Of a stretch of 64,000 nt of DNA, positions 1-64,000 are shown one piece after another. The stretch lies in contig CAZPYM010000001.1 in assembly GCA_964590105.1 (NCBI GenBank), positions 302,172 to 366,171 of the forward strand. Direction: 5' to 3'. How positions within the stretch are numbered: position 1 is the stretch's first letter; the number at the start of each line of letters is the position of its first letter. The notes beneath the pieces were generated by a model that made no database searches, had not been told where the DNA came from, and worked only from the letters and a program-made list of their open reading frames with translations. A program made the position numbers and the translations under genes. The DNA is from an uncultured Gammaproteobacteria bacterium (GTDB lineage: Bacteria; Patescibacteriota; Patescibacteriia; UBA11705; JABHMO01).

Positions 1-378
1 CTTCTGCTCGGACAAGCATGAGCCATCTGCGCACACGGCCACTGCGCAGACATTGCTGTCGTCGCAGTCAACGTCTTCCGAACATTCAGGAAGATTCACC
101 TCTTCCTCAGTCAAAGAATCAGCAACCACGTCATCTTCGACCTCTTCGGTCGTATCCGCAGTCACATCCTCGAACCGGTAAGGAGGCTCACCATTGCAAA
201 ACCCTTCATTACAAAAAGAATGTCCGAGTTGAAAACAGTCCGAATTAACTGAGCACTCCGGCTCAGACACCTCTGAGGAAACATCTTCCTCAGCTTTCTG
301 GACTGCGTCCTTGTTGTCACACCCAGTAAACATAAAAACCACCAGTGATACCAAAGACACAAGAATCAATTTCTTCAT
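1..378 (-). CDS. Cys-rich secreted lipoprotein; 5' portion only, since the start is at 378 and the ORF runs off the window edge
   Basis: My own translation of the minus strand from the ATG at 376-378 gives MKKLILVSLVSLVVFMFTGCDNKD..., a signal peptide plus lipobox (FTGC). It is followed by acidic Cys-rich repeats (ECSVNSDC..., ECSEDVDCDD...) and stays open to position 1. GC is ~50%, above the local background. It is absent from the ORF track only because it is incomplete. Confidence 0.5.
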   Translation of the reverse strand, partial: MKKLILVSLVSLVVFMFTGCDNKDAVQKAEEDVSSEVSEPECSVNSDCFQLGHSFCNEGFCNGEPPYRFEDVTADTTEEVEDDVVADSLTEEEVNLPECSEDVDCDDSNVCAVAVCADGSCLSEQK

Positions 379-1222
379 TTCGCTTCCCCTTTGTAGTTAA
401 GACACCTTGTCAAACAACATTCAAAAACCACAACTACACAAACATCAATAATTTCGTGCAATTGTTGTTTTTGAATTATTAGTTTTAATATATAATTAAA
501 GCTAATTTTTAATATTTAGTCAAGAGGAAAATGACTGTATGTCAGCGGGTGTATGAAAAAAAAAGGAATTTATGGTAAAATTAGCTTAGGGCACAAGCTA
601 AAACATAAACCGCTTCTTTATGCTTTATGGTATAGCACATTTTTAAAAATTCAAAGTTATGTTTTTTACTCTAAGAGCATGAATGCTGCGAACAAACCAA
701 TTATTTGTGTTGAACAGCCTTAGAATGGTGATATTTATCCTTACTGTGTCAATAAAAAGTACCACTTTCCTGCAAAGGGTAAATAGAAAATCAACAGGCG
801 CTAGTTGAATTTGTCAAAGTTTACAAGAGATTGCCTGATTTCAAGAATATTAATGACGAATGGGCTGTGTAATACATTGCCTATAATGTCAGAAATGTTG
901 TCAGAAATTTGAACAGTGAAAGGGCTGCAATCGGTACATTCAAAAGTGTTTACGGATATGTGCCTAGCACCTCGCACCAGTGGTCAATCATGAGAGCAAT
1001 TGGGTACACCGGAGCAAAAAGATAGTACATTTAGAAACGTTAGTATAGAGAGGGGACGGCTTAGGCTGTCTCCTTTTGTTTTCAGGAAAATATGCTATAA
1101 TAAAAAAACTGTTATAGCGAGCAAACAATATCGAAGTTCACGCTTGTTCAACAATTTATTTTAATTTTGTTGATTATAATTTGCTTGTTCTTTGTATTTT
1201 GTTTGTTATTTGTAATTTTGTT

Positions 1223-1375
1223 ATGAAATCATGCATTGTCTGCGAGAAAAAAATTGACGACAACAAGGCCATTGCCAAGCACGAGGTATATTTTTGTTCT
1301 GAAAAATGCCTTAAGGAATATGAAGAAAAACTGGAAAAACTCAAACAAGTTGTTGACTGGGACAATTGTTGTTAA
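1223..1375 (+). CDS. small TRASH/YHS-type zinc-ribbon protein (~50 aa)
   Basis: CIVCEKK...(x19)...YFCSEKC matches the TRASH/YHS metal-binding C-x2-C...YFCSxxC pattern. I chose the ATG at 1223 (MKSC...) inside the listed 1181..1375 ORF, because the upstream part looks like leader motif rather than coding. Confidence 0.4.
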   Translation: MKSCIVCEKKIDDNKAIAKHEVYFCSEKCLKEYEEKLEKLKQVVDWDNCC

Positions 1376-1833
1376 ATATGAAAAATTTTATCCTGCAAAA
1401 AAATGACGGCTCGAAATTTGACCTAGCGAAATATCAAGGCAATGATTATCTTATCTTGATTTTTTTTCGCGGCGCCTGGTGCAATCATTGCAAAAAACAA
1501 TTGCTTGACATTAATAATCATTATGCGGAATTTTCAGAACTTCAGATCAAACCTCTGGCCATTTCATGCGATTCAAAGCTCAAATCAAACCTTCTAAAAA
1601 ACTTTCTTAAACTGAAGTTTTCGGTATTATCAGATTCTGAATTTGCGGTTATTGATTATTTCAATCTAAAAACTGAGTACAAAGGCCAAATTGTCTCCAA
1701 GCCAGCAACAATTTTGATTGAACCGCAAAAACATAAGGTGATTTATGAATATGTCGGCGTTGATTATGACGACCGCCTTTCAGCGAAAACAATCCTAAAT
1801 AATATTAAACAACCAGTAAGATCAAACCTATGA
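1366..1833 (+). CDS. thiol-disulfide oxidoreductase, redoxin/AhpC-TSA (thioredoxin-fold) family
   Basis: A 155-aa ORF with FFRGAWCNHCKKQ (CxxC in a thioredoxin-fold context). Confidence 0.7.
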   Translation: MLLNMKNFILQKNDGSKFDLAKYQGNDYLILIFFRGAWCNHCKKQLLDINNHYAEFSELQIKPLAISCDSKLKSNLLKNFLKLKFSVLSDSEFAVIDYFNLKTEYKGQIVSKPATILIEPQKHKVIYEYVGVDYDDRLSAKTILNNIKQPVRSNL

Positions 1834-3176
1834 AAAGAATTTTTTTTAGCCTTGTCTTGTGCTTTTTGGTTCTATCGCCAGTCATGGCTATGGCCGCTGA
1901 CAACGCCATTTCTAACGAAGGAGGAATTATTTTTTCCGAGCCGATCGATAATTCAGCCGCCCAGCTTTTTCTCGGGCAACAACACAATTATACAGTCACT
2001 ATGCGCGGCAATGGAGAATCGGTTGTTTACGCCAAAATATCTTTTACCAATTTTACTGAAACTGATTTAAATTCACTTAAATTCAAAACCGAAGCAAAAT
2101 TGAATGAACTGGTGGCTTTCCAGCAAATTTTACCTGACGTATGCAAAGAGAAAAAATACAACCAAGAAACAAGAACTTATGATTGTCTGCAATATGGCCC
2201 GCCCGCATATTATAATCAAAACTCATATTATTATTATAATAACTCAAACTTGAACGCCAAATATTCCAAGAGCAACTTTTCAATAACAGGGGATCAATAC
2301 GAATTTTCTTTGCCAACGGCGGTAAAACCAAATGAGCAAGGCGCAATTTTACTTGCGTACCGATCAAAAGATTATGTGGATAAAAAAGCTTTGGGCCTTT
2401 TCAAGTTTCATTTCACCACGCTGACTGCACCGGTAAAGGTCAACGACGTCAATGTCGCAATAAAATTAGACTCCGAACTTTACATGAAAGGCCAAAAATC
2501 AGAAGTAAATTATAAATCAATGGATATAGGACTGTCTGCCGGACTGAGCGAAACCGCAAGTTTTCAAAATCCAACTCTTGACACCCTTTCTTCAGAGCTC
2601 GGCTATTCCGGCCAATTGAAAAAAACTGCCAAGGATCTGGCGCCGGACGAATCATTCACAGTCAATGGAAAATACGCGACTACAAAATTCAGACTCTATC
2701 TGCCAAATGTCATTATCGGCGCGCTTGCACTTGCTCTGCTGATTATAATTCTTTATTTTCTCAATAAACATTTCACCAAAAAAAATGATAGTCCAACCGG
2801 ACTTCTAGCAAATGGCCCTTCTCTGGCTGAAAACCAAAAACAGAGCTCATTCAAAGACGAACAAATCACATTATTTAACGGTCAATATCTTGTTTGGTCA
2901 TTTATTTCTTCATTAATTTTATTTTTTCTTAGTTACTCAATGAAATGGATTAGCGATGTTCGTTGGAGTAGCATATTTCCGGACGGAACTGAATTCATTA
3001 TTGTTGTCGGAGTAATTATTCTCATCTTGGTATACATCTTTTTAATTTTTGGCGTTCCAATTATTTTTGCCAGCAAACACGGCTGGCGGGCATTTGTTTC
3101 CGTACTACTCGACATTATTGTTATTTCTTCAATTTTGTTTTTTATTTTAATTGGAATCTTCACGTTAATCAAATAA
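1830..3176 (+). CDS. membrane protein: signal peptide, ~280-aa extracytoplasmic domain and C-terminal multi-TM region; function unknown
   Basis: N-terminal MKRIFFSLVLCFLVLSPVMAMA signal. The middle is N/Y/S-rich. The C-terminus has several hydrophobic helices (IIGALALALLIIILYF, IIVVGVIILILVYIFLIFGVPIIF, VLLDIIVISSILFFILIGIF). Confidence 0.55.
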   Translation: MKRIFFSLVLCFLVLSPVMAMAADNAISNEGGIIFSEPIDNSAAQLFLGQQHNYTVTMRGNGESVVYAKISFTNFTETDLNSLKFKTEAKLNELVAFQQILPDVCKEKKYNQETRTYDCLQYGPPAYYNQNSYYYYNNSNLNAKYSKSNFSITGDQYEFSLPTAVKPNEQGAILLAYRSKDYVDKKALGLFKFHFTTLTAPVKVNDVNVAIKLDSELYMKGQKSEVNYKSMDIGLSAGLSETASFQNPTLDTLSSELGYSGQLKKTAKDLAPDESFTVNGKYATTKFRLYLPNVIIGALALALLIIILYFLNKHFTKKNDSPTGLLANGPSLAENQKQSSFKDEQITLFNGQYLVWSFISSLILFFLSYSMKWISDVRWSSIFPDGTEFIIVVGVIILILVYIFLIFGVPIIFASKHGWRAFVSVLLDIIVISSILFFILIGIFTLIK

Positions 3177-3197
3177 AATAGAACAATAAAGCTAAAA

Positions 3198-3228
3198 GAA
3201 GGCGCTTTGGAGCGCTTTCTTTTTTTTT
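3198..3228 (+). terminator. rho-independent terminator after the 1830..3176 gene
   Basis: gaaggcgc-tttgga-gcgctttc hairpin followed by T9. Confidence 0.55.
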
Positions 3229-3246
3229 CAGGCAGAATATACTATA

Positions 3247-4365
3247 ATGCGGTCATATCCTAGATATTATTATATGAAGCTGAGTTTATTTGATTACAAA
3301 CTACCTGAAAGGCTCATAGCCCAGGAGCCGGCCTCACCGCGAGACCATTCACGGTTATTGGTTTACAACAAAAAAACCGGTGATATAGTCCACGACAGAT
3401 TTTTTAATTTGCCAAAATACTTAAATCCCGGCGATGTTATGGTTTTTAATAACTCAAAAGTCTTTCCCGCGAGACTACTCGGAAACAAGGAAACCGGAGG
3501 CAAAGCCGAGGCCCTTCTCTTAAGAAAGCTAAAGAGCGGGCAATGGGAAGCTCTCCTCGGCACCAGGCACCCAAAAGTCGGCCTAAAACTGAGCTTTAAC
3601 AAGGGTTTAACCGCCAAAGTAATTGGTACGCCGACTGCCAAAACATGGCTCTTACAATTCAATTTCTCCGGTCCGGCTTTTTATGAAATTTTAGACAAGA
3701 TTGGTCAAGTGCCAACCCCTCCTTATATAGACGTAAAAAATCAACTCTTCCACTCGCATTCACTCGCTAAGAGTGACAAAAAGATAAGAAATCAGTATCA
3801 AACAATTTACGCAAAAAAACTTGGATCTGCCGCCGCACCGACTGCGGGCCTGCACTTCACAAATCGATTGTTAAAAAAGATTCGAGACAGGGGAGTGCAG
3901 ACAGAGTTTGTAACCCTTCACGTTGGACTCGGGACATTTGATCCGGTTAATACAGAAAATATTGAAGAATACAAAATTCATCAGGAATGGGTGAGTGTTG
4001 ATAAGCAGACAATTAAACGCCTGATCAAAGCAAAGCAAGTCGGAAAAAGAATTATCGCCGTCGGAACAACTTCAGTGCGAACGCTTGAAACTTTATTTTC
4101 AACTTCGCCTATTTGCGATATTCGCGATTCGCGTCAATCGCATATAAATTCGTGTCATTCGTATTATACTGACATTTTCATCCACCCTGGCTATAAATTT
4201 AAATTTATCAATGCCATAATCACTAATTTTCATTTGCCAAAATCAAGTTTAATAATGCTTGTTTCAGCTTTTATCGGACGCAAGAAAACGCTCGAATTAT
4301 ATAACAAGTGCATTAAATTAAAATATAGATTTTTCAGTTTTGGCGACGCTATGTTTTTGCAATAA
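3247..4365 (+). CDS. queA: S-adenosylmethionine:tRNA ribosyltransferase-isomerase
   Basis: The N-terminus MKLSLFDYKLPERLIAQEPASPRDHSRLLV is the canonical QueA start, and the length (372 aa) is typical. Confidence 0.9.
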   Translation: MRSYPRYYYMKLSLFDYKLPERLIAQEPASPRDHSRLLVYNKKTGDIVHDRFFNLPKYLNPGDVMVFNNSKVFPARLLGNKETGGKAEALLLRKLKSGQWEALLGTRHPKVGLKLSFNKGLTAKVIGTPTAKTWLLQFNFSGPAFYEILDKIGQVPTPPYIDVKNQLFHSHSLAKSDKKIRNQYQTIYAKKLGSAAAPTAGLHFTNRLLKKIRDRGVQTEFVTLHVGLGTFDPVNTENIEEYKIHQEWVSVDKQTIKRLIKAKQVGKRIIAVGTTSVRTLETLFSTSPICDIRDSRQSHINSCHSYYTDIFIHPGYKFKFINAIITNFHLPKSSLIMLVSAFIGRKKTLELYNKCIKLKYRFFSFGDAMFLQ

Positions 4366-4447
4366 TTAAAACAAAGGAAACATCGCAAACGTTGATATAT
4401 ATTACTAAAATGCTATAATCTAAGCAGAAATACATTAGCCACTGCTT

Positions 4448-4984
4448 ATGAACTTTTCTGAAGAACAAAAAAAAGAGCTCCTGGAATATGCGCGGCTGGT
4501 GCTGATTGCTATAATTAAGGACGGTACAAAATTTGAAGAAGATTGCCCGGACACAAACTATCTGGAATCAGCCGGCGTTTTTGTTTCACTGCACAAAGAC
4601 AAAGAGCTTCGCGGCTGTATCGGCTACATTGAGCCGGTTGAATCAATTTGGGGCGCGATTGCGAATAACACGATTTCAGCGGCAACCAGGGACATCAGAT
4701 TTTCAAACGTGAGTCCGGAAGAACTCGAACAAATCACTATTGAAATTTCAATTCTAACTAGAGCAAAAGAATGCCGACTTGATGAAATCGAGCCAGGCAA
4801 GCACGGCGTTATTATTAAACAGGGACATCACCAGGCAACTTATCTGCCTCAAGTCTGGGAAGACCTGTCGGACAAAGAACAATTTTTCGGAACTCTCTGC
4901 CAAAAGGCCGGACTTGGTTCAGATTGCTGGACCAATGAAGCAACTAAATTTTATAAGTACGAAGCAATGGTTTTTAGTGAATAA
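4448..4984 (+). CDS. AMMECR1 domain protein (AmmeMemoRadiSam system protein A-like)
   Basis: 178 aa with the LRGCIGYIEP motif characteristic of AMMECR1. Confidence 0.8.
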   Translation: MNFSEEQKKELLEYARLVLIAIIKDGTKFEEDCPDTNYLESAGVFVSLHKDKELRGCIGYIEPVESIWGAIANNTISAATRDIRFSNVSPEELEQITIEISILTRAKECRLDEIEPGKHGVIIKQGHHQATYLPQVWEDLSDKEQFFGTLCQKAGLGSDCWTNEATKFYKYEAMVFSE

Positions 4985-5033
4985 GTATATAAGTGCGTAA
5001 GGACGAAAGCACATCATTAGCAAGCCACATAAT

Positions 5034-5393
5034 ATGCCACTAGTAAAAACATTTGATGAAATCTTGGCGTGGCAAAAAGGTCATGCTTTAGCGTTGGAAA
5101 TTTATAGTATAACAAAAACTTTTCCACCCGAAGAAAAATTCCGCTTAGTTGATCAAATGTGTCGCGCTGTTATTTCTTTTCCATCAAATATCGCTGAAGG
5201 ATTTAAAAGAAAAGGAAAAAATGATTCTCTCCGTTTTTATAACATTGCGCAAGCATCTTTAGAAGAATTAAAATACCAGCTTTTACTTGCAAAGGATTTA
5301 AAATATATAACAAACGAAAAATATAAAAATTTACTGTTGTTATCTGAAGAATGCGGCAAACTTCTAAATGGCTGGGCCAAATCACAAAAATAG
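5034..5393 (+). CDS. four-helix-bundle protein (family often encoded in 23S rRNA intervening sequences, TIGR02436-like)
   Basis: 119 aa. KGHALALEIYSITKTFPPEEKFRLVDQMCRAVISFPSNIAEGFKRKGKND matches this family's signature. Confidence 0.65.
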   Translation: MPLVKTFDEILAWQKGHALALEIYSITKTFPPEEKFRLVDQMCRAVISFPSNIAEGFKRKGKNDSLRFYNIAQASLEELKYQLLLAKDLKYITNEKYKNLLLLSEECGKLLNGWAKSQK

Positions 5394-5441
5394 CCACATT
5401 TCACTTACCACTTACACACTTATTCACTTATCACTCCCACT

Positions 5442-6383
5442 ATGAAATCGAATTACATCAAAAAACTCCAAACAGGGGACCAGCTAGTTAACGAACAATT
5501 CGCAATAAAAAATGTTCGCTATGGCAGAACACAGGCGGGAAAAGATTATATTGATTTATCATTAAGTGACAGAACAGGTGAAATTGATGGAAAAATCTGG
5601 GAAACAAATATTCAAAACTGCGCTGAAATTCAAACTGGCGACGTGGTCGAGCTTTCCGGAAAAGTTGAAGAATTTCGGGATAAGCAACAAATCAATATTG
5701 GATTTCTGCAAAAAGCCGTCAACTTTGACCTGAGTGACCTCCTGCCAAAAAGTGACAAAGATCAAAACGCGCTCTGGCAAACTGTGCAAGCAAACGTTGA
5801 TCAGATTGAAAACAAATATCTAAAAAAACTTTTGCTGAAATTTTTTGGCACTGAGGATTTTACTGAAAAATTCAAAGTTTCGCCCGGCGCCGAAAGGATT
5901 CATCACGCTTATCTTGGCGGACTAATGGAACATACCGCGGAGATGCTTGATCTGGCGAACACTCTTCTGAATAATTATCCTGAACTTGACCGGGATTTAC
6001 TAATCTGCGGCGTGTTATTGCATGATTGCGGCAAAACGCAGGAATTAGCTGTCAATCATGCGATTTATCGGACGACCGAAGGATCATTGATCGGCCATAT
6101 TTCTCTTGGCTCTTTCATGGTCGCAAAAGCGATTGACTCAATAAAAGACTTTCCGGTCGAACTTCGCGCAAAAGTTATAAACATGATCCTCGGTCATCAT
6201 GAAAAACTGGAATTCGGCTCGCCGATCAAACCCATGACCCGCGAAGCTTTTGCTCTGGCCCATATTGATAATTTATCTGCCAAAGTCAACACTGCCAATA
6301 AAGTTGTAAAAGATTTGGAAAACACTGAACAGGAATTCAGCGACAAAAACTATGCCCTCGACACAAAATTATATTTAAATTAA
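5442..6383 (+). CDS. OB-fold plus HD-domain phosphohydrolase, YhaM-like 3'-5' exonuclease
   Basis: N-terminal OB-fold-like region (GEIDGKIWE...VVELSGKVEEFRDKQQINI) followed by the HD motif (HHAYLGGLMEHTAEM...LLHDCGK). There is no SD sequence; the leader is a CACTTA repeat. Confidence 0.7.
   Translation: MKSNYIKKLQTGDQLVNEQFAIKNVRYGRTQAGKDYIDLSLSDRTGEIDGKIWETNIQNCAEIQTGDVVELSGKVEEFRDKQQINIGFLQKAVNFDLSDLLPKSDKDQNALWQTVQANVDQIENKYLKKLLLKFFGTEDFTEKFKVSPGAERIHHAYLGGLMEHTAEMLDLANTLLNNYPELDRDLLICGVLLHDCGKTQELAVNHAIYRTTEGSLIGHISLGSFMVAKAIDSIKDFPVELRAKVINMILGHHEKLEFGSPIKPMTREAFALAHIDNLSAKVNTANKVVKDLENTEQEFSDKNYALDTKLYLN
6318..6383 (+). repeat. left copy of a ~66-bp imperfect direct repeat (3' end of the YhaM-like gene)
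   Basis: aaaacactgaacaggaattcagcgacaaaaactatgccctcgacacaaaattatatttaaattaa, compared with the copy at 6746-6810 (~5 mismatches out of 66). Confidence 0.7.
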
Positions 6384-6388
6384 ACAAC

Positions 6389-6706
6389 ATGAAAAAAGTA
6401 TTTTTTATTGTTACTGGAATCGCAAGTCTGTCGGTCATACCAAACCTTTATGTTTTTCTCTCAACTTTATTTTTCATATTTCCTAAAGTTGGAAGGCCTA
6501 ATGACTTTTCTGACGGCTTATTCATTGCCTTAGAAATACTTTTTTCTTTGGTTCCGATATTGTTTTTACTTATTGGCCTGCTAAAAAACAAAAACAACAC
6601 ACTCTCAGGTCTGTTCATGACTGTTGCAATTCTAATAAACATACCAATTTTACTAATTTCACTATATATAGCCGCTGCTCTAATTTTTGGCGCCGGCCCC
6701 CAATAA
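6389..6706 (+). CDS. small hydrophobic membrane protein (105 aa), bracketed by the 66-bp direct repeats
   Basis: Three predicted TM helices (FFIVTGIASLSVIPNLYVFLSTLFFIF, LFIALEILFSLVPILFLLIGLL, LFMTVAILINIPILLISLYIAAALIFGAG). Confidence 0.45.
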   Translation: MKKVFFIVTGIASLSVIPNLYVFLSTLFFIFPKVGRPNDFSDGLFIALEILFSLVPILFLLIGLLKNKNNTLSGLFMTVAILINIPILLISLYIAAALIFGAGPQ

Positions 6707-6745
6707 TTAGCATCCAGTAACTAAAACGGTTAATTTTAATCGCAC

Positions 6746-6810
6746 AAAACACTGAGCAGGAATATAGCGACAAAAACTTTGCTCTCGACACAAAATTATA
6801 TTTAAATTAA
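6746..6810 (+). repeat. right copy of the ~66-bp imperfect direct repeat
   Basis: aaaacactgagcaggaatatagcgacaaaaactttgctctcgacacaaaattatatttaaattaa. Confidence 0.7.
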
Positions 6811-6903
6811 TTGAATAGACATTATTCATAAAACATAAAGCATAGAACATCCGTTAGTCATTTGTAATTTCGGTAACTATTATTTGTAATTTTCAAATAT
6901 TTT

Positions 6904-8112
6904 ATGCCCGCTGTGAACAACAACAATAAAATCAACATCGTCATGTTCAACATGGGTACTTTTTTTGATTGGGATCACGGCATTGTCAATCGCAACTGGA
7001 ACATTATGAATGCGCTGGCAAAAGAAGATCGAATTGACAAAATTGTCGGCGTTGATTTTCTGCCCATTGGCTGGAAAAAAGCAGCTGCTCATTATCTAAA
7101 AAACATTTTATTTGAAATCAAAAGCGCAAAAATTATTTACGGCGACCTGATGAGCGCCTGCTATCAGAGAACGGATAAAATTTTTGCCTATACAACCGTT
7201 GAATCTGTATATTCAATGAAAAAAGTCGCCAAGGAATTAAGGCGCGTGGAAAAAATTCTTAATCTGAAAAATATTGTTTTCTGGTCCTACAATCCGATGT
7301 TTGTTGAATTTATCGACAAACTCAATGAAAAAATTTTTGTTTTTGACACAGTTGACAATTGGGCCGAGCATCCTGGATACACAAAGATGATGAGAAAAAG
7401 TCGATTACTGAAAAATTATCAGACAATCGCGGAAAAAGCTGATTTAATTTTCACGGTTTCAGAAGAACTCAAGGATTTTTACAAGCAAATGAACAGAACA
7501 AAAGACGTGCACTGGATTCCAAACGGAGTCGACTATGATCATTTTAATGATCCTGAAAAAATTAATCGTGACAATGAACTAAGTGAATTTGATAAACCAA
7601 TTATCGGCTATCTTGGCACGATTGAAGACCGGATTGACTTTGATCTGCTGACAAAGATTGCCCGCGCGCACCGCGGCAAAGAACTGGTTTTGTGCGGACC
7701 GGTCTGGCCGGTCGTGGAAAAAGAATTAAATAAAAAAATAAAAGATTTAAAAAACGTACATCTTCTTGGACGAATCAAATTCGATGACGCACCGAGCTAT
7801 GTAAATAAATTTGACGTAGCCATTATCCCTCACAAAACAAATGCCTTTGTTAATACCATGAACCCGATGAAAATGTATGACTATCTGGCCTGTGGGAAAC
7901 CGATTGTCGCAACCAAAGGCGCCGGCATTGAAATGTTCAAGGATCATATTTATATAACGAATGACAGTGATAAATTTGTTGATCATATCGACCAAGCGCT
8001 CAAAGAAGACTCGCCGGAAAAACAAACCGCGCGTCGAAATGCAGTACGAGAACATTCCTGGAAAGCTCGAGCAGACAAAATGACCGAACTTCTGTTCGAA
8101 AAACTAAAATAA
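6904..8112 (+). CDS. glycosyltransferase family 1 (GT4-type)
   Basis: 402 aa. The C-terminal region (GRIKFDDAPSYVNKFDVAIIPHK...MKMYDYLACGKPIVATKGAG) is typical of the group-1 glycosyltransferase domain. Confidence 0.75.
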   Translation: MPAVNNNNKINIVMFNMGTFFDWDHGIVNRNWNIMNALAKEDRIDKIVGVDFLPIGWKKAAAHYLKNILFEIKSAKIIYGDLMSACYQRTDKIFAYTTVESVYSMKKVAKELRRVEKILNLKNIVFWSYNPMFVEFIDKLNEKIFVFDTVDNWAEHPGYTKMMRKSRLLKNYQTIAEKADLIFTVSEELKDFYKQMNRTKDVHWIPNGVDYDHFNDPEKINRDNELSEFDKPIIGYLGTIEDRIDFDLLTKIARAHRGKELVLCGPVWPVVEKELNKKIKDLKNVHLLGRIKFDDAPSYVNKFDVAIIPHKTNAFVNTMNPMKMYDYLACGKPIVATKGAGIEMFKDHIYITNDSDKFVDHIDQALKEDSPEKQTARRNAVREHSWKARADKMTELLFEKLK

Positions 8113-8155
8113 AATATTAAATTTTGAATTTTATATTTCCTTTGTGTTTTAGATT

Positions 8156-9070
8156 TTGAGTTTTGAATTTAATATCTATATGGATTTATCTATTGTAACA
8201 GTCAGCTGGAATGTCAAGGAACTCCTCAACCGAATGATCGACTCGGTTTTTCATTATACGGACGGATTGGATTATGAAGTAATAGTAGTTGACAATGATT
8301 CAAAGGACGGTTCAATTCCGTATTTGCGCCAGCACTACCAGGAATGGATTCAAAATAAAAAACTAAAAATCATTGATAACAAATTTAACGCCGGGTTTGC
8401 CAAAGCAAATAATCAAGGCCTAAAAATAGCTATCGGAAAATATAATTGTTTTATGAATCCGGACATGGAACTGGTGGAAAACAGTTTTTTGAAATTACAT
8501 CAGTTCATGGAACAAACACCAAGCGCCGGTATTTGCACCTGCCGGCTTTTGTACGGCGACAAAACAATTCAGGCCAATGTCAAATCAAATCCAGGTTTTT
8601 GCGATCAATTACTAGTTTTATTAAAATTACACCATTTTCTTTCCTGGCTGCCTTGCCTAAAAAAATATTTGCGCAAAGGGTTTGACTTCACGCAAAAACA
8701 ATATATTGAACAAGCCATGGGCGCTTTCATCTTTACAAGAAAAAAATTAATGGATAAAATAAACGGGTGGGATGAAGACTACTGGCTCTGGTGGGAAGAT
8801 GTAGAGCTCTGCAAAACCGTACAGGAGCAAGGACAGGATATTATTTATCTGCCGATCACTGAAGTGATTCATTATGAAGGAAAAAGTTTTGCCCAAACTC
8901 ATGGACTCAATAAACAAAAAAGGTTTAATAAAGGGATGTTGCTTTATTTCAAAAAACACCATTCCAAGCTTGCCTATATCGCGCTTTGTTTTTTCCAACC
9001 AATAAGTTGGTTTCTGACATTATTAACTCAAACATTAAAAATCAAATCACGCACTCAATCAAAAATATAA
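8156..9070 (+). CDS. glycosyltransferase family 2
   Basis: LSIVTVSWN...EVIVVDNDSKDGS...FAKANNQG is the GT2 signature, including DxD-type motifs. Confidence 0.8.
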   Translation: MSFEFNIYMDLSIVTVSWNVKELLNRMIDSVFHYTDGLDYEVIVVDNDSKDGSIPYLRQHYQEWIQNKKLKIIDNKFNAGFAKANNQGLKIAIGKYNCFMNPDMELVENSFLKLHQFMEQTPSAGICTCRLLYGDKTIQANVKSNPGFCDQLLVLLKLHHFLSWLPCLKKYLRKGFDFTQKQYIEQAMGAFIFTRKKLMDKINGWDEDYWLWWEDVELCKTVQEQGQDIIYLPITEVIHYEGKSFAQTHGLNKQKRFNKGMLLYFKKHHSKLAYIALCFFQPISWFLTLLTQTLKIKSRTQSKI

Positions 9071-9080
9071 ATTTTGCAAT

Positions 9081-9527
9081 ATGATTATTATTGAAAGAAA
9101 CAAAATTCAACATCAACCAATGATCGACGTTATCAATGATTATCATTTTTTAAATGATTTAAGTGCTGCCATTGATGAATACATGCTGGCCAATCAACAA
9201 AAAACATTTGTTGACGGAAAACCAATGCAGGTTTTTTATGTGAGCGGCATGGCCGAGCGGCACCACGAACGGCTGGTTGATTATCTGAATTCCAGGATTC
9301 TAAGAGAAGCGCCCGAAAAAGCAATATTAACCAAAGGTCATTTTGCCAAGTTCCCAACCACTCACTATTGGTTACAAATAGACGATTTAATTGTAGACAT
9401 TACCATAAAACAATTTTGCGACAAAAGTCTTGATATATATGACAGCTTGAAACAATTGCTTGACTATCAATATTTAGTCAGCGACAATCCGCAAAATTCA
9501 ATTTACAACATGTATACTGCCGCTTAA
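9081..9527 (+). CDS. hypothetical protein inside the glycosylation cluster
   Basis: A 148-aa ORF with compact spacing; no recognisable motif. Confidence 0.4.
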   Translation: MIIIERNKIQHQPMIDVINDYHFLNDLSAAIDEYMLANQQKTFVDGKPMQVFYVSGMAERHHERLVDYLNSRILREAPEKAILTKGHFAKFPTTHYWLQIDDLIVDITIKQFCDKSLDIYDSLKQLLDYQYLVSDNPQNSIYNMYTAA

Positions 9528-9530
9528 ATT

Positions 9531-11057
9531 ATGGCTGATATTAAATTTTTCGGCCAAACATTTCGCACTACATTTCTTTTCATCCTGCTGGCGGAGCTGG
9601 TCGTTTTTTTTATTCAATGGATGAAAATCGCCGTAGACCTTGGCGCTTATGCTTATTTTATAATTGTCGGTCTGGTTTTTATTGTCAGCTTATACAGGCT
9701 TGAATATGGCGTTTTTGCGGCGTTGGTTGAGCTTTTCATCGGATCGCAAGGCCACTTGCTGTCAATAAACATTGGTCAATTTGCCGTTTCTATCAGAATC
9801 GGAATTTTTATCGCCGTAATGCTGGTCTGGCTCATCTGGATAGCCCGGAAAAAATTATTTTCGCAAACATTTAAATATTTACGTGAAAACAATAAAATAA
9901 TATTGCTGGCTCTTGTCTGTTTCTGGGGATTGGTTTTCGCTTTGATTCGAGGCAATTCGCCAATTAATATTTTTCTTGATTTTAATGCCTGGCTGTATTT
10001 TTTGTATTTTTTCCCGCTGGTAACCATTTCACAGCAATCCGGACAAATCAATAGGCTTTTACAAATTTTCACGGCCAGCATCACCGCCACGGCAATAAAA
10101 GCCTTAATTTTTCTGTATGTTTTTTCTCACCACTTTGCCAGCATGCGCGACTTTTACAAATGGGGGAGGGACACGCGTTGGGGAGAATTTACTTTGATCC
10201 AGGGAAATTTATATAGAATTTTTTCACAATCGCAAATATTTATTCTGATCGGTTTTTTTATTATAATCGGGTTTCTCATTTTTAAAGGAAAATCAAATTA
10301 CCGCGTGACCAAAAATCAATACCTGGCAATTATTCTTTTTCTTTTACTGACCACAACCATTATCAGTTTATCCAGAAGTTTCTGGGTAGCGCTTATTTTA
10401 ACAGCAATTGTGATTTTGTACATTGCTTTTCGTTATTACAAGTTTAACTGGAAAGATGTCGGCCTTATCACCATTCGATTATTATTTTTAACTGTCTTGT
10501 CATACGGTTTAATCAATGCCATTGTTAGCTTTCCCTATCCAAAAACAGATGCAGATGCTTCGGCCGGCGCGCTCATCAGCCAACGCTTCAGCATCGATGA
10601 CAATGCCCTGTCTAGTCGCTGGAGCCAGCTGCCCGCCTTAACAAAAGAAATAACCAAACACCCGATCATCGGCTCCGGCTGGGGGTCAACTGTGACATAT
10701 TTAAGTCAGGATCCTCGGATTCTAAACGAAAACAACCCTTCCGGACAATACACGACCTTTGCTTTTGAATGGGGCTATTTGGATCTTATTTTGAAAATTG
10801 GACTAATAGGACTCATAATTTATCTGGTATTGCTCTGGTCAATTTTCAAAAACTATTTGGCTCTTTGGAAAAAAAATTCAGACCGCTATTTTCGCGCTCT
10901 GATTATCGGTTTTTTGCTCGGCTTATTTGCTCTGATTATTACTCACGGCTTCAGCCCATATCTGAACCATCCGCTAGGCATTGGCTATATTATCATCCTC
11001 CTAGCCATGCAAGAACCGCTTTCAAAATTAAAATTTGAACCGGAAACACTTCAATAA
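9531..11057 (+). CDS. polytopic membrane protein, O-antigen ligase/polymerase (Wzy_C)-like
   Basis: 508 aa with more than 10 TM helices and a central periplasmic loop, in a GT4-GT2 context. Confidence 0.55.
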   Translation: MADIKFFGQTFRTTFLFILLAELVVFFIQWMKIAVDLGAYAYFIIVGLVFIVSLYRLEYGVFAALVELFIGSQGHLLSINIGQFAVSIRIGIFIAVMLVWLIWIARKKLFSQTFKYLRENNKIILLALVCFWGLVFALIRGNSPINIFLDFNAWLYFLYFFPLVTISQQSGQINRLLQIFTASITATAIKALIFLYVFSHHFASMRDFYKWGRDTRWGEFTLIQGNLYRIFSQSQIFILIGFFIIIGFLIFKGKSNYRVTKNQYLAIILFLLLTTTIISLSRSFWVALILTAIVILYIAFRYYKFNWKDVGLITIRLLFLTVLSYGLINAIVSFPYPKTDADASAGALISQRFSIDDNALSSRWSQLPALTKEITKHPIIGSGWGSTVTYLSQDPRILNENNPSGQYTTFAFEWGYLDLILKIGLIGLIIYLVLLWSIFKNYLALWKKNSDRYFRALIIGFLLGLFALIITHGFSPYLNHPLGIGYIIILLAMQEPLSKLKFEPETLQ

Positions 11058-11062
11058 CAGCA

Positions 11063-12013
11063 TTAACCCAAAACAGCGCTGACAAAAACTGAATGACCAT
11101 TCACAAAGTCATTAATGCCGATCTGCCTTTTGCCCTCGAGCTTTACTTCCAGTAAACGCAGAAATCCCTGGCCGCAGGCAACATAATAGCCCCCTTCGAA
11201 CAGAAAAACTTCGCCTATTTTATGGTTTCGCTTCACCTCAATCTGCGCTGGATAACATTTAGTGATGTCCAGTTTTTTTTCATTAAAAAAAGTGTAACTG
11301 CCGGGCCACTCATTGAACGCCCGAGATTGGTTGGCGATTTCGCGCGCTCCCGCCTGCCAATTTATTTTTCCGTCTTCTTTGTAAACTTTGCCAGAGTAGG
11401 TCACTTGATCATCGTCTTGCACCACCAAAGTGATTTTGCCGTTAATATAATCGGGGATAATGTTAATCAACAGGTCAGCGCTAAGCAAGGATAACTTTTG
11501 GGCCAATTCAGTGTAAGAATCGTCATCAAAAATTTCCACAGACTCCTGCGCTACAATGTCGCCGGTATCCATGCCCGGATCCATCAAAATTACAGTTGTG
11601 CCGGTGACTTCATCGCCATGTAATAACGCCGCCTGAATTGGCGAAGCGCCGCGATATTTTGGCAATAATGACGGATGGACGTTCAAACATCCGTGCGTTG
11701 GCAGATCCAAAAACTCCTGCGGAATAATTTTTCCATACGCCGCCACAACGAAAAGTTCCGGCTTTAGCGCTGCCAATTGATCCGCGAATCTTGGATTTTT
11801 TTTCAGTGACAACGGCTGGTGGCAAGGCAATTGATATTGTGTGGCAAAAACTTTTACCGGAGGAGAAACAATTTCGCGATTGCGGCCAGCCGGTTTATCA
11901 ATTTCAGTCACAACTGCCAGAACGTCGAAATGTTTTACCAGTTCAATCAAAATCGGCAAAGAAAATTCCGCCGAACCGAAAAAAACAATTTTTATTTTTG
12001 AGTTATCTTGCAT
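11063..12013 (-). CDS. fmt: methionyl-tRNA formyltransferase
   Basis: KIVFFGSAEFSLPIL...DKPAGRNREIVSPPVK...HGCLNVHPSLLPKYRGASPIQ; it is adjacent to def. Confidence 0.9.
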   Translation of the reverse strand: MQDNSKIKIVFFGSAEFSLPILIELVKHFDVLAVVTEIDKPAGRNREIVSPPVKVFATQYQLPCHQPLSLKKNPRFADQLAALKPELFVVAAYGKIIPQEFLDLPTHGCLNVHPSLLPKYRGASPIQAALLHGDEVTGTTVILMDPGMDTGDIVAQESVEIFDDDSYTELAQKLSLLSADLLINIIPDYINGKITLVVQDDDQVTYSGKVYKEDGKINWQAGAREIANQSRAFNEWPGSYTFFNEKKLDITKCYPAQIEVKRNHKIGEVFLFEGGYYVACGQGFLRLLEVKLEGKRQIGINDFVNGHSVFVSAVLG

Positions 12014-12033
12014 CTTATTTTATTTATAAAAAA

Positions 12034-12516
12034 TCAAAGCTCTTTTTTTTGATTTTCAGCGCTTTTAATATTTTTTGCCTTATCTATAAAAAGCACGCCA
12101 TTCAGATGATCAACCTCATGATCAATTACTCTGGCAAAAAGTCCGCGCGCTCTAAATTCTATCCTCGCGCCGTCAGCTGAAATGGCTTTTACTTTTAGAC
12201 TTGTATTTCGTTTCACGTCACCATATATTCCCGGCACGCTAAGGCAACCTTCCTCATCAACACACTTGCGCCATGATCGGACTGAAATAACCGGATTAAC
12301 CAGCGCCAAGGGTCCGCTTTTTGTACTAATAATAACTATTCTTACTAATTTTCCTACCTGAGGCGCGGCAAGGCCAATGCCGTCGTTGGCTTTCATTGTT
12401 TCAATCAAATCACAAATGAACCGCTTGTATTTACCGGTTTTTACTTCGTTTATCGCAACGGCTAAGGATTTTTTTCGCAGTTGCGGATCTGGCAGATGTA
12501 ATACCTTTCTAATCAT
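12034..12516 (-). CDS. def: peptide deformylase
   Basis: GIGLAAPQVG, EGCLSVPG and HEVDHLNG motifs. Confidence 0.92.
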   Translation of the reverse strand: MIRKVLHLPDPQLRKKSLAVAINEVKTGKYKRFICDLIETMKANDGIGLAAPQVGKLVRIVIISTKSGPLALVNPVISVRSWRKCVDEEGCLSVPGIYGDVKRNTSLKVKAISADGARIEFRARGLFARVIDHEVDHLNGVLFIDKAKNIKSAENQKKEL

Positions 12517-12565
12517 AACTATTTCGAATTTTATGGAAACTTAAATTAAGGCAATCTTTAGAAAA

Positions 12566-14440
12566 TTATAGCAAATTAACAGGATTTTTGTCAATGGTCC
12601 AGTATTCCGGAACATCGGATATAAAGCGTTTCTCCAATTCTATATTGGACAGGGGAAGGAATACGGCTATCTGGCAGCGATAGCGCTTTCTGACCTTTTG
12701 CAAATAATGCAAATACGGCTCGGTGATTTTGATGTTTTTATCTGAACCCTTGATAAGTTTATCATATAATTCCTGCGCTTCTTTCTGACAAACACCCAGA
12801 TCCTGATGCTGAAAAAATAATTTTATAAGAGTGCAAAATGGGGGATAGCTAAATTGTTTTCTGTCGGCAATTTCTTTTTTGTAAAAATATTCATAGCCCA
12901 AATTTAAACTTTCAAAGGCCAGATTGTCAGCAAAACTGGTTTGGACGATTACTCCCGCGCCACCCGCTCGCCCGATCAATTCTTTTTGGAAGCAATAAAG
13001 ACGAAAATTGGAATTAAAGTCAGCTAGATAAACAAGACTATCCAGGTAAACAAATCCCAGTAAACCAATATTTTCAAAATTTTCTTTTTTTAATGTTTGC
13101 CCGGTGCTAAGTAAGATCCGGCCAGCGTCAGTAAATCTCTTTTTAACCTCGTTACTAATTTGTTCAATGCCGATTCCCATTTTTTTCAGATTGACGCCCC
13201 GACAATTAGGACAGGTTAGAAGCAAATCTTGTTTTTGCCCGCAACGATAACACACTAGATTTTGCCCCTCAATTGTAAATGGCAATTTGCAACTGGGACA
13301 ATTGGCTTCAAATCCGCAATCATCGCAAAAAAGATAGCTGTATTCACCCTTTTTATTGACTATCAGTAAAACTTTATTGTCTTTTTTCTGTTTCAGGGTG
13401 ATATCGATTTCCCGCAATAATTTTTCACTCAAATATGTAAATCCTTTTTTTCGCTCTTCCCGAAGATCAACCAGCTGAACTTGGTTTTTGATCCCCGCGC
13501 CGAGCGTTATCATTTGATATTGATTTTTTTTAGCATTGCAAGCGTCCTCAATCCTGGGGGTTAAAGATGATAAAATTAAATTGCAATTTGTCAACTGCTG
13601 GATTTTTTGCGCCACGTTTACAGCTTCGTAACGGGGAGTCATGTCCCACTGTTTGAAATCTTCTGAATGAGCAGCATCAATAACTATGGTTTGCAAATTT
13701 GATAATGGAGAAAAAACAGCTGATCGCGTGCCAATAATTATAAATTTTTCATTTTTCCTAATCTGGCCCCAGAGTTGAAATGTTTTGTTTTTTCCGTAAT
13801 GAGCGTCAGTGGTTAATGAGGCTGTTTTAACTTGAAGATTTTTAGGCAAAAGCTGGAAAAATTCGTTCACTTTTTGCACTTGGGGAAATAAAATCAATAT
13901 TTGCTTTCTGTCCTTTACTGCATTTGAGCACAATCCCAAATAAAACAATTCTTTGAGCTTGGCATCATGGGGAAACAATAAAGCTTTTTGCCCATTTGAA
14001 CAAAAAAATTGTTCAATGAGAGGCAAAATTTTCGGGTTCTTTACCAACTCAATTCGATTGTCTGAAATCTGTGTTTCTCTCGCAAGAGCGTTCCGCTTTG
14101 GCACGTCCGGAAACAGCATCCTGGCCGTTGCCGCCAGTGAATAGTGATAATATCCGGCAAACCAATTTATCAGCTCCATTTGATAGGGAAGCAATCCGCC
14201 AAGATCGCTGTCGAGACTATCAATCTGTTTGGCCTGCTCAAAATCAGTTTTATTTTTTATTGAATGAACAATTCCCTTAAGCATCTGCTTTTTCCTAAAA
14301 GGAATATTAACAATCGCGCCTGGCATGATTTTTTTTTGCCAGCTATCCGAAGCGTCATCCTCTTTAGGAATATAGTAATCAAAATAATCCATGCCTCTCG
14401 GCAACTTTATCAAAGGAATTATCTGAGCCACTTTCAGCAT
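12566..14440 (-). CDS. priA: primosomal protein N' (PriA)-like, with degenerate ATPase motifs
   Basis: Overall PriA architecture, including the Cys-rich zinc-binding insert (CDDCGFEANCPSCKLPFT...CYRCGQ...CPNCRG). At the Walker A position the sequence is FPHDAKLK instead of GxxGSGKT. The DEEH box reads IVIDAAHSEDFKQ, so DEEH has become DAAH. Confidence 0.75.
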   Translation of the reverse strand: MLKVAQIIPLIKLPRGMDYFDYYIPKEDDASDSWQKKIMPGAIVNIPFRKKQMLKGIVHSIKNKTDFEQAKQIDSLDSDLGGLLPYQMELINWFAGYYHYSLAATARMLFPDVPKRNALARETQISDNRIELVKNPKILPLIEQFFCSNGQKALLFPHDAKLKELFYLGLCSNAVKDRKQILILFPQVQKVNEFFQLLPKNLQVKTASLTTDAHYGKNKTFQLWGQIRKNEKFIIIGTRSAVFSPLSNLQTIVIDAAHSEDFKQWDMTPRYEAVNVAQKIQQLTNCNLILSSLTPRIEDACNAKKNQYQMITLGAGIKNQVQLVDLREERKKGFTYLSEKLLREIDITLKQKKDNKVLLIVNKKGEYSYLFCDDCGFEANCPSCKLPFTIEGQNLVCYRCGQKQDLLLTCPNCRGVNLKKMGIGIEQISNEVKKRFTDAGRILLSTGQTLKKENFENIGLLGFVYLDSLVYLADFNSNFRLYCFQKELIGRAGGAGVIVQTSFADNLAFESLNLGYEYFYKKEIADRKQFSYPPFCTLIKLFFQHQDLGVCQKEAQELYDKLIKGSDKNIKITEPYLHYLQKVRKRYRCQIAVFLPLSNIELEKRFISDVPEYWTIDKNPVNLL

Positions 14441-14525
14441 ATTGCAGATTTATTATATCATCAAAAATCAGAAAACCGAAGCTCTCACTTCGGGTTTTCC
14501 CTGGTAACAACGCCTCGCCTATTCC

Positions 14526-15314
14526 TCAAGCAAATTTCATTTCACCGACCAAGTATCCAACGCCAAACGGGGACTCATAGCTTAGCACTTCAAATTCATA
14601 ACTCATATTTTTCACTGCCCCGAGAAGAATTAAAAATGAACGCAGGCCGCACTCTCCCGCATCCTCAATCACTGCCGGATCCAAATCCAAAATGCCCTGA
14701 ACGCTTTTCTTTTTTAGAAACTGAATCAACTTTTTATCAAAATCCTTGGCGCTCGGAGAAAATCCCGACGGCGCCTGCAGACTTAATCGATGCGAAAGAT
14801 CACCGGAAGCAATAATCGCATATTTTTTGTCTGTTGAAAATATTGCTTCTTTGATCAACTCACCAAATTCCAGGTGTTTAGCATAGCTCAGAAAACTATA
14901 ATTAATCGGAACAATGCGCTGATCCTGCACCTTGCGGGTTAAATAATACAGCGGTACTGCCGCGCCGTGATCTAAATTTTCCTGTAAAATCAATTGCAAG
15001 GGCAATTTTGTTTCATTTTTTCCTTTTAAATGATTAATAAAGCCAAGATCTGACTTAAATGAAAGTTTAGTTTGAAAATCGCCAAAGTCTTCAAAGTTTG
15101 CTGAGTAAATCTGATTAGTATTAATCGTAAAAGCGTTAAAATTAATTTCCCCGTGCGGCGAAATAACTATCAAAGTATCCGGATTTGCCTGGTTTAAATC
15201 TTCCTCCAAAATATCAAAAGCCTGGACTGTTTTTTTCAGTTTTTGTAAATTGTTTTTGCCGATCCGCGGAATGAGAATCGGCGGATGGGGGACAATAGCG
15301 GCGAACGTTAGCAT
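14526..15314 (-). CDS. Memo-like protein (AmmeMemoRadiSam system protein B-like, distant LigB-type fold)
   Basis: Motifs IVPHPPIL, ISPHGE, DHGAAVPLYYL and ASGDLSHRLS line up with the Memo-family PHAGY / EHSxExxLP / SSDLSH motifs. Confidence 0.6.
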   Translation of the reverse strand: MLTFAAIVPHPPILIPRIGKNNLQKLKKTVQAFDILEEDLNQANPDTLIVISPHGEINFNAFTINTNQIYSANFEDFGDFQTKLSFKSDLGFINHLKGKNETKLPLQLILQENLDHGAAVPLYYLTRKVQDQRIVPINYSFLSYAKHLEFGELIKEAIFSTDKKYAIIASGDLSHRLSLQAPSGFSPSAKDFDKKLIQFLKKKSVQGILDLDPAVIEDAGECGLRSFLILLGAVKNMSYEFEVLSYESPFGVGYLVGEMKFA

Positions 15315-15340
15315 ATAAAAAACGTGATTTACATGATTTG

Positions 15341-16711
15341 TTATTTCTTAAAATCTAAGTCAACAAAACCGCCGAGCGGTAAATTTGACAAGCTTTTTTC
15401 TGAAACGATTTTAACGTTTCCCCATTTATAGCCAAGCCTTTCAAAAACATCGCCGGAAACTATCGGCCTTTTTTTGCCGTCTGAAATAACATAGACAGTC
15501 GGCTGTGTTGATGTTCTTACTAAAATGCCATCATATATTTTGACAGGATCAAACCTGGCGAACTTATCAAGTTCCTCGGGCATTACAGATGTTATATGAT
15601 ATTCGGGGTAATTGATCAACAAAATATCCTTGGTAATAATCGGGTATTTTTTCCCGTCCTGGACAAAGAAAACGCCGCCAGTTGTTTTGTCTTGAAGCAA
15701 AGCGCCCATAGGATATGCGCTCTCCATGGTAATTGGTTCGCCAAGTTCATAATCGCCGAAATCATCCAGACTTAATTCCTGAAATTCTTCCGGATTATAA
15801 CCAATAGTGCGGATCACTTCCTGCGATTCAAATTTTCTGAGTTGATCATCTATCAGCAGATAAACATTTCCCATCGGCGTAATCAGCAACGAATAATTGG
15901 AAAATTTGATCGGCCGGCCGATTTCATATTTTTCAAGTTCAATCTTGCTAACAGTGATTATATTTTTCAAGTTGTAACGCGACACAAGCGCGCTTTTGGA
16001 AAAAAACGGCCTCCTTGATCCATTCTGAATCAGCCAAACACCGGATTCACCCTGCGCTTGAAGCAGTGACCCGTCTGGGTATTTTTGGGAGAACCATTCA
16101 TTCCAAATCTTCCAAAAATTATAATTGCCATGAATATGAGGAGTAAAATTATAAAGATTTGCCGTGGCTTGATTCACAATATAAATATCATAGCCGTCAA
16201 TTTTGTAAATATTGCCTGGACGTTTTAACCAACCTTCATTAGTTTCAATATACCAGCGATTACGCCAAGCAGTACGATCAACTTGAGTGGCGAAGCCTTT
16301 AAATAAAAGCAACCCAGGATCACCCATCTCACAACTGTCGCAAACTCCATAGCCCATTGCCCAGTCATATTGCTTTTGAGTAGGGGATGAATCTTCCACC
16401 AGACTTTGTTCTTTTTGCAACATTACCAATAAGAATTTTGGGTTGATCTGGTACTTCTGCGCCGCATCCCAAATAATTTCGGCGGCGGTCTTTTTCTGGC
16501 CATCAGTGTCAATTGCCTGATATGCGCCAAGCGTGCCGTTTCTTCGCTGAAGAAAATTTTGAATTTCATTCAGTGTCATGGAATTATTGTCAGTCAAATC
16601 AGAATCAGAAATAATATAGCCATTGTCAAAATTAACAGCCAAAACATAACGTCCGGGTAGCAGAACCCCAATCATCAGACACAAGAGAGCGATTATTGCG
16701 ACTTTTTTCAT
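15341..16711 (-). CDS. secreted hypothetical protein with three C-terminal ~40-aa repeats
   Basis: Signal peptide MKKVAIIALLCLMIGVLLPG, followed by the repeats GVWLIQNGSRRPF / GVFFVQDGKKYPI / TVYVISDGKKRPI. Confidence 0.5.
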   Translation of the reverse strand: MKKVAIIALLCLMIGVLLPGRYVLAVNFDNGYIISDSDLTDNNSMTLNEIQNFLQRRNGTLGAYQAIDTDGQKKTAAEIIWDAAQKYQINPKFLLVMLQKEQSLVEDSSPTQKQYDWAMGYGVCDSCEMGDPGLLLFKGFATQVDRTAWRNRWYIETNEGWLKRPGNIYKIDGYDIYIVNQATANLYNFTPHIHGNYNFWKIWNEWFSQKYPDGSLLQAQGESGVWLIQNGSRRPFFSKSALVSRYNLKNIITVSKIELEKYEIGRPIKFSNYSLLITPMGNVYLLIDDQLRKFESQEVIRTIGYNPEEFQELSLDDFGDYELGEPITMESAYPMGALLQDKTTGGVFFVQDGKKYPIITKDILLINYPEYHITSVMPEELDKFARFDPVKIYDGILVRTSTQPTVYVISDGKKRPIVSGDVFERLGYKWGNVKIVSEKSLSNLPLGGFVDLDFKK

Positions 16712-16750
16712 ACAGCAATATTATAATAAAAATAGCATCTTTTAGCAAGC

Positions 16751-16782
16751 AAAAACCAGCGCTGTCAAAACGCTGGTTTTTT
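16751..16782 (-). terminator. rho-independent terminator downstream of clpB (palindromic, usable on either strand)
   Basis: aaaaaaccagcg-ctgtcaaaa-cgctggtttttt. Confidence 0.55.
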
Positions 16783-16809
16783 ATAATTCAATCGATCTCA
16801 AAAATTAAG

Positions 16810-19431
16810 CTATTTAAATACCACCTTCCCCTTGACTAATTCAACGGAAAGTTTACCCTTGACTTTGCCCTCAATCATTTGCAAAGCTAATTCGTCAAGT
16901 AATTTACTTTGAATCAATCTTTTCAGCGGCCGGGCGCCAAATTGAGGATCATAGCCCTGCTTGGCCAGCATATCTTTCACTTCATCGCTAAAAGTAATTT
17001 TAATTTCCTTATCTTTTAATCGGCGCTCTACTATTGCCAGCTGAAGATCAACAATCCAACGAATATCTGCTTCTGTCAAAGCGTCAAAAATAATTATTTC
17101 ATCAATGCGATTCAAAAATTCAGGCCGGAAATGATCTTTTAGTTTTCCCAGTATTTTGCTATCAGCATCTTGTCTTGATTTTGTTTCTTTATTACCAAAA
17201 CCCAAATCAGACTTTGTTAAAGATTCGAGTATTGTGTCCGAACCAATATTTGACGTCATAATGATAATTGTGTTTTTGAAGTTAACAGTACGGCCCTTGG
17301 CGTCAGTCAATCTGCCGTCGTCTAAAATTTGAAGCAATGTATTGAAGACTTCAGGATGCGCCTTTTCAATTTCATCAAATAATACAACTGAATATGGTCG
17401 GCGTCTGACTTTTTCAGTCAGTTGGCCGCCCTCATCATAACCAATATATCCCGGAGGTGAGCCGATTAATTTTGAAACCGCGTGTTTTTCCATAAATTCA
17501 GACATATCCACTCGCACAATCGCGTCTTCGCTATTGAACATAAATTCAGCCAGTGATTTAGCCAGCTCGGTTTTGCCGACACCGGTCGGGCCGAGAAATA
17601 AAAATGATCCAATAGGCCGATTTTCTTCAGACAAGCCGGCTCTTGATCGGCGGAGTGCATTTGACACAGCGGCAATTGCTTTTTTTTGTCCAATAACTCG
17701 TTTTGATAATTCTTCTTCAGCATGAGCCAGTTTTTCTATTTCACTTTGTAGCATTTTTGAAACCGGAATACCTGTCCACTTGGACACAACCTCGGCAATA
17801 TCTTCTTCATCAACTTCTTCTTTTAATATCTGCCGTCCGCCGGGGCCTGACTGCACTTTTCGAAGGCGGGTTTGCAAATCTTTGATGGCTTTTTCATGTT
17901 CAGGGATTTTGCCATAGCGAATTTCCGCCACTTTGTCGTATTCTGCTTTTCTTTCAAGTATTTCTGCTTCTTGTTTTAATTTATCAATTTCCTTTTTCGC
18001 TTCTTGAATTTGATTGATCAATTCTTTTTCCTTTTTCCAATGCAACTCAAGCCGATTGGATTTTTCTTTTAATTCTTCCAGCTCTTTTTCAATCTCTTTT
18101 AATTTTTTCTTGGTGGTTTGGGTTTTCTCTCTAGCAATGGCCTGCTTTTCAATTTCCAGTTGCATGATTTTACGTTTAAATTGATCCAGTTCGATCGGCA
18201 TGCTATTTAACTCAATGCGCAATGACGAAGTAGCTTCGTCCACGAGGTCAATAGCTTTGTCCGGCAAAAATCTGTCAGTAATATATTTTTGTGAAAGCTT
18301 GGCGGCCGCCACAATCGCATCGTCAGTAATTCGAACGCCATGGTGAACTTCATATTTTTCCTTGATACCTCGTAAAATTGAAATAGTGTCTTCAAGCGTC
18401 GGCTCGAGCACCATGACTGGCTGAAATCTTCTTTCCAGAGCTGCATCTTTTTCAATATATTTTTGATATTCTTTTAGCGTTGTAGCGCCAACACAATGCA
18501 ATTCACCGCGAGCCAGGGCGGGCTTTAGCATATTTGAAGCGTCAAGACTGCCTTCAATAGCGCCTGCACCGACAATTGTATGAAGCTCATCAATAAAAAT
18601 AATATATTTATCTTTATTCTTTTTTATTTCTTGAAGGATTGCTTTCATTCGCTCCTCAAATTCACCGCGAAATTTTGCGCCAGCGACAATTGAACCAATA
18701 TCCAGGCTTAAAACTTCTTTGTTTTTTAAATTTTCAGGCACATCGCCGGCCACAATCCTTTGTGCCAAACCTTCTGCCACAGCTGTTTTACCAACACCGG
18801 GCTCGCCAATTAAAACAGGGTTGTTTTTCGTGCGACGAGATAAAACTTGCAATAGTCTTCTGATTTCTTCGTCTCGCCCAATTATCGGATCAAGTTTTTC
18901 TTGTCGCGCCTCTTCAGTAAGATTGACTGTGAATTTTGCCAATACATCCCGCTTGTTTTCCGGATCAGGAGAATCAACCTTTTGATCACCCCTAACCTCG
19001 CTTAGAATTTTCATTACAGCGTCATAATTCACACCAAATGCTTGCAATATTTTACTGGCCGTTGAGTCAACTTTCAAAAGTGAAAGTAGCAAATGTTCAG
19101 TGCTGACAAATTCATCGCCCAGAGTTTTGGCTTCTTTTTCTGAATTAACCAAGCAATAATTCATCTGCGGAGTAACCGCCACCTGACCGTTCGGCCCTCC
19201 GGACAATGGTCCTTTTGGCAATCGGGTTAAGGTAGCTCTAGCTTGTTGGATCATTTGTTCAATAGGAATTTCCATTTTCTTTAGCACTGTCAAAACAATG
19301 CTCTCGTCTTGTTGCAGCAAAGCAAAAAGCAGATGAAGGGTATCAATCTGCGAATGTTTGAATTCAAATGCCAGCGCCTGCGCTTCTTGCAGGGCTTGCT
19401 GTGAATTGGTAGTGAATTTGCGGATGTCCAT
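16810..19431 (-). CDS. clpB: ATP-dependent chaperone ClpB
   Basis: N-domain [18 protein letters not shown], two AAA+ modules (GEPGVGKT and GPTGVGKT) and a long middle coiled coil; 873 aa. Confidence 0.95.
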
Positions 19432-19654
19432 ATTTCAATAAAAATATTATACCAATATCACACTAATATTGCACAAATATTATTACAACAGCAGTTTTAA
19501 TATTTGTTTAATATTCGTTCAATATCTAATTAATATTTGTTTTAAATAATTAGCAGTCACAAGTAAGGAGTGCTAATTCATTATACAATTCAATAAAATA
19601 TTGTCAAGCGAATAACATTCGCACACTAGACTGCGAAAACAACTTACTGCCTGG

Positions 19655-20635
19655 TCAAACATTGCCAATATAAACATTTTTCAAGCCGGTTGCCAGACCG
19701 ATTTTTTTTGCTCGATTAAGGGTGCTGATTGAAGTAGGGGAGACATCTTTCATTTTATTTGCCGGGTGAAAAGCGCTGACATGCCAGACAAGCGACAAAT
19801 CAATGTCCGCCAAAAAATTAGCAATTTGCTGCAATTCTCCGTTGCTGTCATTCAGGCCCGGAATAATCAAAGTCGTTACTTCAATATGTACCTTGTTTTC
19901 ATGGCAAAGTTTGATATTCCGCAAAACCGGATCAAGCCTCGCCCCGCAAACTTGCTTATAAGTCAAATCACTAAAAAACTTCAAATCAATATTTATAGCA
20001 TCCAAGTACGGTTGAATTGCTCTGAATGTTTCCAGCGAAAAATAACCGTTTGAAACCCAAATATTTTTTAGCTTTGCTTGTTTGGCCAATTTCATTACAT
20101 CAAGAGCAAATTCCACAAAAATAGTCGGCTCGGTATAAGTATAGGCAATGCTCTCGCAATTATTTTCTATTGCCAAATAGACAACGTCTTCCGGATTAGT
20201 TTTGGAACCAGAAATCCACTCCTCTTCTAGAATATGTTCGCTAAACTGGGCGATGTCCGCATTCTGACAATGAGCGCATTTAAAATTACAACCGACCGTG
20301 GCGATTGAATAGGTAAGTGTACCCGGCAAGAAATGATAAAGAGGTTTTTTTTCAATCGGATCAATGTTCTGAGCAATTAATTTTCCGTAAACCAAACTGT
20401 AAAGCTTGCCACCTTTATTTTTTCTGACATTGCAAACTCCCACGCCGCCATTTTGAATAACGCATTTATGTTCACAAGCCAGACATTGAACCAGCTTGTT
20501 TTTTTCCTGCTTGTAAAACAAGGCTTCTTTCATATAATCTCCTACTTTTATTTTAGCAAATTTCATGATATAGTTCAAAACATAGAGCACGTCACCCGCA
20601 GTATTAGAAAAATTTTTAATCCGGATTTTATTCAA
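19655..20635 (-). CDS. radical SAM protein, AmmeMemoRadiSam-system radical SAM enzyme-like
   Basis: CNFKCAHCQN (CxxxCxxC) radical SAM cluster plus additional Cys clusters; 326 aa. Confidence 0.75.
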   Translation of the reverse strand: MNKIRIKNFSNTAGDVLYVLNYIMKFAKIKVGDYMKEALFYKQEKNKLVQCLACEHKCVIQNGGVGVCNVRKNKGGKLYSLVYGKLIAQNIDPIEKKPLYHFLPGTLTYSIATVGCNFKCAHCQNADIAQFSEHILEEEWISGSKTNPEDVVYLAIENNCESIAYTYTEPTIFVEFALDVMKLAKQAKLKNIWVSNGYFSLETFRAIQPYLDAINIDLKFFSDLTYKQVCGARLDPVLRNIKLCHENKVHIEVTTLIIPGLNDSNGELQQIANFLADIDLSLVWHVSAFHPANKMKDVSPTSISTLNRAKKIGLATGLKNVYIGNV

Positions 20636-20676
20636 CCCAACTTTTTTTATTTATAATTTGTTTGTGATTTGTTACT

Positions 20677-20691
20677 TCCGCCATAGGCGGA
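20677..20691. promoter_or_regulatory. CCGCC-ata-GGCGG mini-hairpin embedded in the TTTGTAATTT-type leader 40 bp upstream of the LigT gene
   Basis: cttccgccataggcggacgag. The surrounding motif tttgtttgtgatttgtta...taatttgtaattt matches the gltX leader, into which this hairpin looks like an insertion. Confidence 0.4.
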
Positions 20692-20719
20692 CGAGTGTAA
20701 TTTGTAATTTATCATCATT

Positions 20720-21262
20720 ATGCGATGTTTTCTAGCCATAAACCTATCAGACGAGATAAAGGATTACCTGGAAGACCTTATTCTTAAAATTGGCAAATCA
20801 ACGCCTTACTTGCGCGTAAAATGGGTAGAAAGAGAAAATCTACATTTAACACTTGGTTTTATTGAAAATATTGACGAGAGTACGCTAAAAAAACTTTCAA
20901 CAGACCTGGACGACCTTTCATTGCCGGAAAACCTTATCCTATGTTTAGGTGAGCTAGGACTATTTCCAAATGACATCAAACCTCGGATTGTAAAAATTAG
21001 TTTGCACGACACTGAAAAAAAGCTGGGATTAATCAATGACCAAATAAAACAAATTTTCAAGCAAAACAACCTTCCGATTGACGAAAAACCATTTTCTCCA
21101 CACATTACGCTCGGACGGATCAAGACCGCGAGCGCCTGGGTCCGATTAGAAAAAACAGAACCACGGTGCTTCAATGTCGTCTCCATTGACTTGATGAAAA
21201 GCAAACTAACACCGTCTGGACCGACTTACAGTTGCCTGAAACGCGTAGCGCTTAACGCGTAG
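20720..21262 (+). CDS. thpR: RNA 2',3'-cyclic phosphodiesterase (2H phosphoesterase, LigT/ThpR)
   Basis: Two H-x-T-x motifs (HLTLGF and HITLGR) within 180 aa. Confidence 0.8.
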   Translation: MRCFLAINLSDEIKDYLEDLILKIGKSTPYLRVKWVERENLHLTLGFIENIDESTLKKLSTDLDDLSLPENLILCLGELGLFPNDIKPRIVKISLHDTEKKLGLINDQIKQIFKQNNLPIDEKPFSPHITLGRIKTASAWVRLEKTEPRCFNVVSIDLMKSKLTPSGPTYSCLKRVALNA

Positions 21263-21395
21263 CGCGGAACGTATAACTTGAGTAAACCCAGTTAATTAGG
21301 TTAATTGGTTAATTAAGTTAATTGGGTAATGAGTAAGCTGACTTTCGATTTTAACTTTTCCCTCTTAACTTTTAACTTTTTGCGTCATACTTGTC

Positions 21396-21429
21396 TGCCT
21401 TTGGCAGAGGCGCATCCGCCTTTGGCGGA
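21396..21429. promoter_or_regulatory. two adjacent mini-hairpins (ctgcc-ttt-ggcag and tccgcc-ttt-ggcgga) in the leader of the WecB/NUDIX gene
   Basis: tctgcctttggcagaggcgcatccgcctttggcggaaac, preceded by gttaatt(a/g)g and ttaactttt tandem repeats at 21300-21380. Confidence 0.4.
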
Positions 21430-21462
21430 AACTTTTCCCTTTTGCCTTTCAACTTTTATCTT

Positions 21463-22662
21463 ATGCCATTTCCACCGGAATTTCAAAACAAAGCAATAAT
21501 CCTCGGCGTTACAATTGATGATCGTCCAATGGATTTTGTATTAAATAAAATTGAACAATTTTTGTGTTCAAATGCTCAGCACTCAATTTTCACGCCAAAT
21601 CCTGAAATTTGCCTGCGAGCAGAAAAAGACGAGGACTATCGCTACACTCTGAACACCGCATCAATCAAGATTCCAGACGGATTTGGTTTGAAGCTCGGCG
21701 CTAAAATCCTCGGTCAAAAACTGGAGAATCGAGTTGCCGGCTCTGATCTGACAAAAAAACTTTTGCACAAATATTCAAATGCAAAAACAGAACTTAAACT
21801 TTTTATTGTCCTTAGAACCGACTCGCTATCAAAGGAAAAAGATATAAAACAAATATTTAGTGCAGATTATCCCAATATCAAATTTAAACTTGGAAATATT
21901 GATATAAAAAAACCTGATGATTGCGACAAATTATTAAACGATATTAATTTATTTGAACCACAAATGCTTTTTGTCTGCCTCGGAGCGCCGACCCAGGAAA
22001 ACTGGATTTATAAATATTTAAAACTAATGCCCAGTGTCAGAGTGGCGCTCGGACTTGGCGGCAGTATTGACTTCCTGACCAACAAAATCAAACGCGCACC
22101 AAAAATAATGCGCGACCTCGGAGTGGAATGGTTTTACCGCCTGTATCAGGAACCGAGCAGATTGAAACGGATAAAGAACGCTACCGCTGATTTTCTGCTT
22201 GCTTGCCACAAATGGAAAAAACGTATTACCAATGAATATCGCCTCAATGTGGTTGCCGTAATAAAAAACCGCCAGGGAAAATTTCTGGTGCAAAAAAATC
22301 CGCGATTCAAAGACCACTGGCAATTTCCGCAGGGCGGATTAAATATTGGCGAAGATCCTGATGCTGCCGTGGTGAGGGAAGCCAGTGAAGAAATCGGCGC
22401 GCCTGAACATTTTTTAAAAGTCATAAAAAAAATCCCAGAATCTCATAATTACGATTGGCCGGAATATGGAAAACTTATAAAAGGCTATAAAGGACAACAA
22501 CAAACAGCGTATTTGCTGGAATATTCAGGCAATGAAACTGACATTGACCTATCAGCCAGCCATGAAGCCGAGGAGATCCGCTGGCTTGATAAACAGGATT
22601 TACTCAAAACAATTCACCGTCATCGTCATGAATTTGCCAAAAAAATCATCAAGCACCTCTAA
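21463..22662 (+). CDS. WecB/TagA/CpsF-family glycosyltransferase fused to a C-terminal NUDIX hydrolase
   Basis: The N-terminal part (ILGVTID...IFTPNPEI...DGFGL...CLGAPTQENWI...GGSIDF) matches the WecB/TagA family. The C-terminus carries the Nudix box GGLNIGEDPDAAVVREASEEIG. I used the ATG at 21463, since the ORF upstream of it covers the hairpin region. Confidence 0.75.
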   Translation: MPFPPEFQNKAIILGVTIDDRPMDFVLNKIEQFLCSNAQHSIFTPNPEICLRAEKDEDYRYTLNTASIKIPDGFGLKLGAKILGQKLENRVAGSDLTKKLLHKYSNAKTELKLFIVLRTDSLSKEKDIKQIFSADYPNIKFKLGNIDIKKPDDCDKLLNDINLFEPQMLFVCLGAPTQENWIYKYLKLMPSVRVALGLGGSIDFLTNKIKRAPKIMRDLGVEWFYRLYQEPSRLKRIKNATADFLLACHKWKKRITNEYRLNVVAVIKNRQGKFLVQKNPRFKDHWQFPQGGLNIGEDPDAAVVREASEEIGAPEHFLKVIKKIPESHNYDWPEYGKLIKGYKGQQQTAYLLEYSGNETDIDLSASHEAEEIRWLDKQDLLKTIHRHRHEFAKKIIKHL

Positions 22663-22855
22663 AAACAAAAACAATGAAACAAAAAAACAAGAAAGCGACG
22701 AAACAATAAGACAAAAAACAAGTAATTGGAAAAATTTATAATATTTGTAAATTTGTTTTCTCTCGCTATTTGTAGCATTTGTAAAAACTTGTCAATTCGT
22801 CTTTTGTAAAAAAACAGCGAACACCGAGATTCAAGTGTTCGCTTTTGCGTTCCTG

Positions 22856-23503
22856 CTAGTTTAACGCGCGTGCGCGCGGAGATTGTTTTCTTTGACTTTC
22901 GTACAGCGACAATTCTTCGCCTCCAATAGAGGCCAGTACCGAGATGCGCGGAGTGAAATTAATCTCCACACCGCTGCGCACTAGTGCGATCACATTGTAC
23001 GCCTTGAAATATGAAAATTGCTCCACAGCGATGATGCAGTACCCATCCTCCTGCGCCTGAGGCCAGCTGATATCTTCCTCTGCTTCATCCAGCCTGATCT
23101 GAAAACTGACCAAGACGGAATCGGCAAAATGCGTTTGTTCGATCGGTTCATTATTGGCGTAAAGAATGATCATCTCGCCGCCATCTTCGATGGCATGGTA
23201 AAGATTGACGCCGGTAATGGACGTCAGTCGATGCAGGGCTACGGGGAGTTCGCGTAGCTCCAGAAATGGTTGACCGACTTTTCTCGACTTGAATACTCTC
23301 GCCAGATCACGGATATTCGGAATGCTGGTCGCGCCTTCGGTCGGCAGAACAAAAATCACTTGCTGGCTGGATTCGGCGTCATTCAGACAAAAACACCACG
23401 AGTGCATCACTGCCTTAACCACCAGCCTGCTTGTCAAGAAAATCGGCCAAAAAGACTCATTGACCGGGATTACCAGATCCTTGCCATCTTTGTTTTGGAT
23501 CAT
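22856..23503 (-). CDS. hypothetical protein (215 aa) in a compositionally atypical island
   Basis: Strong RBS (aagggaggtgaaat-ATG); GC ~50% against a ~35% background; no recognisable motif. Confidence 0.5.
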   Translation of the reverse strand: MIQNKDGKDLVIPVNESFWPIFLTSRLVVKAVMHSWCFCLNDAESSQQVIFVLPTEGATSIPNIRDLARVFKSRKVGQPFLELRELPVALHRLTSITGVNLYHAIEDGGEMIILYANNEPIEQTHFADSVLVSFQIRLDEAEEDISWPQAQEDGYCIIAVEQFSYFKAYNVIALVRSGVEINFTPRISVLASIGGEELSLYESQRKQSPRARALN

Positions 23504-23627
23504 ATTTCACCTCCCTTTGTTTTGGGGTGAATTAATAATGAACAAGCTTATATATTCAGCATAGCTTTCAGACATCAGATAGTCAAGCAAAACATTCACA
23601 GTTTCGGCTAAACAGCTCCTATATTTT

Positions 23628-23669
23628 TTTAAAAGAAAAGAGCTGTATGTTAGATGCAACATACAGCTC
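23628..23669 (-). terminator. rho-independent terminator downstream of the high-GC 317-aa gene
   Basis: A perfect 12-bp inverted repeat gagctgtatgtt-agatgc-aacatacagctc, followed on the minus strand by ttttctttt. Confidence 0.6.
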
Positions 23670-23734
23670 AATTTGCTTGGAATTTTTTGGGACTGAAACG
23701 TCCCTGGTGGGAGAGAAAGGAAGGAGGGGTGAGG

Positions 23735-24685
23735 CTAGCGGTCGCGGCGGGCGTTCTTGCCGTCGCGCTTCCAGCCCTTCTTGTCGCGCTGACCGATCCG
23801 CTTCTGAAGCTCGTCAACCTTGGCCTGGCCGAGATACTCAGCCAGGGTGCAGGTCGCGGCCTGGCGCTTCTGCTGTCCCTCGCGCTCCTTCTCAGCGAGA
23901 TACTCGGCCTCCTTCGGACCGAAGAACATCTTGTAGCGCAGGAGCCCGAGGTAGGCGTCGCTCGAGTTGAGCGAGACCTCGTACTCCTCGCCACGCGCGT
24001 TGCGGTTCTTGCTCGCGATCGACGTGAAGATGTCGACATCCGACTCGAGCACATACGCCCCGTACGATCCGAACTTGCCGAAACGCCGCGTGACGAGGCG
24101 AAGCCCCTTCACGTGGGGCACGCCGCCGTTGCCGTTCGTGCTCTGCTCGCGGCAGAATCCACGCTCCCACTCGAAGAATTCCGAGGGGTTGGAGGGCGCC
24201 GTATCCTTCAGGCCGGCGGCATACGCCACCTCGAAGGCCTCGGTCCGCTCGGAGCACCGCTCGATGTTCTCGATGGGCGCCGTACCGACGATCGGCTTCA
24301 TCAGCCCGAAACCGGCCCGAACGAGCTTCGGCATCGGGGTCCAGACGGATCCCTCACCGAACCGGTCGGTGACCAGCTTGGCGTACTGTTCCTTCTTCTC
24401 CGCATCCTTGTCCGCCGCCGCCTGATAGGCGACAATCGCATCACAGAGCTCCATCTTCTGGAAGCGCCCTCCGGCGACCCGCAGAGACTCCATGACCTTC
24501 TGCGCCGCTTCCGGCGTCAGGAGCAGATAGTCGTCGTCCACTCGGATAACGACCGCCTTGGAAATCGGCCTCACCTCGAGACCGCCCTCGCGCTCCAGGA
24601 CGGTGATGTCCTTGGGAACACCGGGAGTGGGGATCGAGCCGCCAAACTCCGCCACGAATGCCTTGAAACCAACGATCGTTTTCAT
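23735..24685 (-). CDS. hypothetical protein (317 aa) with foreign codon usage (GC ~65%, GC3 near 100%) and a C-terminal Lys/Arg-rich tail
   Basis: RBS ggagga 6 nt upstream of the ATG at 24685 (MKTIVGFKAFVAEFGG...). Amino-acid composition is balanced, and the protein ends ...QRDKKGWKRDGKNARRDR. The long plus-strand ORF over the same region is L/R/A-rich antisense junk. Confidence 0.6.
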   Translation of the reverse strand: MKTIVGFKAFVAEFGGSIPTPGVPKDITVLEREGGLEVRPISKAVVIRVDDDYLLLTPEAAQKVMESLRVAGGRFQKMELCDAIVAYQAAADKDAEKKEQYAKLVTDRFGEGSVWTPMPKLVRAGFGLMKPIVGTAPIENIERCSERTEAFEVAYAAGLKDTAPSNPSEFFEWERGFCREQSTNGNGGVPHVKGLRLVTRRFGKFGSYGAYVLESDVDIFTSIASKNRNARGEEYEVSLNSSDAYLGLLRYKMFFGPKEAEYLAEKEREGQQKRQAATCTLAEYLGQAKVDELQKRIGQRDKKGWKRDGKNARRDR

Positions 24686-25041
24686 CACTTTCCTCCAGTT
24701 AGTTGTAAAAGATACTTCCTCATCCAACAGCACAATTCTTATCTCAAGTCCTTGTTGCGATAAAAACTGTGCTGTCAAATAATAACAAATTTTACACGAT
24801 ATATAACAGGGAAGTATAGCATACATCAAATATTTTGTCAAGAGGTGTTATTTGAAGTTTTATTATTACACTAAAATTAGACAAACAAACAAGTTACACC
24901 TAAGTAACATTTCAGAGGTTATTAACTGTTTACAATACGCATAATTTGAGCTATAATTTTGGGGAAGCTGAAAAAGAAGCACTTTGTTATTTCCGCTTTA
25001 TTGTTTGTGATTTGTTATTTGTAATTTATTATTATCCATTT

Positions 25042-26568
25042 ATGCTCCCAACCAACAATATCCGCGTGCGAATCGCGCCAAGCCCGACCGGCTTTGTGCA
25101 TGTGGGCAACCTAAGAACCATATTGTACAACTTTTTATTTGCCCGGCACAACAAAGGTAAATTTATAATTAGAATTGAAGATACTGATCAGTCTAGATTA
25201 GTGGCCGGTGCAGTGGAAAACCTGTTGCAAGTTTTGCAGTGGGCGGGGATTGAAGCGGATGAGGGCCCGTACCTAACAAAAGACAACAAAGTCAAAGAGC
25301 GCGGCGATTTTGGACCTTATACGCAGTCTGAGAGATTGGATATATACAAACAGCAAATCCAAGTGCTATTGGACAAAAATAAAGCCTATCATTGTTTTTG
25401 CGATAAACAAAGGCTAGACGATCTAAGGGAAGATCAAAAGAAAAATAAACAAGCGCCGAAATATGATAATTTCTGCCGCAAGCTGTCGCAAAAAGAAGCT
25501 CAATCCATGCTCGATTCCGGAGCCTCGTCTGTAATCAGATTCAAAATGCCGGAAAACAGGCAAGTGGTATGCGATGATCTGATTCGAGGCAAAATCATTG
25601 TCAATACCAAGGATATGGACGATTATGTACTGATTAAATCCGACGGTTTTCCGACTTATCATTTTGCTAATATTGTAGACGATCATTTCATGAAAATAAC
25701 GCATATAATGAGAGGGGACGAGTGGATCGCCTCCACGCCAAAACATGTTTTACTTTATGAAGCGTTTGAATGGCAGCCGCCGATTTTCGCCCATCTGCCG
25801 ACTTTACTGAACAAGCAAAAGAAAAAATTAAGTAAACGCGACGGCGACACTTCAGTTCAATCGTTTATTGACCAAGGATATTTGCGCGACGCTTTTATCA
25901 ATTTTATTGCGCTACTCGGGTGGAATGCGGGCACTGAACAAGAAGTTTACACGCCCAATGAACTGATTCGGCAATTCAGTCTGGATAATGTTCACAAGTC
26001 AGGCGCAGTCTTTGATCTTGACAAACTTGACTGGATAAACGGATTATATATTCGAAAATTATCCGAAGACGAATTATATGAAAAATGCCTGCCTTATCTG
26101 GTGGAGGCGAATATTATTACTGTCGGAAAAAATATTGTCATCAATGAAACCAATGAAAAAGTAAAACCGTCTTATATCAAAAACATATTGCAGTTAGAGC
26201 AATCAAGGATAAAAAAACTCAATGAAATTCCGGAGGCTGTAAAATTTTTCTTTGTCAAAGAGCTGACATATGACGCAGACGGCTTGGTTTGGAAAAAATC
26301 AAACAAAAAAGACACGTATGACCATCTGCAATCTCTGCTCGAAATTTTGCAGGGAATCTTAGAGAGCTCTTTCACACCGGAAAAATTAAAAAAGACCATT
26401 ACCGAGCATATTGAGAAAAATAACATCGACACCGGCACTCTACTCTGGCCAATGCGCTTTGCGCTCTCCGGCCAGCAAAAATCACCCGATCCCTTTGAAA
26501 TCGCATCTGCGCTTGGGAAGGACAAGAGCCTGGACAGAATAAAAAAGGCGGTTGAAAAACTTAAATAA
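25042..26568 (+). CDS. gltX: glutamyl-tRNA synthetase
   Basis: RIAPSPTGFVHVGNLRT (HIGH-type) and KLSKRDGD (KMSKS-type). I chose the start at the ATG at 25042 (MLPTNN...), because the upstream part of the listed ORF is leader motif. Confidence 0.9.
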   Translation: MLPTNNIRVRIAPSPTGFVHVGNLRTILYNFLFARHNKGKFIIRIEDTDQSRLVAGAVENLLQVLQWAGIEADEGPYLTKDNKVKERGDFGPYTQSERLDIYKQQIQVLLDKNKAYHCFCDKQRLDDLREDQKKNKQAPKYDNFCRKLSQKEAQSMLDSGASSVIRFKMPENRQVVCDDLIRGKIIVNTKDMDDYVLIKSDGFPTYHFANIVDDHFMKITHIMRGDEWIASTPKHVLLYEAFEWQPPIFAHLPTLLNKQKKKLSKRDGDTSVQSFIDQGYLRDAFINFIALLGWNAGTEQEVYTPNELIRQFSLDNVHKSGAVFDLDKLDWINGLYIRKLSEDELYEKCLPYLVEANIITVGKNIVINETNEKVKPSYIKNILQLEQSRIKKLNEIPEAVKFFFVKELTYDADGLVWKKSNKKDTYDHLQSLLEILQGILESSFTPEKLKKTITEHIEKNNIDTGTLLWPMRFALSGQQKSPDPFEIASALGKDKSLDRIKKAVEKLK

Positions 26569-26581
26569 CAACCATATTCAG

Positions 26582-26607
26582 AAGCCCGATTAAATACGGG
26601 CTTTTTG
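26582..26607 (+). terminator. rho-independent terminator after gltX
   Basis: aagcccg-attaaata-cgggctttttg. Confidence 0.55.
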
Positions 26608-26644
26608 AGTAATTTTTTTTATAATGCTATAATATTCCTGCACT

Positions 26645-27838
26645 ATGAAACATCGCGGAAAAATATTTTTGCTGGCAATATGCATTTTAATGATGCCTAG
26701 TTTGATATTTGCCCAAACGCTGGACGAACTTAATACTGAAATAAAAAACAAACAAGAAGAAATCACTCAGATAAAAAAAGAAGCTGCCATTTATCAAAAA
26801 AATATCCGGGTCAAGCAGGAGGAGGCTGCTTCGCTCAAAAATCAGCTTTCAATACTGGAAAACAAAATCGCCAAAACAAACCTGGACGTAAAGTCGACAA
26901 AAAAAGAAATCGAGCAAGGTCAACTCGAAACCAGAAACATTGAACTTCAAATCCTGTCGAAACAAGACGCTATTGATAATCAAAAACTGGCACTAACAAA
27001 TATCCTGCAAGAAATCCGTCAAAACGATCAAGAAAATACCTTAAAAATATTTCTAATGAATGATTCTTTGTCGGATTTTTTTAATGAAACCGAATACACA
27101 AAAGATCTGCAACAAGGCCTCCAGGAAACATTGGGCAATTTAAAATCCGAAAAAAAGCTTTTACTGGCGAAAAAAAACGAACTGGAAAACAAGCAAAAAG
27201 AATTACTTGCTTTAAATGATCAACTTGAGCTCGAAAAAATAGAATTAATCGGACAAACAGATTATAAAGAAAATTTATTAGTTTCCACAAAAAATTCCGA
27301 ACAAAAGTTTACCGAATTATTTTGGCAGGCCAAGGAGGAGCAAGAATCTATTAGCTCGTCCATAACAGTTTTAGAAAAGCAAGCCAGACAAAAACTGGAC
27401 CAGTTAAAAACCGAACAACCAAAACTCACTGATAGCCAACTTTCTTGGCCAGTACCGAAAAATAAGATTACCGCTTATTTTCACGATCCTGATTATCCTT
27501 TCAGATATTTATTCGAGCATCCAGCAATTGATATTCGCGCCAAGCAAGGCACGCCAATAGCTGCGCCGGCCGAAGGCTATGTTTTAACGGCAAAAGACGC
27601 GGGGATGGGCTACAGCTACATCGCGCTGATTCATGCCAATGGAATTTCAACAGTCTATGGCCATGTCAGTAAAATATTTGTCAGGGAAGACGAATATGTG
27701 GCCAAAGGAGAAATCATCGGCCTTAGCGGCGCCATGCCGGGTACACCGGGCGCCGGCCGCCTGACTACCGGACCGCATTTGCACTTTGAAGTCAGAGTCA
27801 ACGGCATTCCGGTAAATCCTCTGGATTATTTGCCATAA
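26645..27838 (+). CDS. M23 family metallopeptidase with an N-terminal coiled-coil (EnvC-like)
   Basis: Signal peptide, a long coiled-coil (QEEITQIKKEAAIYQKN...) and a C-terminal M23 domain (GMGYSYIALIHANGISTVYGH...GPHLHFEVRVNG). Confidence 0.85.
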   Translation: MKHRGKIFLLAICILMMPSLIFAQTLDELNTEIKNKQEEITQIKKEAAIYQKNIRVKQEEAASLKNQLSILENKIAKTNLDVKSTKKEIEQGQLETRNIELQILSKQDAIDNQKLALTNILQEIRQNDQENTLKIFLMNDSLSDFFNETEYTKDLQQGLQETLGNLKSEKKLLLAKKNELENKQKELLALNDQLELEKIELIGQTDYKENLLVSTKNSEQKFTELFWQAKEEQESISSSITVLEKQARQKLDQLKTEQPKLTDSQLSWPVPKNKITAYFHDPDYPFRYLFEHPAIDIRAKQGTPIAAPAEGYVLTAKDAGMGYSYIALIHANGISTVYGHVSKIFVREDEYVAKGEIIGLSGAMPGTPGAGRLTTGPHLHFEVRVNGIPVNPLDYLP

Positions 27839-27864
27839 ATGCAACCATTAAGTTAAATAAAATA

Positions 27865-27890
27865 AAAGCCTGTCAAAACAGGCTTTTATT
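27865..27890 (+). terminator. rho-independent terminator after the M23 peptidase gene
   Basis: aaagcctgt-caaa-acaggcttttatt. Confidence 0.55.
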
Positions 27891-27949
27891 GAGCAACAGA
27901 GTAACATCAAAATCATCTGCCAATAAATCAACACGAACAACTGGCCTTC

Positions 27950-28306
27950 ATGCTATTCGCAAAAATTTGCGATATTCTTCAGGTTAAAGGCTTGAGATTT
28001 AAAATCATGCAGAGAAAAACCAGCAAAAGTAATAAAAGCTATACGCTCGGGTATATTAATTTGCAAACCAAAACAATTGTGCTGGATATTTATTCACCGA
28101 AAACCCTGAAGCCAAAGAGCCTGAATGGGCTTATCCGCACGCTGGCGCATGAAATCGCTCATCTACAAAAACCGCCATACCGCCAGAGATACAAGGGAAG
28201 ATGGATCGCCCGCCAGCATTATCCTGAATTTTATAAACAAACTGAAAAAAATATAAATAAAATCAAAGCTGATCCGATCTTGGGAATGCATTTTCGAAAA
28301 GATTAA
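27950..28306 (+). CDS. SprT-like zinc metalloprotease domain protein
   Basis: YTLGYINLQTKTIVLD...LIRTLAHEIAHL (HExxH); the true start may be the internal ATG near 28007. Confidence 0.5.
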   Translation: MLFAKICDILQVKGLRFKIMQRKTSKSNKSYTLGYINLQTKTIVLDIYSPKTLKPKSLNGLIRTLAHEIAHLQKPPYRQRYKGRWIARQHYPEFYKQTEKNINKIKADPILGMHFRKD

Positions 28307-28337
28307 TTATTTTTCGTTATTATTATTTTCGTCAACC

Positions 28338-28366
28338 AAAAGACCCCGCCAAGCGGGGTCTTTCTT
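28338..28366. terminator. bidirectional terminator between the convergent SprT-like and giant-protein genes
   Basis: aaagaccccgc-caag-gcggggtctttctt. Confidence 0.6.
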
Positions 28367-28383
28367 ATCTGAAGTTATTTAAC

Positions 28384-31300
28384 TTATTTTACCACTGCCA
28401 TCCAGTCAGCTTCGGTTGAAGGAAACTTGCCGTTCGCAGTTTTGAAATCCTTGACTGCTTGCAATCTTTCAACCGATGTTTTGGCCTTGCTGGCCGCTGT
28501 ACTGCCGTATGAGATGAAAGTTACAACATTCCAGCCCTCTGCATCCGGAGATTGGCCGGCGAGAGCGATATAATCATTTACAGCTGTGATTTCATTTTTC
28601 AGGTCTCTGTCAGCACTCACTGGCAAAGCTGGCACTGCGTTATCTTTTGGCGCTTCTACAACTGGCGCTGCTGGTACTGTCTCAACTGGCGCTGGTGCCG
28701 GAGCTGTCATAGAAACACCTGCATAAGCAATTCCGCGCAATACAGACCACATGAAACCGGTATTTGGCATTTGCTTGAATGATTTAGAGAAGGTTGCTAA
28801 AGCAGTCTTTTCCTTAGCCAATTCACGCGCTTCAGGTCGCAGATAGTAGGCGACAGAGTGGATAAACTTTTCTTCAGCCGGTTTGCTAAAATCAACCAAT
28901 CGGCCGAACACCTTTACAAAAGCTTTCAAAGCTTCTGCCTCGCGTCCGATTATTCTAGCGGGAGTTGTTCCTTCAGCCATCTTGGCCACGCTCTCCCAAT
29001 CAGAATCAGTACTGGGGATATGATTGTAAACAGCTTTATAATCTTCAAGCAATCCCACTCTTTCACGTTCCGCCATTTTCTTGACTTTATCAGTTGTTCC
29101 ATAAGTCAGGAAATCTACAACTCGCCATTCATTGGCCGTAGCCGGACTCTTGCCGACAAGTTTAGCATAATCTTTTACGCCTTGAATTTCCTTCTTAAGT
29201 TCTCTTGCCGCCGGTTTTACCGGCACCACATTTGTCAGGGTAACGACTTCTGAAGCAACTTCCTTGGAAACTTCTTTAACTTCTGTTTTGACAACCGTAG
29301 TTATTTCTTCCACTGTTGTCGTGACTGCTTCATCCGTGGTCGTTGTGGTAGTTGTTGTCGGTTCTATTATCGTCGTTGTAGTGGTTGTCGCGGCCGCTCC
29401 GCCGGTGGTATCAACCGCGCGCCGTGTTGTTGTAGCGGATGCCGCGACTAGAGGCGGATGAGTGATTGAAACCGAGGTCAAGTGAGTAATCTTTCCCATG
29501 CAATAATTTTCAGTCGTGTTGCAGGTTTGATTATCAAGCGGCATAAACGAGTCAGTCGTATCATCGTAATATGACAATGTGAGCAAAGATTCATCGGTTA
29601 CGCCCGCGCTTGTTAATTCAGCGGCCGTATAGTGGAGAATAATCTCAGCGCCTTCTCCGTTCAATTGGTTCACATCCTCACCTCCGGCTTTGGCTGTAAT
29701 TTCAACTTCAGTCCCGACTAAAGGCAACGTTGTATCGAGCGCCGGCAAGTCCACCTGCTGAAAGGTCAACGTGCCGCTAGAATTCTGCCCACCGATAACT
29801 CCGGTGCCGGCGCTAATTTCAAGACCGGTGTTATTTGCGTCGTTTACTACTACACCGCTCGTTGGAACAATCGTTCTGCTATCAACGCTTTTTATATCTG
29901 TCGGATCAGATGTCAACGTGATGTCCTTGTTGCTGAGCGAACTACCACTAACCGCGACAGTGGCCGATCGCGTTGTTTCAGCGTGCAATGGGCCATCCGC
30001 AATCACTGACCATGTGCCATCTGTTACTGATAACTGGTAGCTACCATCTTGCTGAATTGATCCCTTGGCTTTTGCTCCAGTAGTCGCCTCGGTGGCGTAG
30101 ACAAATCCGCCAAGATTCATAGGCGTTGATCCGTCAGATTCGTAAATCGTGCCTGAAATTGAATTGCCTTTTTCAACCAAATCATTGTCAATCTGAATAT
30201 CTTCGTCTGTGGTATTGCCATCAAAATCAAAATTTACATTTCCCGTAACCTCCAAGTTTGAATATTTTGCCGGCGTGCCGTAATCCTTGTGTTCGGCTTT
30301 AATGCTGTATGTGCCTTCTTTGACACTCATTGAATAGTCGCCGCTGGCGTCCGTGGTTGTTTGCTTTACCAATCCCGTTGTTTCATTAATAAGCAAAACC
30401 GCGGCATTGGCTATGGGATTATTGGAATTGTCAAGAACTGTGCCTAAAACCGTGCGCATTGTCTGCGCCGAAAGATCAACAGTGGTACTTTGATTTGAAG
30501 TTGACAAATCAATTGTTGAAGACGGCGAAAAATCTCCCATGCCGTCAACAAACACCATCAATCTATATGTTCCGGCAGGAACGCTGATAGTCTGGCTCTG
30601 GCTCAAATCGGGAAGCGGCATGCCTCGGCGCACAGCTCCACGGCTGTTGGTCGTGGCTGACCCGGCTATTTCCTTTACTTCTATAAACCCGCGCATATTT
30701 GAAGTTCCGCCGGTAAAAGCGACTGTCAATGTTTTCAAACTTGCCAAATCATAACTGATATTCACGGTTTGATTGCCTCCGTTTACAGTAACATTTTGTC
30801 CTAGTTCTCCGTAATCAGGCGACCACATTGACACTCTGTATGTACCGTTGCCGGCTTTGATTGAATAAGAACCGTCATTGGCCGTTGATTCATTGCGATG
30901 GTATCCTCCGCTCGGCCAGTCATTAACCGTATCCCAGGCTTCTACCATTATCGGAACACTACCCTGTGCTGTACCGCCGATTGAAACGGAGCCGGAAATG
31001 GTGTAGCAGGTGGAAGATGTCGGCTGAAGATTTTCAGTCGGCTTATTCGCGCCCGAAACTGTAATAGCCTTGGTAATTGTGCCACAAGTATCAGTTCCCG
31101 ATGGCATTTGCGCCGTCACTGTCCAAGTGCCGTCGCCAACATTCAGCATATAGTCGCCGTCCGAATCCGACATTGTTTGCGCAGACTGGTGCGTCGTTGT
31201 TTCGTTTGCCATTACGCTGGTGTAGTTGAGAGGATTGCCGCTCAAATCCATTACTTTTCCTGAAATCATGTAGTCGGCTTTATACATTTTGATTAAGAAC

Positions 31301-34300
31301 GGAGCGGCGGTAGTAACATAATCGCCTTCAAGATTAACATCGCAAGTGGTATTGCCGTCGGAAACCCCAACCGTATTATCCTTTACTGCTACCGACCTAA
31401 ACGGAGCCTCACCGATTCCGGGTTTATGAGCTCCGATTTCATAATTTCCATTGGCCGCGACTTTGAGAACAAAACTGCCGTCCGCGAGGGATTGCGTATG
31501 AGAGCCCATGCCACCGAAACCCATTGGCTGGCTGGCCCAAATTTCAACATTTTGCATTACATTATACACTTTCGCGCCAGAAGAAAAAGCTTGATTCATG
31601 CCGTTTACCAATTGAACTGTCGCGCCGCTGATTGACAATATTTTATCATTTTTTGTGTTCGTGCCGTCAGTCACAACTATTGAATCATTGGCATTAAATC
31701 CCGTGCCACTCGCCAAAGTCAGGCTGGTCGCGCTCGAAGTGTAATTCGCGCCGAGCGTAGTTTCCTTTGACACAACGCATCCGAGTATTTCTTTACTAGC
31801 GCTATTGATGTTAAAACTTAATTCAGTAATTGTTGCATTCGTATCATTGCGCTTAATAATTGGAGTTCCGCCAATACCGCTGACTTCAACCTGAACATTT
31901 GTCGGCGGCATCCAATCAGGCATCGGAGGCGGTCCCATCATCGGCCCCTTTGGCATAGCCGGCCCAATGCCAACCATATATATGCCGTTGGAAGGGAAGT
32001 ATAGAGTGGAACTGTTATTAGTGACTGCGCCGGTCAAAGTAGTGGTATTTACCGCGAACGAATTAGGCCCGCCCGCGAAAATATCAAGATCTTCTCCGTC
32101 AGCGCTGAATGTCCCGGACACCTTGACTGTCAATGATGCTGAATTGGACGCTGAAAATTTAGCGAAGGTTAGCGCTCTCGTCAAAGTCTTTGTTCCCGAA
32201 TTCCAGTTTTCGCCCGAACCGGGCACACAAATTGGTTCCGGATTCATCTGTCCGCTGTATTTATTTGCGCCAAGAGTAACCGTCGGCTCGCTAAAAATAT
32301 TATAACAGCCATCCGGCAAATTTGACCAAGTCTGCGTTCCCGTGCCATTGGCAATGTTAACTGTCGCGTCCAAAGGACCGGTCATGGGAGATCCCATCAT
32401 CAATTGAAAAGTGCCGGTGCCGCTTTCAGCCGCGATTGTCGCCGTGATATTATTTGCTCCGGCCGCGTTGATAAAGAAAGGCATTGAAGTCATGCTGGAC
32501 ACGTTCGTGCCGTCCGCTTTGTACGCTTTCATGTCAACGGTGTAGCCATTGGAATTGAAATCCTGAACTTTTGTCGGATTGACGATGTTTTTCACTTCAA
32601 AATGAAAGTAATCAGGATCGCCGGTTTGTCCGCCGTTCGTATTCAGCCACAGAGTCATTGTCTGACCTGAAACCGTCACGCCGTCGCTCGCCGCGCCGCC
32701 CTTTGTCGCGGCGCCCGCGCCGTCGTCAGCAACTCCCGAAGTCTTGAATTTGACTATTGACGGACCGCTCATATTCAGATCATTTTTATTGGGATTATAC
32801 GGATCCGGAATCGCCGAAACAATGTTAACGCCTTTTGGAAATGTCAATTTAATATATGCTCCGTCGTCAAGCGCATTGGCTGATTTGCCCGATGGCGGAA
32901 TAGGGAAGTCAATCATGTATGTGGTCGTAGCGCCGGCCATCATATTCATGGGCATGGCTCCGACTCCTCCCATCATCATGGCGTCTTTTTCTGAAAAACC
33001 TCCAAATCCTGTAGGCGCGCCCGTCATCATGGCGCCGCCCATGGCCGAAGGACCGGAAAGTCCGCCGCAAGCGGGTCCGATCATACCGCCTGTTTTCGCC
33101 TCATCGCGCAAAACTCCCTTGGCGGAATTAGCCGTAGCGTCAATTGGATTATTCGACAGATCCATAACATTTGAAACAGTAATAATAAATTGATCTGTTT
33201 CTTTTGTCGCACCGGTGAAGGATAGACCCTTAATTTTGACGGTGTTTGTTTCATAATCATAATCAAACGACACGCCGGCCGCTCCAAGATTTTCAGTACT
33301 ACCGGTGCCGTCGGCGCCAAAAGTCAATGCGTAGTTGCCCGACTTCAGTACGCTCCCTGTCCAAAGCGAAGCATTGGACGAGGCGTCACTTTGCTTCAAC
33401 GCGCTCATTGGTCTTGAGAATGTCACCGCGCACTGGTATCCGTCGCAATTCGCGACTTCAACTCTGGGCTTGGTTGTGTCAAATGTAGACGTCATGGTAA
33501 ACGAGCGCGTCAAAGTGGTTGCTCCGCTCGGATTACCATACAAGTCTTTTATTCCACTTGTGCCGCCAAGAGTAATAGTCAAGGTATATTTCATACCCGG
33601 CGTCAAGCCGGTTGTCGGGATTACCTTGATACTCTGGCTCATTGAATCATATTTTACTACGGCCGGAATTGTTGACGTTCCGGTTTTCAATGTAACGGTG
33701 GCCGTGTTAACATTACCCGGTTCCAGCGATTCATTGAAACCAATATCCACGAAGCCGAAATCCAATGGCACTCCCGTGGCATTATTGTCCGGCCAACTGC
33801 CATTAATGCCGGGAGCAGTTGAATCAGTAACGTCCGCGACTGTAAAATTGACCATAAATTGATTGGCTCCGGGATCGTTTGGATTGCCAAGCGTTACACC
33901 CGAAGACGCTCGGATTCCCGCCTTTACCCTTATTTCATACTCGCCGGCCATTAAATTTGAAGACAAATTCATTATGGCGAAAAGCTTATCGTTCGAGGTT
34001 GTCACTGAACTTATATAAGTACTGGTAACATCTGTAAAAGAATTACCGCTTTTTTGAAATAACTTGAATGTGCCCGTGTTAACGCTACTTGAATCAAGCG
34101 ATTCGCTGAATTCAAACATCATTTTTGACAAATTTTTTGATACACTCCACGCGCCCGACGACGGCTGCGCGCCTTTCACAAAGAAAGGAGAATAGTCTCC
34201 GCCGCTCCATTGGCCTGTAGTCGTGTTAAAATTATCCGCCATTGTCATATAATCAGCATTATCGGTCATAGATCCAAAATTACCGGCATCATAATATGCG

Positions 34301-37056
34301 GCATCTTCCGTAAAGCCAAATCCGCTGGAGCCGCTAAAATTCATATCGGTTGACTGCGTAGTGAAAGTGAACGAATGTCCTCCTCCCGGCCTGCCGCCCT
34401 GAACTGAATTGCCGGCCATATCTATAACAGCAGGAAGGATTTCCACAATATATTGCGTGTTCTTAACCAAAGGCTCCACCATATCAATTACCGCCACCGG
34501 GGTACTGACAGATGCACCAGGCGCGTAGAAAGTGGCGCCGCGATTGCTGGCTCCGAGACCGGTGTCAATTGTTACGGCGTAATTAGTAACGGGTTCAACT
34601 TGTCCCGTAAAGTTATTCATTTTTTTCAACAATATATTTGACGTAGTCAGTTTTCCCACGTTCATTGGTTTATTAAATCTAATAAATATAGGTGCTCTGT
34701 CAATCACTATGTCGATCGGCGCGCTGTTCATGCCGTCCGATGGAGTAGTTTCTATAACCATAGGCGCGCTGGAATCTCCGCCATGAGCCCCTACGCCGCT
34801 ATCTAGACAAAACTGCCAGCCGGTTGACTGCGGATTATTACTGCTGACGCCAACTCCCCAAATTGTACTTTCATGATAACCTCCCGCATTCGCGCTCAAA
34901 TTCCAAACGCCGTCAAACACGCCGTTTAGCGTGAATGTTCCGGCTTGATCGCTGACAATGGAGGTAACGGCGCTAATGCCAGTACCTTCAATTCTAACGG
35001 TTGCGCCGTCAATGCCAGTCACGCAATCGCTTTGGTATACGCGGCCGGAAATTTTTCTAGCTCCGCTGGTCGTTGAGACATTAATATGATATGGCATGGC
35101 TTGGGCCAGCACTTCCGTATTTGCCACGGGATCCGCGGCCGAATATCCTTCTTCGCTCATGCCGTCAACCGCCTTAATATAATAATCTATTCCTGCCGCG
35201 GTTACCGCTGACGCAGGTATTGTGAATATTGTACTTGAACCTGAAGAACTTCCGGAAACACAGCTTCCCGGCCAACCGGCTGTGCCGGCCTTGTAGCATA
35301 GTGTAGTAGTAATCTGTTGCGAAGTGCTTTCAACATCATATATTTCAGCCAGAAGTTTAATTTCAGTTGAAACCACAGCCGTGGAAATCGGGCTGTGCAT
35401 AACATGAGGTGGAGTGTTTAAGTGCGTTTCGCCGCCCAGTTGAAAAACCTCTACGCCGCTAGTTGATTTTTGAGGATCTGACAAAGTGCGCGAAACAAAA
35501 TCATACATATTATCATTGCTATTATAACCATTTCCGATTGCCACGTCTGAAGTAACCATAGTCGCACTTGTTGATGAATATACCGCTTTTCGTTCAATAC
35601 TGCCGTTTGCCAAGGGCGCAGGGTTGAACGGACTGGTTTGATAAACCCTGACCCCATGTCCGACGCCCACGATATCCCTTACCGTATTATTTTCATCAAT
35701 TAAAAATATTGTATTACCGGAATCCAAATCTACTCCTGTAAACGCAGCGTCAGCACTCAGGCCTTGCCCATCAACGCTCTGGTCAAAACTATTAGCGTCA
35801 TTAGCCAATAAATAATATCCGCCTTGCGCCATAGTAGTCCCGCCTGCGATCGTAGCCAAAACAGTGTATGTATTGTCAACTCCTTCTATACCAGGCAGAT
35901 CTGTCAAGACGGCAACTTTCCAGCCGGCGATGGATTGCGGGCTCAATCCAATATTGTAAAGCTCAATGAATTCATCCGTTGCAGCGGCGCCGGCCAATTG
36001 AATTTCAGAAATCAGAATGCTGGTGTTCGGCCACATCCAAAACAAAGGAGCCGGATCGCTATACGGCATGCCGTTGGCAACGCTTTTTGGCGCAATCGAG
36101 GGATTGGTGCTTATTTGCAGGCTATCGGTCATAGTCATTGAAATCCTGGCGCCGGCATGCGCGACCACGGAAACTCTGCTAGGATCACTGCCATCGCGAG
36201 TCGCCCTGATTATTGACTGATTATCGTTTGCACCTGTCATTAAAGTATACCGAGCGCAACTTCCGGGGGTGACTTCTTCGTCGCATTCCACCGAATCCGC
36301 GGTTACTGGCATATTAAAATCAATTATTAAATCTCTATATGACCCATAATACAAGCCATCCACTCTAGGCGGCGACATATAAGTGTCTCCGTCTCCGCCG
36401 CCGCCGGCGCTATTTATCGTATCCGTGCTAACCTGCGTGATCGTCGGGGAAGTGCCGCTGGTAACAACCGTGCCGCTCGCGCCGCCTAAGAAAGTAAATC
36501 GAAATGATTTTCCGGAGGGCGGAGTGTCGTGCATTTTCATGTGAAGAAAATAATTGCCGCTACCCGCTGAATATGAAGTTGGCAATGTGTCATCAACAAC
36601 GTCAAGAGTAACATCATAAGTGCCGTCGCCATTGTTTGTCCATGAAGGCTTTGTTTCCCAAACAAGAACGCTGTCTCCGGAGCCGGGATCCATCCAGCCA
36701 TTACCATTACCGTCTTTATAAATGCATAGTCCCTGATCATCACTGCCGGCCGCCGCCGCTTCATTAAACGGCGCCAATACCAAAGCCGGATCAGGAGTGC
36801 CATAGAGACCGTCAAAACGAACTTTAATTGATTTTAGCTGCTCGCCGGCAGTACCGGTAATCTTCAACGCGGCAACACTGCTCATGAAACCGCCATATGC
36901 ATTCATGTTTGGCGGAATCATAAACTCCGAAGTTACTGTTACACCAGCTTGAGCCGGAAATAGGGGAGTGAGCACGCCGGCCAATCCCATGGCCCAGACT
37001 ATGGTGGTCATGGCGATAAAGCCAGTAAATAATTTATTTTTTGCGATTTTCATCAT
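28384..37056 (-). CDS. giant secreted surface protein (2890 aa) with Ig-like/carboxypeptidase-regulatory-like beta domains, Met/Gly/Pro-rich low-complexity segments, a poly-Thr linker and two C-terminal ~75-aa tandem repeats
   Basis: A single uninterrupted ORF. Signal peptide MMKIAKNKLFTGFIAMTTIVWAMGLAGVL. Many G/T/S/N-rich beta-type repeats (e.g. GRVYQSDCVTGIDGATVRIEGTG). Low-complexity segments GPACGGLSGPSAMGGAMMTGAPTGFGG...MMMGGVGAMPMNMMAGA and MPKGPMMGPPPMPDWMPP, and a TTTTTTIIEPTTTTTTTT linker. The C-terminal repeats are (V/N)KDYAKLVGKSPATANEWRVVDFLTYG and VNDYIALAGQSPDAEGWNVVTFISYG. Confidence 0.85.
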   Translation of the reverse strand: MMKIAKNKLFTGFIAMTTIVWAMGLAGVLTPLFPAQAGVTVTSEFMIPPNMNAYGGFMSSVAALKITGTAGEQLKSIKVRFDGLYGTPDPALVLAPFNEAAAAGSDDQGLCIYKDGNGNGWMDPGSGDSVLVWETKPSWTNNGDGTYDVTLDVVDDTLPTSYSAGSGNYFLHMKMHDTPPSGKSFRFTFLGGASGTVVTSGTSPTITQVSTDTINSAGGGGDGDTYMSPPRVDGLYYGSYRDLIIDFNMPVTADSVECDEEVTPGSCARYTLMTGANDNQSIIRATRDGSDPSRVSVVAHAGARISMTMTDSLQISTNPSIAPKSVANGMPYSDPAPLFWMWPNTSILISEIQLAGAAATDEFIELYNIGLSPQSIAGWKVAVLTDLPGIEGVDNTYTVLATIAGGTTMAQGGYYLLANDANSFDQSVDGQGLSADAAFTGVDLDSGNTIFLIDENNTVRDIVGVGHGVRVYQTSPFNPAPLANGSIERKAVYSSTSATMVTSDVAIGNGYNSNDNMYDFVSRTLSDPQKSTSGVEVFQLGGETHLNTPPHVMHSPISTAVVSTEIKLLAEIYDVESTSQQITTTLCYKAGTAGWPGSCVSGSSSGSSTIFTIPASAVTAAGIDYYIKAVDGMSEEGYSAADPVANTEVLAQAMPYHINVSTTSGARKISGRVYQSDCVTGIDGATVRIEGTGISAVTSIVSDQAGTFTLNGVFDGVWNLSANAGGYHESTIWGVGVSSNNPQSTGWQFCLDSGVGAHGGDSSAPMVIETTPSDGMNSAPIDIVIDRAPIFIRFNKPMNVGKLTTSNILLKKMNNFTGQVEPVTNYAVTIDTGLGASNRGATFYAPGASVSTPVAVIDMVEPLVKNTQYIVEILPAVIDMAGNSVQGGRPGGGHSFTFTTQSTDMNFSGSSGFGFTEDAAYYDAGNFGSMTDNADYMTMADNFNTTTGQWSGGDYSPFFVKGAQPSSGAWSVSKNLSKMMFEFSESLDSSSVNTGTFKLFQKSGNSFTDVTSTYISSVTTSNDKLFAIMNLSSNLMAGEYEIRVKAGIRASSGVTLGNPNDPGANQFMVNFTVADVTDSTAPGINGSWPDNNATGVPLDFGFVDIGFNESLEPGNVNTATVTLKTGTSTIPAVVKYDSMSQSIKVIPTTGLTPGMKYTLTITLGGTSGIKDLYGNPSGATTLTRSFTMTSTFDTTKPRVEVANCDGYQCAVTFSRPMSALKQSDASSNASLWTGSVLKSGNYALTFGADGTGSTENLGAAGVSFDYDYETNTVKIKGLSFTGATKETDQFIITVSNVMDLSNNPIDATANSAKGVLRDEAKTGGMIGPACGGLSGPSAMGGAMMTGAPTGFGGFSEKDAMMMGGVGAMPMNMMAGATTTYMIDFPIPPSGKSANALDDGAYIKLTFPKGVNIVSAIPDPYNPNKNDLNMSGPSIVKFKTSGVADDGAGAATKGGAASDGVTVSGQTMTLWLNTNGGQTGDPDYFHFEVKNIVNPTKVQDFNSNGYTVDMKAYKADGTNVSSMTSMPFFINAAGANNITATIAAESGTGTFQLMMGSPMTGPLDATVNIANGTGTQTWSNLPDGCYNIFSEPTVTLGANKYSGQMNPEPICVPGSGENWNSGTKTLTRALTFAKFSASNSASLTVKVSGTFSADGEDLDIFAGGPNSFAVNTTTLTGAVTNNSSTLYFPSNGIYMVGIGPAMPKGPMMGPPPMPDWMPPTNVQVEVSGIGGTPIIKRNDTNATITELSFNINSASKEILGCVVSKETTLGANYTSSATSLTLASGTGFNANDSIVVTDGTNTKNDKILSISGATVQLVNGMNQAFSSGAKVYNVMQNVEIWASQPMGFGGMGSHTQSLADGSFVLKVAANGNYEIGAHKPGIGEAPFRSVAVKDNTVGVSDGNTTCDVNLEGDYVTTAAPFLIKMYKADYMISGKVMDLSGNPLNYTSVMANETTTHQSAQTMSDSDGDYMLNVGDGTWTVTAQMPSGTDTCGTITKAITVSGANKPTENLQPTSSTCYTISGSVSIGGTAQGSVPIMVEAWDTVNDWPSGGYHRNESTANDGSYSIKAGNGTYRVSMWSPDYGELGQNVTVNGGNQTVNISYDLASLKTLTVAFTGGTSNMRGFIEVKEIAGSATTNSRGAVRRGMPLPDLSQSQTISVPAGTYRLMVFVDGMGDFSPSSTIDLSTSNQSTTVDLSAQTMRTVLGTVLDNSNNPIANAAVLLINETTGLVKQTTTDASGDYSMSVKEGTYSIKAEHKDYGTPAKYSNLEVTGNVNFDFDGNTTDEDIQIDNDLVEKGNSISGTIYESDGSTPMNLGGFVYATEATTGAKAKGSIQQDGSYQLSVTDGTWSVIADGPLHAETTRSATVAVSGSSLSNKDITLTSDPTDIKSVDSRTIVPTSGVVVNDANNTGLEISAGTGVIGGQNSSGTLTFQQVDLPALDTTLPLVGTEVEITAKAGGEDVNQLNGEGAEIILHYTAAELTSAGVTDESLLTLSYYDDTTDSFMPLDNQTCNTTENYCMGKITHLTSVSITHPPLVAASATTTRRAVDTTGGAAATTTTTTIIEPTTTTTTTTDEAVTTTVEEITTVVKTEVKEVSKEVASEVVTLTNVVPVKPAARELKKEIQGVKDYAKLVGKSPATANEWRVVDFLTYGTTDKVKKMAERERVGLLEDYKAVYNHIPSTDSDWESVAKMAEGTTPARIIGREAEALKAFVKVFGRLVDFSKPAEEKFIHSVAYYLRPEARELAKEKTALATFSKSFKQMPNTGFMWSVLRGIAYAGVSMTAPAPAPVETVPAAPVVEAPKDNAVPALPVSADRDLKNEITAVNDYIALAGQSPDAEGWNVVTFISYGSTAASKAKTSVERLQAVKDFKTANGKFPSTEADWMAVVK

Positions 37057-37177
37057 ACTAAATTTCTTAATTTTAATTTTTAGTTTTACTTTCTATATAT
37101 GTTAATTGATTGTTTTTTGCAAGAAAGACAAATTTACAAATATTACAAATTCTTCAGCTACTTAATTTTCTAATTGC

Positions 37178-37192
37178 TTCCGCCAGAGGCGG
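37178..37192. promoter_or_regulatory. CCGCC-aga-GGCGG mini-hairpin ~120 bp upstream of the giant-protein gene start
   Basis: cttccgccagaggcggacagg, near-identical over 21 bp to cttccgccataggcggacgag at 20675. Confidence 0.4.
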
Positions 37193-37204
37193 ACAGGTAT
37201 TTAC

Positions 37205-37456
37205 TCATTTTTTCTCAAGAATCTGATTCATTCTCGTATTCATCAAAAACACTTGGCTGTAAATTTGATTAAGCCGCATGGAAAGAGAATCGCGCGTTTC
37301 CGCGTAACTTTTTTCAAGCCGTGCCATGTGTACGACCAAACAGACTATAATTGCAAACTGCGCGATAATTAAAATGGCGGCCAATAAATAGACCGGCCAT
37401 TTTTTGTGGCAAAAAAACACATACCCCCCTCCGACAAGCTGCCAAAATTTTTTCAT
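37205..37456 (-). CDS. small membrane protein (83 aa)
   Basis: One TM helix (VYLLAAILIIAQFAIIVCLVV) followed by a short coiled-coil-like tail. Confidence 0.4.
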   Translation of the reverse strand: MKKFWQLVGGGYVFFCHKKWPVYLLAAILIIAQFAIIVCLVVHMARLEKSYAETRDSLSMRLNQIYSQVFLMNTRMNQILEKK

Positions 37457-37613
37457 AACTTAATTTGCATATAAAACTAAATTTATATGCTTTTAATTAG
37501 CATTAATTTTACTACAATAATATTGCATCTATAGAACGCTAAAACATCACACTATTATTATACAATTTTTTTTATCACAAAACAAACAACTGTGGATAAA
37601 TTAGATGAATTTT

Positions 37614-38591
37614 CTAATCATTGTCGCTATGACATTTTTCATAAACATCGCGCAATTTTTTATTGGTCACATGCGTGTAAATTTGGGTAGTGGAAATATC
37701 TTCATGGCCCAGAAATTCCTGCACCAGGCGTAAATCAACGCCCTTGTTCAGCAAATCCGTGGCAAATGAATGGCGCAGGGTATGCGGCGTTGTATTAAGG
37801 GGCAATCCGGCAAGCTTGACATACTTTTTTACGATTCTTTCAACTGAACGAGAAGTTAGTCTGCGCGAACCGATTTCTGACGCAGTAGGGGAGTAATTTA
37901 TGAATAAGGCTTTATCAACATCATTTCGATTATCTAGATAATTCCTAATTGCCGAAAGCGCCCGCAAAGAAAAATATATTGTTCTGGTTTTGCTTCCCTT
38001 GCCCACGATATTTAATTCCAAAACTTGTCTAAAATTTCTAATATTAAAGTCATCGCGATTTAATTTCACAACTTCTGAGACACGGAGTCCTGTTGAAAAT
38101 AATGTTTCAAGAATCGCTTTATTGCGAAGCGAATTTAAATCTAATTTTACTGCGCAATCAAGTAATTTTTTTACTTTTTCAAGAGTAAGAAAATGCACGG
38201 ACGGTTTTTTTGTTTGTTTTGCAAGCTGGATCTTGCTGGCGGGCAGGGCCGTGATATCGCGCACCGCAAAATATTCCAATAGCCCGCGCAGAGCGATTAA
38301 ATAAATATTTTGCGTTCTTTTTGTCAAACTTTGTTTTGTTTTTGCTGATAAAGTTTTGCGCGACAAAAAAATTCTGTATTTCCAGATTATTTCGCTGGTG
38401 AGCTGATGGGGGAGCAAATCTTGCATTTTATTTTGGATAAGCCAACGCTTGAAGCGATCTAAACATCGGGAATAATTTTCCTGCGTTTGTTTTGCCAAGC
38501 CTTTTTCTACGTCAACATAATCAAGAAAATCATTGATTTGTTTGAGAATGGGAAGTTGAGAGTTGGTGAGCATAAATACAAGAAATAACAA
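37614..38591 (-). CDS. tyrosine recombinase, XerC/XerD family
   Basis: N-terminal SAM-like domain, and the C-terminal catalytic region HTLRHSFATDLLNKGVDLRLVQEFLGHEDISTTQIYTHV (R..H..R..Y). Confidence 0.85.
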   Translation of the reverse strand: MLFLVFMLTNSQLPILKQINDFLDYVDVEKGLAKQTQENYSRCLDRFKRWLIQNKMQDLLPHQLTSEIIWKYRIFLSRKTLSAKTKQSLTKRTQNIYLIALRGLLEYFAVRDITALPASKIQLAKQTKKPSVHFLTLEKVKKLLDCAVKLDLNSLRNKAILETLFSTGLRVSEVVKLNRDDFNIRNFRQVLELNIVGKGSKTRTIYFSLRALSAIRNYLDNRNDVDKALFINYSPTASEIGSRRLTSRSVERIVKKYVKLAGLPLNTTPHTLRHSFATDLLNKGVDLRLVQEFLGHEDISTTQIYTHVTNKKLRDVYEKCHSDND

Positions 38592-39231
38592 ATTACAATT
38601 AACAAACTACAAACAATGCATTTAGCCGCTAAGTGGCGTGTCGCACAATACTAATAAATACGCACGGGGCACAATTTTATTATACATAATTCAACACACT
38701 TATTAAAATCTATAATCAATACTGTCTGTGGACAAGTCAGCATTTCTTGTTCCTTGGACTGCACACTATCCGTTTTTTATGCTAAACTTAGGAAAAAGAC
38801 AAAGGAATCAGGTGCTCTGCTATTCAAACAAAATTTAAGACGCTTAGATCACAATTTTAGGCCTTGTTTTTTGTGTAAATTTAGCCAAGGCGTAACCATA
38901 TAATAAATCATTAAAGTAGGGCCATCCTGCATCAATTGATAGTGCTATATCACGTAAATTTACAATTATTAAACCTTGAGGAAAGATCCTCTAAGGCGAT
39001 GTCATCAAAATATATCTGCGCGCTAATTTATTATTTTAAAAACTTTAATTATTATTATACAATTTATGAAAATTTTTAAATGAAATTTAACTGCCCTATT
39101 TAATACCACATTAATGCAACGTAAATTATTTTACACCACTCTGCCCCAATATTTCCTTAACTCTTTGTGTCGTAAAATATTTCAAGATGTTCAAAAAGAG
39201 GGGCCTGCATAAATCCGGATTTAACTTAAAA

Positions 39232-39261
39232 TAAAAAAACGCTGCAGATTTCTGCAACGTT
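39232..39261 (-). terminator. rho-independent terminator after ftsA/pilM-like
   Basis: On the minus strand: aacgttgcagaaatctgcagcgttttttt. Confidence 0.55.
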
Positions 39262-39283
39262 GTGTATGTTGTCCTTCGATTCC

Positions 39284-40582
39284 CTATCCTTTCTGTAGCG
39301 CCAGCCCCACTGCCACTGCAAACCTGGGCATCCTACCATAAGGCATCTCAATTCCGGTAATCGTTCCGTCAGCGTTTCTCAGCTTGGCGAAACAATCTCC
39401 AGTCAAGAGCTTGGATTCTGGAAATCTTTCTTCCAATGCCGGCCTGATTCCAAGCATGTTTGATCCGCCACCAAACAAGTAGATTGAATCAATCTCTTCA
39501 CCGGCTGAAACAGCTTTGAAAAATTCAATTGATCGTTGGATTTCAGTGACCAGCATCTTGGCCGCGTTCATGGTCAACTCTTCCACCTTGCGCGCCGTAA
39601 TATTGGAATCAATACCTGTGGGATTACTCTGCAATTGCTCGGCTTCGCTATAACTGACAGCAAACTGACGCTGGATGTCTTCCGTAAGAAAACCGCTCCC
39701 CATCGAAATATCTCTGATGAAAACAAGCTTTCCCCGAGTCGCAATCGCAATATTGATCATGCAAGCGCCAATATCAACAACTGCAACAGTTTTGTCAGAG
39801 GGCAAACCATACAGGGAATCAACCATGTTCAGCACAGCGTAGGATTCCACATTGGCCAAACGTGGCCTGAGTCCGGCATCAACCAAACATTGAATATAGT
39901 CATTAACAAGGTCTTTTTTGGCCGCCGTGAGCAGCACGTCCATCTGGCCGCTTCCCGCGTTCGGATCAATAACCTCGGAGTCAATATATACTTCCCTGAT
40001 ATCAAAAGGGATATACTGCTCCGCTTCCCAAGAAATCGAGTCAGCGAGTTCCCCTGCGCTCATTTGCGGCAAGCTGATGATTTTTGAAATTACACTGTGA
40101 CCGGAAACGCCAAAGGCAACTTTTCTGCCTTTGATCCCAGACCGCTCGACCAAGCGAACCAAAGCTTCGCCCAAAGCATCCATATTCATAATTGCGCCAT
40201 CAACAATCACCTCCGGCGCGAGTTCTTCAAAATCAGTTTTTTTCAAAACCAATTTACCGGCAACTTCTGCCAGCTGAACAAGTTTGATGCCAGATGTGCC
40301 GAAATCGATTGCCACTAGCAGCTGCCGACTTTTGCCAAATAGCCCAAAAAGCCAGACCAGCGGCAGGAGCAAAAGCCACAATATTAGTTTGAATGGCTTG
40401 GACAAATCCCGCGTTTGAATAATAATTGACGGCCGCCATCGGCCGATCACAAGTCCGATTTCAAATCCCCGGCAATGGTCACTACGGCTGTAATTTTGTT
40501 TTTTTCTTTTTTTTGTCTGCGTTTCCCGCAGAAGATTGCATCCCAACATGTGCCACCTCCATATGGCTTTGTGAACGAACAC
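39284..40582 (-). CDS. ftsA: actin-like ATPase of the FtsA/PilM family (placed after ftsQ, but with a PilM-like C-terminus and an N-terminal hydrophobic segment)
   Basis: LLVAIDFGTSGIKLVQLA phosphate-1 motif. The C-terminus FAVAVGLALQKG resembles PilM. The N-terminal ~90 aa include a hydrophobic stretch PFKLILWLLLLPLVWLFGLFG, and the start codon is uncertain. Confidence 0.6.
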   Translation of the reverse strand: MFVHKAIWRWHMLGCNLLRETQTKKRKKQNYSRSDHCRGFEIGLVIGRWRPSIIIQTRDLSKPFKLILWLLLLPLVWLFGLFGKSRQLLVAIDFGTSGIKLVQLAEVAGKLVLKKTDFEELAPEVIVDGAIMNMDALGEALVRLVERSGIKGRKVAFGVSGHSVISKIISLPQMSAGELADSISWEAEQYIPFDIREVYIDSEVIDPNAGSGQMDVLLTAAKKDLVNDYIQCLVDAGLRPRLANVESYAVLNMVDSLYGLPSDKTVAVVDIGACMINIAIATRGKLVFIRDISMGSGFLTEDIQRQFAVSYSEAEQLQSNPTGIDSNITARKVEELTMNAAKMLVTEIQRSIEFFKAVSAGEEIDSIYLFGGGSNMLGIRPALEERFPESKLLTGDCFAKLRNADGTITGIEMPYGRMPRFAVAVGLALQKG

Positions 40583-40675
40583 TCGATATTAGATATTATA
40601 TGTTTTTATTAAAAATGTCAACAATGCTTAATCTATTAATAAAAACAGCTGCGCGTGTCACAGCTGTCTTATTAT

Positions 40676-41050
40676 TTATGCTTTTACCGATTGATCAACG
40701 ACTGGTGATTGCTTTGCCTTATCCCAGCGAATTTTCAATGTGGTTGCGACAAAACTTCGCATTTCTTCAACCACTAGCTCTTCACAAGCCAATATTTCCG
40801 CAAACACGAAAACTTCGCTCAACGTCATTCCCAATAAATCCGCCAATTGAGTACAGAATCGAATACTTGACTGGCTCTTGCCTTTTTCCAGCTTGCATAA
40901 AAAGCTAGCGCCATAACTCTCCGATCCCTGCAACGACAAAGCAAGGGCCAATTCTGTCTGAGTTAGGTCAAGGGAATCTCTCAATAGACGTATAAACCGT
41001 CCCAATCCCAGAGGGAATCGCCTGTTAACTTCTGGTGCCACAATAATCAT
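40676..41050 (-). CDS. XRE-family helix-turn-helix transcriptional regulator
   Basis: LTQTELALALSLQ...SFLCKLEKGKSQSSIRFCTQLADLLGMTLSEVF is a Cro/C1-type HTH; it lies between ftsQ and ftsA. Confidence 0.55.
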   Translation of the reverse strand: MIIVAPEVNRRFPLGLGRFIRLLRDSLDLTQTELALALSLQGSESYGASFLCKLEKGKSQSSIRFCTQLADLLGMTLSEVFVFAEILACEELVVEEMRSFVATTLKIRWDKAKQSPVVDQSVKA

Positions 41051-41214
41051 TTTGCCCTCCTAATTTTCGTCCTCCGCTCAGAAATTACTGTCAAATCACA
41101 AAAATCAAAATCAATGTCATCTTGAAATGTTATATGTTTTCATTGAAAATGTCAATGGAAGACGGAAAGGGGCTGAGTAGTGAGGAAAGGGTCTGTGTCC
41201 GCACATTGGCTCCC

Positions 41215-42060
41215 CTATTTATAATAAACCTTTTCCCCGAACCGCAGATCAATATATTTCATTTGCTCAAGATTGTTTTTTATTTCTTCCTGGTTCAAGA
41301 GCGTGTCCAGCCTGGCAACTTGCTCAGACACCGCCAGAGTGGAATTAAAACGCAGGAGTATCCCCTGTTTGGTGATGAGATCCAAAACATTTTCCGTTTT
41401 TTCAATTTGAATAAGATCCAATTTTCTCTCGGTTATTTTTTTTGTCTGCGAATATAAACCCACAATATATTGTAACTCCTTATTTTCAATAGCGCTCTCC
41501 CCTATTTTAATTTCTTGGTTTTGCAAATCATTGATCGTTAAATATCCGTTATTCTCTTCGCAGTATTCAATCGCAAGGCCGGTCAAGTCCAAATGATAAC
41601 AAAGATTATTCGCCAGCCAATTGATGGCGGATTCTTTTTCTTTAAGCGTGATTAAAATTATATTCGGCAATTTTTTCTTAATTGTAAATTCTTCAAAATA
41701 ATAGTGTTCGAAAATTATTGTTTTCAGTTTATTCTTATTAAACAACCAAAAATTATTACGATTAAAAACATAATAATCGCGGCCAAATCGGTAGTCGTCA
41801 ATAAAACGATTAATATTTTCTGATTTTACTTTTTCCAATCCCGACACTTCAACACGCTCAATCCAAAACAATGGCGAATAGAGGAAAAAATATATAAGGC
41901 CACCGACAACAATTAAAATAATTGCAATCAAGAAATTTTTTATTCTTTTTTTGCGATTTTCTTTGTCGCGAATCAAACGCGGATTTTGGTAATCCATGTT
42001 TTTGTAATCGCGCTGATATTTGGGGCTAATTTTTGGCATAAGAGAAGAAGCATGAATCAT
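41215..42060 (-). CDS. ftsQ: cell division protein FtsQ/DivIB (POTRA domain)
   Basis: Cytoplasmic basic tail, one TM helix (FLIAIILIVVGGLIYFFLY), a POTRA-like region (IERVEVSGLEKV) and a C-terminus (YIDLRFGEKVYYK) typical of FtsQ. Confidence 0.65.
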   Translation of the reverse strand: MIHASSLMPKISPKYQRDYKNMDYQNPRLIRDKENRKKRIKNFLIAIILIVVGGLIYFFLYSPLFWIERVEVSGLEKVKSENINRFIDDYRFGRDYYVFNRNNFWLFNKNKLKTIIFEHYYFEEFTIKKKLPNIILITLKEKESAINWLANNLCYHLDLTGLAIEYCEENNGYLTINDLQNQEIKIGESAIENKELQYIVGLYSQTKKITERKLDLIQIEKTENVLDLITKQGILLRFNSTLAVSEQVARLDTLLNQEEIKNNLEQMKYIDLRFGEKVYYK

Positions 42061-42064
42061 TAAA

Positions 42065-43210
42065 CTATAACGATTTCACAATGCGTTTGAGAAGCGGGTT
42101 TATTCTCGTTACTATTTCATAGTTAATCGTCCCAATCTTTCTGGCGATTTCTTCAGCAGTAATTTGTTCTTGCCCTTGTTTGCCAATTAGTACAACCTCG
42201 TCTTCCAGTTTAATTTCCAAAATATGATTAATTTCAACGATAATCATATTCATACACACGCGACCGAGTACGCGGCAACGCTCGCCGGCGATTAAAACAT
42301 TTCCAACGCAGGACAATCCCCTATCAAGACCGTCCCAGTAGCCGACTGGCAAAATGGCGACTTTTGTTTGTAAATTTACTTTTTCCGTACAGCCATAACT
42401 GATCGGAGTTCCCGCCGGCAAAGTTTTCAAATGCGCCACTCTGGTTTTCCAGGTCAAAGCCGGCCGCAAATCCAGCTCAATCCCCTTTTGTTTGGAGCTG
42501 ATCAAGGTTTCGGGCGACGACCACAGTCCATACAAGCTGATGCCGATACGAACAAGATCAAAATATGTTTCCGGAAATAAAATTGCCGCCGCGCTGCAGG
42601 CTGTGTGTTTAATAAAATACTTAAATCCGTTTCGCTCAATAAATTCAACAGCCGCTTTGAAACTTTCCAACTGTTTTATTGCGTACGAATGATCAGTCGT
42701 GTCTTCAATATTAGCAAAATGAGTTGAAGCTCCAGCCAGCTTGAGCCAGGTATTTGCTTTGATGTAATCAAGATATTTCGGCAAATCGGCCGGCCAGATT
42801 CCCTGGCGCGATGTTCCGGTTTCTATTTTCAAATGAATAAATACCGGCGTTTGCTTTTGCTCGCAAATTGTTTTTAATTTTTCCAGGGTTTCAAAGTTTG
42901 CAATAACCTGATGGAATCCGTTTTCCACAACTTCCAAGAGCCTGTCAAACAATGTATAACCCAAAATCAAAATCAGTTTTCCCTCTGTCCCCAATATTTC
43001 CCTTGCCGACAATGCTTCATCAACCGAATCCACCGCCAGCCAATCAACATGGTCCTTGATCACGCCAACAACCTCCTTGAGTCCATGCCCATATGCGTTT
43101 GACTTTACCACCCCGCAAAGCGCTACGCGCTCCCCTATCCGCTGGCGAAACTGCGCAATATTGTATAATAAATTAGCTCTGGAAATTTCAACCCAAGTTC
43201 GATACTTCAT
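42065..43210 (-). CDS. alr: alanine racemase
   Basis: The PLP-binding motif VVKSNAYGHG near the N-terminus; 381 aa. Confidence 0.9.
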   Translation of the reverse strand: MKYRTWVEISRANLLYNIAQFRQRIGERVALCGVVKSNAYGHGLKEVVGVIKDHVDWLAVDSVDEALSAREILGTEGKLILILGYTLFDRLLEVVENGFHQVIANFETLEKLKTICEQKQTPVFIHLKIETGTSRQGIWPADLPKYLDYIKANTWLKLAGASTHFANIEDTTDHSYAIKQLESFKAAVEFIERNGFKYFIKHTACSAAAILFPETYFDLVRIGISLYGLWSSPETLISSKQKGIELDLRPALTWKTRVAHLKTLPAGTPISYGCTEKVNLQTKVAILPVGYWDGLDRGLSCVGNVLIAGERCRVLGRVCMNMIIVEINHILEIKLEDEVVLIGKQGQEQITAEEIARKIGTINYEIVTRINPLLKRIVKSL

Positions 43211-43278
43211 ATAAACACATTTTACTATAAAACAGGCTAAATATCAAAAAGCGCTGAACAATGTCAGCGCCATATAAT

Positions 43279-43500
43279 TCAATGTTCGTCCGTAACAACC
43301 TCAAACCACTTTCTAAATAACAACCATCGCCGAAGATGAAACCTTTTCCCGCATTTCTTGCACACAGGGTCTGTCCACATCGGCATGCATCCGCCGTAGC
43401 ATCTTCTCACAACTTCGCCACCACAAAAGGGACAGTTACGAAGATTTCCATCCTTCCCAACCAGCCTTTTGAACGAAACCCATACTTGTCCTTTCGACAT
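43279..43500 (-). CDS. small zinc-ribbon protein
   Basis: CPFCGG...CYGGC...CKKCGK gives two CxxC pairs in 73 aa. Confidence 0.4.
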   Translation of the reverse strand: MSKGQVWVSFKRLVGKDGNLRNCPFCGGEVVRRCYGGCMPMWTDPVCKKCGKRFHLRRWLLFRKWFEVVTDEH

Positions 43501-43662
43501 TCAGCACCTCCTATGTGACAATGAACTATCATAATTTTTTATCATAAATATTCACATCTGTCAAGTACGACTAAATTCAAATAACAAAACAGGAATTCAA
43601 ATACTGAATCCCTGTTTAATCGCTTAGTTTTAATTTTTCTACTTTACCGCAGATTCACTTTT

Positions 43663-44946
43663 TCACGCCTCTTCACGCTTTTGCTCAATAACCTGCTGAT
43701 TGTCCATATACGGCTGAAGTATTTCCGGAATCTTGATTGAGCCATCCGCCTGCTGATTTATTTCCAACAATGGAATCAAAATTCTTGGCGTGGCCACCAC
43801 AGTATTATTCAAGGTATGGCAAAATTGAATCTTTCCGTCGTGGTCTTTGTAACGAAGATTTAACCGGCGCGCCTGAAAATCAAGCAAAGCTGAAGCGCTG
43901 TGAGTCTCGCCGTAGTTTTCACGACTAGGCATCCAGGTTTCAAGATCATTCATATAATATTTTCCCTGCCCCATATCGCCGGTGCAGATATTTAAAACTC
44001 GGAAAGGAAGTTGTAGACTGCGCAAAAATTCTTTTGAATTGCCAAGCAGTTCCTCGTGCATATTCATACTTTCTTCAATGCTATTTTTGCAAATTATAAA
44101 TTGTTCAATCTTTAAAAACTGATGGACGCGATACAGGCCGCGCGTGTCTTTGCCATAAGCGCCGGCTTCGCGGCGAAAGCAGACAGAAAACCCGGCCATG
44201 CGAATCGGCAAATCTTTTTCATCCAGAATTTCATCGGCATGATACGCGCCGAGCGCTACTTCAGAAGTACCAACCAGATATTTATTATCTTTTTCCAAAT
44301 GATACGTTTCTTCTTCCGCGCCAGGGAAAAATCCTGTGCCAAATAGCGCGAACTCATTGACAATTACAGGGACACTCATTAGCGTATATCCTTTGCGACA
44401 AATGAAATCTTCAGCGTATTTAATAACTGCCGCTTCCAGTCTGGCGCCATCGCCTTTTAAAAGATATGACCTGGTGCCGCCAATCTTGGCCGCTCGCTCC
44501 AAATCAATAATATCGAGCTCATTGCCAAGCTGAATATGATCTTTCGGCGGGAACTTGAATCTTGGCGGCTCGCCCACTCGCTCAATTTCAAGATTACCGC
44601 TCTCATCCGCGCCGACAGGCGTGCTTTCATGCACGTACATTGGCACTTTTAACATTAGGGTTTGCAATTCTTCCATCAAAGGTTTTAACTTTTCTTCCAG
44701 TTCATTTTGCAGACCGTCAACTTCTTTCATTTCCCGTAGCGCCGCAGATTTTTCAGACTCCATCATTTCCGGAATCTGTTTGCTGACCTGATTTTTTTTG
44801 CCGCGAAGGTCTTCTACCTTTTGATTTAACTTCCGGCGATCATCATCAAGTTTTATCAATTTACTAATATCAACATCAAGGTTTTTGTGCCGCGCCACCG
44901 TTTTGAGCGTTTCCGCATTTTCACGGATAAATTTTATATCAAGCAT
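43663..44946 (-). CDS. serS: seryl-tRNA synthetase
   Basis: MLDIKFIRENAETLK and an N-terminal coiled-coil, followed by a class II core (FRREAGAYGKDTRGLYRVHQF). Confidence 0.95.
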   Translation of the reverse strand: MLDIKFIRENAETLKTVARHKNLDVDISKLIKLDDDRRKLNQKVEDLRGKKNQVSKQIPEMMESEKSAALREMKEVDGLQNELEEKLKPLMEELQTLMLKVPMYVHESTPVGADESGNLEIERVGEPPRFKFPPKDHIQLGNELDIIDLERAAKIGGTRSYLLKGDGARLEAAVIKYAEDFICRKGYTLMSVPVIVNEFALFGTGFFPGAEEETYHLEKDNKYLVGTSEVALGAYHADEILDEKDLPIRMAGFSVCFRREAGAYGKDTRGLYRVHQFLKIEQFIICKNSIEESMNMHEELLGNSKEFLRSLQLPFRVLNICTGDMGQGKYYMNDLETWMPSRENYGETHSASALLDFQARRLNLRYKDHDGKIQFCHTLNNTVVATPRILIPLLEINQQADGSIKIPEILQPYMDNQQVIEQKREEA

Positions 44947-45086
44947 ATTGTTGTAGGTTGAAAGATAAAAAGTTTATAAAGTTATAAAACGAAAAAAATT
45001 ATTCAAACAAAAAGTAATCCCCGAGGGGAAATATTCCAATTTGTTTTTCTCAGTTCTTTTTTCATAACTTTATTTTAACATCTCGA

Positions 45087-46559
45087 TTACTTTTGCTGAG
45101 ATTTCATCAGCGGAAAAAATACTACGTCCCGTAAGTTTTCCTGCTCAGTCAAAATCGTCAGGATCCGGTCAATACCCATGCCCCAACCGGAAATCGGCGG
45201 CATGCCGTATTTCATAGATTCGACAAACTCCGGATCACCTTCCATTGCCTCCTCATCGCCGGCCTTTTTCAACTTAGCCTGCTGTGAAAATCTTTTTTCC
45301 TGGTCAAGCGGGTCAACCAGCTCTGAATAAGCTTTGACAATTTCCCAGCCATTGACAACCAGCTGAAACTGATCAACAATTTCCGGATCCTTGTTGTTAC
45401 GACGCGCCAGCGGCTGAAGGTCGATCGGATAATGATACAAAAACACAGGATCAATAATTTTTGGGCGCGAGACTTTTTTATATAAATTATCAATCAGAGT
45501 CGCAAGTCCCATATTCTCCATGTCTTCAATTTGAATTTTTTTCTTTTTTAAATCTTTAACCAAGTCCTTTGGGTTGTTGTATTTTGAAACATCAAGTCCG
45601 CAATCTTTTTCAAGAAGCTGAATGTAGTCAATCCTTTTCCATGGTGTTTTGAAATTTACTTCACGAACTTTTCCGTCTTTACCGGTAACTTTTAATTCTT
45701 TGGGGATATTTAACTTATCAAAAACAAAATCAAACATTTTTTCTGTGAAAGCGATATTGTCTTCAAAATTCCAATACGCGCAGTAATGTTCCAAATGCGT
45801 ATGCTCCGGTAAATGAGACGGATCAATGCCTTCGTTACGAAAAGCTTTACCAATTTCAAAAATCTTATCAAAACCGCCGATGATTAATTGTTTCAAAGGA
45901 AGCTCATGCGAAATCCGCAGATAAACATCAATATCAAGTCCATTATTGTGCGTAATATACGGCTTGGCATGGGCGCCAGTGGCGCTGTGCAACAATGTCG
46001 GAGTTTCCACCTCAATAAATTCTTCTTGCCAATAAAATTCCCGCAAGGCTTTTATAAATTCACTGCGCAATTTAAAACGCTCCATTGTTTCAGGATTGGA
46101 AATTAAATCCAGATAGCGCTGACGATATTTTGCTTCCGTGTCTTTTAGCCCATGCCATTTTTCCGGCAGAGGTTTCAAAGCTTTGCCAAGAAAAGTCCAT
46201 TTGTTAACTAAGATTGTAATTTCGCCTTTGTGGGTCTGAAAAATTTCTCCCTCTACTCCCAAAAAATCACCAAGATCAATGATTTTTTGTAGCTGCTGAT
46301 AATTTTCTTTGCCCAGATCATCTTGCTTGAAAGCGATCTGCATCCGGCCGGAAAAATCCTGCAAGTGCGCAAAGGTCAGTTTGCCCATATCGCGGAACAT
46401 AACTAAACGGCCGGCGGTTTTTACTTTTTTGCCGACTTTTGAATTAAAACATTCGGTCAATGTTTGTTTCTTATCAAACTTTTCCGGATATGGCTCAAGT
46501 CCCATTGAGCTTATTTTTTCTAATTTTTGAAGTCGCACTTGTTCTTCGTTTTGTTCCAT
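45087..46559 (-). CDS. lysS: lysyl-tRNA synthetase, class II
   Basis: OB-fold anticodon-binding N-domain (GRLVMFRDMGKLTFAHLQD) and class II motifs (FRNEGID, GWGMGIDRL). Confidence 0.95.
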   Translation of the reverse strand: MEQNEEQVRLQKLEKISSMGLEPYPEKFDKKQTLTECFNSKVGKKVKTAGRLVMFRDMGKLTFAHLQDFSGRMQIAFKQDDLGKENYQQLQKIIDLGDFLGVEGEIFQTHKGEITILVNKWTFLGKALKPLPEKWHGLKDTEAKYRQRYLDLISNPETMERFKLRSEFIKALREFYWQEEFIEVETPTLLHSATGAHAKPYITHNNGLDIDVYLRISHELPLKQLIIGGFDKIFEIGKAFRNEGIDPSHLPEHTHLEHYCAYWNFEDNIAFTEKMFDFVFDKLNIPKELKVTGKDGKVREVNFKTPWKRIDYIQLLEKDCGLDVSKYNNPKDLVKDLKKKKIQIEDMENMGLATLIDNLYKKVSRPKIIDPVFLYHYPIDLQPLARRNNKDPEIVDQFQLVVNGWEIVKAYSELVDPLDQEKRFSQQAKLKKAGDEEAMEGDPEFVESMKYGMPPISGWGMGIDRILTILTEQENLRDVVFFPLMKSQQK

Positions 46560-46639
46560 ATGAATATTTTCTACTCCGCTTCCAGTGGGCTCACCTTCCT
46601 ATACGGTTGAGCTGACTTGAAGTCAGGCGGAAATTTTAT

Positions 46640-47218
46640 TTATAAACCAATTTCTTCTGAAATCTCTTTCATCGCATTCAGTGATGTTTCTATAAATTCA
46701 TCTAAACTTAATCCCAGCTTTTCACATTCCATTATAACATCCCGATTAACTTTCGCCGCAAATGACTTATCTTTCATTTTCTTTTTTATTGAACTAACCT
46801 TGACTTCTGTAAGTTTCTTGTCCGGACGAACCAAGGCGCTGGCATAGATTAAACCAGTAATAGTTTCCGCTGAAGCAAGCGCATGCTCAAATCTAGTAGC
46901 TCGTTTATTTTCCGGTAAATGTCTGGTAAAACCGCCAACATGAGAGACAATAACTCTGATTAATTCGTCAGAAACCCCTTCATTCTTCAAAACTTCCTGC
47001 ATTTTTATTCCATGCTGTTCAACATCATCAAGCACTAATTCCCAGTCAATATCATGAAGCAAGCCGGCAATCGCCCAGAGTTCTTCGTTTTCACCCAAAT
47101 GCCTGGCCAAAGCTCGCATGATAACCTCAGATTCCCGGCAATGATTTACATTAGCAGGGTCTTTGATATATTTGTGAAGAATTTCACGAGCTTGGTCAAT
47201 TGTTATATCTGCGTTCAT
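46640..47218 (-). CDS. HD-domain phosphohydrolase
   Basis: ALARHLGENEELWAIAGLLHDIDW (HD motif). I chose the start at the ATG at 47218 (MNADITIDQ...). Confidence 0.6.
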   Translation of the reverse strand: MNADITIDQAREILHKYIKDPANVNHCRESEVIMRALARHLGENEELWAIAGLLHDIDWELVLDDVEQHGIKMQEVLKNEGVSDELIRVIVSHVGGFTRHLPENKRATRFEHALASAETITGLIYASALVRPDKKLTEVKVSSIKKKMKDKSFAAKVNRDVIMECEKLGLSLDEFIETSLNAMKEISEEIGL

Positions 47219-47437
47219 ATAGGGGAAGTATATCTTAAATAACAAAATTTTGCAAAAATTAAAAAATTGCATTTCTAAATCGGAGATAGCTTCATCCCAC
47301 AAATCAAAAGCCGGCGACCTGTAGCTCAAATAAAAAATTCCCACTATCGTGACGGATGGCATGTAGTGTTTATTTATGAATAATTTTCTTTCGCAACAAA
47401 AAAATGATCCGGCAGACCATCTCTTTGTAAAACTTAA

Positions 47438-47901
47438 TTATTTGATTTCCAAAACCTTAAAAACAATAGTGCCACGCGGAGCTTCGACCGCTACTGTGTC
47501 GCCTTTTCTTTTGCCGAGAAAAGCTTGCCCCATCGGCGACTCATTTGAGATCTTACCGGCCAAAGGATCTGCTTCATTAAAACCGACCAGCTCTAATTCT
47601 TTTTTTTCATTGGCCTGATTTTCCACAGTGAATTTAGCGCCGATTGAAATTGACTCATTTGATCCCGCTCCACAGCTGATAACCGCCTTTTTTAAAACTT
47701 CCTCAATCTCATTTACCCGAGCTTCCATTAGTCCTTGCTGATCCTTGGCGTCATGATATTCAGCATTTTCCGACAAATCCCCCATTTCCTTGGCTTGTTC
47801 GATTTTTGAAATAATATCAGGACGACGCACTTCTTTTAATTCTTTCAGCTCTGCTTCCAGTTTTCTTTTTCCTTCTTCGGTGAGAATAATTTGATTAGAC
47901 A
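47438..47901 (-). CDS. greA: transcription elongation factor GreA
   Basis: MSNQIILTEEGKRKLEAELKELK...DLSENAEYHDAKDQQ. I chose the start at the ATG at 47901. The leader is a ACTCACT repeat with no SD sequence. Confidence 0.9.
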
Positions 47902-48102
47902 TAAAGATTAGTAAGTAGTGAGTAGTGAGTAGTGAGTAATAACCGCGCACCCACTCTTTCTAAATAAATACAGGTCATTTGGACCTGATAAAAATTTGCA
48001 GTTAATTATATTAAAGTTATAATACTTTTTTATTAGAATGTCAACTTATCCACAAGCCGCTGTGCGGAAAAACAAGGATCAAAAATAAAACAACAGCCCC
48101 TC

Positions 48103-50127
48103 CTACTTTTTATATTCCCGAAAATACCAATTCATAAATTCATAAGCAATCGGCGCGGAGACCGCGCTGCCTTCGCCCGCCTCTTCCACCAAAACCATGA
48201 TTACCATCTCCGCGTTATTATATGGCGCGAAAGCGGCAAACCAGGCATGCGGATTTTTGTCAGTGGACCATTGGGCTGTTCCAGTCTTAGCGGCTGACGT
48301 TACTGGCAAAGAATTTAATATTTTCGCACTGCCGCTCGTTACCGCCTGCCTCATTCCCTGACAAACAATATTAAGAGTTTGATCGCTGATAAAGTCCTGC
48401 CGAATAATTTCTGAATCAATAGCCACATTGTTTTTGGTTTCCTGATCAAAATAATGATCAATAATTTGCGGCTTATATAAAATGCCATTATTGGCAAAAA
48501 CAGAAATATAATTCGCCACTTGCAAAGGCGTAACAAGCAAATCACCCTGCCCAATTGCCAGATGATAACTGTCGCCAATGTACCATTGTTCTTTTTTTGT
48601 TTGCAATTTCCACTCGGGCGTCGGCAAAAATCCTGCTTTCTCATTGGGCAAATCAATTCCCGTGAGCGCATTTAATCCAAAAAGTTCTGCATATTCTTTG
48701 ATCTTTCGGACACCAAGCCCCTCGAAATCGCCATAACCGCCGCCGATAATGTAAAAAAATGTATTGACCGATTCTGCCAAAGCTTTGCGAACATTGGTAA
48801 TACCGTGTCCGCCGGCTTTCCAGTCAGGAAAAAACCATTCGCCAATCCTGATACCGCCAACGCTAAGAAAAGAACTGTTTTCATTAATTATGCCCTGTTC
48901 AAGAGCCGCCGCGGCAATCACTGGCTTGATTGTGGAACCAGACGGGTACTCGCCGCTGACTGCTCTATTAAATAACGGCTTATCCTCATCTGTGATTAAT
49001 TTATCAAAATCAACGCTGGAAATTCCCCTGGAAAACAAATTATTATCATAACTCGGCAAATTCACCAGACTGCGGATCTTGCCATTCCGCGGATCCATAA
49101 CAATGGCTACGGCTTTTTTCTTGTTCAATTTTGCCAAACTATTTTTAATAATTGACTCCAGCTTGGCTTGCATATTTAAATCAATACTCAAAAACAAATT
49201 GTCCCCCTTTTGCATTTCTTCGCGGGCAATGATTTTTACAGCTTTGCCGGAGGAATCAACTTCAATTTGCTCTTTGCCATATTTTCCGCGCAATTGTTCT
49301 TCGAATATCGCTTCAACGCCAGTTTTGCCGACGAAATCATTCAAAAGGTAGCCGCGCGACACTAGTTTGTTATATTCTTCAGAATTTATTTTTCCTTCAT
49401 ACCCGAGAGTGTGCGCCAAGGATGAAACCTTTTGGCTTTGAAAACTATTTAAATAATTTCGGCGCGCCGTTACTTCAATATCAACGCCTTCGTAATTAAC
49501 GCTTTCAATCCTCATCGCCATGGCTTTTTCATATTCCAATCCTTCAATCAACAACACTGGCTCAAAATATTCTTTGGCCTTTGGTGTAATTAATAACAAT
49601 TTTTCCAATGATTCTTCAAATGTTTCCTGTTCAGCCAGATTTTGCCTTAGCCAGGCGATTGTTTTTTCTTTTTCCGCATCAGCCTGCAGGTCAAACATAG
49701 TGACAAAAACAGCAAAACTCGGGACATTCTCCACCAAAGCGATCCCATTGGTATCATAAATAATTCCGCGCGGCGAAACTAGATTAATCAAGCGAATTCG
49801 ATTTTTTTCAGCCAAATTAAAATAATAATCACCGTGCCAGACCTGGATAAACGCGGTCTGACACAGCAATACAAACAAGACAAAATATATAAACAACAAA
49901 AAGCCAACCAGTTTTTTATTTCCCAGGCTGAGCCCCAAATAGTTTTTTCCGGTTTGCGATAATTCCTTGTCGGACAGATTAAGAAAAGCAGCCTCCACCC
50001 ATTCATGGCGATTGCGACTGAGCATAGGACTTTCCTTTAAACGCGAATTGCCGCCCAAAAACAAAAATTCCTCCGCGGAATTATTTTTTTCTTTCATTAA
50101 TATTTTATTGACAATTTTTCTCAACAT
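48103..50127 (-). CDS. mrdA: penicillin-binding protein 2 (elongasome transpeptidase)
   Basis: N-terminal TM helix, the SxxK (GSTIKP) and KTGTA motifs, and a position directly downstream of mreBCD. Confidence 0.85.
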   Translation of the reverse strand: MLRKIVNKILMKEKNNSAEEFLFLGGNSRLKESPMLSRNRHEWVEAAFLNLSDKELSQTGKNYLGLSLGNKKLVGFLLFIYFVLFVLLCQTAFIQVWHGDYYFNLAEKNRIRLINLVSPRGIIYDTNGIALVENVPSFAVFVTMFDLQADAEKEKTIAWLRQNLAEQETFEESLEKLLLITPKAKEYFEPVLLIEGLEYEKAMAMRIESVNYEGVDIEVTARRNYLNSFQSQKVSSLAHTLGYEGKINSEEYNKLVSRGYLLNDFVGKTGVEAIFEEQLRGKYGKEQIEVDSSGKAVKIIAREEMQKGDNLFLSIDLNMQAKLESIIKNSLAKLNKKKAVAIVMDPRNGKIRSLVNLPSYDNNLFSRGISSVDFDKLITDEDKPLFNRAVSGEYPSGSTIKPVIAAAALEQGIINENSSFLSVGGIRIGEWFFPDWKAGGHGITNVRKALAESVNTFFYIIGGGYGDFEGLGVRKIKEYAELFGLNALTGIDLPNEKAGFLPTPEWKLQTKKEQWYIGDSYHLAIGQGDLLVTPLQVANYISVFANNGILYKPQIIDHYFDQETKNNVAIDSEIIRQDFISDQTLNIVCQGMRQAVTSGSAKILNSLPVTSAAKTGTAQWSTDKNPHAWFAAFAPYNNAEMVIMVLVEEAGEGSAVSAPIAYEFMNWYFREYKK

Positions 50128-50206
50128 GTGTTAGTTGCTTTTCGTTTATCATAGAACCCGGGACCTGGCAGATAATTTGTTATTTGTATTTTATAATTTC
50201 CTAATA

Positions 50207-50746
50207 CTATCCCTTGACCGTATCCACAAAAACAGCCTTAAAGCGCCGGCTCGAGGCATGAAATATTATAAACATAACTATTGTTAAAACCACATTAAAC
50301 AACAGTTGCCACAAAAGGTCATTGACATAAAAAGCGCCAAAATTCTGCACACTTCCCAAATCCTTGGTCATGGAAAAATAAACAGCGGCGCGAAATCCGA
50401 ATAATATAAAACTATATAAGAGGGTGGCCAGGATACTCAGCCCAATCAAAGTGTAAAACGATTTATTGGTCAACAGATGCTCAAATATTTTATAAACAAT
50501 AAACAAAGTAATCATTAAACTAATAATGATAACGCCAAACGGTAAGACTGAGTAAAGATCCAGCACAAAACCAACAAACAAACCATAGACAACACCCAAA
50601 TAAAAACGATACACCACACAGGTAAAAACCAAAACAACAACAACAATATTTAAATTTTTGTAAACTCCAGGCAAAGTGGGCAACAATGAAATCTGCGTTG
50701 ACAACAACAGCGTTACCACTGCCAAATGCTTAAAAAATTTAATCAT
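50207..50746 (-). CDS. mreD: rod shape-determining protein MreD
   Basis: 179-aa polytopic membrane protein located between mreC and PBP2. Confidence 0.65.
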   Translation of the reverse strand: MIKFFKHLAVVTLLLSTQISLLPTLPGVYKNLNIVVVVLVFTCVVYRFYLGVVYGLFVGFVLDLYSVLPFGVIIISLMITLFIVYKIFEHLLTNKSFYTLIGLSILATLLYSFILFGFRAAVYFSMTKDLGSVQNFGAFYVNDLLWQLLFNVVLTIVMFIIFHASSRRFKAVFVDTVKG

Positions 50747-51556
50747 TTATTTTATCTCTTTAATAATATTAACCAAAATCACCTTATTAAAATCAACCAT
50801 CGTTTCAATTGAAGCCTCCTGAAAAAGTTCCTCGGGCTCACTTTTGACGCTTTTGACCAAGCCAATCACCAGGCCTTTTGGCACCTTGGGTTCCAAACCG
50901 GAGGTAACGACCACGTCCCCTTCCTTGATTTTTTCGGCCTGCGGCACGAGACGCATGCGCATCCCCAGCCCGTATTCTCCCTCCACCACGCCAATGGTTT
51001 TGCCTTGGTTCTGAACTTTGGCCGCCAGCTTTGACAAATCGTCATTCAATAATAAAACCAATGAGCTGCTGCTACTGACCCGAATCAGCTTGCCAATAAT
51101 TATTCCTTGTTCCGCCAAAACAGGCTGACCGTCAGACAATCCGCTATCTGAACCCTTATCTATTATAATAGCGTTCTCCGCGCTATCCAGATTGCGACCG
51201 ATTACCCTGGCGACTTCAAAATCATAATCATGCTCTTGAATAAATTTCAACTGGGATTTTAGAAATTCATTTTCCTCGGCCTCGACTAAGTATTTGCTTT
51301 TTTCATTTATTAAGGCAATTATCTGATCTTTTAATTCCTTGTTTTCTTCCTCCAATTGCTGCTTTGTCTCATGATTCAGATATTTATCGCCTATCCACGT
51401 TGATGATTTATAAACAAAACTAAAAATAGGTTTAGTTAAATAAACTGTTAATCTTTCCACCGGCCCCAAAACTCCCATGTAGTGCAAAAAAAATAGCAAT
51501 AATATCAATACTACCACTATCAAACTTAATTTTGAACTTTTATTTATTACGAGCAT
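50747..51556 (-). CDS. mreC: rod shape-determining protein MreC
   Basis: N-terminal TM helix, a coiled-coil (EENKELKDQIIALINEKSKYL) and a beta-rich C-terminus (GIIIGKLIRVS...VVTSGLE). Confidence 0.8.
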   Translation of the reverse strand: MLVINKSSKLSLIVVVLILLLFFLHYMGVLGPVERLTVYLTKPIFSFVYKSSTWIGDKYLNHETKQQLEEENKELKDQIIALINEKSKYLVEAEENEFLKSQLKFIQEHDYDFEVARVIGRNLDSAENAIIIDKGSDSGLSDGQPVLAEQGIIIGKLIRVSSSSSLVLLLNDDLSKLAAKVQNQGKTIGVVEGEYGLGMRMRLVPQAEKIKEGDVVVTSGLEPKVPKGLVIGLVKSVKSEPEELFQEASIETMVDFNKVILVNIIKEIK

Positions 51557-51641
51557 ACTTCAAATGGGCTGTTACCGAATAGGTGAAGAGAAAAATGGTG
51601 AAGCCAGATCCGATTATGCACCGCTTACCCGAAAGTTATTT

Positions 51642-52697
51642 TTACCTGACCATTTTTTCGTCATTAGCTGACGGCAATAAAACTTGCTTCAGCAATTTAT
51701 CATCATCGAGCAATAAATTAATTCCACGGATCGTACAGGTAGTCGGGTCATCAGCAATTCTAACTGGGATTTCTGTTTCCTTAGCAATTGTTTTTTCAAT
51801 TCCTCGCAATTGAGCCCCGCCGCCACAAAGCACTATACCGCGTTCATATATATCCGCTACCAGCTCCGGTGGCGTTATTTCCAGCACACTCTTGATGGCG
51901 TCTACTATACTAGCGATTGTTCCGGCCATTGCTTCTCTCACTTGATAATCGCTGATAATAATTTCCCGCGGCAGTCCGGAAATAAGGTCGCGACCGCGCA
52001 TTTCCACCGTCATGGCTTCCGGCAATTCACAGGAAGACCCAATTTTGTTTTTTATTGACTCAGCGATCTTCTCGCCGATAAGCAAATTAAAGTGATCGCG
52101 GGCATATTGAATAACATTTTTTGTTAATTCGTCGCCGGCTATCTTCAATGATTTCCAAATTACCACGCCATGCAGTGAAATAACGGCAATCTCTGTTTTG
52201 CCTCCGCCAAGATTAATAATCATGCTGCCGGAAGCGTCATGCACAGGCAGTCTGGCGCCAATGGCCGCGGCCATAATTTCTTCGACTAAATAAATCTGCC
52301 CGGCGCCGGCGCCGAGCGCCGCGTCCTCCACCGCCTTTTTTTCCACCTCGGTCACGTCAAGCGGAATACCGATGATTACACTCGGCCTAGCAGTGAAATT
52401 AAAATTTTCCTGGAATATTTTGTCAAAAAAATACTTAAGCATTTTTTCCGTAACTTCAAAATCTGAAATCACTCCCTTGACCAAAGGATTTGTCAGGGTG
52501 ATGTATGCCGGATTTTTTCCAACCATTTTTCTGGCATCTTCGCCGACCGCGATAATCTGATCAAGTTTATTATTAACCGCGACAATGGAAGGCTCGCTAA
52601 TAATTATCCCTTTGTCCTGTAAACAAACAATGGTATTGGTCGTGCCAAGATCAATGCCTATTTTTTTGGAAAATCGATTTAGAAATCTTCGGAACAT
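51642..52697 (-). CDS. mreB: rod shape-determining protein MreB
   Basis: KKIGIDLGTTNTIV...INLGGGKTEIAVISL actin-fold motifs. Confidence 0.95.
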   Translation of the reverse strand: MFRRFLNRFSKKIGIDLGTTNTIVCLQDKGIIISEPSIVAVNNKLDQIIAVGEDARKMVGKNPAYITLTNPLVKGVISDFEVTEKMLKYFFDKIFQENFNFTARPSVIIGIPLDVTEVEKKAVEDAALGAGAGQIYLVEEIMAAAIGARLPVHDASGSMIINLGGGKTEIAVISLHGVVIWKSLKIAGDELTKNVIQYARDHFNLLIGEKIAESIKNKIGSSCELPEAMTVEMRGRDLISGLPREIIISDYQVREAMAGTIASIVDAIKSVLEITPPELVADIYERGIVLCGGGAQLRGIEKTIAKETEIPVRIADDPTTCTIRGINLLLDDDKLLKQVLLPSANDEKMVR

Positions 52698-52765
52698 TTT
52701 ATTATAAATATAAAAAAAATTAAACTGAAAAGCGCAGCTTTATTTTTTTTATTTTGTTTTTATTT

Positions 52766-54007
52766 TTATTGCAGAATTGAAATAACCTTTTCAATCTTGA
52801 TCAGGCTGGTCTCGCTTTCATTTCTTTTTTTCAGCTCCACGCTATTTTTCGCCAGAGTTTTTTCGCTGACTACCAGACGAAAAGGAATCCCCAAAAGATC
52901 GCTGCCATTTAGCTTGATGCCGGCTGACTCTTCTCTGTCATCGAAAAGCACTTCAATGCCCGAGGCGCAAAGTTCAGCATACAGCTTTTCTGCGGCAGAG
53001 AGTATTTTATCGTCTTTTCCGAGAAAAAGCAAATGGACCCGGAACGGCGCAATCTGCTCCGGCCAAATCATCCCGGCCTCATCATGATGCACTTCGACCA
53101 CTGATCCCATCACTCTCGAAGGTCCGATTCCATAGCAGCCCATCACCACGTCCTGGCTTTTGCCTTTTTCATCATTGTATTTAAAATTAAAAGCTGTAGA
53201 ATACTTGGTTTTCAACGGAAAAATATTGCCAACTTCAATAGCTTTTGCCTCCAATATTGGCTCGCCGCATTTCGGACACTTATCCCCTATTTGCAATTCG
53301 CAGATCTCGCTGTTCTGCGCAAAGTCGCATTTGGGACAATACCTCACCGTATCTTCGCCATATTCCGTAAAAACCTGAAACTCGTGCGAATATTTGGAAA
53401 AATCGCCACCGCTGGCCTCAACTATTTTCGCGTCCAAGCCGCACCGACGAAAAACATTTAAATAAGCTTGTTTTGAAGCTTCATAATATTTCCACATATC
53501 CTCTTCATCTCGGTGAAAACTATACAAATCCTTCATGGAAAATTCTATGCCGCGCAAAAGGCCCGACTTGGCTCTCGGTTCATTGCGAAACTTGTCCTGA
53601 ATCTGATAAACCGCGACTGGCAAATCTTTGTACGAATTAACAAACTTTTGAACAAGCGGCGTGACGATTTCTTCGTGCGTCCAGCCCAGACCAAAATCTT
53701 TGTCTCCTCGACTCTTGAATTGAAACATCACCTCCTTGCCCGGATTTTCCCAGCGACCGGTTTTTTGCCACGGTTCTTTTGGCAGTAGTGCCGGCATCAA
53801 AATTTCCTGTCCGCCGATTTTATTCATTTCCTCGCGCACTATATTTTTTATTTTATTCAATGTTCTTAATCCGAGCGGTAAATATGAATAAACTCCGGCC
53901 ATTAGCTTGTCAATAAACCCCGCCCGAATTAAAAGCTGGGAATTTACGCTGACTTCATCTTTTGGCGCTTGTTTGATTGACTTTCCGAGTAATTTTGATT
54001 GACGCAT
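52766..54007 (-). CDS. proS: prolyl-tRNA synthetase (short bacterial form without the editing insertion)
   Basis: AGFIDKLMAGVYSYLPLGLRTLNKIKNIVREEMNKIGGQEILMPALLPKEPWQKTGRW matches the ProRS N-terminus. It carries a Zn-ribbon (CPKCDF...CPKCG) and is 413 aa. Confidence 0.8.
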   Translation of the reverse strand: MRQSKLLGKSIKQAPKDEVSVNSQLLIRAGFIDKLMAGVYSYLPLGLRTLNKIKNIVREEMNKIGGQEILMPALLPKEPWQKTGRWENPGKEVMFQFKSRGDKDFGLGWTHEEIVTPLVQKFVNSYKDLPVAVYQIQDKFRNEPRAKSGLLRGIEFSMKDLYSFHRDEEDMWKYYEASKQAYLNVFRRCGLDAKIVEASGGDFSKYSHEFQVFTEYGEDTVRYCPKCDFAQNSEICELQIGDKCPKCGEPILEAKAIEVGNIFPLKTKYSTAFNFKYNDEKGKSQDVVMGCYGIGPSRVMGSVVEVHHDEAGMIWPEQIAPFRVHLLFLGKDDKILSAAEKLYAELCASGIEVLFDDREESAGIKLNGSDLLGIPFRLVVSEKTLAKNSVELKKRNESETSLIKIEKVISILQ

Positions 54008-54152
54008 AGTATTACGGATTTACAGATTTAGATTGTCCAGATTTTAAAGATTCGAGGAGCTGCAAGCATATAGCGCTTGTGCAAACCAGACAGTTTTGTT
54101 GCCGATGCAACAGCAATCCGTACTATCTGTATACAAATCCGTATATCTGAAA

Positions 54153-54551
54153 TTACTTATTAAATTTTTTATATGAAATAAAGAAAAGTTCCACAAACGA
54201 CAAAATAAAAATAATTATAATCAAGATCCACCAGGTCAGAAACTTTTGGCTTTGCAGAATCAACGAAGCGATTATTAAAACTGTAAATAAAATTGATTGC
54301 CGGGAAGCAATATTAATCCCGCGATTGGCGATTTCGTCTTTTTTTAATATAATCGTTCTGATTAAAAATCCTAAAATTGAAAAAGTCCCAATCAAGGAAA
54401 ACGACAAACTGGTATAAAACAAAATTAAAGCCAGCCAAATATTTTGCAGAGGGCTGATGAAAAATAAAACATAGAACCAGGCCGCCCAGCAAAGCAAAGT
54501 ACAGATTGCCAGAATTAATAAATATTTTGATAAACTCATATCATTAATCAT
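54153..54551 (-). CDS. membrane protein, function unknown
   Basis: Four predicted TM helices in 132 aa. Confidence 0.4.
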   Translation of the reverse strand: MINDMSLSKYLLILAICTLLCWAAWFYVLFFISPLQNIWLALILFYTSLSFSLIGTFSILGFLIRTIILKKDEIANRGINIASRQSILFTVLIIASLILQSQKFLTWWILIIIIFILSFVELFFISYKKFNK

Positions 54552-54674
54552 TCTTCATGGATCATAGAACATTGTTCCTGCAGCAACTCTTCTCCTTTCG
54601 ATTGTTCTATTTTCCACGTTATGCGTTATGCGATACGCAATCCTATTATATTCTAGCATTATATCACCTGTTTT

Positions 54675-54977
54675 TCAATGCCTTTTTTGCACAATATTTA
54701 TCTTTTTCACCGTGCCTTGTGTAAACTTTTGATTGACCGCTTCAATTATAGTATTTTTCTTAAAACTAATTTCCTGAGCAATGATAGCATTCTGACAGAT
54801 AATTTTTAATATCTGCTTTTTTAATGAAACCGCTCTTGCCATTTCAGCACCTTTTTTGCCCCAAAGTTCACTGATCTTTTTATTGGCAAATTCAATAATC
54901 AAGCTGGCTGTAATCTGCTTGGCCATGGGTGACTTTTGAAATTTATTCGCCATGATATTTTTCAGTGAATCCGGCAT
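54675..54977 (-). CDS. DUF721/DciA-like small protein
   Basis: 100 aa, basic, and resembling the DciA/DUF721 family (KQITASLIIEFANKKISELWGKKGAEMARAVSLKKQIL). Confidence 0.4.
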   Translation of the reverse strand: MPDSLKNIMANKFQKSPMAKQITASLIIEFANKKISELWGKKGAEMARAVSLKKQILKIICQNAIIAQEISFKKNTIIEAVNQKFTQGTVKKINIVQKRH

Positions 54978-55045
54978 ATTTTAGCTCTATTTTTTTGTCT
55001 AAATTAATTGTTAATTTCCTCGTTTTCTCAATCTCTATCCCTACG

Positions 55046-55306
55046 TTGACAAAAGATAACTAATGTGCCGTATTTTTATAATAACTGGCTCCTGCTTTCA
55101 GCCGGCTATCTGTATCAGTAGCCTGAAAACGATCACACAGAGCTCACCAAGCCACACTACACTAGCGGCTACGGAAACTGCAGGGAGTGCGGCTGCGACA
55201 ACATGCTGTATGTCAGCACCGCGGTCACACTTTAGGATGTTCCTCCCACATCCAACTCCAATCACAATTGGAAAAGACTCATTATCACGGTAGGTCTTTT
55301 CTTTTA
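55046..55306 (+). ncRNA. candidate small non-coding RNA (~230-250 nt) of unknown class
   Basis: TTGACA (55046-51), 19 nt, then TATTTT; next a GC-richer region with several local stems and no plausible protein in any frame; then an 8-bp stem terminator gaaaagac-N15-gtcttttc followed by T-rich sequence (55271-55306). Confidence 0.3.
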
Positions 55307-55359
55307 CATTTTTATTTTTCCAACTTACAACTTTTAACTTACGACTTACAACTTACAAC

Positions 55360-58332
55360 TTACTTCCTAAACTCGCATATCCCACGGTACTCGCAAAAAC
55401 CGCAAACATGTTGGCTCGGACTAGGCTCAAAATTTTGATTTTCAATTTGTCTGGCATTTTCAATAAAACGTTCTGTTAGTTTTTGTTTGGCTTTTTCATT
55501 ACCAAGGAAAGGAATGGTTTCATTTTCCTCCAAATAATGATATACCAAGCTGTCAACTTTTAGATTCAATGATTGTTCCGCCGCCAGCTGGTACAAAAGC
55601 AACTGATTTTTTTCATCTGCTGAAAGTTTTTGTTTGGCTGCGCCGGTTTTGTAATCAATGATTTTAACTTTACCGTCCAGAGCTTCATCAATCCGGTCAA
55701 TTCGGCCGCTAAAATCATAGCCGCCAAGTTTTAATTTAAAAATCTGTTCCAAAAATTTTACTTTGGGTTTTTTAATTTGAAAATCATTCCAAAAATTCTT
55801 TAATAATTCTTTGCCCTTTTTATAATACTCTTGCTTTTGTTTTTCATCCTGATACCAGTCGTCAAGCCAGCAGTCATCATAAATTTCATATAATGTTTCA
55901 AGACCTATTCCACTTAATGCCTCTGCCTTGCCGGAGTCAAACAAATTCTGCTGATTGGTATTTTGAAATTGAAAATTTCGCTCTAAAAACTTTTGCAGAG
56001 TGTTGTGAATTGCCGAACCAAAAGAAAAATAATGAGTGCCGAATGTTGGTATTTTCAAAATATTAGCAAACTTGTATTTAAGCGGGCAGGTTTCATAGGC
56101 CTGCATTTGCGAAAAGCTAAATCTTTTTGGAATTTCATAAATAATTTTTTTATCCTGCTCCATTTGTTCAACCTGCTTGCCCTGAACCGACTGAGCTTCT
56201 CGAAGACTGGCTTGGGGTTCCAATCGCGTCACTTGCTCCCCCATTTCCAGCAAAAAACGCGATAATTTTTTCTTTCTAGCACCGCCGTAATCTTCCGCTG
56301 AAGTGAAATACAGGCCCTTTTTCGCGCGGGTCATGGCCACATAAAATAATCTGCGCTCTTCTTCCAAATGAAAATCGCCTTGCGGAATTTTTTCCCGAAT
56401 CAAGGCGTCGGGAATTTGAATGGTTTCCCTTCTCTCGTCAGTAGGAAACTTGCGGTCAACCAAATTAACAATAAACACGTAATCAAATTCCAATCCCTTG
56501 GCACCATGTATAGTCATCACCCGGACCATATCAGGTCCAGCCTCCACGTCAAAAGACAACTTGCCACTTTCTCCGGCCTGCATTTCCATTTCCACCATTT
56601 CCATAAAATCTTTTAATCGCGGCGCTTCCGAGTCTGTTTCAAAATTTTGAATTTTTTTATAAAATTGCTGAACATAACTAAGATTTTCTCTGGCCAGACG
56701 CTCATCCTGAGATTCTAAATATTTCAGATAACCGGAATCATACATAAAACCAAGCAGGATTTCAGATGGTTTCTTGTTTTTTGCGAGCACGCTGTGCTTT
56801 TCAACCTGGCAAATCAATTTATTAACGATTGATAATGCTTCCGCAGTTATACCAGGCACACCGGCTGCCAGCTTCAAAGATTCGTAAAGTGAAATTGATT
56901 TTCGTTTTGAAAAATGCGCCAGCAAAACAATCTGCCCCGGCGTCAAATTCAGGAAAGGAATATTCAAAACTCTGAATACTGCCGCGCTCTCATGATAATT
57001 GTCCAATAATTTCAGGTAACTGATAATATCCACAATAACCGGTTTATCATAAAGTCCGCGCATGGCCAGAAACTGATACGGAATTCCGGAACTTTCAAGC
57101 GCGTTTGTAAATGCCTTGGCGCTGTCATTGGCTCTGACCAAAATAGCAAAATCAGACCATGTGGCTTCGGCATCTGAATTTTTTATTTGAATAATCTTTT
57201 GAACTGCGGCCGCTGATTCATCTTCAACTGTTTGTTCATGAATATGCTCAATCTGACATTCAACTTGCTTGTGCGATTTTAGTTTTTTGTCAATGCCCAG
57301 CTTTTCTTCCAGACGACACGGATTATTTTGTTTAATAAATTCATAGGACAAATCAAGAATCGGCTGGCAGGATCGATAGTTGTCAGTCAACACAACTTCG
57401 CAGGCATCCGGAAAATCATCTTTAAACTGCAATATATTGGTGATCGAACTACCACGAAATCTGTAAATACTCTGATCATCATCGCCCACAACCGTAATAT
57501 TGTTTTTTGGAAAGGCCAGCAGCTTGATCAATTCATATTGCACAAAATTTGTATCCTGAAATTCATCAACCAAAATATATTTAAATTGCTGGCGATATTT
57601 TTGCAAAATGAGCGGCCTGTCTTTGAAAAGTTTGATGGTCCAAGCAATCATGTCAGCGAAATCAAGACTGTTGTTTGCCAACAATATTTGCTGATACGTG
57701 TGGTAAGCGCCCGCAATTTCTTCGATCCGCAAAATTTCTTGCTTTTGCATTTGTTCTTTTTCTTTTTCCGACAAATCATCTAGATCTAACTGCTTAATAA
57801 ATTCAGCCGCGTCAGTATTCATTTTTATTTCTTCGGCGTATTTCAAATATTGTTCCGGATAAATGCCTTCGTCTTTGCACCTGGAAAAATGTTTGATCAA
57901 GGCATGAATAAATTTCGCCGGATTACCAAGCGGACGATAATAATCCAAATTGAATTTGTCTAAATTTTTTCGCACCAATAGCCAAGTTTCAGTTTCATCG
58001 AGCAATTTATAATTGTCCGCTAGACCGATATCAAGCGCATGGCGTTTCAAAACCTTGTCGCAAAATGCGTGAAAAGTGTCAATCCACAAATCCACATAAC
58101 CGTAAGGTAGCATTTTATCTACTCGCTCTTCCATTTCCTCCGCCGCTTTTTCTGTGAAAGTTAGGGCTAGAATTTCATCAACTTTTAACCCTTTTTCAAT
58201 AATAAGCCAGGCTATCCTGGCGGTAATAACACGGGTTTTGCCTGTGCCTGCGCCGGCCACGATCAACTGCGGTCCGTCGCCATGCATAATGGCCTTTTGC
58301 TGCGCTTGATTTGATTCGGAAATAATGCTCAT
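55360..58332 (-). CDS. UvrD/PcrA/AddA-type superfamily 1 helicase fused to a C-terminal PD-(D/E)XK nuclease domain with a Cys cluster
   Basis: GPQLIVAGAGTGKTRVIT Walker A and the UvrD-like motifs (TFTEKAAEEM, LVDEFQDTN, VVGDDDQSIYRFRG). The C-terminal RecB-type nuclease region (IDRIDE...IIDYKTG) ends in CGFCEYRGIC. 990 aa. Confidence 0.85.
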   Translation of the reverse strand: MSIISESNQAQQKAIMHGDGPQLIVAGAGTGKTRVITARIAWLIIEKGLKVDEILALTFTEKAAEEMEERVDKMLPYGYVDLWIDTFHAFCDKVLKRHALDIGLADNYKLLDETETWLLVRKNLDKFNLDYYRPLGNPAKFIHALIKHFSRCKDEGIYPEQYLKYAEEIKMNTDAAEFIKQLDLDDLSEKEKEQMQKQEILRIEEIAGAYHTYQQILLANNSLDFADMIAWTIKLFKDRPLILQKYRQQFKYILVDEFQDTNFVQYELIKLLAFPKNNITVVGDDDQSIYRFRGSSITNILQFKDDFPDACEVVLTDNYRSCQPILDLSYEFIKQNNPCRLEEKLGIDKKLKSHKQVECQIEHIHEQTVEDESAAAVQKIIQIKNSDAEATWSDFAILVRANDSAKAFTNALESSGIPYQFLAMRGLYDKPVIVDIISYLKLLDNYHESAAVFRVLNIPFLNLTPGQIVLLAHFSKRKSISLYESLKLAAGVPGITAEALSIVNKLICQVEKHSVLAKNKKPSEILLGFMYDSGYLKYLESQDERLARENLSYVQQFYKKIQNFETDSEAPRLKDFMEMVEMEMQAGESGKLSFDVEAGPDMVRVMTIHGAKGLEFDYVFIVNLVDRKFPTDERRETIQIPDALIREKIPQGDFHLEEERRLFYVAMTRAKKGLYFTSAEDYGGARKKKLSRFLLEMGEQVTRLEPQASLREAQSVQGKQVEQMEQDKKIIYEIPKRFSFSQMQAYETCPLKYKFANILKIPTFGTHYFSFGSAIHNTLQKFLERNFQFQNTNQQNLFDSGKAEALSGIGLETLYEIYDDCWLDDWYQDEKQKQEYYKKGKELLKNFWNDFQIKKPKVKFLEQIFKLKLGGYDFSGRIDRIDEALDGKVKIIDYKTGAAKQKLSADEKNQLLLYQLAAEQSLNLKVDSLVYHYLEENETIPFLGNEKAKQKLTERFIENARQIENQNFEPSPSQHVCGFCEYRGICEFRK

Positions 58333-58422
58333 ATGTGATCATATTATCACGGAAGCTGAAAATTTGAAAGCGCGATCAGGCACGATTTCATCAGCGCAAA
58401 TCTTTACTAAATTGTAATTAAA

Positions 58423-58453
58423 CAAAAAACTCTGCGCAACTTTCTACGCAGAG
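58423..58453 (-). terminator. rho-independent terminator after the 58456..58767 gene
   Basis: On the minus strand: ctctgcg-tagaaagttg-cgcagag followed by ttttttg. Confidence 0.5.
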
Positions 58454-58455
58454 AA

Positions 58456-58767
58456 TTATACCTTAATCCACCCTTTTTCTTCTGAATAATAGAACACGGC
58501 CTGAAAAGCAATTGTCGGCCTCCCGCCTTCATTAATGATTTCACCATTCAGATAGGCATCGCCGGCTGTAAAAAAAACTTTTATTGGCTTCACATAAATC
58601 TCTCCTTCGGTCTGAAGAGTCAAACGAAGGCAGAGCTTCTTTGCCAAGGCAAGGGAAACATTTCTTTTGCTGGGCAATCGCTCAAGCAATATCTCTTGAC
58701 CAGCATTAAGCAAGAACATCTGTCCTCGCTGTTGAAAAGCTACTTTTCGGCTTGTTTTTTTGGACAT
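58456..58767 (-). CDS. hypothetical protein (103 aa)
   Basis: ORF with a divergent promoter region; no recognisable motif. Confidence 0.4.
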   Translation of the reverse strand: MSKKTSRKVAFQQRGQMFLLNAGQEILLERLPSKRNVSLALAKKLCLRLTLQTEGEIYVKPIKVFFTAGDAYLNGEIINEGGRPTIAFQAVFYYSEEKGWIKV

Positions 58768-58841
58768 TTCACCTCCTCAATTTGAACATTTCAATTTATC
58801 AACAATTACCATTTTTGTCAACATCAACCACGCAATTTATC

Positions 58842-58870
58842 TTGACCAATGAATTTTTATGTGTTATTCT
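58842..58870 (+). promoter_or_regulatory. sigma70-like promoter for the 58915..59193 gene
   Basis: TTGACC (58842-47), 17 nt, then TATTCT (58865-70). The RBS aaggagg lies 5 nt before the ATG at 58915. Confidence 0.45.
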
Positions 58871-58914
58871 AAAATTACGTTTTTTAGCAGAACTGTTAAC
58901 AGCAAGGAGGAACC

Positions 58915-59193
58915 ATGACGGGATTAAGCACACAAGGAAGATTTTGCGATGGAGTTGATGAGGACGGTGTGATCTGCAACGCGCTCATGGTAGAAAAATC
59001 TGTCTTCTACCACTGCCCTGCCTGTGGCCACATTCACATGCTGCCCGAAGCCGAGGTACAGCAAAAATTGGAAGAAGCGCAAAAAAGAAATAATCGTCAC
59101 GCCTACATGCGGGTCGGCGCTGCTAATCCGGCAATTGACAACGACGACGTTTTTTCGACCCCCCATAGCCGAAGTCGAGGCCGCATCCGTTAA
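58915..59193 (+). CDS. small zinc-ribbon protein, function unknown
   Basis: CDGVDEDGVIC...HCPACGH Cys/His pairs; strong SD sequence; 92 aa. Confidence 0.45.
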   Translation: MTGLSTQGRFCDGVDEDGVICNALMVEKSVFYHCPACGHIHMLPEAEVQQKLEEAQKRNNRHAYMRVGAANPAIDNDDVFSTPHSRSRGRIR

Positions 59194-59215
59194 AAATAAA
59201 TTTAAAAAACATCAA

Positions 59216-59242
59216 AACGTGATCCCGCTAGGTCACGTTTTT
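59216..59242 (+). terminator. rho-independent terminator after the 58915..59193 gene
   Basis: aacgtgatc-ccgcta-ggtcacgttttt. Confidence 0.55.
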
Positions 59243-59345
59243 AAAATTCAAAACACAAAATTCAAAATCAAAAGAAAATTTCAAGCCCAAAATAAAAAAT
59301 CCAAAGGCGCACCTTTAAATTTTAAGTTTTGGATTTTGGGCTTTA

Positions 59346-59843
59346 TCACATAAATGACTTCACCGCTTTCAAAGCCTCCGGAAACAGCGGCACAAACACA
59401 CTGCCAATCGTAAGCAAAGTTTTGCCGACAACAGAAACTGACATCTGCCACATCAGCCAGTCATTCAAAGGATATTTCAAAATAAAATTTAGAATTATAG
59501 CCAAAATAAAAATTCCCTCTACAAAACCAAGAATAAATCCGAGCAAACGATCAAAAGTAGAAATAAATGGCAGAATTGTAATAATACGAAAAATTTTACC
59601 AAAAACCCAAAACAACAGGCTGACGATTTTTATTGCCAAGCCAAATATTATTACAAAAGCGATAATATTGGAAAAGTTTGAACCGCCAAACCAGGAAGCT
59701 ACGATTGGAAAAAATCTGCTGGCAATGATAGCCGCCACAATAATCCCGACGATTGATCCGAGCGATTCCAGAAAACCTTTTTTTAATCCAAGCAATGCTA
59801 GAATTAGTATTATACCAAGCAAAATGTAATCAAGTATCATCAT
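59346..59843 (-). CDS. cvpA: CvpA-family membrane protein
   Basis: MMILDYILLGIILILALLGLKKGFLESLGSIVGIIVAAIIASRF matches the CvpA N-terminal signature; four TM helices. Confidence 0.65.
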   Translation of the reverse strand: MMILDYILLGIILILALLGLKKGFLESLGSIVGIIVAAIIASRFFPIVASWFGGSNFSNIIAFVIIFGLAIKIVSLLFWVFGKIFRIITILPFISTFDRLLGFILGFVEGIFILAIILNFILKYPLNDWLMWQMSVSVVGKTLLTIGSVFVPLFPEALKAVKSFM

Positions 59844-59881
59844 ATTTTTATTGCAAATGTATTATAACATTTTTTAAAAAA

Positions 59882-59911
59882 CAAAAAAACCCTGGATTAG
59901 CGAATCCAGGA
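59882..59911 (-). terminator. rho-independent terminator after the high-GC beta-CA-like gene
   Basis: On the minus strand: cctggattcgctaatccaggg followed by tttttttgtttttt. Confidence 0.55.
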
Positions 59912-59920
59912 TTTGTATCT

Positions 59921-60343
59921 TTACGCTGAGTCGGGCAACGGTCCGACACGCCAGCTGCTACCGTGCGATTGGCGGGCGAACAGCACCGCCACGCTCACGC
60001 ACGGAAACTCACGGGCAATAATTCTTTTGGCCGCATCCAAATCGCGCCGATAGGCGTCAAGTTCTGCTTGCGGGCTCGGGAATTTTGCACTACCGCCATA
60101 AGCGCCGCAGTCCTCATGTCCGATCAAGATGATTTCCATCACTCCGTGCGCCTCGACGGCGAGCTTCATGTCCTTCAACAGACCGGATCGACGCAAAACT
60201 TCAACCACTGCTTTCTGGGCGCCGGCTACGGCCAGCAGATCGTATGAACCGGTGAGGCCCTGTTCCGCGGCAAAATTCACAATCGCTTGCTGAATTCGGA
60301 AATCCATACAAGTCAGAATCAAAGCGTTGCATTGATGTCCCAT
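59921..60343 (-). CDS. minimal beta-carbonic-anhydrase-like protein (140 aa), the GC-rich paralog
   Basis: CMDFR (C-x-D-x-R) and HEDCGAYGG (H-x-x-C-G) lie ~64 aa apart, as in beta-CA zinc-ligand motifs. GC is ~55-57%, against ~33% in the adjacent paralog. Confidence 0.55.
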   Translation of the reverse strand: MGHQCNALILTCMDFRIQQAIVNFAAEQGLTGSYDLLAVAGAQKAVVEVLRRSGLLKDMKLAVEAHGVMEIILIGHEDCGAYGGSAKFPSPQAELDAYRRDLDAAKRIIAREFPCVSVAVLFARQSHGSSWRVGPLPDSA

Positions 60344-60475
60344 CTCGTCCCTCCTCTTTTCAGGGCCAGCAATAACTGCCTGATGTTACAGACTACCAAA
60401 CCAATAATAAAATGTCAATGCTTATAAAAAAAGACCTGCTTTAGCCGGCCTTTTTATTAAATATTATACAATTTC

Positions 60476-60886
60476 TTAAACTTCAATTATTTCAATCTTA
60501 TTTTCAGAATCAAAAGTTAAAACCATTTTCCTTACATTCAAGTTAGAAAATTTTTGGTAGATCAATTCTTCCGCTTTGTTTAAGTCCTCAATATACTTTG
60601 CTTTTTCTTCGTCCCATGAAGCAAAGGTCACGCTACCGCCGTAAGCGCCGCAATCCTGATGAGCGATCAAAATTACCGTATGGCTTTTGTGAAGACGGAC
60701 TGAAATATCAAGCTGTTTTAAAACAGCTGCTCTGGTATCCTCGTCAATAATTGACTTTTGGACTCCGGCCATTGAAACCAAGTCAAAATCATTTTGCAAT
60801 CCTTTGTCTTTTGCCCATTGATAAATAGCCTCATGAAAACGAAAATCAATACAGGTCATTAAAAAATTATTACATTCATGTGACAT
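60476..60886 (-). CDS. minimal beta-carbonic-anhydrase-like protein (136 aa), the AT-rich paralog
   Basis: CIDFR and HQDCGAYGGS motifs; ~40% identical to the 59921..60343 product. Confidence 0.55.
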   Translation of the reverse strand: MSHECNNFLMTCIDFRFHEAIYQWAKDKGLQNDFDLVSMAGVQKSIIDEDTRAAVLKQLDISVRLHKSHTVILIAHQDCGAYGGSVTFASWDEEKAKYIEDLNKAEELIYQKFSNLNVRKMVLTFDSENKIEIIEV

Positions 60887-60981
60887 ACTGGTTTAACTGA
60901 TTAATTTATAAAATAGCAAAGAGGAAAAAGTGACAATTGAAATTTGCAGTTTCAATGTCACGTCTCCCCTCTCACTGTTTT

Positions 60982-61422
60982 CTATTTTTTTTGACTAAAA
61001 CCCCTCTGCTCAATCCTTCGCTGATGTTTTCTGCCGACTTTGACCCGCGCCAATTCTTTTTCAATCATGGCGGAAAGCCTGGCGAATTCTACAGCATCAG
61101 TTGCTTTGGTTTCTTTTAATTCTTTTGCCCGCTGAAGCGCAGCCTCGGCTCTTGCCAAATCAATTTCCTCTGAACGTTCTGCCTTGTCAGCCAAGATCAC
61201 CACTTTTGTTGAGAGCACTCCCAGAAATCCGCCGGCCACGGCCATCAGAACTTTTTTCTCACCAGTTCTAACCACCATTTCACCGGCAGCCAAAACTGAA
61301 ATCAATGGAATATGATTTGGCAAAATAGTAATCTCGCCCTCCCTGGTCGGGACAGTTATAGAATCCACTTCTTCCTTGAACACTACACGTTCAGGCGTGG
61401 CAATTTTAAAATTTATTTTCAT
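60982..61422 (-). CDS. atpC: F0F1 ATP synthase subunit epsilon
   Basis: MKINFKIATPERVVFKEEVDSITVPTREGEITILPNHIPLIS; it directly follows atpD. Confidence 0.9.
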   Translation of the reverse strand: MKINFKIATPERVVFKEEVDSITVPTREGEITILPNHIPLISVLAAGEMVVRTGEKKVLMAVAGGFLGVLSTKVVILADKAERSEEIDLARAEAALQRAKELKETKATDAVEFARLSAMIEKELARVKVGRKHQRRIEQRGFSQKK

Positions 61423-61476
61423 AATCTAAATTAGCAAATTGTTTTCTTTGCGATATTTACGCTTTTCTCCTACTCC

Positions 61477-62868
<1,392 letters not shown>

Positions 62869-62874
62869 TTAGAA

Positions 62875-63831
62875 TTATTTTCTCATTAATGCGGCCGCGC
62901 CGGAACTGATTTCAGCAATTTCCTGAGTAATACTCGCTTGCCGCGCGCGATTGTAGGACAAAGTTAAGTCGTCAATCATGTCCCCTGCCGCGTCGCTGGC
63001 ATTTTTCATTGCCACCATGCGCGCGCTGTGTTCAGAAGCTTCTGACTCCAGTACCGTCTGATAAATCTGCATTTCAATCAGCCGAGGAAGCATTTCCCGC
63101 AAAACAACCTTTGCCGAAGGCTCAAAAATATATTCATATTTATACTCGCCTTTGCGCAAATATTTTTCTTTTTTGTCATGAATAAATTCTTTGCGTGTAC
63201 TGACCCCCTCGCTCATTCCAACAACACCCAAATATTCGTCCGGTTCAGTTTGAATAGGCAAGAGTTGTTTGACTCGCGTCACTTGATTCATTGAAGTCAC
63301 AAAATCCGTAAATACTATAAAAACTTTGTCATATTTCCGCTGTGTAAAATCACTGATTACCATTTTTGAAAGCGCCGAGATATCTGTTATTGACAATGTT
63401 AAATCCTGTTTAACAAAATCAGCCACAATATTAAAATTCATCGCCCGCACAATATCACGAGACTTGGTGCCAAGAGAGATAATTTCAGTGGCTTTTACTG
63501 ATTTTTCGTATTTTTTTATTGAGGCAGCCGCCTTTTGCGCAATCTTCAAATTAAAACCTCCGCAAAGTCCGCGATTTGAACCGACCAGTATCAAACCGAC
63601 TGATTCCACTTGCTTTGGCTGGCGCAACAAAACATGCAAATCCGGATTAGTTTTTTCCGCCAAATTCAAAATCGTCGCCCAGGCCAAGTTGGCATAATCA
63701 CGAGTAGCCAAAACTGAGGCAACTGCTTTACGCATTTTTGCCGCCGCTACCATTTCCATCGCCTTGGTTATTTTTTTCGTATTGGAAATGGATTTCATCC
63801 TGCGTTTTAATTCTCTAGTTCCCGATGCCAT
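62875..63831 (-). CDS. atpG: F0F1 ATP synthase subunit gamma
   Basis: MASGTRELKRRMKSISNTKKITKAMEMVAAAKMRKA and the C-terminus ...ITQEIAEISSGAAAL. Confidence 0.92.
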   Translation of the reverse strand: MASGTRELKRRMKSISNTKKITKAMEMVAAAKMRKAVASVLATRDYANLAWATILNLAEKTNPDLHVLLRQPKQVESVGLILVGSNRGLCGGFNLKIAQKAAASIKKYEKSVKATEIISLGTKSRDIVRAMNFNIVADFVKQDLTLSITDISALSKMVISDFTQRKYDKVFIVFTDFVTSMNQVTRVKQLLPIQTEPDEYLGVVGMSEGVSTRKEFIHDKKEKYLRKGEYKYEYIFEPSAKVVLREMLPRLIEMQIYQTVLESEASEHSARMVAMKNASDAAGDMIDDLTLSYNRARQASITQEIAEISSGAAALMRK

Positions 63832-63836
63832 AAAAT

Positions 63837-64000
63837 TTATTCTACCCCTTCAACTTCGACCATCATTTCTTCGGCTGTTGAAGCATACTCATTAACTAGT
63901 CTTTTTATCTCCTCTTCCAGCTTTTCATCTAGGTCTCCCTTGTCAACAATCTCTTTCAATGTGACTTTAGCGCTATTATCCAAATATTTATACAAACCTT
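63837..64000 (-). CDS. atpA: F0F1 ATP synthase subunit alpha, C-terminal end only (gene continues beyond the window)
   Basis: My own translation gives ...LYKYLDNSAKVTLKEIVDKGDLDEKLEEEIKRLVNEYASTAEEMMVEVEGVE*. It sits directly upstream of atpG. Confidence 0.7.
   Translation of the reverse strand, partial: GLYKYLDNSAKVTLKEIVDKGDLDEKLEEEIKRLVNEYASTAEEMMVEVEGVE

What the first reader, a model, noticed from the sequence alone, without database searches (positions are those of the whole stretch)
59921..60886. Tandem pair of minimal beta-carbonic-anhydrase-like genes with discordant GC content next to the ATP synthase operon
Two adjacent minus-strand ORFs (140 and 136 aa) share ~40% identity. Both carry the beta-CA zinc-ligand signatures C-x-D-x-R (CMDFR/CIDFR) and H-x-D-C-G-A-Y-G-G, at the spacing seen in beta-CAs. 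They are unusually short for this fold. One copy is ~55-57% GC with its own AT-rich terminator, and the other is ~33% GC like the host. This suggests a xenolog acquired beside (or in the process of displacing) the native copy, immediately upstream of atpC-atpD-atpG. A CA-like pair coupled to the F-type ATPase operon in a minimal genome is not a standard arrangement.
Basis: partly seen in the sequence, partly recalled or inferred. Interest (0 to 1): 0.65.

Follow-up and report, generated by a model that had tools for sequence, protein, structure and literature searches.

The report
Paired mini carbonic anhydrases after atp operon
Two small carbonic-anhydrase-like genes of a known family (Pfam PF20393) follow the ATP synthase operon of a candidate-phyla-radiation bacterium; the pairing and the operon link are conserved in relatives, and the GC-rich copy is an old, fast-evolving paralog whose odd composition recurs in other lineages rather than marking a recent foreign gene.

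Summary
Two minus-strand genes, A (60476-60886, 136 aa, 35% GC) and B (59921-60343, 140 aa, 56% GC), are 40% identical. Both carry the Cys/Asp/Arg and His-x-x-Cys zinc-site motifs. Both pass the Pfam PF20393 (Pro_CA_2) cutoff and give confident AlphaFold models whose best PDB matches are beta-carbonic anhydrases. They are ordinary-sized members of a known family of about 1,100 cluster representatives, found mostly in Patescibacteria.

They lie downstream of atpC, not upstream. This linkage is common: 27 of 79 species-representative loci have the gene within 200 bp after atpC on the same strand, and 11 more within 2.5 kb.

The atpC-A-B-cvpA layout recurs in at least four related lineages. A copies form a 91%-supported clade. 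B copies share B-specific signatures and a conserved promoter layout. The closest B belongs to the closest relative. A recent xenolog is therefore not supported as stated.

The GC anomaly is genuine (GC3 z = +3.4) and recurrent. In 11 of 11 two-copy loci the divergent copy is GC-richer than its host, and in 10 of 11 its GC3 exceeds the host expectation. The cause is unexplained. Enzyme activity and any functional coupling to the ATPase are inferred, not shown.

The parts
62875..63831 (-). atpG (F1 gamma subunit)
   Evidence: 318-aa ORF. The identical gene in L001 carries Pfam ATP-synt.
61477..62841 (-). atpD (F1 beta subunit)
   Evidence: 454-aa ORF. Pfam ATP-synt_ab in L001. 93% identical to the L008 ortholog.
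60982..61422 (-). atpC (F1 epsilon subunit), last canonical gene of the atp operon
   Evidence: Pfam ATP-synt_DE_N 86.3 bits and ATP-synt_DE 28.7 bits.
60919..60973 (-). Strong hairpin followed by a U-rich tract between atpC and A. It is terminator- or attenuator-like.
   Evidence: Folding 60880-60990(-) gives MFE -27.2 kcal/mol, z -3.3, with 1 of 200 shuffles folding as well. Coordinates are read from the dot-bracket string and are approximate.
60476..60886 (-). Copy A: the conserved, atpC-proximal Pro_CA_2 (minimal beta-CA-like) gene. 136 aa, GC 35%.
   Evidence: PF20393 63.4 bits against cutoff 30. Model pLDDT 96.2 with top PDB hit Cab 1G5C. Member of a 91%-bootstrap A clade. Relatives at 60-90% identity are numerous.
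60426..60455 (-). Imperfect hairpin plus T-run after A (weak terminator-like site)
   Evidence: Read from the sequence. The consensus scan did not call it. An equivalent hairpin plus T-run lies at the same place in L008, L094 and L005.
60390..60418 (-). Promoter-like element for B: TTGACA, 17 nt, TAGTCT
   Evidence: Read from the sequence. The same TTGACA, 17 nt, TAnnnT layout is found upstream of B in L008, L094 and L005. The simple scan did not call it because the -10 hexamer matches only 3 of 6.
60350..60358 (-). Shine-Dalgarno sequence (AAGAGGAGG) of B
   Evidence: Read from the sequence. AGGAGG is conserved before B in L008 and L094.
59921..60343 (-). Copy B: the divergent, GC-rich Pro_CA_2 paralog. 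140 aa, GC 56%, GC3 60%.
   Evidence: PF20393 51.6 bits and PF00484 31.7 bits, both above cutoff. Model pLDDT 94.9 with top PDB hits 6Y04 and 1G5C. GC3 is 0.593 against 0.446 expected from host codon usage, z +3.4. The only relative above 50% identity is the L008/P0134 lineage.
59887..59914 (-). Intrinsic-terminator-like hairpin plus T-run after B
   Evidence: 12-pair stem followed by TTTTGTTTTT.
59346..59843 (-). cvpA-like membrane protein gene. It is the conserved downstream neighbour that bounds the B slot.
   Evidence: Pfam Colicin_V 81.8 bits. It holds the same position in L005, L008, L094 and L095.

Best explanation
The two genes are old paralogs of the Pfam family PF20393 (Pro_CA_2). 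This family is a minimal branch of the beta-carbonic-anhydrase superfamily, about 120-165 residues long and mostly found in Patescibacteria (CPR). The host here is a Patescibacterium near Kuenenbacteria and Falkowbacteria.

Shown:
- Both proteins have the beta-CA core fold.
- Both keep the full zinc and catalytic set: Cys12, Asp14, Arg16, His76 and Cys79.
- Copy A is the conserved ortholog. In many Patescibacteria it directly follows atpC on the same strand, as a 3' appendage of the F1Fo ATP synthase operon.
- Copy B sits in a conserved slot between A and cvpA. It has its own promoter-like element, strong ribosome-binding site and terminator.
- B evolves much faster than A.
- B is richer in GC and GC3 than its host, in this genome and in other lineages.

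Inferred:
- Both are cytoplasmic zinc enzymes that interconvert CO2 and bicarbonate plus a proton. No signal peptide is evident by eye, but none was tested for.
- A is made with the ATP synthase. It would supply or buffer protons and bicarbonate for an ATPase that, in fermentative CPR cells, probably often runs as an ATP-driven proton pump. This would make a pH or proton-motive-force homeostasis module.
- B is a separately regulated isozyme.

The GC discordance is a recurrent property of the B paralog. It is not evidence of a recent foreign arrival in this genome, and its cause is unknown.
For: Family and fold:
- PF20393 hits above cutoff for both copies and for the B copies of L094, L005, L008, L044 and L091.
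- AF2 pLDDT 94.9 and 96.2 with identical secondary-structure topology.
- All 38 top Foldseek PDB hits for B, and 23 of the top 25 for A, are beta-CAs. Cab 1G5C gives TMq 0.57-0.64.
- The profile aligns to the zinc motifs of 3LAS, 6JQC/D, 1YLK and 1G5C.
- C12, D14, R16, H76 and C79 are invariant in alignments of 18 and 30 sequences.

Operon linkage:
- 27 of 79 species-representative loci have the gene within 200 bp downstream of atpC on the same strand. Another 11 have it within 2.5 kb.
- P0003, P0004 and P0005 are also next to atpC.

Old pair:
- atpC-A-B-cvpA is found in the window, L008 and L094/L095. L005 has a two-gene insert between A and B.
- The A clade has 91% bootstrap support, and A and B sets are separated in 98% of replicates.
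- CMD[FY]R[IT]Q and a C-terminal Trp are shared by B copies of five lineages.
- The layout terminator, TTGACA, 17 nt, -10, AGGAGG is conserved upstream of B.
- The closest B (56%) is in the lineage closest by atpD (93%), atpG (78%) and cvpA (81%).

Recurrent GC excess:
- The divergent copy has GC above the host in 11 of 11 two-copy loci.
- Its GC3 exceeds the host-expected value in 10 of 11, for example L094 at 0.52 against 0.23, z +8.6. Conserved copies have z from -3.6 to +1.7.
Against: - No enzymatic, zinc-binding or expression data exist for any PF20393 member that I could find.
- Similarity to solved beta-CAs is distant: Foldseek E about 1e-4 to 1e-5, 12-19% identity, rmsd 5-9 A. Copy A fails the PF00484 cutoff.
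- I could not inspect model coordinates, so zinc-site geometry is inferred from alignment only.
- In this window a strong hairpin with a U-tract follows atpC, so co-transcription of A with the atp operon is not assured here.
- B monophyly is not resolved by the short alignment (3-5% bootstrap). B-B identities between lineages (34-44%, apart from the window-L008 pair) are no higher than A-B identities (34-40%).
- Each B is an orphan outside its own lineage.
- In sister strain L093, DNA homology to the window ends exactly at A's stop codon.
- The last three points are also what repeated replacement of B would produce.
Confidence: 0.6

Rival explanations
1. Recurrent xenologous replacement. The B slot is ancestral, but its occupant has been swapped repeatedly by recombination with alleles from GC-richer donors that are not yet sampled. 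Each lineage therefore carries a compositionally foreign, highly divergent B. This is the softened form of the first reader's idea.
For: - B is elevated in GC1, GC2 and GC3 together (window GC12 0.54 against 0.41; L094 0.49 against 0.40). Selection on codon choice alone would not do this.
- Each B has no relative above 37-56% identity outside its own lineage, while A has many at 60-90%.
- In sister strain L093 (A 88% identical at DNA level), homology stops at A's stop codon and an SNase-like gene follows. The A/B junction is therefore structurally unstable. L005 also has an insert there.
Against: - The closest B belongs to the closest species.
- B-specific signatures are shared across five lineages.
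- The AT-rich promoter and terminator architecture flanking B is conserved.
- No candidate donor clade appears among about 1,161 family representatives. B does not group with the Desulfobacterota, Myxococcota or other GC-rich sequences.
- The direction of the bias is the same in 11 of 11 loci.
- No mobile-element genes were seen next to the pair.
Confidence: 0.22
2. Single recent horizontal acquisition in this genome.
For: - B is 56% GC against 41% for the window and 35% for A, with GC3 z +3.4.
- B has its own promoter-like element and terminator.
- B is one of only three strongly GC3-discordant ORFs among the 51 in the window.
Against: - Syntenic B genes with shared signatures occur in L008, L094 and L005.
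- The L008 B is 56% identical, in line with A at 60% for the same species pair.
- The same anomaly occurs in other lineages.
- No relative closer than 52-56% exists among 15 billion proteins, so there is no identifiable donor.
Confidence: 0.05
3. Vertically inherited B whose GC-rich composition is actively maintained by a gene-specific process. Candidates are GC-biased gene conversion at a recombination-prone junction, or selection for host-rare (GC-ending) codons to throttle or condition translation.
For: - The excess is recurrent and always in the same direction across lineages whose host GC3 ranges from 0.28 to 0.57.
- L094 B uses CTC, CTG, GTC, ATC and GCC, codons that its host almost never uses.
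- The junction is structurally variable.
Against: - Rare-codon selection does not explain the raised GC1 and GC2.
- No consistent mRNA-structure signal: z -0.2 for the window, -2.3 for L094.
- There are no polymorphism data to test biased conversion. The four assemblies differ by at most one base.
Confidence: 0.3
4. The proteins are not carbonic anhydrases in function. They could hydrolyse another small linear molecule, as the beta-CA-fold COS and CS2 hydrolases do. Or they could be zinc-binding accessory or assembly factors of the CPR ATP synthase.
For: - The family has invariant residues beyond the canonical set: D35, H66 and Y82 with the GGS of the AYGGS motif.
- The relationship to characterised beta-CAs is distant.
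- The operon linkage with the ATP synthase is tight.
- No family member has been characterised.
Against: - The complete zinc-ligand set and Asp-Arg dyad are invariant. This includes family members in Desulfobacterota, Myxococcota and others that have no atp linkage, which argues for an autonomous enzyme.
- All structural neighbours are bona fide CAs.
Confidence: 0.15

Closest known systems
Pfam PF20393 (Pro_CA_2, 'Putative carbonic anhydrase')
   Same: Both window proteins score above the family's gathering cutoff over nearly the whole model. Their length, motifs and taxonomic range match the family.
   Different: Nothing places them outside the family. B is a fast-evolving, compositionally odd subgroup. 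I found no experimentally characterised member in the searchable literature.
Cab-type minimal beta-class carbonic anhydrases (M. thermoautotrophicum Cab, PDB 1G5C; also 3LAS, 1YLK/Rv1284, 6JQC/6JQD)
   Same: - Same core fold (TMq 0.57-0.64).
- Same Cys-x-Asp-x-Arg and His-x-Asp-Cys-Gly zinc and dyad motifs at comparable spacing.
   Different: - About 30 residues shorter (136-140 against 164-172).
- Only 12-19% identical.
- A does not reach the PF00484 cutoff.
- Extra invariant residues: D35, H66 and the AYGGS motif.
- Oligomeric state and activity are untested.
Accessory genes of bacterial atp operons (for example atpI)
   Same: A small non-subunit gene is conserved in the same transcriptional orientation at one end of the atp operon across many genomes.
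   Different: - It lies at the 3' end, after atpC, rather than at the 5' end.
- It is a soluble enzyme-like protein rather than a membrane chaperone.
- The linkage is seen only in Patescibacteria among the loci sampled here.
- The comparison with atpI rests on general knowledge and was not tested.
Carbonic anhydrase paired with proton ATPases in acid-secreting animal cells (cytosolic CA II with the V-ATPase)
   Same: This is the proposed logic only: CO2 hydration supplies protons to an ATP-driven proton pump.
   Different: It is a physiological analogy from general knowledge. The proteins are unrelated (alpha-CA, V-type ATPase), and nothing here tests it.

Membership tests
Pfam PF20393 Pro_CA_2 | Whole-protein HMM score at or above the curated gathering cutoff (30 bits) | tested here: met
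   B scores 51.6 bits and A scores 63.4 bits, covering model positions 4-117 and 6-113 of 125.
Beta-class carbonic anhydrase (PF00484 Pro_CA) | HMM score at or above the gathering cutoff (25.7 bits) | tested here: inconclusive
   B scores 31.7 bits and passes. A scores 19.1 bits and fails. NCBIfam gives no significant hit.
Beta-class carbonic anhydrase | Zinc ligands Cys, His and Cys in the C-x-D-x-R and H-x-x-C motifs | tested here: met
   C12, H76 and C79 are invariant in 18- and 30-sequence alignments. The profile aligns them to TCMDSR and HHTDCGA of 3LAS and to 6JQC/D. This rests on alignment only. Metal binding was not tested.
Beta-class carbonic anhydrase | Catalytic Asp-Arg dyad next to the first Cys | tested here: met
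   D14 and R16 are invariant.
Beta-class carbonic anhydrase | Alpha/beta core fold with a parallel sheet, as in solved beta-CAs | tested here: met
Beta-class carbonic anhydrase | Obligate dimer with active sites at the interface | not testable with these tools
   Only single-chain prediction was available, and model coordinates could not be inspected.
Beta-class carbonic anhydrase | Catalysis of reversible CO2 hydration | not testable with these tools
   This needs an enzyme assay or genetic complementation.
Recently acquired xenolog (horizontal transfer) | Composition and codon usage discordant with the host | tested here: met
   B has GC 0.56 against 0.41 for the window. Its GC3 is 0.593 against 0.446 expected, z +3.4, third of 51 ORFs.
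Recently acquired xenolog (horizontal transfer) | Absent from the same position in close relatives | tested here: not met
   A second Pro_CA_2 gene sits between A and cvpA in L008, L094/L095 and L005. Sister strain L093 is cut off before this position and is uninformative.
Recently acquired xenolog (horizontal transfer) | Phylogenetic placement with a foreign donor clade | tested here: not met
   The nearest relative of B is the B of the closest species (L008/P0134; 68% bootstrap). There is no grouping with sequences from GC-rich phyla. Deep nodes are unresolved.
atp operon member | Same strand, short gap to atpC, conserved across genomes | tested here: met
   For A, 27 of 79 species-representative loci have a gap of 200 bp or less, often 3-30 bp. 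In the window the gap is 95 bp.
atp operon member | Co-transcription with the atp genes in this genome | tested here: inconclusive
   A strong hairpin plus U-tract lies between atpC and A (z -3.3). No transcript data are available.

The most novel reading that the evidence does not exclude
In Patescibacteria a minimal beta-CA has become a working accessory of the F1Fo ATPase, handling protons and bicarbonate for a pump that runs in reverse in these fermentative, host-dependent cells. Its second, separately transcribed paralog occupies a hot spot where a locus-specific process keeps the gene GC-rich and fast-evolving across lineages, against the genome-wide AT pressure. That process could be recurrent allele replacement or GC-biased conversion.
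Probability: 0.25. Interest if true: 0.55.

Novelty: new member of a known kind. Interest (0 to 1): 0.38.

Why it matters
Taken alone, the pair is ordinary: two members of an existing Pfam family. Two by-products may be useful.

First, the tight and widespread placement of this uncharacterised minimal CA directly after atpC gives a concrete, testable clue to how CPR bacteria use their ATP synthase. These bacteria lack respiratory chains. I found no description of the linkage in the searchable literature.

Second, the same gene slot holds a GC-rich, rapidly diverging paralog in several AT-rich lineages. This is a clean natural case for separating horizontal replacement, biased gene conversion and codon-level selection in reduced genomes. 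It also warns that a single-gene GC anomaly is not enough to call a recent transfer.

Tried and rejected
- **Structured RNA or tRNA under the GC-rich patch:** no Rfam or ARAGORN hit anywhere in the window.
- **mRNA structure as the reason for high GC:** z -0.2 for the window's B, -2.3 for L094's B, +0.1 for A. The signal is not consistent.
- **Overlapping antisense gene inside B (59963-60247, +):** no Pfam hit. The open antisense frame is the one expected when TTA, CTA and TCA codons are avoided. It is not conserved in L005's B, where the longest stop-free run is 34 codons in that frame and 49 in any frame.
- **Assembly chimera:** rejected. The locus is 99.98-100% identical over 2.6-6.4 kb in four independent assemblies.
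- **Donor among GC-rich phyla that carry the family** (Desulfobacterota, Myxococcota, Zixibacteria and others): B does not group with them.
- **Recovering the sister strain's full locus:** a metagenome scan with the L093 SNase-like fragment found nothing.
- **Closer relatives of B copies:** none for the window's B and none for L094's B.
- **Literature:** searches for PF20393, Pro_CA_2, CA with Patescibacteria, CPR or Saccharibacteria, and CA with the atp operon returned nothing relevant. The Pro_CA_2 term matched only unrelated 'ProcA2' lanthipeptide papers.
- **First bootstrap attempts:** one timed out and one was corrupted by NaN distances. Only one search is used.

Full report
**Observation.** B is 59921-60343 (minus strand, 140 aa) and A is 60476-60886 (minus strand, 136 aa). 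They are 40% identical over 118 ungapped residues, E 9e-38. They carry TCMDFR / TCIDFR and HEDCGAYGG / HQDCGAYGG.

B is 56.0% GC with GC3 60%. A is 35.3% GC with GC3 34%. The window as a whole is 41.0% GC. After correcting for amino-acid content and host codon usage, B's GC3 is 0.593 against 0.446 expected (z +3.4). That ranks it third of 51 ORFs in the window. The GC-rich patch covers the B coding region and about 50 nt of its leader, and GC falls to 0.12-0.30 on both sides. The locus is 99.98-100% identical over 2.6-6.4 kb in four independent assemblies from ENA, Logan and JGI, so it is not a chimera.

Two details need correcting. The host is about 41% GC rather than 33%. And because everything is on the minus strand, the pair lies downstream of atpG-atpD-atpC.

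**What the proteins are.** Both pass the curated cutoff of Pfam PF20393, Pro_CA_2 'Putative carbonic anhydrase' (51.6 and 63.4 bits against 30). B also passes PF00484, while A does not (31.7 and 19.1 bits against 25.7).

AlphaFold models are confident (pLDDT 94.9 and 96.2, pTM 0.89) and share one secondary-structure topology. Foldseek against the PDB returns almost only beta-class carbonic anhydrases. The minimal Cab enzyme (1G5C) is at or near the top, with TMq 0.57-0.64 and E about 1e-4 to 3e-5. A family profile aligns TCMDFR and HEDCGA onto the zinc-binding motifs of the small beta-CAs 3LAS, 6JQC/D and 1YLK. C12, D14, R16, H76 and C79 are invariant across the family alignments, as are D35, G41, H66, G80, A81 and Y82.

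The beta-CA-like call is therefore right, but the family is already defined. The short length is the family norm: the model has 125 positions and homologs are mostly 119-165 aa. An exhaustive HMMER search finds about 1,161 cluster representatives at E <= 1e-3. Named hits are mostly Patescibacteria, including Kuenen-, Falkow-, Pace-, Doudna-, Moran-, Wildermuth- and Saccharibacteria. There are also branches in Desulfobacterota, Myxococcota, Zixibacteria and Anaerolineae. I found no paper on the family.

**Link to the ATP synthase operon.** I fetched 80 species-representative loci, and a family ORF was called in 79. In 27 of those the gene lies within 200 bp downstream of atpC on the same strand, often only 3-30 bp away. 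In 11 more it lies within 2.5 kb. In 34 loci with enough flank there is no atpC nearby, and these include all the loci whose records name a non-CPR phylum. Further metagenomic relatives show the same placement.

The arrangement is therefore standard for a large part of the Patescibacteria. It is not an oddity of this genome. I found no description of it in the searchable literature. In the window itself, a strong hairpin with a U-tract separates atpC from A (z -3.3). Co-transcription here is plausible but not shown.

**Is B a xenolog?** The layout atpC-A-B-cvpA recurs in L008, in L094/L095 and, with a two-gene insert, in the Kuenenbacteria locus L005/L015. These lineages are 84-93% identical to the window in atpD.

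- A copies form a clade with 91% bootstrap support. A split separates the A set from the B set in 98% of replicates.
- B copies from five lineages share CMD[FY]R[IT]Q and a C-terminal Trp, which A lacks.
- The region upstream of B has the same architecture in four lineages: hairpin plus T-run, TTGACA, 17 nt, a -10-like TAnnnT, then AGGAGG.
- The most similar B (56%) is in L008. L008 is also the closest lineage by atpD (93%), atpG (78%) and cvpA (81%).

These results point to an old paralog in a conserved slot. They do not fit a gene that recently landed beside the native copy.

**The GC anomaly is recurrent.** In all 11 two-copy loci examined, the divergent copy has higher GC than its host. 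In 10 of 11 its GC3 exceeds the host-expected value, with z from +1.2 to +8.6. The conserved copy has z from -3.6 to +1.7. The most extreme case is L094. Its host has GC3 near 0.28, its B copy has GC3 0.52, and B uses CTC, CTG, GTC, ATC and GCC codons that the host almost never uses. First and second codon positions are raised as well.

B copies also diverge far faster than A, at 34-56% identity against 60-70% between the same lineages. Each B is an orphan outside its own lineage. In sister strain L093, where A is 88% identical at DNA level, homology to the window ends exactly at A's stop codon and an SNase-like gene follows.

I could not determine the cause. mRNA structure, an antisense gene and an embedded RNA were checked and give no support. 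The remaining candidates are these:

- a maintained gene-specific bias, from biased gene conversion at an unstable junction or from selection on codons;
- repeated replacement of the slot's occupant by GC-richer alleles.

**Mechanism.** It is shown that the proteins have the beta-CA fold, the full catalytic residue set, a conserved operon position for A, and an independent promoter, ribosome-binding site and terminator for B. It is inferred that both are cytoplasmic zinc enzymes interconverting CO2 and bicarbonate plus a proton. It is also inferred that A is made together with the F1Fo complex and buffers or supplies protons and bicarbonate for it. In fermentative CPR cells without a respiratory chain, this ATPase is generally thought to run often as an ATP-driven proton pump (general knowledge, not tested here). 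B would then be a separately regulated isozyme. My confidence differs by claim:

| Claim | Confidence |
|---|---|
| Family and fold | about 0.9 |
| Old paralog pair rather than a recent xenolog | about 0.75 |
| CA activity | about 0.6 |
| Functional coupling to the ATPase | about 0.35 |

**Verdict.** The genes are new members of a known family, in an arrangement that is typical of their phylum. The residual interest lies in two points: the undescribed CA-ATP synthase linkage in CPR, and the unexplained GC excess of the second paralog across lineages.

Noticed in passing
window 22856-24841: A second GC-rich patch (GC 0.50-0.61 against 0.41). It holds two minus-strand ORFs, 22856-23503 (215 aa) and 23735-24841 (up to 368 aa). 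Neither has a Pfam or PHROGs hit. The long plus-strand ORF 23654-24763 looks like an antisense artefact. These two ORFs (22856-23503 and the plus-strand 23654-24763 that stood in for this region) are the only ones in the window whose GC3 excess matches that of B.
   Followed up: partly
L093:753-1164 compared with window 60343-60476: In a sister strain (A 90% identical in protein, 88% in DNA), similarity to the window stops exactly at A's stop codon and an SNase-like gene follows. L005 also carries an SNase gene plus a hypothetical gene between A and B. The A/B junction is an insertion-deletion hot spot.
   Followed up: partly
L091:2610-3404, P0136, L094:4936-5418: Some B-type copies carry long acidic C-terminal extensions (255-264 aa in total, or 160 aa in L094) after the CA domain.
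   Followed up: no
L042:8475-9077: The second copy in this locus has lost the C-x-D-x-R motif (it reads CVDGW) while keeping HWDCGAYGGS. It may be an inactivated or repurposed paralog.
   Followed up: no
window 58915-59193 (+): A small 92-aa ORF with a CPxCG-type zinc-ribbon-like motif sits in a locally GC-rich stretch of about 0.49-0.52. It gives a weak, sub-threshold HVO_2753-like hit. An ORF of similar size lies at the same position in L008, and the identical ORF is present in L002.
   Followed up: no
window 28384-37056 (-): A giant 2,890-aa protein with CarboxypepD_reg, Big_5 and Lamin-tail domains. It is probably a surface or adhesion protein of the kind common in CPR genomes. GC is 0.48, above the window mean.
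   Followed up: no
window 1-64000: No tRNA, tmRNA or Rfam family match was found anywhere in 64 kb.
   Followed up: yes
L011, L012, L013, L014, L017 and other genome contigs records: Several loci have CPR-type synteny and low GC, but their record titles read 'uncultured Gammaproteobacteria' or 'Bdellovibrionales' (binchicken and SRP co-assemblies). These are probably mislabelled Patescibacteria bins.
   Followed up: no
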